DNA from: Nostoc sp. DedSLP01
Lineage (GTDB): Bacteria > Cyanobacteriota > Cyanobacteriia > Cyanobacteriales > Nostocaceae
Reading direction: 5' to 3'
DNA: 64,000 nt
Assembly (NCBI GenBank): GCA_034530875.2
Contig: JAVRCJ020000003.1
Coordinates: 64,001-128,000, forward strand
Shown here one piece after another: positions 1 through 64,000 of the stretch (the first letter of the stretch is position 1; each line of letters starts with the position of its first letter). The position numbers were made by a program, and so were the translations under genes. The notes beneath the pieces are model-generated. The model made no database searches and was not told the origin of the DNA. It was given only the letters and a program-made list of their open reading frames with translations.

Positions 1-64
1 TTAAATTTTGCTGCAAGTAGTATTGGATACTGTTGCACCTTTACTTTTAGTAGCCTGCACTAGG

Positions 65-166
65 CTATGGCAATCCTATTTGATTGAACAACTTCTCATC
101 CCCGGAGGGAACTCTTAACAGGAATAGGGAATAGATTTATTCGTATCTCATTTAGGATTGCTATAG
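65..166. repeat. MITE-like element with imperfect 19-bp terminal inverted repeats
   Basis: Left end CTATGGCAATCCTATTTGA (65-83) matches the reverse complement of the right end TCATTTAGGATTGCTATAG (148-166) at 16/19. No ORF inside. Confidence 0.55.
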
Positions 167-281
167 CAAGGTAACTGGCAAACAAAGAGTTGATTTATTG
201 CTGTAAGTCAAAAAAATACTATAAGAATGAATCTAATTCTACTAGTTTGAGTACAATCTTTATCTATAGACTGTATTTCTT

Positions 282-479
282 TTAATTACCTTCTTGATGT
301 TCATCTGGCTCTTGATTTTCTTCCTTAGGTAACTCATCATCTATATCATAATTATCTCTTTGTTGTATGTAACCCTCACAAAATCTGTGCCATACTTCAC
401 CGTATTGGCTTTCTAAAAAAAGGTCGATTATTCGTACAAGCTCGGAATAGTCATATTTATTGTGGCGCATATTGTTCAT
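282..479 (-). CDS. Small hypothetical protein with acidic C-terminus (possibly a gene remnant)
   Basis: 65-aa ORF with no recognisable motif, in an AT-rich degenerate region. Confidence 0.3.
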   Translation of the reverse strand: MNNMRHNKYDYSELVRIIDLFLESQYGEVWHRFCEGYIQQRDNYDIDDELPKEENQEPDEHQEGN

Positions 480-1601
480 TAGGGAATTTAAGATTTTTAT
501 AGCGAAATTAAATCGACATATTTGATAGTAGCTTAGTTAAAACAAATTTTCTATTAAGCACAAAAGACCTCAACTTTGTCTAGAAAATAAAAGGTCTAAA
601 ATCAGAGGATCGCTTAAAAAATTATTCAAAATACTTTAATTTTTTTTCAATAACATAAATATTTACTTATGTATATAGTCAACTCTAGTAAAAGGATAGC
701 AAAAATACTTGCTGTCTAAACAATACTTTAGAGAGTATTTATTCAGCCTCGTTATTGAACCCTGTTTTAGCTATATCCTGAGGTTAGACCAAAAATGTGA
801 GGATTTTGTGAGGAGCTAACTTAGGTATGACTTAATCCTGTTTTATCACTCTGAGAAAACAAAAATAAGAGCAAAATTTCCAACTGTAGATATGACGGGT
901 ATTTGAGCGTTTATTTTCTAACACAATCCCTGAAATTAAGGTTTTGGTAAAACTCTCATCCCGTAGGAATTCCAGATTATTCTCTCCCGAAAGTCATAAA
1001 AGAGGGTTAATCTTGAAGAATTGCTGTTAGACTCTCCACAAGCTGCTTAAATTTTTCTTCTATCATTCCAAGTACAAGACGTAGAAGATGCCGAAATTCT
1101 ACCTTGTTCATTCTCTCTTTCCTGTGCCGGATTAAATCGCTTTTTTGGGTTTTGATAGTTAAGTCAAGAATTTTGACTTTTCTAATTAGTGGGTTTTTTT
1201 GATTTTAAGCTTTTAAATATTCCTAAATTAGCTGATGAATAATCCAAATTATATCATGCTAATCCTAGCAATACCCCTGTAAAAAATTCTTTTATAAAAA
1301 TTTAATTCATCTCCAGGCAATAAAATAAAGCGATCGCTTTTATCAAAATCCTGTTTAAATTCCGAAAATACTTGTGTGGTGAGCGGGTGAGCGTTCGCGT
1401 TGGCCAAGCCTCTCGTAGAGAAGGGCAGGGCAAGCGCGATAGGGAAGGAACTCTTAACAGCAAAGCAGGTAAGTATAAATGTAGTAATTCTTTTCAAAAA
1501 TAAAATATTCATCCTATATTTTCTCTAATTACTCTACAATTTTGAGCCATTACTAGCAATGAGTAATAACTAAATTAACTGATGGCTATCCCTTACACCC
1601 C

Positions 1602-2300
1602 TTAAAAGGATGTGATTCCGGTAGATTTTTTTTGATATTCAATCCGTACTTGTTTAACCTTAATTTGTTCGGATATTAAAAACTCAAGTTTTTCTACTTG
1701 CTGCAATCCCAAGCTTTCAAAGCGCGCTAATTCCAAATTAGATAACGGCCAAGGTGGACCGCTTGGTTCAAGTTCTGTATCCCGAATACGAGTGATTAAT
1801 AAAAGCGTACCACCAGGAGCAACAACAGAGGTAACTGAAGAAATAACTGAATAACGCACATTCAAAGGTAGAGCTTGAATGTTGCGGCATTCAAAAACAA
1901 AGTCAAAGGCTTGATGCCATTGTGAGGGAAGTGCAAATAAATCTGCAACTAGATAGCTGACATTTGAATCAGGAAATCGCTGCTGACACCAAGCGATCGC
2001 TGTTGGTGAAATATCAAAAGCGGTTACCTCAAATCCAAGTATCGCTAAAGCTTCTGCATCATCTCCCAAACCACAACCAATTACTAGTGCCTTTTGCCCA
2101 GAAGCGAATGGTTGATTATCGTTCAACCAATCTTGTAGATAAGGATGAGGAGCTAACTTAGCCCAAGGAATTTGTGCGGCGTCACCTTGAGCTTCGGCAT
2201 ATAAAACTTCAAACCATGCTGATGGTTGTGATTTCTCTAAAGCTTCTGTAGCTAAGTTTTGAACGCGAAGCTGTAAATTTTCTGGTTGTTGTTCAAACAT
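1602..2300 (-). CDS. Class I SAM-dependent methyltransferase (TPMT-like)
   Basis: Motif I ALVIGCGLGDDA, then VTAFDISPTAI, ADLF, FDFVFE and GPPWPL. Confidence 0.85.
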   Translation of the reverse strand: MFEQQPENLQLRVQNLATEALEKSQPSAWFEVLYAEAQGDAAQIPWAKLAPHPYLQDWLNDNQPFASGQKALVIGCGLGDDAEALAILGFEVTAFDISPTAIAWCQQRFPDSNVSYLVADLFALPSQWHQAFDFVFECRNIQALPLNVRYSVISSVTSVVAPGGTLLLITRIRDTELEPSGPPWPLSNLELARFESLGLQQVEKLEFLISEQIKVKQVRIEYQKKSTGITSF

Positions 2301-2552
2301 AAAGACTGATGATACTCTCTGGGGGTCGCGAGTCAGAACTAATTACAAAAAACATTTTTAGCTTTGTTGACAATTATCGCTTCCGGTAGAAAAATCCACA
2401 AAACATTAGCGATCGCCGTTGCATTTTTAAATAGCCTTGACTGATACCAATTCTCCATGAATATGCACTAAATTACTAGAAACAGAATAACCGCGCTAAT
2501 ACCTACGCTCAAGCTGATATAGAGTTTATACAAAAGTTGAAAGTTAATCTTC

Positions 2553-3665
2553 TCAACCAACAATATTAGCTACTTCCTGGCAAATAGTCGTAGGCTCAAA
2601 AGGTTTCGCAACTACTCCGGTAATTCCCATCTGGGCAAAGTGAGCGCGATCGCTTGGTAAAACTTTAGCTGTGAGTAGAATTACAGGTATAGATTGAGTT
2701 GCGGAATTTGCCTGAAGTTGCTCGTACACTGCAAACCCGTCCATGTTAGGCATAGACACATCAAGCAGAATCGCATCAATGGCTTGTGCCTCAGCGATAG
2801 TTAAACATTCCATCCCTGATGCAGCCGTCAGCGTATCCCATCCGCCCAAATCTTCTAAACAAGCCGATCGCCCAATCAGCGATGCAACTGAATCGAGATG
2901 ATGGTCGTCTACCCATCTTTGGCTGACAATTAAATAGCGCATATCGCGATCGAACATCGCAATCCCAGCAGGTGCATACTGGACAAATAGGCGTAAGGTT
3001 GTTTCCCTCTCGTGCAAAGCACTTTTAAAGGATTCTAGGTTCTCTTCATCAATACATAAATCGTTAATTTGGAGTGGTAAGATAGCCATCCACTCGGGTA
3101 CAACCGATTCCACAACAACTCTTCCGCCCCGGTCTGAAGAAAATTGGAAAATAGTCACGCGATCGCACGTTAAAAACTGCCGTACTTCATCGACCGTAGT
3201 TTGTAAAATATTTTGTAAATTCAGCGATGGTCGAATCCCCTGTGCGATTCTCATCACTAAGCCTTGTTGCTCGAATTGCTGTTGCAATTGTTCGGCATTT
3301 TCCAGAGCTAATTTTTGAGCTAGTTGTTTAACCTTGTGTTTACTTTTAACTACATTGCTAGTCAGCAGATTAATTATTAATGCTACCGATAGGAAAAAGC
3401 CTAGCTGCAATATATCTTCTGGTTGAGAGGTAAAAATTTGATATTCGGGGGAAATCAAAAAATAATCAATTGCCAGCGTTGAAAGGATGACTGTAACTAT
3501 CCCTGGATGAAAACCACCATAGAGAGTACTGACAATAATAGCTATATAAAAAAAAGCATCTATAGTTCGAGATATCAGTGATTCTAACCAAAGTGTGAAT
3601 AACAAAGCGATCGCACTTGAGCCAATAGCAACGCTATAGGGCAATAATCGCAGATAAAATCTCAT
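2553..3665 (-). pseudogene. Internally deleted sensor/regulator chimera: DUF4118 TM - truncated GAF - truncated PAS - N-truncated receiver domain
   Basis: Four TM helices; GAF start ILQTTVDEVRQFLTCDRVTIFQF; PAS start APAGIAMFDRDMRY ending at LIGRS; REC part DAILLDVSMPNMDG...IPVILLTAK...KPF lacking strand beta1. No kinase core. Confidence 0.6.
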
Positions 3666-3739
3666 AATTTTTGATTTTTACTAGCCCTAGCTTGATATTA
3701 CACTGATTTTGGGGCTTTGACGCGCTCGGGCACTTTGAA

Positions 3740-3840
3740 TGGAATGCGGATCGGTGAGACAACTGTAATCCATTAACTATCGGCATCTCTAGTTCTAGCA
3801 ACAGTAGATTTGACGATGTTACGATTAATACTTGTCAAAA
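3740..3840 (-). pseudogene. Receiver-domain fragment
   Basis: Minus strand reads F*QVLIVTSSNLLLLELEMPIVNGLQL, resembling the REC segment FWQVL...PDLLLLDLEMP..NG..L with an internal TGA. Confidence 0.5.
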
Positions 3841-3964
3841 TTAGCGATCGCTCATTCCCAACCAAAATTGTAGAAAAAGCGATCGCTCTCATTACTATAT
3901 AGATATAGGATAGATATAGGACTTAATTCTTCAGTTCAGCTAACTATTCTCATTTAACAAAATA

Positions 3965-4456
3965 TTAAATTTGATAACAAGCCGTCAAAGCCACTGCTAA
4001 AGCATCAGCAGCATCATCTGGCTTGGGAATCTCATCTAAATCCAACTCCCGCGCCACCGCTTCTTGCACTTCAGACTTATCGGCATTGCCATATCCTGTT
4101 AAAGCTTGTTTAATTTGAGCAGGAGTAAACTCCATATAAGGAAGCCGACGTTGCCCCAAGACTAACATAATTACACCCCGCGCCTGTGCAACCAAGATAG
4201 TGCTTGACATACGATAGAAGAATAATTTCTCGATCGCCACTAAATCTGGTTGAAATTCCTCAATTACAGTGTGTAAATCATCAAACAAGGTACACAGCCG
4301 CTGTCCCATTTCTACATCTGCTGAAGTTTTGATTACTCCAAAATCCAGCATATTTACTGTGGTCTGTTGCAGCTTGTTAGGAATTTGCGTGCAACTAATT
4401 GCCCCAAATCCTAAAATTGCCAGTCCTGGATCTAATCCTAAAATTCGTTTTTCCAT
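3965..4456 (-). CDS. ruvC: Holliday junction resolvase RuvC
   Basis: [28 protein letters not shown] and [12 protein letters not shown] motifs. Start trimmed to the ATG at 4456 (MEKRILG). Confidence 0.95.
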
Positions 4457-4956
4457 TCTTACCAAAAAGGGGGTGTCGGGTGTAGGGTGTAGGGGAAAAA
4501 CTAAAATTCCCGCACCAAGGGAGGGCACAAGCCCTAGAACGCTCGTCATGAAAAGAGTGTAGGGATTATCTACCAAAACTAGTACAGCAAGCGTGGAAAT
4601 AAACATACCATTTGAAATGCCTAAAACCCTTACACAACATTAATTACGTTAGCGTAGCGGGGCGTAGCCCATTACGAATTACACGAAGCAGTACTAGGGT
4701 GTAGCTGAGTGGGTATAGTGTAATTTAACAACGATTAACAATCGCGTTGATTCCCCAACCTTTAAACGCCGAACAGATTGAATTTTTGATGCCATAAGTT
4801 CGATCGAGTTATTCCTCCACCCCACACCCTTTTAATAACTTGCTTTTAGCCCTATAGGATTGAAAAATATAATAGTTTGACACTTCGTGTTTAAAACCAA
4901 GTGGTGTTGATTTTCTGTTAATTATTAGTTTGTAGCACTGCTGTGAATCATCAGGT

Positions 4957-6327
4957 ATGTCAATTGGTTTTCTCAGACAAGCCCTCAACGCCCTGCGAAA
5001 GCAGTCGCCCTCTCGTACTTCCTATCGGGTTAATCAGTGGTTTAAATGGTTATCCCCCGGATTATCGATTAAACGTTGGTTCCTAATCAGTATTGGAGGT
5101 GTAGTGCTAGCGATTTTGGGGTTAGCTATTTGGGTTAAGCTGACCCCAATTTTTTTAACGATTGAGTTGATTAGGAGCTTCCTGGGAGTAATCACCGAGA
5201 TCTTACCCAACTATATTAGCGGGCCTTTGGTGCTGCTCGGTGGCTTGCTGTTGCTGCTTTGGGGGCAAACTCGCACCGTCGGCTCAATTACTAAGGTATT
5301 AAGAACCGATCATGAAGAGGAACTGATTGATGTTTTGCTGGCGCACCGTAGATTATACCGAGGGCCAAAAATAGTAGTCATTGGTGGTGGTACGGGGCTT
5401 TCTACGTTATTGAGGGGATTAAAAACTTACAGTGCTAATATTACTGCGATCGTCACTGTAGCAGATGATGGTGGATCTTCTGGGCGATTGCGCCAGGAAT
5501 TTGGCGTGCTACCACCAGGAGATATTCGCAATTGTTTAGCAGCCTTAGCAGATGAAGAAAAGTTATTAACGGAATTATTTCAATATCGCTTTCGTGCTGG
5601 AGATGGGTTGACTGGTCATAGTTTTGGCAACTTGTTTTTAACAGCAATGAGTGAAATTACTGGAGATTTAGAACGCGCAGTTGCAGCTAGTTCTAAAGTG
5701 TTAGCTGTGCGGGGACAAGTACTACCAGCAACTTTGAGTGATGTTCGCCTTTGGGCAGAATTAGCCGACGGCCGCCGCATTGAAGGAGAGTCAAATATTC
5801 CCAAAGCTGGCGGCAAAATTGTCAAAATTGGCTGTATTCCGGCTAATCCCCCAGCCATACCAGCAGTTATTAAAGCCCTTAAAGAAGCAGACTACATTAT
5901 TATTGGCCCGGGTAGCCTGTATACTAGCCTGATTCCGAATTTATTGGTACCAGAAATTGCCGATGCGATCGCCAAAGCCAAGGTTCCCCGTATCTATATC
6001 TGCAATATAATGACTCAACCAGGAGAAACTGAAGGATATACTGTTGCGGATCACATCCGAGCAATTGACGCTGCTTGTCAGCAAAGACAGCTATTTGATG
6101 CCGTACTCGTACAAAAAAGATCCCCCTCCGAACAATCACTCATCCGCTACGCGCAACAAAATTCCCATCCCGTTTTCCTAGATAGAGAAGCTGTAATTGA
6201 GCTAGGACGGCGAATTGTGCCAGCTAATGTTTTATACGAAGATGACATAGGTATAATCCGCCACAATCCCCAAAAATTAGCCCGAGTTTTATTGCGCTGG
6301 TACGGTAGAGCGAATCAAGGAAAATAG
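4957..6327 (+). CDS. yvcK: YvcK/GlmR family UDP-GlcNAc-binding protein with N-terminal TM extension
   Basis: [38 protein letters not shown] and GPGSLYTS motifs. Confidence 0.9.
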
Positions 6328-6423
6328 TCATTGGTCATTGGTCATTGGTCATTGGTCATTGGTCATTGGTCATTAGTCATTGGTCATTAGTCATTGGTCA
6401 TTGGTCATTGGTCATTAGTCATT
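6325..6423. repeat. STRR2-type heptamer tandem repeat (TT[G/A]GTCA), about 14 units
   Basis: Read directly between yvcK and tsaE. Confidence 0.95.
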
Positions 6424-6454
6424 AATTTTTCTCCCCTGCCCCCTCTGCCCAATT

Positions 6455-6910
6455 ATGAAAATTCTTCTTCCAGACCCACAAGCAACGCTACGTTTAGGTA
6501 TTACTCTCGGTGAATCCCTAAGCGCTGGTAGTGTAATTTTACTAGAAGGTGATTTAGGTGCTGGTAAAACTACTTTAGTCCAAGGTATTGGCAAAGGTTT
6601 GGGAATTAGCGAACCGATTGTCAGTCCGACTTTTACCTTGATTAATGAGTATACTGAAGGACGCCTGCCCCTTTACCATTTGGATTTATATCGCCTAGAA
6701 CCCCAAGAAGTTCTCAGCCTGAATTTAGAAAGTTACTGGGAAGGCGTTGAGGTTACACCAGGAATTGTGGCTATTGAATGGGCAGAACGAATGCCTTACA
6801 AGCCAGATAACTATTTGAATATAAGTTTGATACATACAGACCAAGGCGAGCGCCAAGTCGAAATCATAGCATTCAATTGTGCAATTGATAAAATCATTGC
6901 CGCTATTTAA
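6455..6910 (+). CDS. tsaE: tRNA t6A ATPase TsaE (HetY-like)
   Basis: GDLGAGKTT, VSPTFTL, HLDLYRL and IEWAE motifs. Confidence 0.95.
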   Translation: MKILLPDPQATLRLGITLGESLSAGSVILLEGDLGAGKTTLVQGIGKGLGISEPIVSPTFTLINEYTEGRLPLYHLDLYRLEPQEVLSLNLESYWEGVEVTPGIVAIEWAERMPYKPDNYLNISLIHTDQGERQVEIIAFNCAIDKIIAAI

Positions 6911-6964
6911 GTAACTAGAATTGAGAATTCTAACTCCTGAGTTAGGAAAAACTCTACATTTGTT

Positions 6965-7006
6965 CTATCTGCCGCTACCACGTTCGCCACTGTCAATTAC
7001 TAACAT
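6965..7006 (-). CDS. patS: Heterocyst pattern inhibitor peptide PatS (MLVIDSGERGSGR)
   Basis: ATG TTA GTA ATT GAC AGT GGC GAA CGT GGT AGC GGC AGA TAG on the minus strand. C-terminal ERGSGR; lies between tsaE/hetY and patatin as in Anabaena PCC 7120. Not in the ORF track. Confidence 0.95.
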   Translation of the reverse strand: MLVIDSGERGSGR

Positions 7007-7569
7007 TGTTATCTCAACTAAAAATAAACGATAAAATTTTTCAACAGCAGATATACGGTTCAGTTAGAGAGCAAAACACAACAGACAAGCACGTTGAATG
7101 ATAATACAATTCGGTTAGCTTTTTTAATCCGAAGGCATTGAACCTACAGCGCTTTTTACCAAACAATATTGATAAATTCAGAATTAATATTTACTAGCTT
7201 TATTGCTGAAAAGTCAGTTAAAAACCTAATTTGATAGTTTATAAATCAAGCGAATGCAAACTGTTGTTGGGTAAAATGGTAATTTTGATAAAACTTAGTA
7301 AATTTTACTTAACGAGATTATTTCTCCACTATCATCTTGAGAAATAACCTAAATATTTAGCAGCTAAAGCTAGTACAGAAAAGTTAAACAACAATCTATT
7401 TTTTATAAGTCGTCTCACTTCTCCTGAGACTTAGTATTCCCAAATTAAATAAAAAATATATACACAAAAATAAAAACTACTTTATATTTTTTAATTAGTT
7501 TTAACTAACAATAAAATATTATATTTACATCTGTAAATAGCGCTATATCCGAATATAAATAAGTCATTA

Positions 7570-7609
7570 TTATCGTATTTCTACATAAAAGAGCGTAGAA
7601 ATACGATAA
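7570..7609. terminator. Perfect 15-bp hairpin downstream of the patatin gene
   Basis: TTATCGTATTTCTAC-N10-GTAGAAATACGATAA. Confidence 0.55.
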
Positions 7610-7654
7610 ATATTAGAAGAACTTGGTTGACATTGATATACCTACGTAGATGCA

Positions 7655-8833
7655 CTAGTTATCTCTAATAAAAGAGGCGATCGCCTTTCTCACCTGCGGC
7701 CCGTTTCCATCTCTGGTATAGTAACTATAGCCTTTGTCAATAAAAGCAGATGTCGTATCTATTAATTGCTCGATAATCTCTTTTTGAGCATTATCCATTT
7801 CTTCATTAACATTTTGATTCGTAAACTGATTTTTTCGCTCCTTTTGCTGCAATAAAATCCGGCTGTCTTTATCAGTTTCATTTGGCTTGGCTTTAAATCT
7901 TTCGTTTAAGTCAAATTGCAAGCGTAAGTAACGTTTGGAATTATATCCACCCATAATTTGCCGACAAATTGTACTATCAATTTCAGATGTAGGCTCCATA
8001 AAAATATCAATTAGATGTTGCGCCCAATCTAAGCCTTTCCAGGTTTTTACTTGTTGGTATTGATATGGTTCGCCAGTTTGACCAGTACCAATAGAAAGTA
8101 TGGATACATCTTCTAAACGCAAATTATCCAGTTTATATTGTTGCTTAATTGTTTGAGGAACTAAAGTAGATTGACTTACTCTCAAAACTAGACTCAGCGC
8201 GGCTAAAGAAGGGTTATTAGCGCTCACACCTCCATCAATATGTGGGAATACCCAATCACCAAATTTATTTTTGTCAACACACTCTAATTTATAGGGCGGA
8301 AAGAAAGTAGGAGCTGAGGCAGAAGCGGTGCATATCTCCCATAAATAACAGTCATCATACCATCTGTCTCCTAAATCGGGATGGCAATTTGTAAAAAAAG
8401 TGGTATTACGATAAAGTGTATCGTAAGCCAGAATTAAAATAATGGGGTCTTGAATATCTTTAATTCTTTGATTTTTATATGCATCTTGAAGGACATTAAT
8501 AATACCATCATGAGAATATTTAGGTGGCGAGAATATATCTAAAATAGCTTTAATAATAGACGGCATTTTTTTGTAGCGGTCTTTTACATTTTGCGGGAAT
8601 ATATCTTTACCTCTCTCTCGATAAAGCTTCATTAGTTCATAGCTATCTTTACCTACAGCAATCCCTGCTGTTAATATTGAGCCAGTAGAAGTGCCTGCAA
8701 TCATATCAAAGTATTCGTGTAAAAAGTCTGCTTTCCCCTGACTTCTAATTTCTTGCTCTACTTCTTGAAGTATCCGTGCTGTAATAACTCCGCGAATACC
8801 ACCGCCATCTAAACTAAGAATTTTGAACGACAT
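7655..8833 (-). CDS. Patatin-like phospholipase
   Basis: DGGGIRG, GTSTG nucleophile elbow, SASAPTFF and DGGVSANNP motifs. Confidence 0.92.
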   Translation of the reverse strand: MSFKILSLDGGGIRGVITARILQEVEQEIRSQGKADFLHEYFDMIAGTSTGSILTAGIAVGKDSYELMKLYRERGKDIFPQNVKDRYKKMPSIIKAILDIFSPPKYSHDGIINVLQDAYKNQRIKDIQDPIILILAYDTLYRNTTFFTNCHPDLGDRWYDDCYLWEICTASASAPTFFPPYKLECVDKNKFGDWVFPHIDGGVSANNPSLAALSLVLRVSQSTLVPQTIKQQYKLDNLRLEDVSILSIGTGQTGEPYQYQQVKTWKGLDWAQHLIDIFMEPTSEIDSTICRQIMGGYNSKRYLRLQFDLNERFKAKPNETDKDSRILLQQKERKNQFTNQNVNEEMDNAQKEIIEQLIDTTSAFIDKGYSYYTRDGNGPQVRKAIASFIRDN

Positions 8834-8958
8834 AAATAGTAATTCTCCTTGATTTTCTAATTCTGAATTCAGAATTTGTAATTAAGTCGCTGTTAGAAAT
8901 TTGTGATTTTAACCCACAACTACTTAAAGTCAAAAGGGTAAAGAAACGGATATTCACT

Positions 8959-9879
8959 AGACCTCTTGCAAAAGTCACTTAGGTAAATTCGGTTTGGGAG
9001 AGATGAAGCTCGTAATTGTAGAGAGCAGCAATCAAATTAAACCTCAAACTAAATCTTTTTCGACGATTTCTATAAGTGAGGGACAAAATTTTAAATCCCT
9101 TCAGCTTCCGATTTACATGCTCACCTAAAACTCTGATTTGGGCTAATTTTTGATTACTCTTTTTATCCTCACAACTTAACTTACTTCCTCTAGGCTTTTT
9201 TTTAGGAATTTGACTATTGCTATGTAGCTTTTGAATACCTTGATAACCTTTATCTCCCAAGCATTTTATGTCTCCTCGCAACCTAACTTTACTATTTTTA
9301 AATATCCGAAAATCATGCTCTCTACCCTTACCATGAGCGGTACAGATGATTTGACCATTCGCTTGGTCTACTACTACCTGTGACTTCAATGTATGCTGTT
9401 TCTTTTTCCCACTATAGAACTTTTTTTGTTTTTTTTAGGACGTTCAATTGGACTTTCTGTTACATCAACTACTACCACTTCTAATTGATAATTAGAAGTA
9501 GTCAGCTTTTTCTTCCCTGGCAGTGTGAACGCCCTCGATTTAGTCAGCATATCTTCTATTTTTCTGATAATTCTGTATGCCGTAGACTCATTTACTCTCC
9601 AAGATTGACCTATATGGAAGTATGTCCGGTATTCTCTCCAATATTCTAATGTCATTAACAATTGGTCTTCCAAGCTTAATTTACCTGGTCTTCCTGTTTT
9701 TTGTTTTAGCTGACTTTGCGATCGCACTATCTCTAACATCTCGTTAAAAGTCTCTGGACGTACACCACACAAGCGTTTAAAGTCTTCTGACTTCAGGCTC
9801 TTTACCTGTTCGTAGGTCATTTATGCTACCCAACTCTCACTTACTTGTCCCATGCATCTAGGACTTTTGCAAGAGGTCT
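8959..9879 (-). mobile_element. IS5-family insertion sequence (ISL2/IS702-like), about 920 bp
   Basis: Perfect 18-bp TIRs AGACCTCTTGCAAAAGTC (8959-8976) and GACTTTTGCAAGAGGTCT (9862-9879). CT on both flanks (possible 2-bp target duplication). Contains two transposase ORFs. Confidence 0.9.
8979..9820 (-). CDS. IS5-family transposase split into OrfA (HTH) and OrfB (DDE), joined by a -1 frameshift
   Basis: Slippery A8-C-A7 run at about 9421-9436; the -1 frame gives PKKKQKKFYSGKKKQHTLKSQVVVD. VDVTE, HDF, GDKGYQG and R..EH catalytic segments. Confidence 0.85.
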
Positions 9880-9974
9880 CTTCATCAGCTGTCATCAAAT
9901 TGAGAAAATTGTTAGCTGAAAAACAAGCTCTGCCAAAAGCACAGGATAATGACTCTGAAATATTTGCTGGATGA
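9880..9974 (+). pseudogene. 3' remnant of a probable DUF433-type antitoxin gene, cut by the IS
   Basis: The frame abutting the IS end reads SSAVIKLRKLLAEKQALPKAQDNDSEIFAG* and overlaps the DUF5615 start, the usual arrangement. Family assigned from recalled similarity only. Confidence 0.45.
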
Positions 9975-10310
9975 AAATGTTGCTCCTCTTTACCAGATTC
10001 AACTCAAACGGCAAAAACGCGATTTAATTGTTTGGGTAGTTGGCGATGCTGGTACTCCTCCTAAAAGCACATTAGATCCAGAAATATTATGCTGGTGTGA
10101 GGAATACGATTTTATTTTGGTAACAAATAACCGCAGATCTATGCCTGTACATTTAGCTGAACATATTGCCCAAGGGCGTAATGTACCAGGTATTTTTATT
10201 TTGAGTGAAAATTAACTATAGGTCAGACTATTAATCAATTAATTTTAATTGCTGAAGCCTCTTTTGATAACGAATATCAAAACCAAATTTTTAATTTACC
10301 ACTATTTTAA
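9949..10310 (+). pseudogene. DUF5615/VapC45-like PIN toxin, frameshifted
   Basis: LKYLLDEN, LDPEIL, ILVTNN and PGIFIL motifs. After ...SEN* at 10215, the -1 frame continues LTIGQTINQLILIAEASFDNEYQNQIFNLPLF* to 10310, consistent with a 1-bp deletion. Confidence 0.75.
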
Positions 10311-10452
10311 TATATGCTTTAGAACAACTAAAACGAAGTGATGAGTATTTTAATTCAATAAGCATTTGAAAAAAATAAACTCCCCGACTTCTTAAAAAAT
10401 CGGGGATTTATCTTACAGCCAAAAGTCAACAATTTAGAACTGCTATCTTGTC

Positions 10453-10923
10453 CTATGGCTTTTTCACAGCTTCAACTTTTGCTTCTACCTTCACCGTTTT
10501 CACACCTTGAACTTGCTTCGCTAAAGTTTCAGCTTTTTTGAGTTCATCAACAGAAGCAGCAGTACCTTGGAGGATAATTTCACCCTCTTTATTTTCAACT
10601 TGTAACTTATTTCCTGGTAAATCTTTATTCAACTTTTTGCTGACTTCAGTTTTTAAATCACTTTCAACTTTCGTTGCTGCACTTTTTGGAGAATCGATTT
10701 TAACTTTAGTCTGTGTAGTAGGTATTGGAACCAAAGTTGGTAGTGCTGGAATTTTAATAGTTTTATCAACATTTGGATTTGTTGCGGAGGCTGGTGTTGC
10801 TGGTGCTTGGGACGCTTCATTGGTAGTGTTAGGAGTTTGGGAACCAGTTTTAGCAGTCTCTTGGCAGCCAACAGTACCAATTACCAGAATGCCACTAACT
10901 AAAAATGGAATTAGCTTTTTCAT
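10453..10923 (-). CDS. BON-domain lipoprotein
   Basis: Lipobox TVGC, P/T-rich linker, C-terminal BON-like GEIILQGTA...AETLAKQVQGVKTV. Confidence 0.8.
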   Translation of the reverse strand: MKKLIPFLVSGILVIGTVGCQETAKTGSQTPNTTNEASQAPATPASATNPNVDKTIKIPALPTLVPIPTTQTKVKIDSPKSAATKVESDLKTEVSKKLNKDLPGNKLQVENKEGEIILQGTAASVDELKKAETLAKQVQGVKTVKVEAKVEAVKKP

Positions 10924-11433
10924 TATTTATCTCCGAATTCAGTACTTGAAGCGATTAATTAAGCTGTCTGTTGTGGTGAGGAGCAAATGTTAAAAATTTA
11001 TTATTTTTTGTTTACCATTTGTCATCTGTCATTTGTACTTTGCTAACGACTAATGACTGTTGTACAGAGGTAATAAATCACGTCTATGCACAGACGCGAT
11101 TCATCGCATCTCTACAATGGCTAAAATTTTGGAGAATGCACCAACTCAATTTCTTTATGGCTGCTTACTAGCATAGTTCAACATCAGTCTCTAGCTTTTT
11201 CAATTTCCGGTAGATGCTCAATAGCTTTCTTGGAATGAGACGATGCTGCCATATCATCGTGATTTGATGTTATCAGATTTGCAGAAGTTTGGCGATGTCT
11301 ACAACAACCTCGTAGATACAACTCAAAATTTCCGCATTTTTCCAATTCTTTGCCAGCAAAGTTACCAACAAAATGTTAGTTTAAAAAACTATGGCTTGCT
11401 TAAAATGTCCACAATACCAGGAAATATTAGCCA

Positions 11434-12354
11434 ATGCCCTATCTTAGTTCTGCCAGGGAAATTCGCGCCATTGTCGCTGAATATACTCATACTAAAACGC
11501 TGTGGATAGATACAGAAGTGGCTGACTATAAAAGCCGCAATCCCAAGCTGTCGCTGATTCAGGTATTGGACGATCCTGATGATATGAGTGGCGATCGCGT
11601 TTATCTTTTAGATGTCCTAGAGCAGGATAATATTATAGCTGAATTTATTGAAAAAATTATGTTCAATCCTAATATTGAAAAAGTTTTTCATAATGCCAGT
11701 TACGATCTAAAACTTCTCGGTAATAAAAAAGCAAAAAATATTACTTGTACTTTGGAAATGGCCAAGAAAATTCCTTATTATCTGTTGCCATTGCCAAATT
11801 ACCAACTCCAAACCATAGCTACTGCACTGTGTAGTTTTAACAATATCGACAAACAAGAACAACAAAGCGATTGGGGGAAACGTCCCCTTACCGAAGAACA
11901 AATAGAGTATGCTTACCTAGATTGTATTTATCTGGCTCAAATCCACTCGAATTTGTTAAAATTACAAGCCCAAGCTAACCTCGATCCGGCAACAGAAGAT
12001 TTAGGAATACTTAGTGCTAAATACTCGCAACTTGAACAGCAATGGAAGTTATTAAATTCAGAATTCGAGCATTTGCAAGAACGTATCAAAAAAGCTATGC
12101 AAGCCCAGAATATATCTGAAACTCCTGATTACAAGTTGACTAGTTATGAACGTACCACAATCAAAACTACATTTACAGAATTGTTCAATTTAGCACAAAC
12201 TGAAGGTATTGATGTAGATTTTCCCATTACACTAACTCAGAAAATCCAAAAAGATTTAGGGCAAAATCTAGAACAGTTATCTGTAGATGTTGACAAAACT
12301 ACTGCTTGGCGCTTAACTCCTAAAACTCAGGATGCGGAAACGGACAATGATTAA
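11434..12354 (+). CDS. RNase D-like 3'-5' exonuclease with C-terminal coiled coil
   Basis: DEDDy motifs: WIDTE, KVFHNASYDL, SDWGKRPLTEEQIEYAYLD. Confidence 0.85.
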   Translation: MPYLSSAREIRAIVAEYTHTKTLWIDTEVADYKSRNPKLSLIQVLDDPDDMSGDRVYLLDVLEQDNIIAEFIEKIMFNPNIEKVFHNASYDLKLLGNKKAKNITCTLEMAKKIPYYLLPLPNYQLQTIATALCSFNNIDKQEQQSDWGKRPLTEEQIEYAYLDCIYLAQIHSNLLKLQAQANLDPATEDLGILSAKYSQLEQQWKLLNSEFEHLQERIKKAMQAQNISETPDYKLTSYERTTIKTTFTELFNLAQTEGIDVDFPITLTQKIQKDLGQNLEQLSVDVDKTTAWRLTPKTQDAETDND

Positions 12355-12786
12355 CAGACGCGATAAATCAATAAGTGAGAGACGCGATAAATTGCGGTCT
12401 CTACAAAAATGATATTGAATTCAATGGAGGCAGCGTTAATAAAGTTATTAAATTGACAAAGCTCATTGCCAAATTATGAGAATAATTTTTAATCTAAAAT
12501 TTAAAATTAGTACGGTCAATTAATAAAATTTATTGAAAGCTGTATCAAAAGTTAGAGTAATTATTCTGTTAAAGAATTAAAATCTAGATTTTGGGATTAA
12601 TTCCAGAAGATTGCAGAGGAGTTGCAGGGGCACGACATTGTTGTGCCCTTAGCCGTGTACTTCATTTACCTGAAAAAGGCTGTATTTCAGGCGTTCTTAA
12701 GAAAGAACAAAGGCGTCAGTCAGCAGATGTTCTTGTTCTGATTTCTGAATTGGTGAATTCTTATTCAAGGCAGTTTATTTTAACTT

Positions 12787-13629
12787 ATGATACGGCGTTT
12801 ATTTGGGCAAAAGCGAACAAAGGTAAATAAAGTATTTACCATAGCTATTTTTACTACATTGACGGCAATTAGTAGCGTGTCTTGCAGTAAGAATGATAAT
12901 GTATTAATTACCGAAGTCGGAGTTAGTCCACCTAGCCGTCGTTCAGCTATCAGAACCAAAGCTGAAGCATTCTACGTTCAGGGAAAAAATCAGCATATCA
13001 ACGGCGATTTGCAAGCCGCGATCGCTTCGTATACTCAAGCAATAGAGCAGAATTCTCAATATGTCGCTGCTTACAACAGTCGGGGATTAGCCTATTTTGA
13101 TTTGGGAGATAAACAAAAAGCGATCGCAGATTACAATGAAGCGCTGCGTATCAATCCCAACAACGCCGAAGCATATAATAACCGGGGAAATGCCCGCGCC
13201 TCCCAAGGAAATAACCGAGAAGCTGTTAAAGATTATAGTGAAGCGATTCGCCTAAATCCCAACTACGCCGAAGCCTATAATAATCGAGGAAATGCCCGCG
13301 CCTCATTAGGAGAAAAAAACAGGGGGATAGATGATTTTGACCAAGCCATCGCCCTCAGACCGAGATATGCCATCGCCTACAATAACCGCGGAAATGCCCG
13401 TGCTGCCAATGGAGATCCGCAAGGAGCGATCGCAGATTACAATGAAGCCATTCGCCTCAATCCTAACTTTGCCCCTGCCTACAATAACCGCGGAAATGCC
13501 CGCGCCAAGAATGGAGATAAAGAAGGCGCACTTAAGGACTTGGAACAAGCAGCCAACATCTTTCAAACTCAAGGTAACAACGATCTATATCAGCAAGTGA
13601 CAAAAAATATCAAAGAACTTGCACAGTAG
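12787..13629 (+). CDS. TPR-repeat (lipo)protein
   Basis: Hydrophobic N-terminus with SVSC, then repeated AEAYNNRGNARA TPRs. Confidence 0.88.
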   Translation: MIRRLFGQKRTKVNKVFTIAIFTTLTAISSVSCSKNDNVLITEVGVSPPSRRSAIRTKAEAFYVQGKNQHINGDLQAAIASYTQAIEQNSQYVAAYNSRGLAYFDLGDKQKAIADYNEALRINPNNAEAYNNRGNARASQGNNREAVKDYSEAIRLNPNYAEAYNNRGNARASLGEKNRGIDDFDQAIALRPRYAIAYNNRGNARAANGDPQGAIADYNEAIRLNPNFAPAYNNRGNARAKNGDKEGALKDLEQAANIFQTQGNNDLYQQVTKNIKELAQ

Positions 13630-13747
13630 AGGGAATGGGGACTGGGAGATGGGGAAGTGTGGGGAGTGTGGGGAGTGTGGGGGGAAAGATTTCTTCCCCA
13701 TCCTCCTACACCTGCCACACTTCCTATGCCCCATGCCTTATTCTCAA

Positions 13748-15322
13748 TTACATTTCAGAGCCAATGTGGATGCGATCCTCAACTTCTGCAAATTTTTCCT
13801 GTGCCTGTCGTTCGGTACCCAATAACGAAACAACGATCGCCACGATAAATGCTAGAGGAATCGTAACTAATCCAGGATTTTTCAGCGGGAAGGGCGCCCA
13901 AGGGTTTTTGAGAATTGTTACCTGAATAGTAGGTGACAAATAAATCAGTAGTAAGGAGGAGAAAGTACCTACTAGCGTACTTGCAACTGCCCCGTTAGTG
14001 GTAAAGCGTCGCCAAAGCATTGACAGAAGCAATGCTGGGAAGTTGGCACTAGCAGCGATCGCAAATGCTAAACCTACCATATAAGCCACGTTTTGCCCTT
14101 TAAACAAGATGCCCAGGAGTATGGCTACTAACCCGAGAAGCATTGTCGCACCACGAGCCACCTTCAGCTGTTCTGACTCGTCAGCATGACCCGAACGCAC
14201 CACATTCACCCACAAATCGTGAGAAAGTGCAGCTGCACCTGAGAGTGTTAATCCAGCAACAACCGCCAAAATCGTTGCAAAGGAAACGGCAGCAATAAAG
14301 CCTAAGAAAGCATCGCCACCAAGAAATTCTGCCAACATCGGTGCAGCCATATTACCACCAGTACCGATTTGCTTGATGGCATCTTGGCCTACTAGCACCA
14401 TTGCCCCAAAGCCCAGGATGAAAGTCAGAAGGTAAAAAGCTCCAATAATGGCTGTGGCGTAGGTAACAGAAATCCGGGCGGCTTTAGCGTCGGGTACTGT
14501 GTAGAAACGCATTAGGATGTGGGGTAATCCAGCTGTGCCGAACATCAACGACATGCCTAAGGAAATAGCATCAAAGGGGTCAGAAACTTGTTTGCCTGGA
14601 GCTAATACACCTGTATATTTCTCAGCCGCAGCGGCAAAAAGAGCCATTGGGTTAAAGCCAAATCGCGCGAGTACCAAAATAGCTAGCAAGATAGTTCCGC
14701 CAAGCAAGAGAACTGCTTTGATAATTTGTACCCAAGTGGTGGCAATCATCCCCCCAAAAATCACATAAGCCATCATTACGCAACCGACAATGACCACGGC
14801 TAATTCATAATCAAAGCCAAACAGCAGTTTGATTAGCTCCCCAGCACCTACCATCTGGGCAATTAAGTAGAAGGTGATTACTGCCAAGGTTCCAATTGCA
14901 GATGCTATGCGTACAGGTTTTTGTCGCAAGCGAAAAGCTACTACATCAGCAAAGGTGTATTTACCCAAGTTACGTAGCGGTTCTGCAATCAAAAACATGA
15001 CAATCGGCCAGCCCACCAAGAAGCCGATAGAATAAATTAAGCCGTCAAAGCCGTTGAGTGCTACCAGCCCAGCGATACCTAAAAAGCTGGCTGCACTCAT
15101 GAAGTCTCCCGCTAGGGCTAACCCATTTTGAAAACCACTGATTTTACCGTCAGCTGTATAAAAGTGTGAGGTGCTTTTAGTGAGCTTTGCCGCCCAATAA
15201 GTGATGCCTAAAGAACTTACAACAAAAAGAAAAAAGAAAGCGATCGCCAACGGATTAAAGTGGCCAAGTCTAGAAATATCCGTTACTGCTAAAGGCAAAT
15301 CGCACCAAAACACAATATTCAT
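13748..15322 (-). CDS. actP: Cation/acetate symporter ActP (SSS family)
   Basis: [18 protein letters not shown] and [17 protein letters not shown] motifs; follows a DUF485 gene. Confidence 0.9.
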
Positions 15323-15377
15323 GCTTAATTGGGTTTGATATCTTAGATTTTGGACTAGAAATTGCTAATAACTAAAT

Positions 15378-15653
15378 TCACTTGCGTGTGAGTCTTGCGA
15401 TTTGGTTATCGTAACTGCTATTTGCCCAACGCACGTAGATAAAAATTAATACCCATGCCGAGACAATTACCAGCGCCCCTAGTAAAATTCCCAAACTCAG
15501 ACCTGGAACTACTAACGATCCCAATAGGGGCTTATTGAAGGCAATTAACAGGATAAAACCAAAGTAAATAAACATCATGGCTCCACTCAAAATCAGGGAT
15601 ACCCGCCAACGTTCAGCCGCGAGAGCCTGGAGAGCCTTTGTGCGATCGTTCAT
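15378..15653 (-). CDS. DUF485 (YjcH-like) membrane protein
   Basis: Two TM helices, YVRWAN..YD motif, directly upstream of actP. Confidence 0.88.
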   Translation of the reverse strand: MNDRTKALQALAAERWRVSLILSGAMMFIYFGFILLIAFNKPLLGSLVVPGLSLGILLGALVIVSAWVLIFIYVRWANSSYDNQIARLTRK

Positions 15654-16457
15654 GTCTTCCTTGAGGTAGAGAAGATTAGGTCACGATTGTCTCATTGAAG
15701 TTGATTTCTGTGTAATTTTCTTAAAGATTATTAGTAAATCTATTGTTGTGTTAGGTAATAAAATTAACTTTGCTAAGGAATATACACAATAAAAAGACAA
15801 TAATGACTATGTTTTGATATGCGTAAAACTACAGATACTATGAGATATCAATAAATCTGAAATATAAATAATTTTTTACCTAGTTACTGACTCAGTAGTA
15901 ACTTATCCTCTTGAGATACTCAAACAAGAGTCAAAAATATCAAGTTTTGATATACAAAAAGTTTAAATTTAATGCGTATTTATTGCTAGGTTTTTATTTT
16001 TAAAATTTCATAAAAAATTTCTCTCAAGTAGATAATATATTAAAAAAACTTGGTTTTTTGGTATTTCTGATAAAGAAATACCAAAAAATACCGGAGTTGA
16101 TTACGTAAATAAACAGTAATATTTATATCATCAGTTTACTAACATACAGATAAAGCGCTAGAAAAATCTAGTAAATCATAGTACTAAAAATATCTGGCTC
16201 AGCTTTTATCTGCATTGCAATTTGCATAGATATGAATTTCATCATTGTAACGAGCGAAAGCTGATTTTTAACACATTGTCTGACTATATCAACTGATTCA
16301 GAGCATCTCAGTTCCACAAAAATATTTAGGAAAAAATGCGAAAATTATCGACGTAAATTTGTAGATATATCTATGTCTACAAAAGTGAGATGCACTCTTT
16401 AATTTAACCCTCAAAAAGCCCAAATTTCAGCTTCTACCATACCACAAACCAGAATCT

Positions 16458-17081
16458 ATGTTTATTGAAACGCTATTCACAGACCCAATTTCTTTTTTGA
16501 GAATCATTGTAATTGTCATATTTTCCATTACTTTGCACGAACTTGCTCACGGCTGGGCTGCTATGAGTCAGGGGGATAATACTCCACAAAAGACAGGGCA
16601 TCTCACCCTTAATCCTGTAGTTCACATGGGCAAAGAATCGATTATCTTTCTTTGTCTGATGGGTATAGCCTGGGGACAAATGCCCGTCAACCCGTCTAAA
16701 TTTCGCTCTCGCAAGCTAGGCAATATTTTGGTGTCTGCGGCTGGCCCATTTTCAAATTTGGCTTTAGGTATTCTATTTACTCTAGCCCTTAAAATTCTCG
16801 CTACCTTGACCCTTGCAGGAGTCTTCAGTGTCGAATTTCTTTATCTAGCGGCTCGAATCAATTTAACATTATTTATGTTTAATCTCTTGCCAATCCCACC
16901 ACTTGATGGCTTTCATGTCTTCAGTGAAATTTTTCCAAAATTAAAACCATTAGAAACTACTCAATTTGGAATCTTTGCAATGATGCTTCTATTTATAATT
17001 CCAGAATTTGGGATTGGACTTAGTAGCATTTCTGATTTAGTTATTCGGTCGGTAATTGGTGTAAAATCCGGAAATTTTTAA
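16458..17081 (+). CDS. Site-2 protease (peptidase M50)
   Basis: HELAH, VSAAGP and FNLLPIPPLDG motifs. Confidence 0.92.
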   Translation: MFIETLFTDPISFLRIIVIVIFSITLHELAHGWAAMSQGDNTPQKTGHLTLNPVVHMGKESIIFLCLMGIAWGQMPVNPSKFRSRKLGNILVSAAGPFSNLALGILFTLALKILATLTLAGVFSVEFLYLAARINLTLFMFNLLPIPPLDGFHVFSEIFPKLKPLETTQFGIFAMMLLFIIPEFGIGLSSISDLVIRSVIGVKSGNF

Positions 17082-17152
17082 CCTCATAAACTATTTAAAG
17101 CCAGGGATGCCCGACTTGTTACCAAAAGTCGGGTATCTTGTTGTTTATCAAT

Positions 17153-17279
17153 CAATACAGTTCAGTTAAGATCCCCCCGCCTGCGGCGACCCCCTTAAAA
17201 AAGGGGTGAAAGAGAGTTGTTAGCCCCCCAATTTATCGGGGAGTTGCGGGGATCTTAAAACACTAAGCCAAGCGTATTG
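17153..17279. repeat. Composite palindromic dispersed repeat (MITE/SDR-like)
   Basis: Outer CAATAC...GTATTG ends around a GATCCCCC...CCCCTTAAAAAAGGGG...GGGGATC core that also occurs at 39475-39591. Confidence 0.6.
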
Positions 17280-17284
17280 GTTTA

Positions 17285-18673
17285 TCAATGATTTAGAGTT
17301 GCCACTTTTTTGCTGTAATATTCAGTTTTTGCATAGATACTGATAATACTATCACCAACTGCAAAAAAAGTACCTTGTTGCTCATTTTTAGAAAATTGCA
17401 AATTGGGATATTTAGCAGCGACTTCTTGCACAGTCATCGGTTTTGCGTTCATTTGGTCTGGCAATACTCCAGTACAACCAATATAAAATACTAAGGGAGA
17501 AATCTTGTCTTGGTAGATTTTTTCTGCATATTGTTCTAACTTAGTATTTGCAGTTGTTAATGCTGCGATCGCTTCTTCTTTATTGATTTGCTTGCCAGCT
17601 TGTTTATCCTGTAATAAATCTGCCAAATCTTCAGCACCAACTCTTGTGAGAATGCGTACAACTATGCCATTTTGCTCAAGTCCAAGAAAATCATCAAAAA
17701 TCGGTTTCATCAACTCGTCAACTTTTGTAATCTTGGTGCGTGATGACAGTAGCCTCTGTCTCACAGCAAGATTCCGATTAAATATCATCTCAAAACTCGA
17801 CTTTTTAATAATCTCTCCAGTTTTTTTATTGTAGAGACGATACATTCTATTGAGAAATTTGTTCGCAGAATGCAACTTGTTCAAGTTAAGGATATCCTGG
17901 CTACCAATATCAATTTTATAGCTCAATCTGGATTCTAAAGTACCATTTGCTATAGCTTCATGGATATCTGTGTATTCATTAGTCGTCGGAAAATTGATGT
18001 AAACATTCTTAGATAGGTAGTGCTTTTTAAATTCATCTAACTGTTCTGCTACAAATACATCGGACTCATTTTTCAAGCAAGCAGAAATCATACTAGTAAG
18101 TACTTTAATTTCTGCAAGTTCATTGAATAGTCCATCTATGCTGCTGTAATGACTATCAGCAGGTACAAGCGGTAAATTATCTAATTGGATAGTATATTCA
18201 CCACGAAAGTCAAAATTTTTTGCATCTAGTACGCCCTTTTGTTGAAGTAATTCAAAAACTTTTTTACTACTAATTTTGACTCGTAAAGATTTGACGTTGA
18301 TGTTGCCGTTACTAACAATCGTGTAATTATTAAAGCTATCTAGCTCATTAACTAACAAACCTGCTACCTCAAGAGTGGGAGTTTGGTCTGCGGATTTAGC
18401 AAGTTTGACTTTACGTTTGATAAGCATATTAATAGTAGCGGTATTGCGATTAAAGTGAAACTCGCCCATACCAACATACTCAGCATTATCTATATTTTCT
18501 GTTCGCAACCAAGGTTGGATCGGTTCTCCGTTTTCGTCTCTCACACCTTTAATACGCTTGATACCTGTTCTTTGATAATTTTCTTGCAGGTGCTTGATGT
18601 TGACGATAATATTGTGACGATATTGCGTAAAGATTTTGATGAGTTCTACTAGAGAGATTTGATTATTTGTCAT
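17285..18673 (-). CDS. Hypothetical protein (462 aa), predicted LexA/SOS-regulated
   Basis: Long ORF. The ATG at 18673 has an SD-like AAGGTGGA upstream. No confidently recognised catalytic motif. Confidence 0.8.
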   Translation of the reverse strand: MTNNQISLVELIKIFTQYRHNIIVNIKHLQENYQRTGIKRIKGVRDENGEPIQPWLRTENIDNAEYVGMGEFHFNRNTATINMLIKRKVKLAKSADQTPTLEVAGLLVNELDSFNNYTIVSNGNINVKSLRVKISSKKVFELLQQKGVLDAKNFDFRGEYTIQLDNLPLVPADSHYSSIDGLFNELAEIKVLTSMISACLKNESDVFVAEQLDEFKKHYLSKNVYINFPTTNEYTDIHEAIANGTLESRLSYKIDIGSQDILNLNKLHSANKFLNRMYRLYNKKTGEIIKKSSFEMIFNRNLAVRQRLLSSRTKITKVDELMKPIFDDFLGLEQNGIVVRILTRVGAEDLADLLQDKQAGKQINKEEAIAALTTANTKLEQYAEKIYQDKISPLVFYIGCTGVLPDQMNAKPMTVQEVAAKYPNLQFSKNEQQGTFFAVGDSIISIYAKTEYYSKKVATLNH

Positions 18674-18809
18674 ATTTCCACCTTGGATATAAAGGCTAAC
18701 AAGCTGTTGAACCGTGGAAAATTGAAGTGCAAACACACGAGATTTTGCTCAATAAAAGTATGACAATTTCACGCAGAGGCGCAGAGTGAGAGATTGAGTT
18801 TTCATACTA

Positions 18810-18839
18810 TATAGTACAATTGTACTATAAAAATGTCAA
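18810..18839 (-). promoter_or_regulatory. Sigma70-type promoter (TTGACA-N17-TACTAT) overlapped by a cyanobacterial LexA box
   Basis: -35 at 18839-18834 and -10 at 18816-18811. The perfect palindrome TATAGTACAATTGTACTATA (18810-18829) contains AGTAC-N4-GTACT. Confidence 0.8.
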
Positions 18840-19013
18840 ATTGGGTAGGTTTAGTCCATCGTAGGCATTGCCGTACTGTTGAATAGGACTAGAATAAGTG
18901 CCTTTTCAGCTTTACGCCTTTGAGTGACTTTAAATAAATTTGTTGTGCTTGGGAGAGAGTTAGATACTTATCTCGCGAATTTTTTGAATTAGGGTGTTAT
19001 CATTTTCTGATAT

Positions 19014-20684
19014 TTAGGCTCCGGGTTTAAAATAATCCAAGAGGCGATCGCCTGAATCAGCGCGAATCAATGCTACAACTACATCTGGTAAGGCAGCTAA
19101 GCTGGGATAAACTAAATAACGCGGTTCCCAACGGGGGTGGAACTTCTCTTTATAGGTATGTAACCCCTGGAAATTGTAGAAGTGATTTAAATGTTCGTAA
19201 AGATAATGCAATACTTTCTCTAAACGGCGCGATTGTGGGTTATCTCCAACTCCAGCGAGTGCAGAAAGACCAAAATTGAAGCTATCGTAACCACATTCTT
19301 TAAAATGCTGGAGCAGCGAAATGAATAAAAAGTCCATTATGCCATTTTCAAGGGACGAGCGATATCGCATCAAATCGATAGTTGCTTCATTAAGTTGATA
19401 CTCTGGAATAATATTTGCAAAGGCGCTAATCTGACCTTCAGGGCTATGCAGGACAGCAATCTCACATTCTCGCAGATATGCTTCATCAAACCAACCTAAA
19501 GAAAAGTGTTTTTCCGAACCTTGTACCATATTTAGCCATTCATCACTTACAGGTTTGAGTAAGTGCAACAAATCATTGTCGATTGGTGGTTGGTAAAAGT
19601 TAATTCGGTATCCTAGTTTTGTTAAACGATTGATTGATGGTCTAAAATTTTTCCCAGCTTTACCTTGTAATGTAAAACTTTGCAAATCAACGATCGCTTC
19701 TTCTCCAATCTTGAGTACTTGAAATCCCAATGACTTGTAAAGTTCAACATCATCGGGCAAAGTTTGATAAAAACTAGGATACCAATCATTGCGCAGGCAA
19801 AACTGCCAAAAAGCAACAATTGTCTCTTTGCGGTCTTCAATGGGGCCGATGGGATCTCCTAAGGCGATCGCGCCTCGTCCTTTGGAAACGTAAGCGATTA
19901 CACTATTACCAGAAGGGCTGAAATAATAACTCTTATCATTTAATAATGTCAAAGCTGCTAAAGAAGAACATCCATATTGTTCGATAATTTCTTTAGCTTT
20001 TTTGCGTTCGTTTGGAGTTGCTAAATTACGCCAAAATACGGGTTGCAACAACATAACCACCGCGTATGTAATAGTAACTGCTGCAATCACATAAATAGAA
20101 TTAGCAAAAAAAGCCCCAAACTTGCTTTTTGGTTCCAGACCCCAATTATCTTCGGTGAAGAACATTGCTAAAGTCTGAACTACGGCTTCACGCCAATTAA
20201 AATTTTGTGAAAACTTGCCATCTAATAAGTAAAATCCAATAGTTCCGTATGCCAGGGTAAATAATAAAGCACCAATTAGCACTCGGACTCCCCTTGCAAT
20301 AGAAGGAGGGTCTGATTGCGCTGTAAAAACATGGCGCATCAGAATTAATTGCATTAATAATATGCCAGATAATATACTTTCTTCGTAATCAAATCCTTTC
20401 ACCAAGTGGCTGAACATAGAAATGACTAGCAGGCTAACAATCAGTAACCAAGCTATCTTTTTTCGGCGTAATAAATTAGTTGCAAGTGTTAATAAAACAA
20501 ACCCAGTCAGTGCTGCAAAAATATGACCAGTAGCACGAATTTCAAATGGTAAAAATTCCTTTAACCAGTGATTTCGACCGTACAGGTTAGGTGTCACTGC
20601 GGATAACAAATTTACTATCCCCACTAAACCTGTAAGGAAAGCTGCACTCCAAAGTCCAATCTGAGTTTTTAAGTTATTAGTCAT
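19014..20684 (-). CDS. MprF-type aminoacyl-phosphatidylglycerol synthase (TM region + DUF2156 catalytic domain) without the flippase domain
   Basis: DKSYYFS, ALGDPIG, KIGEEAIVDL, SDEWL, EKHFSLG, TIDLMR, NGIMDFLF and FYNFQGLHTYKEKFHPRWEPRYL motifs. Confidence 0.9.
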   Translation of the reverse strand: MTNNLKTQIGLWSAAFLTGLVGIVNLLSAVTPNLYGRNHWLKEFLPFEIRATGHIFAALTGFVLLTLATNLLRRKKIAWLLIVSLLVISMFSHLVKGFDYEESILSGILLMQLILMRHVFTAQSDPPSIARGVRVLIGALLFTLAYGTIGFYLLDGKFSQNFNWREAVVQTLAMFFTEDNWGLEPKSKFGAFFANSIYVIAAVTITYAVVMLLQPVFWRNLATPNERKKAKEIIEQYGCSSLAALTLLNDKSYYFSPSGNSVIAYVSKGRGAIALGDPIGPIEDRKETIVAFWQFCLRNDWYPSFYQTLPDDVELYKSLGFQVLKIGEEAIVDLQSFTLQGKAGKNFRPSINRLTKLGYRINFYQPPIDNDLLHLLKPVSDEWLNMVQGSEKHFSLGWFDEAYLRECEIAVLHSPEGQISAFANIIPEYQLNEATIDLMRYRSSLENGIMDFLFISLLQHFKECGYDSFNFGLSALAGVGDNPQSRRLEKVLHYLYEHLNHFYNFQGLHTYKEKFHPRWEPRYLVYPSLAALPDVVVALIRADSGDRLLDYFKPGA

Positions 20685-20742
20685 TTGTCGTTAATAGTTA
20701 GGAGTGAGGAGTTAGGAGTTAGGAGTTTTCAATTTTTAACTC

Positions 20743-21651
20743 TTAACTTCTACCTTCTGACTTATGAAACTGTTCTCCTACATAAGAGAGTGAATTTTTG
20801 AGATGTTTGTGGAAGTAGTTCCAGCCGACATCAGTACCAGATAAACCATGACCTCCAGGAAATGCATAAAATACGTGAGTAATACCTAACTTATTTAAGG
20901 TTTGATTAAAGGCTTTGGTTGAAGCTAGTAAATTAGTATCGTTAACGCCCGCATCTAAGTAAATACGTAATTGCTTCCTATCTTGAATTGGTAACTGTTG
21001 CACAATTTGTTGAGGACTATTTTGCGAACCGCTGCTATCAGTAAAGTAACCGCTATGACTAAAGAAAATATGGAAGTTGTTAAGATAGCGTAAGCCGATA
21101 TTAAAAGCTCCCCACCCTCCAGAGGATATACCTCCTATAGCCCAAAATTGGGGTTTTTCTAAAGTGCGGTAGCGTGACTTGACAACTTGTACTAATTCCG
21201 AACCAATTAAAGTCCCGACTTTGCCATTCGGCCCGTCAAAATAATCAGGGTCGTATAAAGGACTGGAACCGCGATTGTCATTACCATCAGGTGTAATTAC
21301 AATCGATGGCGGTAATTTCTTACTTTGATAAAGTTCGTGCAACACATCTAAGATTGCATATTTATCAGCAAAGGCGCGAGCATCATCATGTCCCCCATGT
21401 AGTAAGAATATCACGGGGTAGCGCTTTTGCCGATTTTTGTTATAGCCAGGAGGTAAGATGACGCCATAGTTGCGGACTGCACCCATCGCTTGGGAATTGA
21501 AGCTTACTAATTGAAACTTTAGCCCAGTATTTGTTTCTTCTGCGGGCGGGTCTAGTTGTGGTGCGCCTAAGATAAATACATAATAGTAAGCAGCGATAGT
21601 GAGAAGGGCGATCGCTCCTACCAAGCTAATCAAAAATTTGGAAATCTTCAT
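20743..21651 (-). CDS. Membrane-anchored esterase (alpha/beta hydrolase, PF00756-like)
   Basis: N-terminal TM, LPPGY, YPVIFLLHG, GISSGG nucleophile, YLDAG..D and PGGH. Confidence 0.85.
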   Translation of the reverse strand: MKISKFLISLVGAIALLTIAAYYYVFILGAPQLDPPAEETNTGLKFQLVSFNSQAMGAVRNYGVILPPGYNKNRQKRYPVIFLLHGGHDDARAFADKYAILDVLHELYQSKKLPPSIVITPDGNDNRGSSPLYDPDYFDGPNGKVGTLIGSELVQVVKSRYRTLEKPQFWAIGGISSGGWGAFNIGLRYLNNFHIFFSHSGYFTDSSGSQNSPQQIVQQLPIQDRKQLRIYLDAGVNDTNLLASTKAFNQTLNKLGITHVFYAFPGGHGLSGTDVGWNYFHKHLKNSLSYVGEQFHKSEGRS

Positions 21652-21768
21652 ATATTTTTAGCTTGAAAAAATTCACCTCCATATAGAATTTCAGATATTT
21701 AGTCTAATGCAATTTTCGACATAGCTTTTTGATTCAAATTTGACCGTTAAGCTTTTGATAATATTCTG

Positions 21769-22737
21769 TTATTTTTTGACATTAAGACTTTGATTTTCAC
21801 CTTTATCCATTATCTTTGCTAATTTGAATTGTTCGCCCACGAATGTTAAAGAATCAGCTAAATGTTCGCGCCAATATTGCCAAGTATGACTGCCAGGAAA
21901 CTCCCGAAACAGATGGTAAATTTGGAGTTGTTCGAGTACTTTCTCAAATTGTTCGGCTTCTTGGATTTCTTCTGTATCTGACCTACCAGAATCGAGGTAG
22001 ATTCTCAATCTTTTTTGTGCTTGCAAAGGAATAGTTTTGATATAAATTATTGGGCTATTTTTAGGACCGCTTTTATCCTGAAAATAACCGCTATGACTAA
22101 ATAAAACTGAAAAATTATTTAGATTGTGTAATCCCACATTCACCGCACCCCAACCGCCAGAAGATAAACCACCTATTGCCCAAAAATCTGGGTTTTTTAT
22201 TGTACGATAACGGCTTTGGATAACTTTTACTAATTCATCTCCCACGGCTGTGGAGACATTACCGTTAGGGCCATCGATATATTCAGGGTCTCGGTAGGGA
22301 CTAGAGCCGCGTTTATCGTTACCATCTGGTGTAATAATTATGCTCGGCGGCAACTTACCTGTAATATAAAGTTGTTTGAGAGTTTTAAGAGCTTGTCCTT
22401 TATTTTCAATAAACCAATCTTTAGGATTGCCATGTCCGCCGTGGAGAAGAAAGATTACAGGATAGCTTTGTTTTGGATTTTGCTCGTAACCAGGGGGTAA
22501 AGAAACGCCGTAGGTACGACTTCCACTCATAACTTGACTATCGTAAGTTTCAATTTTATAGCTGAGGGGAGTAGCTAAGTCGCTATTATGAGGCTGCGAT
22601 GGAAAAAGCGAAGGCGTTGTTTGTAAGTTTTGCTGTTGCGGTGGGTTTGCTACGACACTTTGCGAGAAATGACAGCTAAATAGAGTTAATAGTGAAACTA
22701 GCAAGAAAATATTCGATTGTTTGTAGTTCATTTTCAA
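21769..22737 (-). CDS. Exported (lipo)protein esterase (PF00756-like), paralog of the adjacent gene
   Basis: Lipobox-like LFSC, YPVIFLLHG, GLSSGG and PGSHTWQYW. Confidence 0.85.
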   Translation of the reverse strand: MKMNYKQSNIFLLVSLLTLFSCHFSQSVVANPPQQQNLQTTPSLFPSQPHNSDLATPLSYKIETYDSQVMSGSRTYGVSLPPGYEQNPKQSYPVIFLLHGGHGNPKDWFIENKGQALKTLKQLYITGKLPPSIIITPDGNDKRGSSPYRDPEYIDGPNGNVSTAVGDELVKVIQSRYRTIKNPDFWAIGGLSSGGWGAVNVGLHNLNNFSVLFSHSGYFQDKSGPKNSPIIYIKTIPLQAQKRLRIYLDSGRSDTEEIQEAEQFEKVLEQLQIYHLFREFPGSHTWQYWREHLADSLTFVGEQFKLAKIMDKGENQSLNVKK

Positions 22738-22865
22738 AGAGCATTGAGTATTGGACAGTGAGCGCTAGCAATCAAAAGTTTACGCAAGTAATTTGTCAAT
22801 CTTGTGTCAAGACGATGGAAACTTTACGACTAGTTGTAAGTTAAAAATCAATAGTTAAGATAAGT

Positions 22866-23804
22866 TTGCTGGCGATGATGAAAAAGCTGCGACTTCATTT
22901 GAGTTCTTTGTTTGGCTTGCTGCTGCTGGTAATTTCTGTCTGGGCGATCGCTCGCGAATTGCATGACTATAATTATCGTGATATCCTCAACTCATTAGCG
23001 GCAATTCCCAAGAATCGCTTAAGCTGGGCAATTTGGCTGACAGCTTTGGGCTATCTAGTGATGATTGGCTATGATATTTTGGGTTTTAAATATATTAATC
23101 GTTCGCTAAGTTGGAACAAAATAGCTTTCACTAACTTTATTAGTTCTACATTTACCAATACGATTGGTTTTGCCTTGCTAACTGGCAGTGCTATCCGTTA
23201 TCGATTTTATGCTAATTGGGGAGTGTCAGCAGTAGCGATCGCTCAAGTGATTGCTTTTGCTAATTTTACTTTTTGGTTGGGAATGTTTGCCATTGCTGGA
23301 TTGATATTTATTACCAACCCTTTAACAATTCCCCCACAACTACATTTGCCTTTTGCAACAGTACGTCCCATCGGTGTAATTTTTTTGGTACTGATTGCTA
23401 TATATTTGCTGGGAAGTATTTTAATTAAAAAACCTGTAATCATTCTTCAGCATGAATTTCGCTTTCCTTCATTGCCAATATCCTTAGCTCAAATTGTGAT
23501 TTCTAGTCTTGACTGGATTATTGCTGCGGCAGTTCTTTTTGCAATGCTTCCTAGTAATATAACTTTGTCTTATCTCGATTTTTTAGGAATTTATTTACTA
23601 GCGATGTTTGCAGGGGTGGTGAGTAATGTTCCTGGTGGTTTGGGTGTTTTTGAAACTGTGATGTTGCTGCTTCTCTCATCAAAAATTTCGGCGGCGGTAG
23701 TTTTGGGTTCGCTGTTAGCTTATCGTGGGATATACTATTTTTTACCTTTGCTGGTTGCGGCAGGTTTGTTAGGAATATATGAAGTTAAATTTGGAAGAAA
23801 TTAG
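22866..23804 (+). CDS. Stand-alone MprF flippase-like domain (LPG_synthase_TM/UPF0104)
   Basis: GYD, GFALLTGSAIRYRFY, SNVPGGLGVFE and LLAYRGIYYFLPL motifs; about 8 TM helices. Confidence 0.88.
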   Translation: MLAMMKKLRLHLSSLFGLLLLVISVWAIARELHDYNYRDILNSLAAIPKNRLSWAIWLTALGYLVMIGYDILGFKYINRSLSWNKIAFTNFISSTFTNTIGFALLTGSAIRYRFYANWGVSAVAIAQVIAFANFTFWLGMFAIAGLIFITNPLTIPPQLHLPFATVRPIGVIFLVLIAIYLLGSILIKKPVIILQHEFRFPSLPISLAQIVISSLDWIIAAAVLFAMLPSNITLSYLDFLGIYLLAMFAGVVSNVPGGLGVFETVMLLLLSSKISAAVVLGSLLAYRGIYYFLPLLVAAGLLGIYEVKFGRN

Positions 23805-24014
23805 GTTTTTGAAACGCAAAGGTATGCAGAGGTTAGCGCAGAGGAACGCAGAGGATTTTAGCAATATCTTCATAAACTGCGGCGTAAATTCCTAAGTTTT
23901 GCTGAGGCAGTTGCCAGTTGAATTTTATAAGATTAGTAATAGTTATTTAGGATTTTTGATGATATTACAAGAGGTCATCAAAAATTTTGTTTTATCGATT
24001 GAAGAGAAAAAATA

Positions 24015-24404
24015 ATGAGAAATAAACTATTGTTTGGCGCCATATTTATGGCAACTTGGGTAGGAACATTAATCCCGAGTGCTTTTGCGGCTTCACCTTG
24101 TTCTGTGGGACAAAAAGCAGAGGTTTTTTGGAAAGATACATGGTATGCAGCAACAGTCTTAGAAGTGAATGACGATCGCTGCTATATTACCTACGATGGT
24201 TATGATAGTTCTTGGGATGAATGGGTTGATTCTTCACGCTTTCGGGTATCTTTTGAAGTTGGAGACGCAGTACAAATTCTCTGGAAAGGTAAATGGTATG
24301 CAGGGAAAATTTTAGATGTGAGTGACAATCTTTATAAAATTACTTATGACGGTTATGATAGCTCTTGGGATGAGTGGGTTGAACCTGCACGAGTAAGTAG
24401 ATAG
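24015..24404 (+). CDS. Secreted protein with tandem Tudor/Agenet-like repeats
   Basis: Signal peptide ending AFA. Two repeats of VG...V.WK..WY.A.VL.V....YITYDGYDSSWDEWV. Confidence 0.8.
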   Translation: MRNKLLFGAIFMATWVGTLIPSAFAASPCSVGQKAEVFWKDTWYAATVLEVNDDRCYITYDGYDSSWDEWVDSSRFRVSFEVGDAVQILWKGKWYAGKILDVSDNLYKITYDGYDSSWDEWVEPARVSR

Positions 24405-24428
24405 CTAATATTTTAGTTTTATAAGTTC

Positions 24429-24472
24429 AAAGGGACGATTTCATTTGTAGAAGTCGTCCCTTCAATTTTTTT
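24429..24472 (+). terminator. Intrinsic terminator
   Basis: AAGGGACGATTTC-loop-GAAGTCGTCCCTT followed by a T run. Confidence 0.6.
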
Positions 24473-24552
24473 ATAATTTTTTCTATTATTACTTGTTTAG
24501 AGGCTGGTAGACTGAGAACCATAAATAAAATTCCGTATATTTTGGCGAATTT

Positions 24553-24930
24553 ATGGAGCCAGTATCACTAACAGCAGGTGCGATCGCAACCTTGGTCATC
24601 ATCAAAGCTTTTGAAAAAACTGGTGAAATCATCGGCGAAAAGGCTTGGCAGGAAGGTGAAAAGTTATTTTTACTCCTAAAGCGCAAACAACCCAATACGG
24701 CAAGTGCCATTGAACAGGCTCAAACACAACCTTTAAATTATGGTCAGGCTTATCTGATTGGACAGCAAGTAGAGGAAGCAGCAAAGAAAGATCCTGAAAT
24801 TGCTCAAGCGGTGGCAGCTGTAGCCAATGAGGCACAACCTCAACTGACGAACACTATTATTGAAAATTGGCAGGGGATAAACATTAAAGGTGGAACTAAT
24901 ACTATTTCTGGCAATACCTTTAACTTCTGA
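24553..24930 (+). CDS. Small helical protein (Bell/HeLL-like candidate) with N/G/T-rich C-terminal tail, in frame with the downstream NB-ARC ORF
   Basis: Hydrophobic N-terminal helix MEPVSLTAGAIATLVIIKAFEK; tail ENWQGINIKGGTNTISGNTFNF*. Confidence 0.75.
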   Translation: MEPVSLTAGAIATLVIIKAFEKTGEIIGEKAWQEGEKLFLLLKRKQPNTASAIEQAQTQPLNYGQAYLIGQQVEEAAKKDPEIAQAVAAVANEAQPQLTNTIIENWQGINIKGGTNTISGNTFNF

Positions 24931-26703
24931 CTACAGTCGCCCGAACAGGAACGGGTAAAGTCAAATCCTTCTACTGAAATACCGCAAAATTTGCCCCTGA
25001 GTGGGGTGGTGGAATTTATCGGACGCGAAGAAGAATTGCAAAATCTCCACCAACTTTTGCAGGATAATAAACAAGTAGCTATAGCCGCTATTGCGGGGAT
25101 GGGTGGAGTTGGTAAAACAGAACTCGCCTTGCAATATGCCATCCAGCAACGCGAGACTTACAAAGGTGGGCTTTGCTGGTTGTTACCGAAAATTGGGGAT
25201 GTGGGCATTCAAGTTGTGCAGTTTGCCAGAACGCAGCTTGACTTAAACCCGCCAAAAGATTTTGATTTACTCGCTCAAGTGCAATACTGCTGGCGGCGTT
25301 GGCGTGGTGGTGAGGTGCTGCTAGTGTTGGATGATGTCAGCGACTACGAGGAAGTTAAGCCTTACTTCCAGTCGCTACCTTCTCGGTTTAAAGTGTTGAT
25401 GACTACGCGCCAGAAGTTGGGACGCATCGCACAGTTATCTTTGGATGTGCTGCAACCAGAGGCGGCGCTGGAGTTATTAAGGTCTTTACTCAAGGAAACA
25501 CCAGAGCGAATTGAGCGAGAATTAGCTTTAGCAAATCAGTTGTGTGAGTGGCTGGGATATTTGCCTTTGGGTGTGGAATTAGTGGGGCGCTATCTGGCGC
25601 GGAAACAGGATTTATCTCTAGCAGAAATGTTGCGACGGTTGCAGAACAAGCGATTAGATGAGCGTTCCCTGTCTAAATCTAAGTCGGAAGCCGACATGAC
25701 AGCACAACGAGGTGTGTTAGCAGCCTTTGAGTTGAGTTGGCAAGAATTAGAAGACGACGATAAGCAATTGGGTTGTTTATTGAGTTTATTTGCTGCTGCA
25801 CCCATACCTTGGAAGTTGGTGGAACAGTGTTTACCAGATGAAGATGCTGAAGATTTAGAAAAAATTAGAGATGATAGTCTGCTGACTTTGCATTTACTCC
25901 AGCGCAAAAGTAAGGGAGTTTACCAACTGCATCCACTGTTGCGGGAGTTTTTCCAATATAAGCTTACAGGTTTAGAACAGGCAGAGGAATTTAAGCGATC
26001 GCTTTGTCGAGTAATGGTAACAGTTGCTAAGAAGATTCCTCAAGACCCCACCCTTGAGCAAATTAAAGATTTCACCCTGGCAATACCTCATTTAGCAGAA
26101 GTAGCTAACAATCTTATTCAATATGTGAGTGATGATGATTTAATTTGGGCATTCGTTGGTAATGCTCGATTTTACAATGGTCAGGGATTGTATGACAAAG
26201 CAGCACCTTGGTTGAAGCAGTGTCTAGAAGTTATCAAAAAACGCTTGGGAGAAGAACATCCATCTGTCGCCACTAGCCTCAACAACCTAGCAGAACTCTA
26301 CCGTTCCCAAGGCAGATACAGCGAAGCCGAACCCCTTTACATCCAAGCTTTGGCACTTAAGCGCAAGCTGCTGGGAGAAGAACATCCAGATGTTGCACTT
26401 AGCCTCAACAACCTAGCAGCACTCTACGACTCCCAAGGCAGATATAGCGAAGCCGAACCCCTTTACATCCAAGCTTTGGCACTTAGGCGCAAGCTGCTGG
26501 GAGAAGAACATCCAGATGTTGCACTTAGCCTCAACAACCTAGCAGCACTCTACTACTCCCAAGGCAGATACAGCGAAGCTGAACCCCTTTACATCCAGGC
26601 GTTAGATATTTTTGAGCAACGGTTAGGTGCAAATCATCCTAATACTATTACTGTGCGTCAAAATTTAGCATATTTGCGCGATCGCCTCTCCTCAGAACAG
26701 TAA
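24931..26703 (+). CDS. NB-ARC (STAND) NTPase with C-terminal TPR repeats (bacterial NLR); start uncertain, open frame begins right after the TGA at 24928-24930
   Basis: PQNLP...FIGRE, Walker A GMGGVGKT, Walker B LLVLDDV, MTTR, GYLPL, LHPLLR, and 42-aa TPRs LGEEHPDVALSLNNLA. Confidence 0.9.
   Translation, partial: LQSPEQERVKSNPSTEIPQNLPLSGVVEFIGREEELQNLHQLLQDNKQVAIAAIAGMGGVGKTELALQYAIQQRETYKGGLCWLLPKIGDVGIQVVQFARTQLDLNPPKDFDLLAQVQYCWRRWRGGEVLLVLDDVSDYEEVKPYFQSLPSRFKVLMTTRQKLGRIAQLSLDVLQPEAALELLRSLLKETPERIERELALANQLCEWLGYLPLGVELVGRYLARKQDLSLAEMLRRLQNKRLDERSLSKSKSEADMTAQRGVLAAFELSWQELEDDDKQLGCLLSLFAAAPIPWKLVEQCLPDEDAEDLEKIRDDSLLTLHLLQRKSKGVYQLHPLLREFFQYKLTGLEQAEEFKRSLCRVMVTVAKKIPQDPTLEQIKDFTLAIPHLAEVANNLIQYVSDDDLIWAFVGNARFYNGQGLYDKAAPWLKQCLEVIKKRLGEEHPSVATSLNNLAELYRSQGRYSEAEPLYIQALALKRKLLGEEHPDVALSLNNLAALYDSQGRYSEAEPLYIQALALRRKLLGEEHPDVALSLNNLAALYYSQGRYSEAEPLYIQALDIFEQRLGANHPNTITVRQNLAYLRDRLSSEQ
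26245..26622 (+). repeat. Three near-identical 126-bp TPR-coding units
   Basis: Units begin at 26245, 26371 and 26497 ([T/C]TGGGAGAAGAACATCCA). Confidence 0.9.
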
Positions 26704-26752
26704 AATTTAAGTTCTCAACTTCATCAATCAAGGTTTTTTCTCCAACGTTCGT

Positions 26753-26950
26753 GTTTTGAACTCAAAGTTTCCTGTTCCAAACGAGAACGTTCCCGTTTCA
26801 AGTGAGAATGTTCTTGTTCTAAACGAGAACATTCCTGTTTCAAGTGAGAATTTTCTTGTTCTAAACGAGAACGTTCCTGTTTCAAGTAAGAATGTTCTTG
26901 TTTCAAACGAGAACGTTTCTGTTTCAAGTGACAACGTTTCAGTTTCGAGC
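26753..26950. repeat. 21-bp tandem repeat with alternating 42-bp higher-order unit, about 9 copies
   Basis: Alternating GTTCTAAACGAGAACGTTCCT and GTTTCAAGTGAGAATGTTCTT units, with no unique spacers. Confidence 0.9.
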
Positions 26951-27025
26951 TAGTCGTTTCGCGTTCTGACGTGGAATGATGGTGTTGTAAAGGCGATCGC
27001 TCTACTTTAAAGTGTAAATCAACTG

Positions 27026-27115
27026 GCGATGTCTCTGACGGGCTACGCCTACGCTTTGATGTGATTATGAATAATGGAAAGCGTAGACGCATAGCGGCTT
27101 GTCGTCAGACATCGC
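27026..27115. repeat. Two SDR1-like small repeats inserted in HIP1 sites (further copies at 27894-27922, 41609-41638, 41714-41743)
   Basis: GCGATGTCTCTGACGGGCTACGCCTACGC is GCGAT...CGC split by an insert; a reverse-orientation copy ends GACATCGC. Confidence 0.65.
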
Positions 27116-27148
27116 TTTTCTTGAGATAAAGTTGTAAAAAAAAGCTAT

Positions 27149-27589
27149 ATGACCAGGGTTTATCTAGATACCAGTATTTATAATCGTCCGTTCGATGACC
27201 AAACACAGCCAAAAATATTTCTAGAAACACAAGCTATTATCATAATTTTACAAATGGTGGAGGCCAGATTAATAGAATTAGTTAGTTCTTCAGTTCTAGA
27301 ATATGAAAATAGTCGTAACCCTTTTGTGGTAAATCAGCAATCGATGGAGCGATATTTACAAATAGCTGTCTTGAAAGTATTAGTAGATGAAAATATTAGA
27401 GGTAGAGCAGAAGAACTAGAGCAACAAGGAATTAAACCTATCGATGCACTTCATGTAGCGTGTGCAGAAGCTTCCCAAAGTAATTATTTTATTACTTGCG
27501 ATCGCAGATTAATCAACCGCTGCCAAGATTTATCACTTTTGGTAATCAACCCAACTAATTTTATTCTAGAGGTAGACAATGGAAATTAA
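27149..27589 (+). CDS. PIN-domain (VapC-like) toxin
   Basis: VYLDTS..NRPFDDQ, E, DALHVACA and FITCD motifs. Confidence 0.9.
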   Translation: MTRVYLDTSIYNRPFDDQTQPKIFLETQAIIIILQMVEARLIELVSSSVLEYENSRNPFVVNQQSMERYLQIAVLKVLVDENIRGRAEELEQQGIKPIDALHVACAEASQSNYFITCDRRLINRCQDLSLLVINPTNFILEVDNGN

Positions 27590-27803
27590 AGTGATTAACG
27601 AACAAGAAAATTTACAAGAAGTTATGCAGGTTTTACTCACTCATTTAGAACCATCGAAGGTAATGAAATTTTGGGCTGCTTGTAAACTTAGTGAAGGCGA
27701 CTATTTGCAAGTTAAAGAAAAACTATTTGCTCAAGAAACAGTTAGCAGCTTATATGCCAAAATCAAAGAATATCAAGATGATAGTAAACGCGAAGTCTCT
27801 TGA
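27579..27803 (+). CDS. Putative antitoxin
   Basis: 74-aa ORF overlapping the PIN gene end by 11 nt; contains GDY. Confidence 0.65.
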   Translation: MEIKVINEQENLQEVMQVLLTHLEPSKVMKFWAACKLSEGDYLQVKEKLFAQETVSSLYAKIKEYQDDSKREVS

Positions 27804-28007
27804 CTCGCCCATGCAGCGTCTACGCTCTATTTTAAAGGGTAAATCAACTGGCGATCGCTCTTAGATTATAGATAAAAAATATAAACGCGATGTGCGTAGG
27901 CGTAGCCCGTCGTAGACATCGCTTATCTATTACACATCTGGTAAAACGAATGTAGAGACGTAGCAGTGCTACGTCTCTACAATATTTGTCTATAACGCAT
28001 TCAAATT

Positions 28008-28586
28008 ATGATAGCCTCCCCCAAACAAAACTACCTTACCCCTGAAGAATACCTCCAACTGGAGGAACAAAATTCTGTTAAACATGAATACATCAACGGC
28101 TACATCTATGCAATGGCTGGCGCACTCGATCCACACGTTACCATTGCTGGAAACCTGTTTGCTCTCCTCCGCGATCGTGTGCGCGGTTCTGGTTGTCGTG
28201 TGTACATCGCCGATATGAAAGCCCGAATTGAATCTCTAAATCGCTTTTATTATCCCGATGTCATGGTTACTTGCGACTCACGAGACCAAGAAACACCAGC
28301 GTATAAAAGATTTCCTTGTTTAATTGTCGAAGTTTTATCCAATTCTACCGAAGCCTTTGACCGAGGCGACAAGTTCGCTGATTATCAAGCACTGGAAAGT
28401 CTGCAAGAGTATGTTTTAATTAATACAAAACGTCAGCGAGTTGAGTGTTTTCGCCGCAACGATGAGGGATTGTGGGTTTTGCAATCTTACACAGCAGAAG
28501 ATAAATCATTTCGGCTCAACAGTATCGATTTTCAAGAAACAATGACAGCACTCTACGAAGATGTGGTTTTTGAACGATCGCAATGA
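28008..28586 (+). CDS. Uma2 family (DUF820) endonuclease-like protein
   Basis: KHEYING, YYPDVMV, LIVEVLSNST..DRGDK and EYVLI motifs. Confidence 0.92.
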   Translation: MIASPKQNYLTPEEYLQLEEQNSVKHEYINGYIYAMAGALDPHVTIAGNLFALLRDRVRGSGCRVYIADMKARIESLNRFYYPDVMVTCDSRDQETPAYKRFPCLIVEVLSNSTEAFDRGDKFADYQALESLQEYVLINTKRQRVECFRRNDEGLWVLQSYTAEDKSFRLNSIDFQETMTALYEDVVFERSQ

Positions 28587-28700
28587 TGATTGGGTATGCT
28601 ACACAATGTTTAGTAAACTAAATATCTATTAAAAGCTTTAAGGCTTCCTAACCCGGCGGAGGCATTGAGCAAAACGGACACAATTAATTGACTCAAAGTT

Positions 28701-30548
28701 ATGGCGCTCATAGTTCAGAAATACGGTGGTACATCTGTCGGTTCAGTTGAACGCATTCAAGCTGTTGCACAGCGCGTTTACAAAACTGTCAAAGCTGGAA
28801 ACTCTGTGGTTGTAGTGGTTTCGGCAATGGGCAAAACCACTGATGGACTCGTCAAGCTAGCCAATGAGATTTCGCCAAATCCTAACCGCCGGGAAATGGA
28901 TATGCTGCTTTCCACCGGCGAACAAGTAACTATTGCTTTACTCAGTATGGCGTTGCAGGAACTCGGACAACCAGCAATTTCCATGACTGGCGCTCAGGTA
29001 GGAATTGTTACCGAAGCCGAATACACCCGCGCTCGCATTTTACATATTGAAACCACTCGCTTAACTCGCCACATAGAAGCAGGTAAAGTAGTCGTTGTAG
29101 CTGGTTTTCAAGGTATCGCTAGCACTGATGCCTTAGAAATTACCACTTTAGGGCGCGGCGGTTCTGACACTTCCGCAGTCGCACTCGCAGCAGCATTACA
29201 AGCTAATTTTTGTGAAATTTATACAGATGTTCCCGGTATTTTAACTACAGACCCGCGCTTAGTTCCCGAAGCTCAGTTGATGGATGCCATCACCTGCAAT
29301 GAAATGCTAGAACTAGCGAGTTTGGGAGCAAAAGTCTTGCATCCCCGCGCAGTGGAAATTGCTCGTAATTATGGCGTTCCCCTGGTAGTGAAATCGAGCT
29401 GGACAGATGACCTAGGTACTTGGGTAACATCAGCTAAACCCAAAGGGCGATCGCTCGTCAACCTCGAAATCGCCCGCCCAGTTGACCATGTAGAATTTGA
29501 CACCGACCAAGCAAGGGTTGCTTTGTTGCGCGTGCCAGACAAACCAGGTGTAGCAGCAAGTTTGTTTGGCGAAATTGCCCGCCAAAAAGTAGACGTAGAT
29601 TTAATTATTCAGTCAATTCACGAAGGTAATAGTAATGACATCGCCTTTACTGTCACTACACCAATTTTAAAACGAGCCGAAGCAGTAGCAGCAGCGATCG
29701 CTCCAGCCTTGAGGAGCAAATCTAACCCCAAATCTGACGAAGCCGAGGTAATGATAGAGCATAACATTGCCAAAGTCAGCATCGCAGGTGCAGGGATGAT
29801 TGGGCGCCCTGGTGTAGCTGCCAAGATGTTCGCCACCTTAGCCGAAGCTGGCGTCAATATACAGATGATTTCCACCAGCGAAGTCAAAGTTAGCTGCGTA
29901 GTAAATGCAGCCGAATGCGATCGCGCCGTTACTGCGCTACGTAGCGCCTTTGAAATTGAAGCAGAGGAGCAGGGGAGCATGGGAGCAGAGGAGAGTTCAT
30001 CCCCTCTGCCCCTCCGCCCCTCTGCCCCTGTAGCCAGTTTTCCTCCCGTCCGTGGCGTCGCTTTGGACTTAAACCAAGCGCGTCTTGCGATTCGCCAATT
30101 ACCAGATCGTCCAGGGATGGCGGCGAAGTTGTTTGGATTATTAGCGCAACATAACATTAGCGTTGATATGATTATCCAATCTCAGCGTTGCCGGGTAGTT
30201 GATGGCGTTCCTAGACGGGATATTGCCTTTACAGTCTCGCGGATGGATGCGGAAAATGCCAAACAGCTGCTTACCCAAGTAGCAGCAGAATTAGGATGGG
30301 GTGAAGTTGTTTTAGATAATGCGATCGCCAAAGTGAGTATTGTCGGTGCAGGTATGGTAGGACAACCAGGTGTTGCCGCTAAAATGTTTGAAGCATTAGC
30401 CCAACAAAAAATCAATATTCAAATGATTGCCACCTCAGAAATTAAAATTAGCTGTGTTGTAGCACAAGAACAAGGTGTTAAAGCTTTACAAGCTATTCAT
30501 AGCGCCTTTGGGCTAGCTGGTAGTGAAAAATTTGTAGTACCAGCGTAA
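28701..30548 (+). CDS. lysC: Aspartate kinase (cyanobacterial type, four ACT domains)
   Basis: VQKYGGTSV, VVSAMG, GRGGSDTSA and YTDVPG..DPR motifs; duplicated ACT pairs. Confidence 0.95.
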   Translation: MALIVQKYGGTSVGSVERIQAVAQRVYKTVKAGNSVVVVVSAMGKTTDGLVKLANEISPNPNRREMDMLLSTGEQVTIALLSMALQELGQPAISMTGAQVGIVTEAEYTRARILHIETTRLTRHIEAGKVVVVAGFQGIASTDALEITTLGRGGSDTSAVALAAALQANFCEIYTDVPGILTTDPRLVPEAQLMDAITCNEMLELASLGAKVLHPRAVEIARNYGVPLVVKSSWTDDLGTWVTSAKPKGRSLVNLEIARPVDHVEFDTDQARVALLRVPDKPGVAASLFGEIARQKVDVDLIIQSIHEGNSNDIAFTVTTPILKRAEAVAAAIAPALRSKSNPKSDEAEVMIEHNIAKVSIAGAGMIGRPGVAAKMFATLAEAGVNIQMISTSEVKVSCVVNAAECDRAVTALRSAFEIEAEEQGSMGAEESSSPLPLRPSAPVASFPPVRGVALDLNQARLAIRQLPDRPGMAAKLFGLLAQHNISVDMIIQSQRCRVVDGVPRRDIAFTVSRMDAENAKQLLTQVAAELGWGEVVLDNAIAKVSIVGAGMVGQPGVAAKMFEALAQQKINIQMIATSEIKISCVVAQEQGVKALQAIHSAFGLAGSEKFVVPA

Positions 30549-30560
30549 GGCAATAATTTT

Positions 30561-30610
30561 GTAATTCGTAATTCGTAATTCGTAATTAAAAATTTTTAAT
30601 TACGAATTAA
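30561..30610. terminator. Hairpin made from inverted (TAATTCG)n repeats between convergent genes
   Basis: TAATTCGTAATTAAAA / TTTTAATTACGAATTA arms. Confidence 0.5.
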
Positions 30611-30628
30611 ATAATTAATTGATTAAGT

Positions 30629-31507
30629 CTATCTATTGCCGGGATGCCATTTTTCCATCATGGTTATTATTTCAGAAATTTGCCGATCGCCACACCAAAC
30701 TAAATCAAGTTTTTTGAGTTGTTCGAGGCTGATACCGCCATCTTCGTCAGCAATTCGATAATATTCTGTATCTTCCATTGCTGCTAATAAATGTTGAAAG
30801 ATAATCGTCTCATCAAACTGAGGATTTTCCTCTGGATCGTTGAGGATTAGCATTGCTCGTTCTTGCGGTAATTCTTGCAGAGTAGTAAAAATAAACCGTG
30901 TGGGAAAGTCTACATCTTGCAATTCAGGATGACGCGAGACTAACCCAGCTACTAGCACTCCCAAGTAAGCAGCTGCTTGAGAATTACTCAATACCTGCAT
31001 CTGTTGGATAGCAATCTTGGTCAAATTACTAAAAAATGCACACCCTAACTGCTGTTCGATAGCAATAATTCGATCTTCGACTAGTAAAGGTTCTACTTGT
31101 GCTGCAAATAAAGCCTGACGTTCCTGTGGCACATGACGCTGTAAAATTTGCTTGGCGCGATCGCTTACAAGGAGTCTGCCATCAGATCCAAAGCTAAAGT
31201 CTTTGCCTGGTTCCAAACCTTCACCCAAAAGGATTTGAAAAACATTCGTTTGGGCTTTTCCTTGCATCTGTTCGTATTGTGCTTGCCCAAGAAAAATTTG
31301 GCAAAACCAACGGTGGCTCTCAGAGTCACACTCGAGCATTACCTCGTTAACAATCAAATTAGTTAACTTTTCTGCTCCCACAACTCTTTGCCAATGTACA
31401 ATCAGGCTACTAATAGCATCAATGTCACGACGACTCAGCGCGTTGAGCAATTGGCGCTTTGCAGTAGCTAGTCGATCTTTGTTTTGCCTAAATCTCTTGA
31501 TTTTCAA
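30629..31507 (-). CDS. Hypothetical protein
   Basis: 292-aa ORF with TTG start; no motif recognised. Confidence 0.7.
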   Translation of the reverse strand: MKIKRFRQNKDRLATAKRQLLNALSRRDIDAISSLIVHWQRVVGAEKLTNLIVNEVMLECDSESHRWFCQIFLGQAQYEQMQGKAQTNVFQILLGEGLEPGKDFSFGSDGRLLVSDRAKQILQRHVPQERQALFAAQVEPLLVEDRIIAIEQQLGCAFFSNLTKIAIQQMQVLSNSQAAAYLGVLVAGLVSRHPELQDVDFPTRFIFTTLQELPQERAMLILNDPEENPQFDETIIFQHLLAAMEDTEYYRIADEDGGISLEQLKKLDLVWCGDRQISEIITMMEKWHPGNR

Positions 31508-31861
31508 GCTTCTAGATGAGGTTATATTTCACCAATGCGCTATTTTTTAGCGCATTTCGGGATCGGCTGTCATGGGTGAGATTGCTGAAGAATAAAGATT
31601 AAAAGAACCAGTTAATACACTCACTTTTCGCTTATAGTCTCTTTTGATGCAAAAATATTACTTAAATCTGGTAGTATTTAACCGTATAAATTCAGTAACA
31701 TTTTGCTAAAAAAGAAAAATACTAGTAGCAATATTAGTATTGGTTAATCAATCAAATTTTATATATACAAGTTTTGGGTTCGTTATTTTCTTTTACAAAG
31801 GTTTTTTATTTTAAAATAACCAGTAATAATACGTATACTAAAATCAAATAAAATATGAAAA

Positions 31862-33937
31862 TTGATATTAATGAATAGTCATTTTCTAGATGGACGCTAC
31901 CGAATAATAAAAGTTCTAAATGATGGGGGAAAGGCAAAAACCTATCTAGCGGAAGATGCCAATTATACTACTAATCAATATACAGTCAAGCAGCTACATA
32001 CTCCTAGTAGCAATCCCCAAAGTTTAGCAATGCTGCACCGCTTGTTTGCTACTAAAGCAGCAACTTTACAACAACTCGGACAAGAACACGACCAAATCCA
32101 GAAGCTAGTCACCTGTTTTGAAGAAAATGACGAATTCTATATAGTCCAAGAATTCATCCCTGGGTTACCTCTAAGTCAAGAAATTTTACCAGGACAACCT
32201 CTCAGTGAAGAGCAAGTTATTAGTCTTTTATCAGAGATATTAGAAATTTTAGTAATTGCCCATAGCAGTGGAGTAATTCATCAAAATATTAAGCCAGCAA
32301 ACATTATTCGTCGAGATTCAGATAAAAAGCTAGTTTTAGTTGACTTTAATAGTATTAATGAAGCTATTACAAATTTAGATAATCTCGAATATGCACCTAT
32401 AGAACAAGTTAATGGTAACCTGAAATACAATAGCGATATATATGCTTTAGGTTTAGTTGCGATCGCCGCACTTCTCGGTTTCACAAACAACGACATATCT
32501 CAGTTACGAAATCAAAAAAATCGGCTGACAGGTGAAATTGTTTGGCAGCACAAAAATTTAAAAGTTAACAAAAAATTAATAAAAATTATTAATAAAATGG
32601 TGCGTTTTGATTATCGAAAGCGCTACCAGTATGCAACTGAAGTTTTAGAGGATCTGCAAAATTTAAGCACTATTAACCCTCAGCAAAAGCAGCAGCCGGA
32701 AAAATTATTCTTAGTAATAATAGGGATAATTGTAACTATTACACTAGGTGTTGTAGCTTGGTTTTTGCTACTACCAAAAACTGAAACTGACGCTCAAAAA
32801 AAATTATATCAAGAGGGAATAAATAAATATGAGGAGGGAAACTATGAAGGGGCAGTTCAAGATTTTAATCGCTTGATTGAATTAGAACCGCAAAATGCCT
32901 TGGCTTATAATAAACGGGGTGATGCTTATTATCGGTTAGGAGATTACGAGCAAGCGCAAGCAGACTCTAGTCAAGCAATTTCGCTTAATCCTCAAGATGC
33001 GAATGCTTATTATGACCGCGGATTTGCTTTGTATGAATTGGGCAAGTATAAAGAAGCGATCGCTGACTATACAAAAACGATTGAGTTAAATCTCCAGGAT
33101 GCTAATGCTTTTTATGGCAGGGGATTAGCCCGCGCTCAAATTAAAGATAATAAAGGCGCAATTGCAGATTTTAGTAAAGCGATCGCCATTAAACACGACT
33201 ATACTGATGCTTATTTACAAAGAGGTATTCTCCACCGTCGTCTCAAACTCAGACAAGCAGCAATCCAAGATTTTAATACAATAATTAAAATTAACCCTAG
33301 CGATGCGAAAGCTTTTTATCAAAGGGGTTTAACTCAAACGATTAATAAGCAAAAGGATGCAGCTATACAAGATTATTCAGATGCAATTAATATCAATCCC
33401 AAATATATAGAAGCTTATTTAAATCGTGGTGATATTTACAGCGATTTAGGACAGAATATAGCAGCTACTGAAGATTACAATAAGATTTTACAGCTAGATC
33501 CAAAATTTATTTCAGCTTACATCCACAGGGGTATTCACCGCTTTTCTTTCGGAGATTATAAAGGTGCTATTGAAGATTATACTAAAGCCTTAAAACTAGA
33601 TCCGAACGATCCAGCAGCTTACAATAACCGTGGTAACGCCTATCTCGAACTCGGAAATAAAAAAGCTGCAAATCAGGATTATTCACAAGCGATCGCCATT
33701 GATAGCAAAAATGCCTTAGCCTATTATAATCGCGGCGTAATTCGCGCCAAGCAGAAAAATAAACAAGGAGCGATCGCAGATTTCAAAAAAGCTGCAAGGC
33801 TATTCCAACAGCAAGGCGAACAAGCTAGTTATCAAGATGCCCAAAGGGAAATTGCAATTCTGCGAAACAATTCAACACTAGGAAAAGCTACTCGTCCCAA
33901 GTCTGGGAGAAGAGGAAGAAAAGGGAGTGGGGAGTAG
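31862..33937 (+). CDS. Ser/Thr kinase-like (probable pseudokinase) - TM - TPR protein
   Basis: LDGRYRIIK and VKQL retained; HQNIKPAN replaces HRD and DFN replaces DFG. One TM, then about 10 TPRs. Confidence 0.85.
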   Translation: MILMNSHFLDGRYRIIKVLNDGGKAKTYLAEDANYTTNQYTVKQLHTPSSNPQSLAMLHRLFATKAATLQQLGQEHDQIQKLVTCFEENDEFYIVQEFIPGLPLSQEILPGQPLSEEQVISLLSEILEILVIAHSSGVIHQNIKPANIIRRDSDKKLVLVDFNSINEAITNLDNLEYAPIEQVNGNLKYNSDIYALGLVAIAALLGFTNNDISQLRNQKNRLTGEIVWQHKNLKVNKKLIKIINKMVRFDYRKRYQYATEVLEDLQNLSTINPQQKQQPEKLFLVIIGIIVTITLGVVAWFLLLPKTETDAQKKLYQEGINKYEEGNYEGAVQDFNRLIELEPQNALAYNKRGDAYYRLGDYEQAQADSSQAISLNPQDANAYYDRGFALYELGKYKEAIADYTKTIELNLQDANAFYGRGLARAQIKDNKGAIADFSKAIAIKHDYTDAYLQRGILHRRLKLRQAAIQDFNTIIKINPSDAKAFYQRGLTQTINKQKDAAIQDYSDAININPKYIEAYLNRGDIYSDLGQNIAATEDYNKILQLDPKFISAYIHRGIHRFSFGDYKGAIEDYTKALKLDPNDPAAYNNRGNAYLELGNKKAANQDYSQAIAIDSKNALAYYNRGVIRAKQKNKQGAIADFKKAARLFQQQGEQASYQDAQREIAILRNNSTLGKATRPKSGRRGRKGSGE

Positions 33938-34047
33938 GGAATGGGGAATGGGGCATTAGGAGGTGTGGGAGGATGGGGAAGAAATCTTTCCCCCCACACT
34001 CCCCTTGTCTCCCCATCTCCCCATCTCCCCACTCCCTACTCCCTAAC

Positions 34048-35124
34048 TTAACGAACTGTCCCTCTCAAGGATTCAGCATCGACGGGTTTGATGAGGTAAA
34101 TCTGCAACAGATGCCCAACAATGGAGGCTATCAGAGGTAATTTTTGGAAGAACTTAACAATCTTGGGGCGGTTGCTGTTATTAATCTCTATTATTTTGAG
34201 ATTAAGGTTAGAACACTCTTCCAATCGCCAGAAAAAGTCTGGATGATTTGTATTTAATGTTAGAGGAAATGCTCGTGCAGCCGTGTTATTTGTTTCCTGA
34301 ATAACTCTAGTATTATATTCTCGCGGGTCAATGCCAATAGATTGATAAAATTTTGCCCGTTCAAATACAGTCAAAGTATGAGTAGCAAAAACACTCAACA
34401 AGAAGAACCGCACCCACAATCTAGCTTTCCAATTGTTCCATAGTTGGGGTTGCGATCGCAGCAGCGCATTGAAAAAATCTCCGTGTCGATTTTCATCCTG
34501 ACACCAACTCTCAAACTTACGAAACAGCGGATAAATTTGGTGTTCTCGATGTTCTTGCATGTGGCGATGCACTAAAATGTAACGCCAATAACCAATTTTT
34601 TCAGACAAGTAAACTGTGTAAATAATCCACTCTGGTGGGAAGAAGGTATAAGTGCGATTTTTGGTCAAATAACTTAAGTCAAGGGAAAGATTAAAATCTG
34701 CCATTGACTTATTCAGAAATCCTGCATGGCGCGCTTCATCTCGTGCCATAAAATTAAACGCTTCCGCCAAAACCGGATTCCGATTTTTCAGACGGCGCGA
34801 TAATTCTTTAAATAGCAGAAATCCCGAAAACTCTGAAGTACAAGAACGTTCCAAAAAGTCAATAAAAGCGAGGCGTGTTTCGCCATCAATACGATCCCAA
34901 CATTGCTTAAATTCGTCATCACGTACAAAATGATGCCGATTATAATCAGCCCGTAACTCCTCTACAACTGCCCGTAACTCCTCATCCTGCGCCGAAATAT
35001 CTAACTGCGCCGCGGCTTCAAAGTCAGTAGTGTAAAAGCGCGGTGTTAATAATGTTTCCTGCACAGGCGGTTTTACGCCCGGTTTGAGCAACTCTGGATC
35101 GGGAGTTTCCACAGACTTAACCAT
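34048..35124 (-). CDS. acsF: Mg-protoporphyrin IX monomethyl ester oxidative cyclase AcsF
   Basis: LLTPRFYTTDF, DYNRHHF, ERSCTSEFSG, RDEARHAGF, SEKIGYWRYI and WCQDENRHG motifs. Confidence 0.95.
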   Translation of the reverse strand: MVKSVETPDPELLKPGVKPPVQETLLTPRFYTTDFEAAAQLDISAQDEELRAVVEELRADYNRHHFVRDDEFKQCWDRIDGETRLAFIDFLERSCTSEFSGFLLFKELSRRLKNRNPVLAEAFNFMARDEARHAGFLNKSMADFNLSLDLSYLTKNRTYTFFPPEWIIYTVYLSEKIGYWRYILVHRHMQEHREHQIYPLFRKFESWCQDENRHGDFFNALLRSQPQLWNNWKARLWVRFFLLSVFATHTLTVFERAKFYQSIGIDPREYNTRVIQETNNTAARAFPLTLNTNHPDFFWRLEECSNLNLKIIEINNSNRPKIVKFFQKLPLIASIVGHLLQIYLIKPVDAESLRGTVR

Positions 35125-35627
35125 AGGAATCCTTTTATCATTTCATGCCTTACAAGTTATATAAGCATAAATAATTATTTCTAGGCATCAGTTAAATTAT
35201 TGAAAGTAAATTGTGAGAAATAAACTTAATACATCAGCTATAATTTGTGCATAATTAATTACATTTAAGCAACTTTAATAGTAGAAATACTTTAAAAAAT
35301 ACAATCTAAATACTGGTAAAAATTGAGGATAAAAAGATATTAAATTTACAAAATAATTTATAACTAAGTAATACTATGTATTCAGGTTTTTAATTGCTGA
35401 AATATAAATAAATTTTAATAACTTCATAGCTATGCAAATATTAATAGTTAAATAATTTTAGGAGAAATAAAAACAGGTGGGGTCTACATTGGCAGTGGTA
35501 CTTGCTGGATAGATTAATGCAGATCCTCACTAAACCTAGAATAACAATCTTTTAACTTTGGTACTGGCAGGCATCCACCAATGATGACTGCCGGAAAATC
35601 TTGCGCTTGAACCTCAAGGAAGCAAAA

Positions 35628-36338
35628 ATGAGTAGCAATCTAGCCGCCAAACTGCGCTCTGGAACTCAACAAGCCCACACATCAGCGGAAAACGTGGGAT
35701 TTATGAAATGTTTTCTCAAAGGAGTTGTAGATAGAGACTGCTTCGCCAAGTTCTTAAGCAACTTGTATTACATCTACAGCGAACTAGAAGCAGCTATAGC
35801 AAGCCATGTAGACCATCCTGTAATTGGTGCGGTTTATTTTCCCGAACTTAATCGTCAAGCTGCGCTCGAAAAAGACATGGTGTTCTATTATGGGGATAAT
35901 TGGAGAGAGAAAGTTACCCCTTCATCTGCTGCCCGAGACTACATTGACCGCATTCGGGAAATTTCTGCTAACGAACCGACCTTATTGCTAGGTCATGCCT
36001 ACACTCGCTACATGGGCGACCTCTCAGGGGGTCAAATGCTACAGAAAATTGCTCAATCAGCCCTCAAGCTTTCTGGTTACGAAGGTACTTCCTTCTATAA
36101 TTTTGAGTTAATTCCTGATAAAAAGGCGTTTAAAGATAAGTATCGTCAGGTATTAAATCAATTACCCATTGATGATGCTACAGCAGAACGAATTGTTGCA
36201 GAAGCAAATAATGCCTTTGGATTAAATTTACAGATGGCTCAGGAACTAGAAGCAAGTTTAATTAAAGCACTGGGTCAAGGTCTATTTAATCAGCTGACTC
36301 GTTCCCAAAACCCAGGTAGTACTGAAATTGCTATTTAG
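35628..36338 (+). CDS. ho2: Heme oxygenase (HO2 type)
   Basis: GTQQAHTSAE and HAYTRYMGDLSGGQ motifs; upstream of hemN. Start trimmed to MSSNL. Confidence 0.88.
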   Translation: MSSNLAAKLRSGTQQAHTSAENVGFMKCFLKGVVDRDCFAKFLSNLYYIYSELEAAIASHVDHPVIGAVYFPELNRQAALEKDMVFYYGDNWREKVTPSSAARDYIDRIREISANEPTLLLGHAYTRYMGDLSGGQMLQKIAQSALKLSGYEGTSFYNFELIPDKKAFKDKYRQVLNQLPIDDATAERIVAEANNAFGLNLQMAQELEASLIKALGQGLFNQLTRSQNPGSTEIAI

Positions 36339-36452
36339 TCATTAGTCATTAGTTTTCCCTTGCCTCCTCTGCCCCTCTGCCCCCCATCTCCCCATCTCCC
36401 CACCTCCCCACCTCCCCACTCCCCTCACACACACTTATTGGAAAGGAACTCA

Positions 36453-37835
36453 ATGGTTTTTCTATTACCTGGTGTTAAATTTGATTTGGATTTGATTCAA
36501 AAGTATGACACTCGCGCACCGAGATACACGAGTTATCCACCTGCTACAGAGTTAAACGAAACATTCACCCAAACTGATTTTAAAGCTGCGATCGCCGCCT
36601 CGAATCAACGCAAAACTCCTCTTTCTTTGTATTTCCACATTCCCTTTTGCCAAAGTGCTTGCTACTTCTGTGGCTGTAACACGGTAATTTCTAATAACAA
36701 GAATATTGCCAAACCTTACTTAGAGTATTTAGTTCGAGACATCAAAAATACTGCCAGCTTAATCGATTCAGAAAGAAGGGTGCTGCAAGTTCACTGGGGT
36801 GGTGGTACTCCAAATTATTTGGAACGCGACCAAGTGGAAGTTTTATGGAAAAACATCAATCGTAATTTCACCATTGACCCACAAGCTGAAATCTCAATTG
36901 AAATTAATCCCCGCTACATCGATAGAAACTACATTTTCTTTCTCAGAGAAATTGGGTTTAATCGCATTAGTTTTGGCATTCAGGATTTTAATACCCAAGT
37001 GCAAGTAGCTGTGAACCGCGTCCAACCTGAAGAAATGTTATTTGATGTCATGAGTTGGATTAAAGAAGCGAAGTTTGAAAGTGTGAATGTAGACCTGATT
37101 TATGGTTTACCTTATCAAACTCTCGAAACATTTCGGGAGACGGTGAAAAAGACTATGGAATTAGACCCCGACCGAATTGTTGTTTTTAATTTCGCTTACG
37201 TACCTTGGCTGAAACCGACGCAAAAAAATATTCCTCAAGAAGCTTTACCTCCAGCCCAAGAAAAGCTAGAAATTCTCAAAATGACCATTGAAGAATTGAC
37301 AAATAACCAATATTTATTTATTGGGATGGATCATTTTGCTAAAATTAATGACGAATTAGCGATCGCTCAACGCAATGGCACTCTCAAGCGGAATTTCCAA
37401 GGCTACACTACCCACGCTGAAACAGAACTCTTTGGTTTCGGTTCTACATCAATCAGTATGCTAGAAGATGCTTATGCTCAAAATCACAAAGAGTTAAAGG
37501 ATTATTATCAGACAATTGCAGCGGGAAATTTACCTATTAGCAAAGGCATTCAACTGACTCAAAATGACATCATCAGACGAGATGTCATCATGTCTATCAT
37601 GTCTCATTTTCAGTTGCATAAGCAAGACATTGAAAACAAATATCATATTACTTTTGATGAGTATTTCTCTGGCGAACTAGAGGCACTAAAACCACTAGAA
37701 GCTGATGGTCTGGTGAATTTATCCAAAGATCGCATCCAAGTCACAGATATCGGCAGATTACTAGTAAGAAATATTGCCGTCATCTTTGATACTCATACAA
37801 GAGCGCGAGAAGCAAAATTTTCTCGTGCTATTTAA
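36453..37835 (+). CDS. hemN: Oxygen-independent coproporphyrinogen III oxidase (radical SAM)
   Basis: PRYTSYP, HIPFCQSACYFCGC, GGGTP and RNFQGY motifs. Start trimmed to MVFLL because the upstream extension is repeat-derived. Confidence 0.95.
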   Translation: MVFLLPGVKFDLDLIQKYDTRAPRYTSYPPATELNETFTQTDFKAAIAASNQRKTPLSLYFHIPFCQSACYFCGCNTVISNNKNIAKPYLEYLVRDIKNTASLIDSERRVLQVHWGGGTPNYLERDQVEVLWKNINRNFTIDPQAEISIEINPRYIDRNYIFFLREIGFNRISFGIQDFNTQVQVAVNRVQPEEMLFDVMSWIKEAKFESVNVDLIYGLPYQTLETFRETVKKTMELDPDRIVVFNFAYVPWLKPTQKNIPQEALPPAQEKLEILKMTIEELTNNQYLFIGMDHFAKINDELAIAQRNGTLKRNFQGYTTHAETELFGFGSTSISMLEDAYAQNHKELKDYYQTIAAGNLPISKGIQLTQNDIIRRDVIMSIMSHFQLHKQDIENKYHITFDEYFSGELEALKPLEADGLVNLSKDRIQVTDIGRLLVRNIAVIFDTHTRAREAKFSRAI

Positions 37836-38288
37836 CGTAGCTACAAAGCTATTGCAATTTTATTTCTAATATTTACCAAACTGAAGATTCCTAAATTTTT
37901 TAAAAATTGGGAATCTAATACTATTTTCATAAAACATAATTTTTAGCCAAAAGCCAGAACTATGGAATTTAGTTTTGGTTTTTTGATTTATCTCCATAAA
38001 GATAGACAAAATAATTATTTCTTCAGATAGATACAAAAGAACCCAAATTATTTGTAGATAAATCAATATTTATACATTAATTGTATATGTATTGATAATA
38101 GTTGAAATTTCGATACAATGATTTTTTATTCGCAACTAATTACAAATCAGAATTTACCTAAAATCTCATAGATATAGTCTATTTGATCTAACTTTTGGAT
38201 TTAGCATTTATCCCATCTGATAGAAAGAATTGTGAAGAATAGTTGATAACTTAGATACAAGTCAGAATTGATGAGGTAATTATCGATT

Positions 38289-38564
38289 ATGAGTATTATT
38301 GCTTGGGTAGTTTTAGGACTTTTAGCAGGTGCAATCGCTAAAGCTATTTATCCTGGTTATCAAGGTGGTGGCATTCTTTCAACAATGATTTTAGGTATCG
38401 TTGGTGCGTTCATTGGTGGAAGTTTATTTACATTGCTAAGAACAGGAACTCTGCAAATTACCTCAGCTGGCGCTGGCTTAACTATTCCTGGCATTTTAGT
38501 AGCTGTCCTTGGTGCAATTATTGCTATCTATCTGTGGGGCTTAATCAGAAGAAGTAATGCATAA
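38289..38564 (+). CDS. GlsB/YeaQ/YmgE family stress membrane protein
   Basis: AWVVLGLLAGAIAKAIYPG and LGIVGAFIGG motifs. Confidence 0.88.
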   Translation: MSIIAWVVLGLLAGAIAKAIYPGYQGGGILSTMILGIVGAFIGGSLFTLLRTGTLQITSAGAGLTIPGILVAVLGAIIAIYLWGLIRRSNA

Positions 38565-38715
38565 TTGCTATTCGGCAGTTATCGATCCTGAAATGAATAC
38601 TGGTCTTCATTCGTTTTTTATTTTCCATTTGAGAAAGTGATAAAAATGGAAAACGCTACGAACGAGTAAACCAGTATATAGATGTTATCAAATTGTTTTT
38701 TGGAAGTGTAAATCT

Positions 38716-39405
38716 ATGTTCTTTCACAAAAAAGATCCTATCCACGTAGTAAATGTTAAAGAAGCAAATCCTCGTTTTGCTCAATTACTTCTAGAGCAAT
38801 TTGGTGGAGCAACCGGAGAACTAAGTGCAGCTTTGCAATATTGGGTTCAATCATTCCATGTAGAAAATGCTGGAATTAAAGATATGCTCCAAGATATTGC
38901 GATCGAAGAATTTAGCCATCTAGAAATGGTTGGCAAACTCATCGAAGCTCATACCAAAAATACCGATCAAACAGAAGCTTATAAAAGCACTCTCTTTGCA
39001 GTCAGAGGAATAGGGCCTCATTTTCTAGATAGTCAAGGTAATGCTTGGACTGCTAGCTACTTGAATGAAGGTGGAGATGTTGTCCGCGATTTAAGAGCTA
39101 ATATCGCAGCTGAAGCTGGCGCTCGTCAAACTTACGAAGAGTTAATTAAGTTAGCAACTGACGAAGGAACTAAAAATACTTTAGTCCATCTTTTAACACG
39201 AGAAATTTCTCATACCCAGATGTTTATGAAAGCTCTAGATTCTCTGGGTAAGTTAACAGATCCATTCTTTGGCAACATTCAGCCAGATGAAACTGTTGCT
39301 CTCTACTACAACCTATCTTCTAATGGCGGCAAAGATGAGCGTGGCCCCTGGAATTCAGAGCCAACCTTTAAATACATAGCTAATCCCCTCGAAAGCCACT
39401 CTTAA
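38716..39405 (+). CDS. katB: Manganese catalase
   Basis: MFFHKK start, EQFGGATGELSAALQY, EEFSHLEMV and REISH motifs. Confidence 0.9.
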   Translation: MFFHKKDPIHVVNVKEANPRFAQLLLEQFGGATGELSAALQYWVQSFHVENAGIKDMLQDIAIEEFSHLEMVGKLIEAHTKNTDQTEAYKSTLFAVRGIGPHFLDSQGNAWTASYLNEGGDVVRDLRANIAAEAGARQTYEELIKLATDEGTKNTLVHLLTREISHTQMFMKALDSLGKLTDPFFGNIQPDETVALYYNLSSNGGKDERGPWNSEPTFKYIANPLESHS

Positions 39406-39474
39406 TTCCATAGATTGCAGCCATAAGATAAGTTGATTTACAGCAAAGATTTTTGGCAAATTATTGGAAGTTTT

Positions 39475-39591
39475 TAGGACTTACGCACTCAGATCCCCCA
39501 ACCCCCTTAAAAAGGGGGCTTTAGAAGTTCCACTCAATTTATCGAGGGGCTAGGGGGGATCTAGGTTTCAGGCTTCAGTGCGTAAGTTCTA
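39475..39591. repeat. Composite MITE-like repeat
   Basis: TIRs TAGGACTTACGCACT / AGTGCGTAAGTTCTA (14/15) around a GATCCCCC...GGGGGATC core. Confidence 0.7.
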
Positions 39592-39997
39592 GTTTTGATA
39601 ATTGCTGAGTGCTATTTGCTTATATCAATGTCAAGCCGATACACCATAGGGGCGCACATTTGTGCGCCCCTAAGAATCGCTAAAAATATTCGTCAGACAC
39701 AAGAATACAGCGCGATATTTTTGAGTTGAGAAATTACAGCAGATTTCGTGCAATACACACCTTCAGTCTAGGAAGTTATTACACTTCTAAATTGCACATT
39801 TACTCATGCTGTTGACTGCTGAATGTTTACTGTCAACAGCTAACAACCAAGATGAAAAGATGTGCTGTGTTAAATATGCAACAGCTTAACCAAGCATAAA
39901 GCTTGTTTTATTCCTGAATGCAGAATTTATAATTCTGAATTCTAAATTCAGCTGGTATTGAACTCTAAATTAAAACTCAGGATCTGGAGATTGAATT

Positions 39998-40741
39998 GTG
40001 ATTGTTAATGCTACTCCAAATGGTTGGGAAGTTATTTATCATCGCGCCCATGCTTTGTTAGCAGCTCAACTAGCAGGACAATGGCGGCGTAAGGATGCTC
40101 CAGCCCGATTATATGAAACATTAGCTGCAATTTCCCATCACGATGATTTAGAAAAAGAATGGGAAGAAGATAATCTAACTGAAGCTGGTGCGCCAAGAGA
40201 CTTTACTTTGATGACGACAGATGAGCAGCTACAAGAGGGCGTTCAGAAAACTGCTAATTTGGCAAAGAATGCTCTTTATCGGGGAAGGTGGGTAGCTTTG
40301 TTAATTTCTATGCACATTAGCCGTTTAAATGAGCCAAGCCGGGGTCAGTCTCCAGAATTAGACAAAGTTCTAGACGAGCAACTTGAAAATCAAAAACGTT
40401 GGCGTAAAGAACTAGGTATTGAAAAGGACGAAGTTGATGCAGCTTATGCATTTATGCAATGGTGCGATCGCCTTTCTCTGATCCTCTGCAAACAAGAATT
40501 ACCTGCTGATGAACGCTTTCTCGAGATTAGCAAAGGCCCTGACGGTCAACGCTATGATATCATGCAGCGCAGCGATAACTTAGTTGTTGTCGAACCCTGG
40601 CCTTTCCAAAACGACAAATTCACCGTCAACATTGAAGCCTGCGAACTCTCTCAGGTGAAATTTGAAAGCAGCAGCGAACTAATTCAAGCGCTACAACAAG
40701 CCCCCATCAAGGTATTAGAATGGACATTTGTTAAAAGTTAG
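39998..40741 (+). CDS. DUF3891-like protein
   Basis: HRAHALLAAQLA, AISHHDD, GAPRDF and WCDRLSL..C motifs. Confidence 0.75.
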   Translation: MIVNATPNGWEVIYHRAHALLAAQLAGQWRRKDAPARLYETLAAISHHDDLEKEWEEDNLTEAGAPRDFTLMTTDEQLQEGVQKTANLAKNALYRGRWVALLISMHISRLNEPSRGQSPELDKVLDEQLENQKRWRKELGIEKDEVDAAYAFMQWCDRLSLILCKQELPADERFLEISKGPDGQRYDIMQRSDNLVVVEPWPFQNDKFTVNIEACELSQVKFESSSELIQALQQAPIKVLEWTFVKS

Positions 40742-40800
40742 AATTCAGAATTCAGAATTGATAATTCAGAATTCAGCACTCCCCAGTCCCCAGTCGAATC

Positions 40801-40832
40801 AAAAAAGAGCCAGAAAATTACTTATCTGGCTC
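40801..40832 (-). terminator. Intrinsic terminator of psaK
   Basis: Minus strand GAGCCAGA-loop-TCTGGCTC-TTTTTT. Confidence 0.7.
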
Positions 40833-40882
40833 AAAGCTGGAGACAAAAAAATCATCAAATCAGCGCTGACTTGAGTAAGAAC

Positions 40883-41143
40883 CTAAATTCTGCCCAAGTT
40901 ATGCAGCCCTAAGATAGTGCCTGCTCCTAAGATATGCCCAAAGGCGGTAGTTGCTAGTAAGGCAGGTAAACCAAAACCACCAAAGAAATTAGCTGATGGT
41001 AGTGCTGGTTCGGAATTTTGATACTTGATGGTAGATTTGCCAAAGGCAATGGCGATTATGTTGGCGATAATCATAATTACACCAACTGTAGGACTCCATT
41101 GCAAAGGTGCAGTTGCAGCAGCAAGTAACGTTGAAGTAAGCAC
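40883..41143 (-). CDS. psaK: Photosystem I subunit PsaK
   Basis: WSPTVGVIMIIANIIAIAFGK and LLATTAFGHILGAGTILGL motifs. Confidence 0.92.
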   Translation of the reverse strand: MLTSTLLAAATAPLQWSPTVGVIMIIANIIAIAFGKSTIKYQNSEPALPSANFFGGFGLPALLATTAFGHILGAGTILGLHNLGRI

Positions 41144-41794
41144 GTGATTTGCTCCCGAAATTTATTAATGGTTGCAAATATAATCTGAAAATTTCCGAAG
41201 CCAATTCAAGAAAATAGCTGATATTGCATTAATATTTAACACTTATTTTCACTACTTAATATAATCAGCCCCATCTTACGTGTTTTTGTCGCCAAGATCC
41301 GATTAATGCTAAAATAAAACTAGTACATTTGAACGACTTTAATTAATCGATTAGCTTTGGTATGAAGTACAGTATGCAAACAGCCCAGCTTCTAGAAAAT
41401 AATTGAAAAAACCTGTAATGCATGTACTATAAATTACAAATGCCTTTGCATTCAAAGACAAATAAATTTCACGGCTTATCCACAGTTACGCCATAGTAGA
41501 AAGCTTACACTGATACAAATTTTACTTCAGGTAATTGGTGTCAAAAGTTGCTCAGAAGAAAATAATGTTTTTGCGATCGCTTAAATTAAACAACCTGACC
41601 GATATGAGTGCGTAGGCGTAGCCCGTCGCAGACATCGCATTAATTATCTAGATTTGACAACTTCAAGTCAAGAATGGCTGTTATTATTACTTCAGATTCA
41701 AAGTAAATTACAGGCGCTTGGCGCAACCCGCTGTAGGCATCGCTCTCAAGATACTTTACACTCAAGATGATAGCGATTATTTCCACCTTCTGTT

Positions 41795-42235
41795 ATGTCC
41801 TCAACTCTCGATTCTTTGCCACCTGCACTCGCTAAAATTGTCCAGCGCTTTCAACGGTCAACCGACCAAAGAAGACGTACCGAACAGCTAATTGCCTATG
41901 GTAATAAGTTGAAAGATTTCCCCGAAGCTGACAAAGTACCTGAAAATAAAGTTCCTGGTTGCGTTTCTCAAGTTTACATCACTGCTTCACTCAATGACGG
42001 TAAGGTGATATTCCGGGCTGATTCTGATGCCTTTATCAGTAAAGGCATGGTTGGTCTTTTAATTGAAGGATTGAATGGACTAACTCCCACAGAAATATTA
42101 GAACTTACTCCAGATTTTATTCAAGAAACAGGTTTAAATGTTAGCCTCACACCTTCCCGTGCTAATGGGTTTTACAATATTTTTAAAACCATGCAAAAAA
42201 AAGCCTTGGAATGTAAGTTAGATGTAGCTAACTAA
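41795..42235 (+). CDS. sufE: Fe-S cluster sulfur acceptor SufE
   Basis: ENKVPGCVSQV, DSDA and LTPSRANG motifs. Confidence 0.92.
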   Translation: MSSTLDSLPPALAKIVQRFQRSTDQRRRTEQLIAYGNKLKDFPEADKVPENKVPGCVSQVYITASLNDGKVIFRADSDAFISKGMVGLLIEGLNGLTPTEILELTPDFIQETGLNVSLTPSRANGFYNIFKTMQKKALECKLDVAN

Positions 42236-42320
42236 TACTCGGTCATTGGACATGGGGCATTAATTTTTGACTTCAGGGCTAATGACTAATGACTAATAAC
42301 TAATAGCAAAATTTAATCCA

Positions 42321-43229
42321 ATGTCAACAAATTTATTATCTACTTCTGCTGCTGTGGGATTTGGTGGAGTAGTTCAAGAATATCTTTGGAATTGGGAAAA
42401 CCAGCAATTGCGCGTTGTTTATGAAACCCTTGGTAAAGGTTCGCCGCTATTGCTACTACCAGCTTTTAGTAGTGTTTCGACGCGTTTAGAAATGGGCGAA
42501 CTTGCGAGATTATTAGCTCCCCATTTTCAAGTTGTAGCTGTGGACTGGCCTGGTTTTGGCGAATCTTCTCGCCCTAGTTTAAATTATCGACCCGAAATAT
42601 ATCAGCAATTTCTGGAAGATTTTGTCAACGCTATTTTTAAGACTCCAATTATTGCGATCGCGGCTGGTCATGCATCTACCTACGTCTTACAATTAGCTGT
42701 AAAACAGTCTAGTGCATTCTCACGAATTGTATTGTTAGCTCCTACTTGGCGCGGCCCTTTGCCGACAATGGGGGCAAGTCAAGAAATAGCTGGTATGGTA
42801 AGAGAATTAGTGCGATCGCCTATACTCGGTCAAGCTCTCTACAAACTCAACACTACCCCATCTTTCTTAAATTTTATGTACCGCCGTCATGTCTTTACAG
42901 ACACGGCAAAACTTACACCGAGTTTCATAGAAAAGAAATGGCAGACAACTCAACAACCAGGAGCGAGATTTGCTTCTGCTGCCTTTGTAACTGGTAATCT
43001 TGATGCTGTACGCCAACAATCTGATTTTCTCAAACTTGTAGAATCTTTAACAGTACAGCTCATGGTAGTAATTGGGGAATCTAGCCCTGCTAAATCACGA
43101 GAACAAATGAATGCTTTAGCAGCATTACCAGGAGTAAGAAGCACCGTTATCCGTGGTTCTCTAGGACTACATGAAGAATACCCAGCAGATGTTTTAGCAG
43201 TAGTTCAGGATTTTTTGTTCTCTTCATGA
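42321..43229 (+). CDS. Alpha/beta fold hydrolase
   Basis: AVDWPGFGES and HEEYP motifs; degenerate nucleophile elbow (AAGH). Confidence 0.8.
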   Translation: MSTNLLSTSAAVGFGGVVQEYLWNWENQQLRVVYETLGKGSPLLLLPAFSSVSTRLEMGELARLLAPHFQVVAVDWPGFGESSRPSLNYRPEIYQQFLEDFVNAIFKTPIIAIAAGHASTYVLQLAVKQSSAFSRIVLLAPTWRGPLPTMGASQEIAGMVRELVRSPILGQALYKLNTTPSFLNFMYRRHVFTDTAKLTPSFIEKKWQTTQQPGARFASAAFVTGNLDAVRQQSDFLKLVESLTVQLMVVIGESSPAKSREQMNALAALPGVRSTVIRGSLGLHEEYPADVLAVVQDFLFSS

Positions 43230-43257
43230 AATTGAACAATTAAAAGGACTTAGAAGC

Positions 43258-44010
43258 ATGAACTTTGCAGTGAGTGAAAAAGTTGCAATTGTCACAGGCG
43301 GTAGTTCTGGGATTGGTCGAGCAACCGCAGTTGCTTTTGCTCAAGCCGGAGCAAAGGTTGTTGTAGCGGCGCGACGGGTTCAAGAAGGAGAGGAAACAGT
43401 TCGTCTTGCTAAAGATGCAGGTAGTGAAGCTATATTTGTGCAAACTGACGTGACCAAAGCTGTCGATGTACAAGCATTAGTGAATAAAACCTTAGATACT
43501 TTTGGTCGATTGGATTGTGCTTGCAACAATGCGGGCTTTGGAAAATCTGTGCCGCTAACTGAACGTTCAGAAGAAGAATGGGACGCTGAGACAGATGTTA
43601 ATTTGAAAGCGGTGTGGCTGTGTATGAAATATCAAATTCCAGCGATGCTCAAAACTGGATCGGGTGCGATAGTCAATATGGCATCTATTGGAGGTGCTGT
43701 TATTGGCACATCTAGTTTTTCTGCTTATCAAGCAGCCAAAGCAGGAGTTATTGGGTTAACGCGATCGGCAGCGATGGAATATGCTCAGCAGGGAATTCGG
43801 ATCAATGCCATTAGTCCGGGGCTGATTGCAACAGAAATCTTATCCAATGTTCCAGAAAATATGCTTCAACAAATGACTGACACAATTCCACTCAAAAGAA
43901 TAGGGAGAGCAGAAGAAATCGCAAATGCAGTTGTTTGGTTATGTTCTGATGCAGCATCCTACATTACAGGACACAACTTAGTAATCGATGGCGGTTTTAC
44001 AGTTCAGTAG
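43258..44010 (+). CDS. Short-chain dehydrogenase/reductase
   Basis: TGGSSGIG, NNAG, YQAAK and IDGG motifs. Confidence 0.92.
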   Translation: MNFAVSEKVAIVTGGSSGIGRATAVAFAQAGAKVVVAARRVQEGEETVRLAKDAGSEAIFVQTDVTKAVDVQALVNKTLDTFGRLDCACNNAGFGKSVPLTERSEEEWDAETDVNLKAVWLCMKYQIPAMLKTGSGAIVNMASIGGAVIGTSSFSAYQAAKAGVIGLTRSAAMEYAQQGIRINAISPGLIATEILSNVPENMLQQMTDTIPLKRIGRAEEIANAVVWLCSDAASYITGHNLVIDGGFTVQ

Positions 44011-44129
44011 AAAGCTCACATACATAAGTATAAATATTTCTTAAATACACAAGATTCGTCTTGTAGCTGACTATAAAGCCTGTTTTACTCCCCAATTCTC
44101 AATTCTTAAGCCAACTTCGCACAAAAAAA

Positions 44130-44165
44130 TAAAAACAATTATCATAGGCGATGATGATTATTCAT
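44130..44165 (+). promoter_or_regulatory. Possible Zur box(es) upstream of the COG0523 gene
   Basis: TAAAAACAATTATCA (44130-44144) matches TGATAATnATTATCA at 11/14. A second AT-rich near-palindrome ATGATGATTATTCAT follows. Confidence 0.4.
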
Positions 44166-44191
44166 AAGGTGAGACTAAAGGAATTTAGAGT

Positions 44192-45163
44192 ATGCTAGCT
44201 GACGTAAGCACAAATTCAGTTCCCGTTACTGTTCTTACAGGTTATTTGGGAGCAGGTAAAACAACTCTACTCAATCACATCCTCACCTACGAACACGGCA
44301 AGAAAGTTGCTGTGATTGTTAACGAATTTGGGGAAGTGGGCATTGATAATCAACTAATTATTGATGCCGATGAAGAAATATTTGAAATGAACAATGGCTG
44401 CATCTGTTGTACAGTGCGTGGCGATTTAATTCGCATCATTGGCAATTTGATGAAGCGGCGTGATAAATTTGACCATTTAGTAATTGAAACAACTGGACTA
44501 GCTGACCCTGCACCAGTGATTCAGACATTTTTTGTTGATGAAGATTTGCAAAATCAACTATCTTTAGATGCGGTGGTGACAGTAGTTGATGCCAAGCATA
44601 TTTGGCACCACTGGGATGCAGACGAAGCCCAAGAGCAAATTGCTTTTGCCGATGTAATTTTACTTAATAAAACAGATTTGGTGAAGCCAGAAGAATTGGA
44701 CGAATTAGAAAAGCGAATTCGGTCAATGAATGCTATGGCAAAAATCTATCGTACCCGCAATTCTGAATTAGAAATGAATGCTTTATTAGGTGTGAAAGCA
44801 TTTGATTTAGATCGGGCATTAGAAATAGATCCGAATTTTTTAGGTGAAGATGCCCACGAACACGATGAAAGCGTTTTTTCTGTAGCTTTAGTGGAAAAAG
44901 GTGCAGTCGATGGAGATAAATTAAACGCTTGGCTTTCTGAGTTGTTGCGTACTCAAGGGCCAGATATCTTCCGCATGAAAGGTATATTAAATATTGCTGG
45001 GGAAGAGAATCGATTTGTCTTCCAAGGAGTACACATGATATTTGATGGTAGACCCGATCGCCCCTGGAAACCTAACGAAACTCCAAAAAACGAACTAGTA
45101 TTCATCGGTCGCAACCTTGATGGAGAAAAACTCAAGCAAGATTTTCTTGCTTGTCTAGCATAA
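44192..45163 (+). CDS. COG0523/CobW family metallochaperone GTPase
   Basis: GYLGAGKTT, NEFG, GCICC, ETTG and NKTD motifs; short His patch HEHD. Confidence 0.93.
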   Translation: MLADVSTNSVPVTVLTGYLGAGKTTLLNHILTYEHGKKVAVIVNEFGEVGIDNQLIIDADEEIFEMNNGCICCTVRGDLIRIIGNLMKRRDKFDHLVIETTGLADPAPVIQTFFVDEDLQNQLSLDAVVTVVDAKHIWHHWDADEAQEQIAFADVILLNKTDLVKPEELDELEKRIRSMNAMAKIYRTRNSELEMNALLGVKAFDLDRALEIDPNFLGEDAHEHDESVFSVALVEKGAVDGDKLNAWLSELLRTQGPDIFRMKGILNIAGEENRFVFQGVHMIFDGRPDRPWKPNETPKNELVFIGRNLDGEKLKQDFLACLA

Positions 45164-45313
45164 ATAGGGAGTGGGGAGTAGGGAATAGGGAGTGGGGGAT
45201 AAGACAGATGAAATCAGTTATCAGTAAACAGGGGTATGGTAATGATAACTATTCACTGTTCGCTCTCGATGCCCAATGCCCCATTCCCCACTCCCCACTC
45301 CCTTTTGAAAGAT

Positions 45314-46357
45314 ATGAACTCCACAACCAGCAACTCTAAACTATTTGAACAACACTATTCAGGGATACTTGCAGATTATATAACTGCGATCGCTTGGTCG
45401 CCCCAAGGTCAAACTTTAGCAGCAGCTTCCGCAACTGGGGAAGTTGTACTGTGGAATGATAGCGAACTGACAACCTTACAAACTGGTAACGGTAAATCGG
45501 TAGATTGCCTTGCCTTTTCCCACGATGGCAAATTTTTAGCTGTCGGCGGACAGGAGGGACAAGTCAAAATTTGGCAAGACACTGAATTAATCGCCACATT
45601 GGAAAATGCACCTGCATGGGTTGACAAACTAGCTTGGAATCACACCAGTAACCAACTAGCTTTTAGCTTGGGGCGTTACGTCCAAGTTTGGGATGCAGAT
45701 ACTCGTGAAATTGTCGTCACGCTGAATTTCGATAACTCATCAGTCTTAGGCATAGATTGGCGCATTGATGGGCAGTACCTAGCCATTAGTGGTTATAAAG
45801 GAGTGAAAATTTGGCACAGTCAAAACTGGGATGACGAACCATACATCTTAAATATGACTACCGTCAGCCTAGCGATGGCTTGGTCGCCCGATGGTAAATT
45901 CCTCGCTTCTGGCAATATGGATCGTAGCGTCACAGTCTTGGAATGGAACAATCCCGATCCTTGGGTGATGCAGGGCTTCCCTGGTAAAATTCGCCAATTG
46001 GCATGGTCAGAAGCTACTACGGAACTAGGTACGCCAATACTGGCATCCTCTAGCGTTGAAGGTATTGTAGTCTGGGAAAAGTTAGAGGATGATAGCTTAG
46101 GTTGGGAAGCACGAGTTTTAACTAATCATGTCGATGTGATTAATGCGATCGCCTTTGCACCTAAAAGCTTTCTTCTCGCATCTGCTGGTGCTGATGGCTG
46201 GTTATGTTTGTGGCATCAAGCCAAGGAAGTATCCCAAATAATCACAGGTGTTTCAGGAGGCTTTTCTAGCCTAGCTTGGCATCCCCAAGGCAAATTCCTA
46301 GCCGCAGGCGGTGAAAAAGGCGAATTAGTTATTTGGTCAAAGGTTTCCCAGAGTTAA
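45314..46357 (+). CDS. WD40-repeat protein
   Basis: Repeated AWSP/AFSH.G..LA.G.....V..W units. Start trimmed to MNSTT. Confidence 0.88.
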   Translation: MNSTTSNSKLFEQHYSGILADYITAIAWSPQGQTLAAASATGEVVLWNDSELTTLQTGNGKSVDCLAFSHDGKFLAVGGQEGQVKIWQDTELIATLENAPAWVDKLAWNHTSNQLAFSLGRYVQVWDADTREIVVTLNFDNSSVLGIDWRIDGQYLAISGYKGVKIWHSQNWDDEPYILNMTTVSLAMAWSPDGKFLASGNMDRSVTVLEWNNPDPWVMQGFPGKIRQLAWSEATTELGTPILASSSVEGIVVWEKLEDDSLGWEARVLTNHVDVINAIAFAPKSFLLASAGADGWLCLWHQAKEVSQIITGVSGGFSSLAWHPQGKFLAAGGEKGELVIWSKVSQS

Positions 46358-46673
46358 GGATTTAAGCTATTGGGCTTTTAAATTGCACAGTCATTTAGTA
46401 AGTTCGTTGACGTCTGACGGTTCACAGTTAACCGTCAACAGTTAACAGCTAATACAAAAAAATGTGCAGCTTAAATGCAAAAACAAGGAGAATAACTCCT
46501 AACTCTTGACTCAGGATTCAGTAGGTTTCTTCCAGAAGTGCCACAAAAGAGTCAGAAAAAACCTTTCCCTTTTCCCCCTCTATACCAACCATTTTATTTT
46601 CAAACCAGTCTAGTATTGAATCTAAGTAACTTATTGGGTATGCTGTAGCAAAAGAGGTATATTTCTGTAAAGT

Positions 46674-46943
46674 ATGAACATAACCAAACTGATCTTACTT
46701 GCCTGTCGCGCTTTCCTAGCATCTATATTGCTGCTAGCCAATCCAGCAAATGCATCGAGTCTGAAATCTGAATATGCTACACAAATTACGCTAGCATCTA
46801 AGCAACAAATTGCTGATTTGGCAACACAAAACTTGACACAAAAATCTAATCCAATTATCGACCAACTTGGTTGTAATTGCGGCAACTGCGTTCCAGGACA
46901 ATTTCATTTACTACAAGGCAAGCTGCCATCAGTTGGTTTTTAA
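46674..46943 (+). CDS. Small secreted protein with CxCxxC motif
   Basis: Signal peptide ending ANA, motif LGCNCGNC, followed by a terminator. Confidence 0.65.
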   Translation: MNITKLILLACRAFLASILLLANPANASSLKSEYATQITLASKQQIADLATQNLTQKSNPIIDQLGCNCGNCVPGQFHLLQGKLPSVGF

Positions 46944-46971
46944 TAAGGTTAGAACTCAATAGATATTTTAT

Positions 46972-47003
46972 GGGCAAAGCAAAACTTTGCCCTTTTTTAT
47001 TTT
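46972..47003 (+). terminator. Intrinsic terminator
   Basis: GGGCAAAG-CAAAA-CTTTGCCC followed by a T run. Confidence 0.8.
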
Positions 47004-47161
47004 TATCAACCTGGGAAAAAAGAACTCTTAAAGGTTGTTTGAAAAGTTTTGGGCGAAAATAATTCGCTACTACACAAACAAATATTGAACCAATTCAACC
47101 AAAAAGTTTAACGATTGAATTGGTTCGCGATGGCTAGAATGCTTGTAGAATAAGAGTTCAA

Positions 47162-47248
47162 CGGAGAGACAGGGATTTGAACCCTGGAATACGTTTCCGC
47201 ATTACAGCATTTCCAGTGCTGCGCCTTAAACCACTCGGCCATCTCTCC
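47162..47248 (-). tRNA. trnS: tRNA-Ser (GGA)
   Basis: GGAGAGATGGCCGAGTGG...CAGCA-CT-GGA-AA-TGCTG, long variable arm, GGTTCAAATCC...TCTCTCCG. CCA not encoded. Confidence 0.97.
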
Positions 47249-47351
47249 AGATGTCACGATTTACAATCTTACTATAAAATTCTAAAAAATGCAAAGATAA
47301 AAAAGATTTTTAGGTTAATCTCAAAGTTAAAGTCGCAAAACCCAAATCCAG

Positions 47352-47720
47352 ATGTCCCGTACATATACAATTCGAGTTCGCGATCGCGCTACTGGCAAAA
47401 TACACACCCTACAAGTGCCAGAAGACCGCTACATCCTGCACACTGCCGAAAAACAAGGGACGGAACTACCGTTTTCTTGCCGTAATGGGGCTTGCACCAC
47501 TTGTGCTGTCAGAGTACTGTCAGGAGAAATTTACCAACCAGAAGCGATCGGATTGTCGCCAGAGTTACGCCGACAAGGTTATGCCTTGTTGTGTGTCAGT
47601 TATCCTCGTTCTGACTTGGAAGTAGAAACACAAGACGAAGATGAAGTTTATGAACTCCAGTTTGGACGATATTTTGCTAGGGGTAGAGTCAAAGCAGGTT
47701 TACCCTTAGATGAGGACTAG
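47352..47720 (+). CDS. 2Fe-2S ferredoxin with C-terminal extension (Fed2/FdC2 type)
   Basis: SCRNGACTTC...LLC motif and DEVYELQFGRYF...GLPLDED tail. Confidence 0.9.
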   Translation: MSRTYTIRVRDRATGKIHTLQVPEDRYILHTAEKQGTELPFSCRNGACTTCAVRVLSGEIYQPEAIGLSPELRRQGYALLCVSYPRSDLEVETQDEDEVYELQFGRYFARGRVKAGLPLDED

Positions 47721-47761
47721 AATTTTGTTCGCGCACAGACACAGAGGAGGAAATTACTGTT

Positions 47762-48307
47762 TTGACAGCGTGTCTTGGTGAGTGGGTGCGAAAAATAAGC
47801 ATTTTGGTTTGCCTATTACTGTTGGTGAGTTGCCAAGGCAAAAATCAGCTGCCAAACAATCAGGCACAAGTGAAAGTTGCGCGGGTAGTTAGCGGGCAAA
47901 CCTTAGAAGTATTAGGTATGGCTGAACAACCAAACTTGATTTCCCAAGTCCGGTTAGTGGGAATTGATGCACCAGATTTGCGACAACGACCTTGGGGCGA
48001 ACAAGCAAAAGAACAGTTAGAGAATCTAATTGGTGGTGCAGAACAATCCGTAACCCTAGAGTTTGATTTAGTAACAAAAGATAAAGTCGGGCGAACCCTA
48101 GCTTATGTATGGAAAAATAATCTTTTGTTGAATGAAGAATTAGTCAAACAAGGGAATGCATTGTTTGTTGAGCGATCGCCAAACCACAAATACGACCAAC
48201 GTTTAGAACGTGCCCAACAATGGGCGAGACTCATGGGACAAGGAATTTGGAACCCAGAAAAACCCATGCGCCTAACTCCTGCTGAATTTCGCCGTCAAAA
48301 TCTGTGA
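47762..48307 (+). CDS. Thermonuclease (SNase) family lipoprotein
   Basis: Lipobox LVSC, VRLVGIDAP, DKVGRTLAYV and GIW motifs. True start may be slightly downstream. Confidence 0.85.
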   Translation: MTACLGEWVRKISILVCLLLLVSCQGKNQLPNNQAQVKVARVVSGQTLEVLGMAEQPNLISQVRLVGIDAPDLRQRPWGEQAKEQLENLIGGAEQSVTLEFDLVTKDKVGRTLAYVWKNNLLLNEELVKQGNALFVERSPNHKYDQRLERAQQWARLMGQGIWNPEKPMRLTPAEFRRQNL

Positions 48308-48463
48308 CAATTGGGGACTGGGGAGATGGGGAGCAGGGGAGGTAGGGGAAAAGGTTAAAGGGAAAAGGGAAAAGGAATAAATTTAATCTTTCCCCTTACC
48401 CCTTTCCCTTTCCCCATTCCAATGCCCAATGACTAATGACTAATAACTAATAACTAATAACTA

Positions 48464-49276
48464 ATGACTAATTTACAAACTTTTCTAGATATTGCTACAG
48501 AAGCGGCGTTAGCTGGTGGTGCTATACTGCAAAGCTACTTGGGTAAGTTAGAAGATACAGTTATTGAAAAAGGACGCCCTGGCGATTTAGTTACTGCTGC
48601 TGATAAAGCCTCAGAAGAAGTGGTTTTAGAAATTTTACGTCGCCATTTTCCCCAACATTCTATTCTCGCTGAAGAATCAGGTAAATTAGGCGATCGCGAA
48701 AATGAATACCTCTGGGCAATAGATCCTCTAGACGGCACAACTAACTACGCTCATCAATACCCATTCTTTGCGGTTTCCATCGGGCTATTAATTAATGGTG
48801 TTCCCCAAGTTGGCGTCATTTATGACCCTTTTCACAACGAACTATTTCGTGCCGCTGCTGGTTTGGGAGCAACGCGCAACCGTCGGGCGATCGCAGTTTC
48901 GACAACCTCAGAACTGAATAAAAGCTTGCTAGTAAGTGGGTTTGCCTACGATCGCCGTGAAACCTCTGATAACAATTACGCAGAATTTTGCCACCTCACC
49001 CATCTGACTCAGGGAGTGAGACGTAGCGGTTCCGCATCCCTAGATTTAGCTTATGTTGCCTGCGGCCGCGTCGATGGTTACTGGGAACGGGGACTTTCAC
49101 CTTGGGATATTGTCGCTGGTATCATTTTGGTACAAGAAGCAGGCGGCAAAGTTACCGCCTACGATGGCAGTCCCTTAAAAATTGAGTCAGGTAGAATTCT
49201 CGCCACAAATAGTTATATTCACGACACCGTAAGCCGCGAACTTTTACAAGTTCCCCCACTGTCAGCCTGGAAGTGA
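48464..49276 (+). CDS. suhB: Inositol monophosphatase family protein
   Basis: DLVT.AD, AEE, WAIDPLDGTTNY and PWD..AG motifs. Confidence 0.85.
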   Translation: MTNLQTFLDIATEAALAGGAILQSYLGKLEDTVIEKGRPGDLVTAADKASEEVVLEILRRHFPQHSILAEESGKLGDRENEYLWAIDPLDGTTNYAHQYPFFAVSIGLLINGVPQVGVIYDPFHNELFRAAAGLGATRNRRAIAVSTTSELNKSLLVSGFAYDRRETSDNNYAEFCHLTHLTQGVRRSGSASLDLAYVACGRVDGYWERGLSPWDIVAGIILVQEAGGKVTAYDGSPLKIESGRILATNSYIHDTVSRELLQVPPLSAWK

Positions 49277-49442
49277 AGGTAGATAAAGAGTAGAGGAGCA
49301 CAAGGACGGAGGCGAAAATAATCAATGACTAATGACCAATGACCAATAACTAATGACTAATAGCAATTTGCTACTGACGGATTGCCGATCGAGCGAAGTA
49401 AACTAGAAAAAATCTAATTGCTCCTTTGGTGCAAACTGCTAT

Positions 49443-50402
49443 ATGTCCTTCAAAATAGATCGTGGATTATTTAGATATGATTTCATAGATCATCACGCAG
49501 TTTTATGCGTTCCAGTCGATGCGGATATCAAAGATATTCGCAAACGCTATCTTCAAATTGCTCGTCGCTTACACCCAGATAGTATTATTACTGAAAATCC
49601 CGAGCAAAAACAGCTAGGCAATGAATTTTTATCAAAGCTGGTTAACCCAGCTTACGAAAAACTTGCTAACGAACGTGCCAGGGTCGAATATATTCTGATT
49701 TTGTCGCAAATGGGCAAGCGTCTGGTACACGAAGCTACTACGGTGACTATAAACACAGAATTAGGCAGACAGTTAGCTAGCGCTCCCAATCTCGATGGTT
49801 TCTATAAAAGTGCGATCGCTAAACTTGCCCAAACCCAATATGATTCTTTAGACCAAGCCCTAAATGTCATAGGGCAAATTAGCGAGTTGAATTTAGTCTA
49901 TTTAATGCGGAGTGCAACCAAGCCATCCGCGACAACACCATATACTCAACCTAAAGTTAACTCAGCTCCACCGCCACCTAAACCAGATGCGGCAAAACAA
50001 ACACCACCAGCGCCACCAGCAGTCAAAGAAGACTCGGTTGTAGAACAGTATGTTCGTCGCGCTCAATCTTTGATGGAGAAAAACCAATTTGCCCAAGCGA
50101 AAGTAGAATTGCAGGATGCTCTCAAGCTAGAACCGAAAAATAGTCACTGCCATAGCTTGATTGGAATGGTGTATTTGAAGCAAAATCAGCTAAAAATGGC
50201 CAAAATCCACTTCGACAATGCACTAAAATTAGACCCCAACGACCAAACAGCGTTGCAATGGAAACCTAAAATAGATAAAGCTTTAGGACAACAACCTACC
50301 GATCAGAAGGTGACTTCATCCCCCAATAATGGAGATAAGCAACCAGATAAATCTGGTAGTGGTGGTTTGTTCGGTGGTTTGTTTGGTGGGAAGAAAAAAT
50401 AA
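49443..50402 (+). CDS. J-domain + TPR protein
   Basis: IRKRY..IARRLHPD, Pro-rich linker, C-terminal TPRs. Confidence 0.88.
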   Translation: MSFKIDRGLFRYDFIDHHAVLCVPVDADIKDIRKRYLQIARRLHPDSIITENPEQKQLGNEFLSKLVNPAYEKLANERARVEYILILSQMGKRLVHEATTVTINTELGRQLASAPNLDGFYKSAIAKLAQTQYDSLDQALNVIGQISELNLVYLMRSATKPSATTPYTQPKVNSAPPPPKPDAAKQTPPAPPAVKEDSVVEQYVRRAQSLMEKNQFAQAKVELQDALKLEPKNSHCHSLIGMVYLKQNQLKMAKIHFDNALKLDPNDQTALQWKPKIDKALGQQPTDQKVTSSPNNGDKQPDKSGSGGLFGGLFGGKKK

Positions 50403-51613
50403 TGGTGTATCAACCAGCAGCGGGAGCCAGGGATTTATTACCCTTAGATGTGGCGAAAAAACGCTGGATTGAAGATAGATTACAACAGGTGTTTCATCGT
50501 TGGGGATATCACAGGATCATCACCTCAACTTTAGAGCGAATGGATACCTTGATGGCAGGGGAAGCAATCCAACGCCAGATGGTTATCCAACTACAAAATA
50601 GCGAAGACGATGAATTAGGCTTGCGTCCAGAATTAACAGCATCAATTGCTCGCACCGTCGCTACTCGTATGGCAGGTGTAACTTATCCCCAACGGCTGTA
50701 CTACAATGCCAATGTATTTCGCCGTACTTGGGAAAGCAGGCATAATCGCCAGCATGAGTTTTATCAAGCTGGAGTTGAGTTATTAGGCGCTGGGGGATTG
50801 CTAGCAAATGCAGAAGTGCTGCTGTTGGTAGCAGATTGTCTGGCTGCACTGGGTTTACGAGAATGGCATTTAATTTTAGGTGAAGCTGGAATTACCCGAT
50901 CGCTCCTCAATGCTTTTCCTGCTAATTTACAAGATAAAGTTCGCACTGCGATCGCTCATCTTGACCGCATTACTCTAGATAGTTTACCTCTCGGCGACGA
51001 ACTACGCGATCGCGCTCGAATCATGATGGATTTGCGCGGTTCCAGTGCCGATGTCTTGCAAAAAGTTAGTAGCTTAGGGCTAGACGAACAACAGCAACAA
51101 GCAGTAGATAACCTCAAATCCCTAGTAGGATTACTAGAATCTGAGAAAAAATTCTCCTTAATCCTCGACCTCAGCCTCATCCAGACCATAGACTACTACA
51201 CCGGCATTGTCTTTGAAGTTGTCAATGATACCGAATCCCAAAGCCGAATTTTGGGTCAGGGTGGTCGCTACGACCAGCTTTTAGGGCTATATCATCCCCA
51301 AGGAGAAAATATTCCCGGCATTGGTTTTGTCCTCAATATCGAAGATTTATACCAAGTATTGTTATCAACTGGGCAATTACCGCAAGCAACCCCAGCTAGT
51401 AACTGGTTGGTAGTACCAGAGACACCGAGTGCTGACGCTCCTGCTTTTGCTTACGCGCAAAAGCTCCGAGATTCCACTCATTTGGTACGAGTAGAAATGG
51501 ATTTGCTCAGAAAGGATGCAGACGGCATTCGCCAATACGCACGCGATCGGGGCATCGACCAAATTGCCTGGATTAAAGCCGATGGCTCACCAAAAATTGA
51601 ATCATTGCGTTAA
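50402..51613 (+). CDS. hisZ: ATP phosphoribosyltransferase regulatory subunit
   Basis: LRPELTASIAR, EFYQAGVEL, DYYTGIVFE and GGRYD motifs. Confidence 0.92.
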   Translation: MVYQPAAGARDLLPLDVAKKRWIEDRLQQVFHRWGYHRIITSTLERMDTLMAGEAIQRQMVIQLQNSEDDELGLRPELTASIARTVATRMAGVTYPQRLYYNANVFRRTWESRHNRQHEFYQAGVELLGAGGLLANAEVLLLVADCLAALGLREWHLILGEAGITRSLLNAFPANLQDKVRTAIAHLDRITLDSLPLGDELRDRARIMMDLRGSSADVLQKVSSLGLDEQQQQAVDNLKSLVGLLESEKKFSLILDLSLIQTIDYYTGIVFEVVNDTESQSRILGQGGRYDQLLGLYHPQGENIPGIGFVLNIEDLYQVLLSTGQLPQATPASNWLVVPETPSADAPAFAYAQKLRDSTHLVRVEMDLLRKDADGIRQYARDRGIDQIAWIKADGSPKIESLR

Positions 51614-51818
51614 GTGAATTGGGCATGGGGCATTGGGTATAGGAATGGGGAAAGGGAAAGGGGTAAGGGGGAAAGGGAAAGATTAAATTCATTCCTTTTT
51701 CCCTTTTCCCTTTAACCTTTTCCCCTGCCTCCTCTGCTTCCCCTGCTCCCTCTGCTCCCCTGCCCTCTTCCCCTGCTAGTCTAGAAATAGCCGATACAGA
51801 ATAGAGGGAATCGAGAAT

Positions 51819-52046
51819 ATGCCGCACACAATTGTTACAGAGGTCTGTGAAGGCGTTGCTGACTGCGTAGATGCCTGTCCGGTAGCTTGCATTCATGATG
51901 GCCCTGGCAAAAATGCCAAGGGAACCGATTGGTACTGGATTGACTTTACTACCTGCATTGACTGTGGTATATGTCTCCAAGTTTGTCCAGTTGAAGGGGC
52001 GATTCTTCCAGAAGAAAGACCAGAGTTGCAAAAAACTCCGGAATAG
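51819..52046 (+). CDS. Bacterial-type dicluster ferredoxin
   Basis: CEGVADCVDACP and CIDCGICLQVCP motifs. Confidence 0.9.
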   Translation: MPHTIVTEVCEGVADCVDACPVACIHDGPGKNAKGTDWYWIDFTTCIDCGICLQVCPVEGAILPEERPELQKTPE

Positions 52047-52126
52047 TTCATAGTCAGTGGTCAGTTGTCAGTTATTTTTTGCCAATGACCGCTGACATAA
52101 GACTAATGACTAATAACAAATGACAC

Positions 52127-52855
52127 ATGACAAATGATTATTTACTAGAAGTTCAAAACGTCCACGCTGGGTATATCAAAGACGTAGATATCCTACAAGG
52201 TGTGAATTTTCACGCTGCACCAGGGGAATTGGTAGCGGTAATTGGCCCTAACGGTGCTGGTAAATCTACTTTGGCAAAAACAATTTTTGGGCTTTTAACT
52301 CCTCATACCGGCACAATTACCTTCAAAGGTCAAAATATCGTCGGGCTAAAGTCCAATCAAATCGTGCAGCGAGGAATGTGCTACGTACCGCAAATAGTTA
52401 ATGTTTTCCCTTCCCTGAGTATCGAAGAGAATTTAGAAATGGGCGCTTTTGTCCTGAATACTCCTTTGAAACCACTCAAGGATAAAATATTTACCATGTT
52501 CCCCAAACTAAGCGATCGCCGCAATCAACGTGCTGGTACTTTATCTGGAGGAGAACGCCAGATGCTAGCGATGGGCAAAGCTTTGATGTTGGAGCCGAGT
52601 TTGCTGATTTTAGATGAACCTTCTGCGGCTTTATCGCCCATCTTGGTAACACAAGTGTTTGAGCAGATTAAACAAATAAATCAAACTGGTACTGCGCTCG
52701 TATTAGTAGAACAAAATGCCCGCAAAGCTTTAGAAATGGCTCATCGCGGATATGTACTAGAATCTGGACGAGATGCTATCTCCGGCCCGGGTCAAGAATT
52801 ATTGAATGACCCGAAAGTAGGCGAACTGTATCTGGGAGCCGGAAAAAAGCATTAA
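52127..52855 (+). CDS. Branched/neutral amino-acid ABC transporter ATPase (LivF/NatE type)
   Basis: GPNGAGKST, LSGGERQMLA, LDEPS and LVEQN motifs. Confidence 0.9.
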   Translation: MTNDYLLEVQNVHAGYIKDVDILQGVNFHAAPGELVAVIGPNGAGKSTLAKTIFGLLTPHTGTITFKGQNIVGLKSNQIVQRGMCYVPQIVNVFPSLSIEENLEMGAFVLNTPLKPLKDKIFTMFPKLSDRRNQRAGTLSGGERQMLAMGKALMLEPSLLILDEPSAALSPILVTQVFEQIKQINQTGTALVLVEQNARKALEMAHRGYVLESGRDAISGPGQELLNDPKVGELYLGAGKKH

Positions 52856-52939
52856 ATAGAGAATTCAGAATGGGCTACGCCCCGCTACGCTAACAGAATT
52901 CAGAACTCAGTTGCAAATTGCTTTAATTTAAAATTTAAA

Positions 52940-53431
52940 ATGGCTAACAGCTTAAAAATAGTTTCTGGAGGCCAAACAGGAGCAGACCGTGCAGCTTTGG
53001 ATTGGGCTATAGCTCGTCAGATTCCTCACGGAGGCTGGTGTCCCAAAGGGCGTAAAGCAGAAGATGGTGTTATTAATTCACGTTATAACTTAACTGAAAC
53101 ACCATCAGATGAATATTCCCAGCGTACTGAATGGAATATACGCGATTCTGATGGCACTGTGATATTTTCTCTTGCTGAAAAAATTTTTGGAGGCACTTTA
53201 TTAACTGCCGAATTAGCTGAAAAATATCAGAAACCGTGTATACATATTTGTCAAGAATTCACTCATGTAAATCCTGTCAGTGAATTAAGATTATTTATCT
53301 CAAACTATAAAATACTAACTCTGAGTGTTGCAGGAACAAGAGCTTCAGATGAACCAGATGTATATCAATTTGTGAAAAATACTTTGGAAGGAGCTTTTTT
53401 TTACAAAACAAATGATTATAATCCTATTTGA
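52940..53431 (+). CDS. Putative molybdenum-carrier (SLOG superfamily) protein
   Basis: IVSGGQTGADRAALD, GGWCPKGR.AEDG and RTEWN..DSDGT motifs. Confidence 0.85.
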   Translation: MANSLKIVSGGQTGADRAALDWAIARQIPHGGWCPKGRKAEDGVINSRYNLTETPSDEYSQRTEWNIRDSDGTVIFSLAEKIFGGTLLTAELAEKYQKPCIHICQEFTHVNPVSELRLFISNYKILTLSVAGTRASDEPDVYQFVKNTLEGAFFYKTNDYNPI

Positions 53432-53542
53432 TAGTGCAACATCAAGATTAAATAACTCTTAAACCGTGTAACAAGGTAATCTTAGATGCTATTTGCATCT
53501 GATATCTTCCTGATACTAAGAAAAATGTTGTCAGGTAGACTG

Positions 53543-54262
53543 ATGAGCCAAATTAATGGATTTGTAGGGCGACGTGATTTCTTAAAATTTGCAGGTGTAA
53601 TGGGTATTGGGGCTGCTGCTTTTAGTCACCGTTGGGATATACAACAAGCTGCTGCGGCTGATGTTCATCCAGTTAACCCTAATCCAGTCAGTGCTGATGA
53701 AGCTATTAGACGTTTGCTCAATGGTAACCAAAGATTTGTCCTTCAAGAAAGCAAATGTGGCGATCGCTCTCTAGAACGCTTACGATTAGTTGCTAAGGCT
53801 CAGTATCCATTTGCTGCAATACTAGGTTGTGCAGATTCTAGAGTACCTGCGGAAATCGTCTTTGACCAAGGGCTTGGAGATTTATTTGTTGTGCGAGTGG
53901 CTGGCAATGTTGCTAGTGACAGCGCTATAGGAAGTTTAGAATACTCTACAGCTGTATTAGGTTCGCAGCTAATTGTTGTTTTAGGCCATAAAAGATGCGG
54001 CGCAGTCATAGAAGCAATCAAAGACGAACCCCTTCCTGGCAGAATTGGCTTCATTGTTGAAGGTATCAAACCAGCTTTAGCAAACACCAAATTAACAACT
54101 GATAGTACTAGTGATGATGCTGTGAAAGCCAATATTAAGTATCAGGTTCAAAAATTGCAAGAAAACTCAACTCTTCTAGCCAAATTAGCCCGTGAAGGTA
54201 AACTAAAAATTATTGGTGCTTGTTACGATATTGACACTGGTAAGGTCAATATGATTAGTTGA
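53543..54262 (+). CDS. Beta-carbonic anhydrase with Tat signal peptide
   Basis: GRRDFLK twin-arginine motif, CADSRV, RVAGN and GH..CG. Start trimmed to MSQING. Confidence 0.9.
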   Translation: MSQINGFVGRRDFLKFAGVMGIGAAAFSHRWDIQQAAAADVHPVNPNPVSADEAIRRLLNGNQRFVLQESKCGDRSLERLRLVAKAQYPFAAILGCADSRVPAEIVFDQGLGDLFVVRVAGNVASDSAIGSLEYSTAVLGSQLIVVLGHKRCGAVIEAIKDEPLPGRIGFIVEGIKPALANTKLTTDSTSDDAVKANIKYQVQKLQENSTLLAKLAREGKLKIIGACYDIDTGKVNMIS

Positions 54263-54354
54263 GCATTTTTAACTTTAAATTTAATAAAAATCATATAAAA
54301 AGTAACAAAACTTTCAAATTGAAATTGCTATTAGCCAAAAACTCAAGCCAGCTT

Positions 54355-54409
54355 ATATAGCGGTTCCCAATCAAATGAGATACAGAAATTTGATTGGGAA
54401 CCGCTATAT
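54355..54409. repeat. Perfect 22-bp inverted repeat (collapsed MITE or hairpin)
   Basis: ATATAGCGGTTCCCAATCAAAT-N11-ATTTGATTGGGAACCGCTATAT. Confidence 0.8.
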
Positions 54410-54508
54410 GCAACGCTGATTTAAGAATTATGGCGTGCCTATTGTAACTCTCTCCCTAAAGTATTTAATAGTGAAGCAATGCCAATAATTTACTAGGGGG
54501 AAGGGAAA

Positions 54509-54673
54509 ATGCAAAAGTATATATGTACTGTTTGCGGCCATATTTACGATCCACAAGAAGGCGATGAAGACAGCGGTATAGCGCCAGGAACAGCCTTTGA
54601 AGACATCCCAGATGATTGGGTGTGTCCGGTTTGCGGTGCCGGAAAAGAAGATTTTGAAGCTTATGAAGGCTGA
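54509..54673 (+). CDS. Rubredoxin (54 aa)
   Basis: [54 protein letters not shown], with a purine-rich RBS. Not in the ORF track. Confidence 0.95.
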
Positions 54674-54718
54674 AAATAAAAGTTAGCCTAGAGATTAGAT
54701 GCCTGAAAAGAGATATTT

Positions 54719-55972
54719 TTGAAATTGCTACCGTTAAAAATTGTAGTTATCGGGGGTGGGGCAGCGGGATTTTTTGGCGCGATCGCTTGTGCTAAAGTTA
54801 ATCCTGCTGCACAAGTTACTCTCATTGAAGCTAGTCGCCAACCGCTAGCGAAAGTGCTGATTTCTGGCGGCGGACGCTGTAACGTGACTCATGCTTGCTT
54901 CGATCCTGGCGAATTAGTGCAAAATTACCCTAGAGGCGCAAAAGCTTTGCGTGGTGCTTTTACTAGATTTCAACCTCGAGATACAGTTGCTTGGTTTGCT
55001 AGTCAGGGAGTTCATTTAAAAACTGAAGCCGATGGTCGGATGTTTCCCATTACCAATACTTCAGAAACTATTGTCGAATGTCTGATTAAAGCCGCTGCCA
55101 CATCTGGAGTTAAACTTCGTATCGGTACGCCTGTAACTTCGGTGAAACACATTTCCCAAGACGAGGGGTTTGATATCTTCTTGAAGTCGGGAGAGATAAT
55201 TAAATGCGATCGCTTACTTCTTGCTAGCGGCAGTAGTTTGATAGGTTATAAAATTGCTAGGGAGTTGGGGCATAATATCGAATCACCCGTTCCCTCTTTG
55301 TTTACCTTTAACATTCTCGACCATAAGCTGAGGGACTTAGCGGGAATTAGTGTTGACTCTGTACAATTGCGCTTATCTGTAGGCGGAAAATCCCAATTGC
55401 AGCAAACCGGGCCGTTACTAATTACTCATTGGGGTTTGAGTGGCCCTGCTGTTTTAAAGCTTTCTGCTTGGGGTGCAAGAGTTTTGCACGAAAGTCGCTA
55501 CCAAGCAACATTATCAATTAATTGGCTGCCTCATTTGCAACTAGAACAAGTGCGACAACAAATTTTAGCAGTCAAAAATGAATGGGGAAAGAAAGCGATC
55601 GCATTACATCGCGGTGTTGACCTCCCCCATCGTCTTTGGCAATATATTATTGCCCGTGCAGGGATCGCCATAGAAGACCGTTGGGCAGAAATATCCAATA
55701 AAACCTTAAATTTATTGGTGCAGGAACTCAATCAGGGACAATATTTAATTAGTAACAAAGGAGTTTTCAAAGAAGAATTTGTTACTTGTGGTGGCGTTAA
55801 TCTCAAAGAAGTAGAATTCAAAACAATGGAAAGTAAGTTAGTTCCTGGGCTTTATTTTGCTGGGGAAATTTTAGATATTGATGGTTTAACTGGCGGGTTT
55901 AACTTCCAAAGTGCTTGGACAACTGCATATTTAGCTGGTAATGCAATGGGAACTAATATTATGTCGAGTTAA
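54719..55972 (+). CDS. HI0933/BaiN family flavoprotein
   Basis: GGGAAG, KVLISGGGRCNVT, THWGLSGP, VTCGGV and TGGFNFQ motifs. Confidence 0.9.
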   Translation: MKLLPLKIVVIGGGAAGFFGAIACAKVNPAAQVTLIEASRQPLAKVLISGGGRCNVTHACFDPGELVQNYPRGAKALRGAFTRFQPRDTVAWFASQGVHLKTEADGRMFPITNTSETIVECLIKAAATSGVKLRIGTPVTSVKHISQDEGFDIFLKSGEIIKCDRLLLASGSSLIGYKIARELGHNIESPVPSLFTFNILDHKLRDLAGISVDSVQLRLSVGGKSQLQQTGPLLITHWGLSGPAVLKLSAWGARVLHESRYQATLSINWLPHLQLEQVRQQILAVKNEWGKKAIALHRGVDLPHRLWQYIIARAGIAIEDRWAEISNKTLNLLVQELNQGQYLISNKGVFKEEFVTCGGVNLKEVEFKTMESKLVPGLYFAGEILDIDGLTGGFNFQSAWTTAYLAGNAMGTNIMSS

Positions 55973-56255
55973 AGAGTAATTAATCTTTTTAAACTAGGAT
56001 ATTTATTCAGATTTGAATATTGCACAATAAAAGCATAAAATATCTCGATCCCTAAATACGATAAGGGTTTAGCAATGCTAAACCCATTACTCCCTACTTT
56101 CAATTTTCAAGCTATATGTTCATGCGATCGCTGAGACAATGAAGGCATGAAAATATTTTTTCCCAGTTTGCCAGTCCTGATGTTCGAGATAGGTATCGCT
56201 AGAATGAAGAGATACTGGCTAAATGGTAAATCAAGGGCAAAATTACTGTAAATTC

Positions 56256-56450
56256 TTATCTGAAACGAGAATTTTGCTTACGACGTTGCTTGTGCCTAGC
56301 AATTGCTTTACGCTTCTCTTTTTCTATCGGCGTCTCGAAGTGACGTTTTTTTCTCATATCTTGGAAAATTCCGGCTTTGGAAACTTCCCGTTTAAATCTC
56401 CGCAAGGCTGATTCAATACCCTCATTCTCTCCTAAAACTACTTGTGTCAT
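56256..56450 (-). CDS. rpsU: 30S ribosomal protein S21
   Basis: [14 protein letters not shown] and RHFETP motifs. Confidence 0.95.
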
Positions 56451-56572
56451 TCTGATTCCTCCTAAACATGGATCGATAATTCAAAACTAGATACAAAATA
56501 AATATTCCAGCAGAGTCGAGCCTTTGGCTTTATCTGCTGGAGACTCTAGATGTGGAATTTTTAGGAATCGAC

Positions 56573-56884
56573 TTAGTAGCGATTGTTGTTACGGCGGGCG
56601 TTATTGCCACCCCAGTTACCACGCGAGGAATTATTTCTTTCTTCACGGGGTTTAGCTTTGTTGACTCTCAGATCGCGTCCCATCCATTCAGCACCATCAA
56701 GCGCGTCAATTGCAGCTTGTTCTTCTGCATCTGTTTCCATTTCCACAAAAGCGAACCCACGCGGCTTGCCTGTCTCTCTATCTGTAGGCAATTGAACTCG
56801 GGATACTTTTCCGTATTCCGCAAAAGCCCGCTTGAGGTCTTCTTCCGTAACCTGATAGGACAGGTTACCAATGTAAATTGACAT
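56573..56884 (-). CDS. RRM RNA-binding protein (Rbp family)
   Basis: RNP2 IYIGNL and RNP1 RGFAFVEM; upstream of rpsU. Confidence 0.95.
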   Translation of the reverse strand: MSIYIGNLSYQVTEEDLKRAFAEYGKVSRVQLPTDRETGKPRGFAFVEMETDAEEQAAIDALDGAEWMGRDLRVNKAKPREERNNSSRGNWGGNNARRNNNRY

Positions 56885-56888
56885 AAGA

Positions 56889-56931
56889 GTCTCCGAATTT
56901 AGGCATTGTAGAGAGTTAAATTCGGAGAGAC
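56889..56931 (-). promoter_or_regulatory. rbp 5' leader hairpin masking the RBS
   Basis: TCTCCGAATTT pairs with AAATTCGGAGA. The arm nearest the ATG contains the SD GGAG. Confidence 0.65.
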
Positions 56932-57281
56932 GCTTTTAGAAATCAAAACGAGTTACTCAACCGAACATAATCTTTATATGGATAAGTGTAGCACAGCCTT
57001 TGAATATGGACTCATACGGAATTTGATTTCCAAAAAAACTTTAAAGCTAGGCTTGTAGCTCTTGCAACGACACACTTTTTTTGCTTTTATATGACATTTT
57101 CAAATTGAAAAGCAAATCGGTATCAATTAGCGATCGCCCAACCAAGTTAGTCTTTTGGAAATTGAGATGTGTACTGTGTGTTTAGGATTGTTCTTTCCTA
57201 GTGCGCTTGATTATACCATAAATAAATATCTTAGAAAGGAATTTCCAAATTTTTATCTATAATATAATGTCACCAGTATTT

Positions 57282-58142
57282 TTAGCTATCGGCGAACTGG
57301 GCTAAAATCATTTCTGCTTCCCTACACAGCACTTCGTGATATTCACCGTTACTAGCCAGCAAACCTCCCCACTGATTGATATCACCTGTGTTGTATTGCA
57401 AGGGCGTACCATCGAAGTGAGTAAATTGACCGCCAGCTTCAGTTAAAATTAGTTCTGGAGCTGCCATATCCCAGTCTTTGGGAGCAGATTTGCCAGAGAG
57501 AGAAATGTAAATTTCTGCCTGTTGTTCGACAATTGTGGCGATTTTACACCCGACACTGCCAACAGCTTTTTGATTTTGACAGGGTAAATTTTGCAGTAAA
57601 TAATTTAACCTTTGGTTGCGGTGAGAACGACTTACTACTAAGGTTAAATCTTCAACTGGTTTACCTGAGGATACTTTGATAGGAACAGATCCCTCACGAG
57701 TTTCTACAAACGTTCCTCCGCCTTTTATCGCATAGTACAACTTTTCGGCTTCTGGGACTGCCACCACTGCTAAAACTGGGCGTTTTTCCTTAACTAAAGC
57801 AATGTGAATGGCATATTCCCCAGTTTTTTCGATAAAGTCGCGGGTGCCATCCAAAGGATCGATAATCCATACCCAAGGGGTAGACGGCTGTGAAGATGTA
57901 TTTACATCTTGATAGGTTTCTTCGCTGATGTAAATAAAATCTTCACCGCCCAAACTTGCTTGTAGCTTTTCAAGGATGTATTGACTAACGGCTACATCGG
58001 CAACGGTAACAGGCTCATTTTGTTTGTATTCTACTGCCAAATTAGGATCTTTAGCTGTGCCGTGATAATAAGAGCGCAGTATATCTGCTGCTTCCCAACT
58101 TATCTGACGAGCGATCGCTAATATCTCTTCTAAGTCTTTCAT
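57282..58142 (-). CDS. 3'(2'),5'-bisphosphate nucleotidase CysQ / IMPase family
   Basis: PVTVAD, SEE, WIIDPLDGTRDF, VSRSH and WDMAAP motifs. Start trimmed to MKDLEE. Confidence 0.85.
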   Translation of the reverse strand: MKDLEEILAIARQISWEAADILRSYYHGTAKDPNLAVEYKQNEPVTVADVAVSQYILEKLQASLGGEDFIYISEETYQDVNTSSQPSTPWVWIIDPLDGTRDFIEKTGEYAIHIALVKEKRPVLAVVAVPEAEKLYYAIKGGGTFVETREGSVPIKVSSGKPVEDLTLVVSRSHRNQRLNYLLQNLPCQNQKAVGSVGCKIATIVEQQAEIYISLSGKSAPKDWDMAAPELILTEAGGQFTHFDGTPLQYNTGDINQWGGLLASNGEYHEVLCREAEMILAQFADS

Positions 58143-58182
58143 TAATTTAGCCCGAATCTTAACTAAAAAAATATAACTGTCT

Positions 58183-59040
58183 TTACCTAAAATCCATCCA
58201 GCGCCGAGTACCAAAAAATTGACAAGAATTAGCAGCGATATTTGCTGCTAGTGTCAGAGCATCGGTAAAACTTTCTCTTAAAATGTAATGACAGAAGCCA
58301 CCGTGAAAAATATCTCCAGCTCCTAAGGTATCAACGGCTTGAATCTGGGGCACATCTACAATACCAGTTTTAGTGCAACTCAAGTATTCAATTGGTTTTT
58401 CTCCGTGGGTAATGGCGATATGGGGAATGTCAAATTTGCTCAAATAAGCAAAAACCCCTTCTTGAGTTTTACAGTTGGGGGGATAAAAATTAGCCGAACA
58501 GATGGCGTAATCTACAAATGGTAGAATTTGCTCGAATCCAGGTTTCCAGCTACCACCATCGATGACTATTGGGATATTTTGGGCTTTGGCCATTTGCGCT
58601 ATAGAATAACCAACAGCCATCTGATGTCCGTCAATTAATACTATGGCAACATTTTTTAAAATATCTGCTGGGATAGCTGCGCTGTTGGCTTGAGTTTTTA
58701 CAGCATTGATAGAAACTACAGCGCGTTGCCCCGTAGCTTGGGTGACAATAATCGAAGAGACTGGCGGTGCTAAATCGGTGGTAGGCTCAAGATCTGCGAT
58801 CGCTACTTGATAATTTGCCAAATCGCCTCGAATTAGCTGCGTCATTGGATGAGAACCTACCACACCCAAGACTGTAGCTTGATTACCTAAATAGGTAAAA
58901 GTTACAGCTGCATTTGTAGCCGGGCCGCCCGCCGCCACACTATAGTCAATAGCAACAATCTTTTGATTATTCTGAGGCGCAGAGTCAGCAAGGTAAATTA
59001 AATCTAAGGTTACTAAACCTACAAATAAACCATTAGCCAT
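58183..59040 (-). CDS. PfkB family carbohydrate kinase
   Basis: GGPATNAA and VDTLGAGDIFHG motifs. Confidence 0.9.
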   Translation of the reverse strand: MANGLFVGLVTLDLIYLADSAPQNNQKIVAIDYSVAAGGPATNAAVTFTYLGNQATVLGVVGSHPMTQLIRGDLANYQVAIADLEPTTDLAPPVSSIIVTQATGQRAVVSINAVKTQANSAAIPADILKNVAIVLIDGHQMAVGYSIAQMAKAQNIPIVIDGGSWKPGFEQILPFVDYAICSANFYPPNCKTQEGVFAYLSKFDIPHIAITHGEKPIEYLSCTKTGIVDVPQIQAVDTLGAGDIFHGGFCHYILRESFTDALTLAANIAANSCQFFGTRRWMDFR

Positions 59041-59155
59041 TAGTTATTAGTCATTAGTCGTTTGTGTTGGTAGTAGTATATGAATTATTTGTTTTAACTT
59101 CTCACTTTTGTACAGACGCGATTCATCGCGTCTCCTAATTCCTAACTTTTTCCTT

Positions 59156-60022
59156 ATGCAAACCGACCCCAAACCAAGAACACTTTACGTCGTTGGTACT
59201 CCAATTGGCAATTTGGAAGATATGACATTTCGGGCTGTGCGAATTTTGCAAACTGTAGATACTATCGCTGCCGAAGACACGCGCCATACAGGAAAATTGC
59301 TTCAGCATTTTCAAATTAAGACACCCCAAATAAGTTACCACGAACACAATCGTACCAGTCGCATTCCAGAGTTATTAGAATATTTAGCTAATGATAAAGC
59401 GATCGCTTTGGTTAGCGATGCTGGAATGCCGGGAATTTCCGATCCTGGATATGAATTGATTAAAGCCTGTATTGAAGCTGGAATTTCTGTAGTTCCTATT
59501 CCTGGTGCGAGTGCAGCAATTACGGCTTTGAGTGCAGCTGGACTACCAACGGATAAATTTGTCTTTGAAGGTTTTCTACCAGCAAAAACTCAACAGCGAC
59601 GAGAGCATTTAGAATCTTTGGAGACAGAATCTCGCACCATAATTTTCTACGAATCGCCACACCGTTTGCAAGATACTTTACAAGACTTAGCAGAAATTTT
59701 GGGAAGCGATCGCCAAATCGTACTAGGGCGGGAGTTAACTAAATTGTATGAGGAATTTTGGCGGGGAACAATTGCCGAGGCGATCGCACACTATAGCCAA
59801 AGAGAACCCCAAGGCGAATATACGCTAGTTTTGGCGGGACTTCTAGCCAGTCAGCCGCAATTGACACAAGAGGAATTGAAAGCCGAATTGAAACAATTAA
59901 TTAGTCAAGGAATATCGCGATCGCAAGCTAGCCGTCAACTAGCAAAAGTTACTTCTATGCCTCGTCGCCAACTCTATCAGCTAGCTCTTTCTTTAGCGAT
60001 CGAATCTGATTCTAATATTTAA
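59156..60022 (+). CDS. rsmI: 16S rRNA (cytidine1402-2'-O)-methyltransferase
   Basis: TPIGNLED, AEDTR, SDAGMPGISDPG, YESPHR and RELTK motifs. Confidence 0.93.
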   Translation: MQTDPKPRTLYVVGTPIGNLEDMTFRAVRILQTVDTIAAEDTRHTGKLLQHFQIKTPQISYHEHNRTSRIPELLEYLANDKAIALVSDAGMPGISDPGYELIKACIEAGISVVPIPGASAAITALSAAGLPTDKFVFEGFLPAKTQQRREHLESLETESRTIIFYESPHRLQDTLQDLAEILGSDRQIVLGRELTKLYEEFWRGTIAEAIAHYSQREPQGEYTLVLAGLLASQPQLTQEELKAELKQLISQGISRSQASRQLAKVTSMPRRQLYQLALSLAIESDSNI

Positions 60023-60103
60023 AGGTATAAAAAAATTAATATTATGTATGCCAAATAGTACGATTATAAATAAAGTATTCGCCTGATAATTCCCAGATTT
60101 TAG

Positions 60104-61411
60104 ATGGAAAGCTTAGTTCGTTTTTCCTTTTGGAAGCAAATTCTTATTGCTCTCCTATTTTATGTTGTTTGCAGTAGCATAGGTCTTTTCATTTCATCAG
60201 ACGGAATTGCCAAATTAGCAGTACAAGAGGGAAAAGAATTTCAGTACTGGGATGCAATTCATTATGTCAATTTGGGTTTCCATCCTCGTTGTCAAGCTTT
60301 TTATCCACTTTGGTCTCAAATCAATCGCTTGTTTTCCCCAGAAAATCCCTTCATTGGTCTGCGGTATGCTTTTGTTATCTGTAACGTTCTTTTTGTCTTA
60401 TCACTACCTATCGTCTTATATGTCTTGAAAAAAGTAATTAAATCAGAAACTATAAGCTTTATCATTCTGATACTTTACGTTATTAATCCAAATTCTATTT
60501 TCCATAGTATTGGTTATACTGAAAGTTTATTTTCACTCTGTGCAATTCTTAGCGTAGTCGCTCTTTTGTTTTCACATTCTCTCTTTTGGAATTGTATCTT
60601 AGCAGTATCTGTCATACTCATGTCTGTGTCTAGACCGAGTTTAGTGCAACTTCTCTTTGCTTCATTTAGTGCATTATTTTGCGTATTTTTAGGAAGCCAT
60701 TTACAGTCTAATACCAATTCTCAAATTAGGGAATGGAAAAAATATACTATTCCCACTGGATTAATTGCTATATGTTCTATTGTCGGTTATTTAATTTACG
60801 GCGTCTATTGTTTATTATCAACAGGAAACTTTTTAACTCCCTTTAAAGCTCAAGTCGAGTGGGGAAGAACTCTTCAGTTAAGACCATTATTTCTATTGTT
60901 TCCTAGATCCTTACTAAACGATCTACATGGTCTCTACTTTCCATTTATTATATTATTACTAGTGCTTATTCTCATTTACTTTCATACCAAACGTAAGAAG
61001 ATTTTACTCTATATACCTAAACATCCTCTACTATGGATAACCCTTTTTTATCCTCCTATCGCAATTTTGATTTATTCCATCCGTTCTTGGCAGTTAGGTA
61101 AAGCTGGTAAGCTAACCTCTCAATCTGTAAATCCAACCATTGCCCAACTACAAACAAATTATGTGTTCTTTTTTTGCTTATTCATTTGTATAGCCAATGC
61201 AACTATTGGATTTTTAGCGGCTTCTGGTTATCTCTATAGCCTTGCAAGATTTGTGTTCGCAACTCCCTTCTTTTTTATTGCTTTTGGTATGTTAATAGAC
61301 CATCTTGATAGCCCAAAGACACGACAGTTCCTTTACGGGTGTATTCTGGTTTCTGGTTTAGGATTAATCGAACAGTGGTATCGTTGGGGCAATAACCGTT
61401 GGGTAGGATAA
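60104..61411 (+). CDS. GT-C fold membrane glycosyltransferase (PIG-V/mannosyltransferase-like)
   Basis: WDAIHY, AFYPL.., INP.S.F...YTESLF and QVEWGR motifs; many TM helices. Confidence 0.7.
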   Translation: MESLVRFSFWKQILIALLFYVVCSSIGLFISSDGIAKLAVQEGKEFQYWDAIHYVNLGFHPRCQAFYPLWSQINRLFSPENPFIGLRYAFVICNVLFVLSLPIVLYVLKKVIKSETISFIILILYVINPNSIFHSIGYTESLFSLCAILSVVALLFSHSLFWNCILAVSVILMSVSRPSLVQLLFASFSALFCVFLGSHLQSNTNSQIREWKKYTIPTGLIAICSIVGYLIYGVYCLLSTGNFLTPFKAQVEWGRTLQLRPLFLLFPRSLLNDLHGLYFPFIILLLVLILIYFHTKRKKILLYIPKHPLLWITLFYPPIAILIYSIRSWQLGKAGKLTSQSVNPTIAQLQTNYVFFFCLFICIANATIGFLAASGYLYSLARFVFATPFFFIAFGMLIDHLDSPKTRQFLYGCILVSGLGLIEQWYRWGNNRWVG

Positions 61412-61481
61412 TTAGAAATGAGGTATTTTATTTGCTGAAAAATTTTTTAGCGTTTAATATTGGGTAAAATAGTATAAAGAT

Positions 61482-62969
61482 ATGCAAAATAATACTATTA
61501 GAAATAAGTCACAAAACTCCCCTCTACTTTTCTTATCCGCTTTAGCTATAGCTATTAGAATTTATAACATTAATTCACCAATTATCGGTATTCATTCCTG
61601 GCGTCAGTCAGATACAGCAGCAATAGCCAGAAATTTTTATGAGAATGGTTTTAATTTATTTTATCCTCAAATCGACTGGGGAGGAAATTCCCCTGGTTAT
61701 TGCGAAACTGAATTTCCCATTTATTCATTTATTGTTGCTCTGATTTACAAGCTTTTTGGACTTACAGAGTTTTGGGGAAGATTAATATCGATTATTTGTT
61801 TTTTAGTAGCTCTGTACTTTCTCTATCAGTTGGTTAGCAAAATTTTAGATTCAAAGATTGCAGCTTGGTCTTGTTTATTTTTTGTAATTTTGCCTTTGAA
61901 TGTTTATTATAGTAGAACTTTTCAGCCAGAATCAATGCTGTTGATGTGTTCAGTTATCGGTATCTACTATTTCTATGATTGGTTGGAATCAGAAAAATTA
62001 CAACATTTAATTTTATCAGGTAGTTTTGTAGGTTTGGCTTGTCTAATTAAAGTTTTACCAATAATATATTTAGGAATACCACTATTTTACTTAGCATGGA
62101 CTAAATATGGTATTAGAATTTTTGCTCAAATATCTCTGTGGATTTATAGCATATTAATATTAATTTCTGTAGCTATCTGGTATTATCATGCTCATCGAAT
62201 ATTTCTTGAATATGGTAATACTTTTGGTTTTTGGTCAGGCTCAACAAATAGATATGACTACAATATTGTACTTACCTTCAAGTTTTGGACTGAAATTTTA
62301 TTTAGAACTTGTATCAGGCATTTTGCTATTTTTGGGTTTCCCATATTTTTATTAGGTTTAGTAATTCCTAGAAAAACTCGGCAAGAATATGTATTAGATG
62401 TTTGGCTAATTTCAGTAATATTAACTTGGATATTAGTACCTGTTACCAGCCTAGTTCATGAATATTATCAACTGCAATTTATGCTTACAGGAGTGATATT
62501 TATGGGTAAAGCTTGCAGCGAATATTTTGATAAAGCTTGTCAATATGTTAATTTGCAAAAATTTATAGTATTTTGCATCTGTCTAACTGTAGCTGCTGGC
62601 TCTGTTATTTATACTATTGATTATATGTTTAAAGAAAGAACAGAAAAGTCAGGTGTTTTTCACCTAGCACAGCAAGTAAAACAAAATACTCAACCTAATT
62701 ACCTAATAATTGCTACTACTGGTAGCGACCCGACATTACTTTATTTATCACATCGAAAAGGATGGCTAATTAATCACAGCGATGTCACTGAGGAATATAT
62801 TTTATCTAAAGCTAAATTAGGAGCGAAATATTTAGTAGGAAGTTTTAATTTTGTAGAAAGTTATAATTTGTTTGTGGATGATAACCAAAAACAAAAAGTT
62901 GAGAATTTTTTAGAAAAACATCAAAATATTCTCAAAGATAATACTAATTTCATTACAAAATTACGATAA
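61482..62969 (+). CDS. ArnT/PMT-like GT-C glycosyltransferase
   Basis: HSWRQSDTAAIARNF, EFPIY, GRL.S, YYSRTFQPES and HEYY motifs. Confidence 0.8.
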   Translation: MQNNTIRNKSQNSPLLFLSALAIAIRIYNINSPIIGIHSWRQSDTAAIARNFYENGFNLFYPQIDWGGNSPGYCETEFPIYSFIVALIYKLFGLTEFWGRLISIICFLVALYFLYQLVSKILDSKIAAWSCLFFVILPLNVYYSRTFQPESMLLMCSVIGIYYFYDWLESEKLQHLILSGSFVGLACLIKVLPIIYLGIPLFYLAWTKYGIRIFAQISLWIYSILILISVAIWYYHAHRIFLEYGNTFGFWSGSTNRYDYNIVLTFKFWTEILFRTCIRHFAIFGFPIFLLGLVIPRKTRQEYVLDVWLISVILTWILVPVTSLVHEYYQLQFMLTGVIFMGKACSEYFDKACQYVNLQKFIVFCICLTVAAGSVIYTIDYMFKERTEKSGVFHLAQQVKQNTQPNYLIIATTGSDPTLLYLSHRKGWLINHSDVTEEYILSKAKLGAKYLVGSFNFVESYNLFVDDNQKQKVENFLEKHQNILKDNTNFITKLR

Positions 62970-63047
62970 TCAAAAAAGCTGAGACTCTAATGTATCCCTA
63001 AAAGAGTATCTCAGCGATCGATAAATTTTTATCTTTCCAAAATGGAG

Positions 63048-64000
63048 TTAATTTTTTGGAGACTGTGCCTGAATTAAGCAATTAGTCAAGGTTTGAGCTA
63101 ACACCTGTACGTGGGGTTCATAAAGTAGAGAAAGGTGAGAACCGGGAATGTAACGTACATCTAATCCCCCAGCAACTATCTCACCCCAACCAAATTGAGG
63201 ATCGTATTGTATGCCGATACCTTCGCCTCGGTTTTTGTCTTCAGTTCGCAACAAAATACCTCGACCGGGATAAACTGGGTAAGTATATTGATTAATAGCT
63301 TGAGTATTAATGTCTATACTTTTTAAATGGTTGTCAGTTTCCGGTAAATCAAGTGTTGCTTCTAAGTAACGCTTGTATGTATTTTGGAGGCGTGACTTAT
63401 TCCAAGCACCCCATTTGATAATCTTTCGCCAAATATAGCCAGCTCCTTGTTGCAAAATATTGTTTAAATGCAAGAAAATTCTTTTTACAAATGGCGATCG
63501 CTTGCTATAACCAGGACGACAACTATCAAGGATAATTAGAATACCAATTTCCTCACCTTGTTCGGAAAGTTGTCGAGCCATTTCAAAGGCAACTGCACCC
63601 CCAAAGGAATAACCTCCCAGAAAATAAGGACCATCAGGTTGCAAGGTCTTAATTTCTTGAATGTAGTGCGCGGCCATGTCTTCAATACTGGTATGGAAAG
63701 TGTTTTTTCCATCTAGCCCCCGTGGTTGTAGTCCGTAAAATGGTTGTTCCGGGCCGAGATGTTGTGCCAATTCCCGGAAGCATAAAACTTCTCCACCTAG
63801 TCCGTGAATACAAAAGAAAGGAGGCTTGGAACCATTTGGTTGAATTGCTACCAGGGATGACCAAGTAGTTGTTGATTTGTCTTTTACTGAAGTCTTGTTT
63901 GTTAGTAAATCTTCTTCTGGAGAGATGATTTTGGCTAAAGCTTCTATAGTACTTGACTGGAAGAGAGTGGCAAGGGGCAGATTTTGATTAAATGTTTTCT
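63048..64000 (-). CDS. 3' end of an NRPS/PKS gene: end of carrier (PCP) domain plus thioesterase; continues beyond the window
   Basis: Open frame from the window edge: KTFNQNLPLATLFQSSTIEALA...SLVAIQPNGSKPPFFCIHG...GPYFLGGYSFGG...PGSH. Confidence 0.88.
   Translation of the reverse strand, partial: KTFNQNLPLATLFQSSTIEALAKIISPEEDLLTNKTSVKDKSTTTWSSLVAIQPNGSKPPFFCIHGLGGEVLCFRELAQHLGPEQPFYGLQPRGLDGKNTFHTSIEDMAAHYIQEIKTLQPDGPYFLGGYSFGGAVAFEMARQLSEQGEEIGILIILDSCRPGYSKRSPFVKRIFLHLNNILQQGAGYIWRKIIKWGAWNKSRLQNTYKRYLEATLDLPETDNHLKSIDINTQAINQYTYPVYPGRGILLRTEDKNRGEGIGIQYDPQFGWGEIVAGGLDVRYIPGSHLSLLYEPHVQVLAQTLTNCLIQAQSPKN

Follow-up and report, generated by a model that had tools for sequence, protein, structure and literature searches.

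A conserved in-frame TGA at positions 24928-24930 of the window (the whole 64,000-nucleotide stretch of DNA analysed) probably acts as a programmed readthrough codon, by which one gene would produce two proteins, a short effector and a longer receptor, with one common signalling tail. Judged from sequence comparison, the junction has the character of structure-stimulated programmed readthrough, an apparently leaky stop that is conserved and has a selected open frame behind it. The NLR encoded downstream has no usable conserved start codon.

The locus is a single plus-strand frame (24553..26703). A 125-codon ORF begins with ATG at 24553 and ends in TTT AAC TTC TGA; 590 open codons and TAA (26701-26703) follow, in agreement with an earlier note, which had described a frame running past one TGA into an intact NB-ARC-TPR protein. 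The short product would be the 125-aa Bell-like effector (24553..24930), identified as an ORF with a predicted structure. The downstream frame encodes an NB-ARC-TPR STAND (bacterial NLR-like) protein. Its NB-ARC domain (25027..25701; Pfam PF00931, E 4.7e-16, 59.2 bits against a cut-off of 23.5) contains both Walker motifs, GMGGVGKT (25096-25119) and LLVLDDV, and its TPR sensor repeats (TPR_12, E 2.8e-68) include a 126-bp unit in 2.8 copies, 93% alike (26246..26597). An in-frame linker of 17 codons plus PQNLP (24931..24996) lies upstream of or spans all candidate starts; the TTG start chosen by the ORF caller (24991) is the Leu codon of PQNLP (24982-24996), as the earlier note had read it. The predicted long product (24553..26703) is a 716-aa effector-tail-X-linker-NB-ARC-TPR protein. 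WP_435027459.1, a natural fusion with Trp where the stop stands here, matches it at 83% identity across 635 aligned residues. The host genome contained the element in one copy only, and its closest NB-ARC paralogue, on C47, had an N-terminal domain of its own. Promoter and terminator scans at the locus gave chance-level results; among RNA contigs of relatives, taken from four of six listed runs, the nearest piece began at 24947, 3' of the stop.

The effector model (mean pLDDT 71.9, pTM 0.69) contained helices at residues 6-19, 29-45, 47-57, 63-79, 81-98 and 102-106, forming a helical domain of about 100 aa with a hydrophobic first helix, as the Bell/BASS criterion asks, and a low-confidence C-terminal tail (residues 107-125, pLDDT under 50). 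Searches of the effector against Pfam and other family libraries found no family, and comparison with solved Bell structures reached Z 4.5 at best, and Foldseek returned nothing below E 0.001; in the top ESM Atlas cluster, HetE-N was found on 20% of members. Layout and context suggest a Bell-like effector. We infer that its last 25 residues (24853..24927), rich in N, G, I and T, are a putative amyloid signalling motif. In 150 family tails, N (3.3-fold), T (1.75), I (1.5), Q (1.4), G (1.4) and K (1.27) were enriched, and L, R, A, P and V (0.85) were depleted, a composition like that of Bell/BASS C-terminal motifs (about 25 residues rich in Q, N, G, V and I) except in V and K, which deviate the opposite way. 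A near-identical tail motif opens the NLR in the two-gene relatives L146 and L213.

The in-frame stop was kept in 26/29 loci, in 68 of 80 effector-anchored named loci and in all of the 30 best NLR-anchored genus loci, so the conservation check proposed in the earlier note was borne out. The whole junction (stop, CTR, 8-nt spacer and 5-bp hairpin) recurred in many cyanobacterial genera and in other orders. When metagenomes were searched with a pattern lacking the stop, the preceding codon at the 63 real sites was TGA in 58, TAG in 4, TGT in 1 and TAA in none; TAA is the commonest stop of the host (1851 of 3440 long ORFs, with TAG 902 and TGA 687). A genus-level pattern containing TGG, with one mismatch allowed, returned TGA in 123 of 125 rows, and the two TGG rows were chance sites. 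All matches to the element in unlabelled metagenomes and plasmids were cyanobacterial. Viral contigs gave no match to the strict pattern and one, by chance, to the loose pattern.

Behind the stop lies the 8-nt spacer CTACAGTC (24931..24938), which provides the CTR context and in which C1, T2, A5 and C8 are nearly fixed. The hairpin follows at 24939..24956, with GCCCG (24939-24943), an 8-nt purine-rich loop and CGGGT (24952-24956), at the coordinates that the earlier note had given for a weak 5-bp stem 8 nt downstream. Its fold energy was indeed weak (z 0.67 for 131 nt and -0.86 for 51 nt), RNAalifold predicted no consensus pair on the junction alignment, and Rfam found no family at the junction, giving only two weak miRNA matches, both in the downstream repeat. 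Credence in the hairpin rests on covariation and not on energy: the stem showed compensatory changes among junctions at a fixed spacer, and its free position 2 was Watson-Crick paired in 62 of 63 cases (32 expected). At 8 nt from the stop, a stem was present in 174 of 199 family junctions, a set partly picked by models containing TGA and the stem and made up of non-independent kin, versus 103 of 3437 long ORFs of the host genome, where TGA-CT ended 19 of 3440. Across offsets, the stem was found at offset 8 in 36/48 and at other offsets in 0-6. Loops measured 8 nt (166), 11 nt (7) or 5 nt (1), in steps of 3 nt. The standard stem was missing in the remaining 25 junctions; these include a subgroup from Nostoc in which 9 nt are deleted but TGA and frame are retained. 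A possible lower stem, in which AGTCA (24959..24963) could pair with TGACT over the stop, was paired (stop with AGTYA) in 81.7% of cells, and 0/5 pairs had changed on both sides.

The reading frame behind the stop was selectively kept open. Within 20 codons of the junction, stops occurred in frame 0 in 2 of 199 sequences and in the other frames in 181 and 160. Three stop gains were observed among 176 sequences against 22-25 expected, and one among the 63 metagenome sites against 5.5-5.9 expected. Linkers were 13-17 codons long and always whole codons, so the expectation that the linker keeps frame across homologues held. The companion expectation of a linker dN/dS below 1 did not: the first 12 codons had 142 synonymous changes versus 182 expected and gave no sign of protein-level purifying selection, indicating that the start of the linker is conserved at the RNA level. 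In the conserved stretch, third positions were fixed, and codon 6 encoded 11 different residues. Codon -1 varied over 14 residues; Phe preceded the stop in only 109/199 junctions, and the F-x-F tail proposed earlier is therefore not a general mark.

The element connected Bell-like, hydrolase or TIR domains with NB-ARC, NACHT, nSTAND1 or PsbP-like partners. Modules were shuffled on both sides; the NB-ARC tree, a quick version that leaves out P0002, had 20 changes of label. This portability, the tolerance of TAG and the service to other effectors and partners had not been foreseen in the earlier note. Fused forms carried Trp (P0002 and P0004), Cys (L292) or Ser (L156, stem decayed) at the stop position. 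In the two-gene relatives L146 and L213, the NLR opens with a copy of the tail followed by this linker; tail-copy scores in two-gene relatives were 140, 78, 46 and 41, and the others reached only 30-38. In readthrough-type NLRs, the sequence behind the stop did not repeat the tail (local scores of at most 30, median 19, n=191).

Where the NLR could start bears on two alternatives that do without readthrough. An ordinary two-gene operon, with the NLR translated from a downstream TTG or GTG and the conserved stretch being non-coding (a processing, pause or module-swapping recombination site), is unlikely. It agrees with conservation at the nucleotide level, including the fixed third positions and the freely varying codon 6, and with the shuffling of modules on both sides. 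Separate initiation is also possible in 94 of 154 NB-ARC partners, the window included, because GTG or TTG stands just upstream of the first conserved motif, FxGR. However, the other 60 of 154 have no ATG, GTG or TTG ahead of FxGR, and the TTG start was swapped for TTA, CTT, ATT and others in 47/97, only one of these being GTG; in the NACHT partners L199 and L205, the roughly 100 codons ahead of the P-loop include none of the three. Moreover, loop and linker lengths vary by whole codons only, stops are depleted, and a stop always opens the site, in frame with the sequence on either side. Termination followed by reinitiation at the non-canonical CTR directly after the stop, with the hairpin helping the coupling, would give a separate NLR and would also account for the kept frame, the absent stops and the absent downstream start. 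This possibility is similarly improbable. Codon +1 is CTG, a table-11 start, in 78/199 junctions, but CTA is commoner (113/199), CCG, AAG, GTA, ATA, ATC and CTC also occur, and ATG, GTG and TTG, any of which a single substitution in CTG would produce, were never found (0/199). A reinitiated NLR would lack the tail that the two-gene relatives supply, and in the fused forms the frame crosses the site without a break. We rejected a frameshift that follows initiation in the -1 frame at a start overlapping TGA: A preceded TGA in 7/199 junctions, and that frame was closed in 76/85.

Other alternatives concern how the stop itself is passed. A-to-I editing of some mRNA, by which either stop, UGA or UAG, would come to encode Trp with the hairpin and the possible lower stem as substrate, would yield the same two products. 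A single A-to-G change makes TGG out of TGA or TAG, and TAA requires two, which fits the absence of TAA from the 63 metagenome sites; the pairing of the stop with AGTYA and the Trp in two fused proteins also speak for editing. Nevertheless, we give it a low probability: the stop context is unlike UACG, the motif of bacterial TadA, the lower stem lacks compensatory change, and a signal positioned by the ribosome would require just such a fixed 8-nt spacing. That ribosomes cross the junction by bypassing or by two frameshifts is very improbable; a hairpin adjoins the stop in T4 gene 60 bypassing too, but matched take-off and landing codons are not conserved here, given the variation at codon -1, and the other frames are closed. 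The chance of a nonsense mutation, sequencing error, selenocysteine or a reassigned code is negligible. The nonsense alternative kept in the earlier note is excluded in favour of readthrough by the conservation of stop and frame across many genera and the lack of a conserved start. Bacterial selenocysteine insertion uses an in-frame UGA and SECIS, a 3' hairpin, and the similar placement of the hairpin is all that favours it. Here, by contrast, TAG is tolerated and termination yields a complete protein. In the host genome (99.8% complete), there was no match to SelA, all seven tRNA-Sec model matches were below cut-off, and no tRNA with a UCA anticodon, hence no such suppressor, was found. The single tRNA-Trp(CCA) has a 5-bp, not a 4-bp, anticodon stem. 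The start of a prfB-like gene, including the CTT-TGA-C site, was present, and TGA ends 687 of the 3440 long ORFs. Selenocysteine, a suppressor tRNA, a 4-bp tRNA-Trp and a code change were rejected on these grounds.

In the readthrough that we favour, a portable RNA signal (UGA, rarely UAG; CUR; an 8-nt spacer; a short hairpin) would render the stop leaky. The majority of ribosomes would terminate, releasing free effector with its signalling tail, and a minority would insert a residue, most likely Trp via the ordinary tRNA-Trp, to give effector-tail-NTPase-sensor; the ratio is presumed. With the stop in the A site, the hairpin would lie approximately at the mRNA entry of the ribosome and, judging from viral cases, probably slows or hinders the release factor. 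Following the Bell/BASS work, a triggered TPR sensor would lead the long protein to oligomerise, its tails may template the identical tails of free effectors, and these would then attack the membrane so that the cell dies.

Bell/BASS two-gene pairs (Dyrka et al., bioRxiv 10.1101/2020.01.06.895854), as far as the available part of that work goes, share with this system a small helical effector, a G/N/Q/I-rich tail, a collinear NB-ARC/NACHT repeat protein, alternative alpha/beta hydrolase and TIR2 effectors, and multicellular cyanobacterial hosts. In those pairs, a second gene encodes the NLR and supplies it with a start codon and a motif copy, whereas here both are absent, so the NLR could obtain the tail solely through the stop. 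Their main text does not mention recoding or in-frame stops; Table S2 may list some of the loci. In Bab/Agp abortive infection of E. coli (bioRxiv 10.1101/2024.11.07.622273), a Bell-related effector is activated via a shared motif, as proposed here, and by this analogy the likely function is phage defence via cell death. According to the accessible text of that preprint, which does not mention recoding, Bab and Agp are two separate genes and, unlike here, the partner is TPR-GreA/B-PIN with no STAND NTPase. All-in-one effector-NOD-repeat NLRs, as partly documented, have the layout of the predicted long product and of the fused relatives P0002, P0004, L292 and the second ORF of L156; they differ in that the conserved stop here would also give free effector, and the window locus, with a stop at codon 126, hence lacks their single uninterrupted effector-NTPase-repeat ORF. 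Viral readthrough (MoMLV gag-pol, alphaviruses, CTFV and the Q-beta coat; available part of PMC13517186) is alike in its leaky stop, spacer of at least 8 nt, 3' structure and two products in a set ratio, the ratio here being presumed; CUR resembles the type II motif. In contrast to the viral cases, the genes here are cellular and bacterial, the structure is a 5-bp hairpin and not a 50-nt pseudoknot, and a single element is reused across unrelated gene pairs.

We lean towards the broader view that such elements of about 35 nt are a previously undescribed bacterial family of portable readthrough signals that need no special tRNA and are placed by cyanobacteria between many effector and sensor domains. 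They would create a third NLR-type architecture, one gene giving free effector and effector-receptor, which could convert to and from the two-gene and all-in-one layouts, and they may couple receptor amount to translation fidelity in stress or infection. Our literature search found no report of such a readthrough arrangement and no structured example in cellular bacterial genes. To our knowledge, well-supported programmed readthrough is rare in such genes, selenocysteine and pyrrolysine aside. In the available part of an E. coli study (PMC11126739), readthrough in reporters was uncorrelated with predicted structure and G after the stop lowered termination; the earlier claim that UGA-C is the weakest bacterial stop context was not confirmed there.

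The natural compensatory variants make it directly testable whether a 3' hairpin can beat a bacterial release factor, and the element could become a tool for fixed protein ratios. The arrangement also points to a route by which effector and receptor retain an identical templating motif, and screens requiring the motif in the annotated NLR N-terminus would miss such loci. Cultured carriers of the arrangement include Tolypothrix sp. PCC 7601, Nostoc sp. C057, Nostoc sp. UHCC 0870 and Allocoleopsis franciscana PCC 7113, with plasmid-borne loci. It would explain many cyanobacterial NLR genes annotated with arbitrary starts and without a signalling domain; on four plasmid examples, the RefSeq starts were ATT, TTG, ATT and GTG, at four different offsets.

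The effector ORF in the window ran from ATG 24553 to TGA 24928-24930 (125 codons) and gave no meaningful match among Pfam, NCBIfam and PADLOC families; we call it Bell-like on the basis of layout, tail composition and context, as fold searches gave it no clear relative. Behind the stop, the same frame stayed open for 590 codons, up to TAA 26703, and encoded NB-ARC and TPR domains (the NLR). TTG 24991 was the Leu codon of the conserved motif PQNLP, and a hairpin (GCCCG, 8-nt loop, CGGGT) lay 8 bases 3' of the stop. An earlier note had reported this open frame, the TTG inside PQNLP and the hairpin, and all were confirmed. The genome held a single locus of this kind.

The in-frame stop was conserved at this position, a point that the earlier note had proposed to check. 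A DNA search matched 44 of 61 genomes, with many matches starting at the TGA or just 5' of it. The NLR start region was present in 29 of 30 fetched loci; 26 of these 29 had an upstream ORF ending with TGA-CTR in frame, and the 26 ORFs carried several different effector tails. An effector-anchored scan confirmed 145 loci, of which we kept the 80 best; 68 of them ended in TGA followed by at least 100 open codons (Nostoc, Dendronalium, Aulosira, Calothrix, Amazonocrinis, Komarekiella, Nodularia, Scytonema, Tolypothrix, Spirirestis, Floridaenema, Aerosakkonema, Waterburya, Microseira and Coleofasciculus). The other 12 comprised five ending in TAA or TAG with the NLR in a different frame, four broken effectors, one contig end, one unrelated TGA, and locus L156, in which the element (stop, CTR, 8-nt spacer and hairpin) was present but a further stop followed after six codons. 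When we searched with an NLR query lacking the junction, the element was found in 30/30 best genus loci, the window counted, and in 3/30 loci at order level; the remaining 27 had no such junction and mostly carried their own N-terminal extensions.

A covariance model built on the 57-nt junction and run on 151 genomes of the order matched 29. Of the 29 loci inspected, 28 had an effector ORF before the element and an in-frame partner after it; among these, the effector was disturbed in one and the stop was TAG in one. The remaining locus was false; eight additional loci yielded six true cases, one two-gene pair and one false case. A second model, run on 151 genomes of the phylum, matched 12, including two from other orders, and 10/10 new loci inspected were effector-TGA-NTPase; the four largest distant families sampled gave no match (0/50, 0/13, 0/10, 0/8). 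Upstream partners were Bell-like proteins (down to ~20% identity), alpha/beta hydrolases (PGAP1-like) and a TIR_2 domain. In a scan of 31 proteins, the downstream partners were NB-ARC, NACHT, nSTAND1-WD40, PsbP_2 after a hydrophobic segment, or unassigned domains. Readthrough, two-gene and own-domain forms were interleaved in a quick NB-ARC tree (107 rows, 20 label changes). At L150-L152 and L188, a 124-156 aa partner domain without a Pfam match followed the stop, and was similar among Tolypothrix, Spirirestis, Microseira and genome G272. At L149 (3936-4655), L351 (Tolypothrix sp. PCC 7601 plasmid), L121 and L123, the effector was linked through the element to a hydrophobic segment and a PsbP-like or Pro/Ser-rich region, which suggests membrane-anchored sensors without an NTPase.

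Because both covariance models contain TGA, we used a stop-free pattern on metagenomes that begins after the stop codon. It matched 87 stretches, of which 80 were returned and 66 were distinct; three without ORF context were set aside as chance. The codon before the element at the 63 remaining sites was TGA in 58, TAG in 4, TGT in 1 and TAA in none. The four TAG sites were close kin, and genome G244 held a second TAG lineage. Long ORFs of the host ended in TAA (1851), TAG (902) or TGA (687); therefore, a stop is maintained at this position, but a different one from the stop that the host uses most. In 127 genus genomes, a pattern led by TGG, with one mismatch allowed and blind to TAA, gave 125 rows: 123 TGA and two TGG, both unrelated sites. 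The base before the stop was a pyrimidine in 191/199 distinct junctions versus 366/687 ordinary TGA stops; the signal may thus extend to the P-site codon or tRNA.

To characterize the linker, we chose 85 effector-NB-ARC junctions by an NB-ARC match in frame behind the stop. The stop-to-PxNLP distance was 13 to 17 whole codons, and the other two frames were closed before the FxGR motif in 85/85 and 76/85 junctions. Within 20 codons, the continued effector frame had a stop in 2 of the 199 distinct junctions, versus 181 and 160 in the other frames; L156, outside this set, would be a third such case. Substitutions in the first 12 codons were resampled on a tree (300 runs). For 176 sequences of the 8-nt-loop class, 3 stop gains were seen versus 22-25 expected (0/300 runs as low), and for the metagenome set 1 versus 5.5-5.9 (4-7 of 300 runs as low). 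The amino acids of these codons were not conserved (142 synonymous changes versus 182 expected). Of the two linker properties that the earlier note had proposed to check, the frame was kept and dN/dS<1 was not seen in these codons. Judged from these sequences, the linker is probably translated. Start codons were scarce: 60 of 154 NB-ARC-type partners had no ATG, GTG or TTG from the stop to FxGR, and only 1 of 97 had such a codon by the first Pro of PxNLP, whose Leu codon was TTG in only 50/97. Codon +1 was CTA in 113 of the 199 junctions, CTG in 78 and others in 8, and never ATG, GTG or TTG. Two of 21 NACHT-type partners had no start as far as the P-loop, ~100 codons downstream. Four of seven inspected plasmid loci carried the element, and their RefSeq partner starts were ATT, TTG, ATT and GTG, 54 to 114 nt past the stop.

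A perfect 5-bp stem occurred at offset 8 in 36 of 48 diverse junctions; no other offset between 3 and 15 had it in more than 6. Across 47 of these junctions, 91.5% of cells were paired, 4/5 pairs varied on both sides, and the covariation score was 0.376, versus 0.214 when shuffled and ≤0.09 when slid. Two stem positions that the metagenome pattern did not constrain were Watson-Crick in 62/63 (32 expected) and 56/63 (41 expected) sites. In an effector-anchored subset selected without the stem, it was present in 31/44, versus 3% of ordinary stops. Parsimony on a rough tree gave 49 two-sided stem changes and 12 breaks, the latter an undercount because the set was pre-selected for at least 4 pairs. 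Loops were 8, 11 or 5 nt long. Evidence against the hairpin was that the standard stem was absent from 25/199 junctions, junction folding energies were ordinary and RNAalifold predicted no structure on the junctions. Rfam had no family matching them.

Several relatives were fused. WP_435027459.1 (Nostoc sp. CALU 1950), known here from its protein sequence, shared 83% identity with the read-through protein across 635 residues, with Trp at the stop position and its effector part fused behind another domain. Protein P0004 also had Trp there, and its gene call may have used another code; L292 had TGT. L156 (3501-6737) contained tandem effector genes, the first with a decayed element and the second fused via TCA to a NACHT-type protein, its stem decayed. 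In the two-gene pairs L146 and L213, the NLR had its own ATG, then a copy of the effector tail, then the same linker residues; by sequence comparison, this start is what readthrough would assemble. At L193 (around 1507), the tail region was duplicated with a frame change ahead of the TGA, a possible intermediate from readthrough to two-gene form, or an assembly fault. At L350 (Anabaena cylindrica PCC 7122 plasmid, 3501-5204), the effector ended in TAA followed by 421 open codons in frame; the gene annotated there began with an ATG of its own and a tail-like motif, and the partner was unassigned.

Readthrough by a near-cognate tRNA, aided by CUR and the hairpin, probably accounts for all these observations. 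The tRNA would decode a leaky stop, and the CUR context plus a hairpin at the ribosome entry would favour this. A-to-I editing of the stop also fits the absence of TAA, and we consider it improbable. Reinitiation at the CTR and an ordinary operon carrying a non-coding element both fit the data worse than readthrough and seem about as improbable as editing; ribosomal bypassing, which likewise fits worse, is the least likely. Selenocysteine insertion was rejected, as the genome had no SelA, no tRNA-Sec above the cut-off and no UCA anticodon; an altered tRNA-Trp was also rejected, its stem having the normal 5 bp. A gene that we take to be prfB had a CTT-TGA-C site at its start. One tRNA-Asn was called with anticodon ATT, and one tRNA (contig C8, 1849-1923) was unassigned. 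For near-cognate readthrough, part of PMC11126739 gives Trp, then Cys, as the main residues at E. coli UGA, the same as in the fused forms, and the 8-nt spacer ahead of the structure is shared with MoMLV (PMC13517186, in part).

A defence role and an amyloid step would be carried over by analogy from the Bell/BASS and Bab/Agp preprints; the former, in the part consulted, describes two-gene and all-in-one forms only. Full-text literature searches, with most subscription papers outside their reach, turned up no description of readthrough at bacterial NLR or Bell loci. The main text of PMC7918605, on in-frame stops in prokaryotic genes, mentions neither cyanobacteria nor NB-ARC, and the available part of PMC13092985 does not mention cyanobacteria. 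Each component belongs to a known kind, whereas the way they are combined and the RNA element itself appear to be new.

Upstream of the effector, window 19014-24404 contained a split MprF-like cluster with two esterases, and an Agenet/Tudor protein of two domains. The final MprF-like gene adjoined 32/80 related loci and the Agenet gene 26/80. Readthrough and two-gene architectures share one site, because these neighbours also occurred at the two-gene variants L125 and L144. Downstream, a PIN-domain gene and the small partner gene that overlaps it (together 27149-27803), and a 192-aa gene (28008-28586), which presumably resembles a Uma2-type nuclease, adjoined only 4/80 and 7/80 related loci, so the downstream site is a variable slot. 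A tandem repeat (26769-26946; 21-bp (42-bp) unit, 8.5 copies) lay immediately 3' of the NLR stop.
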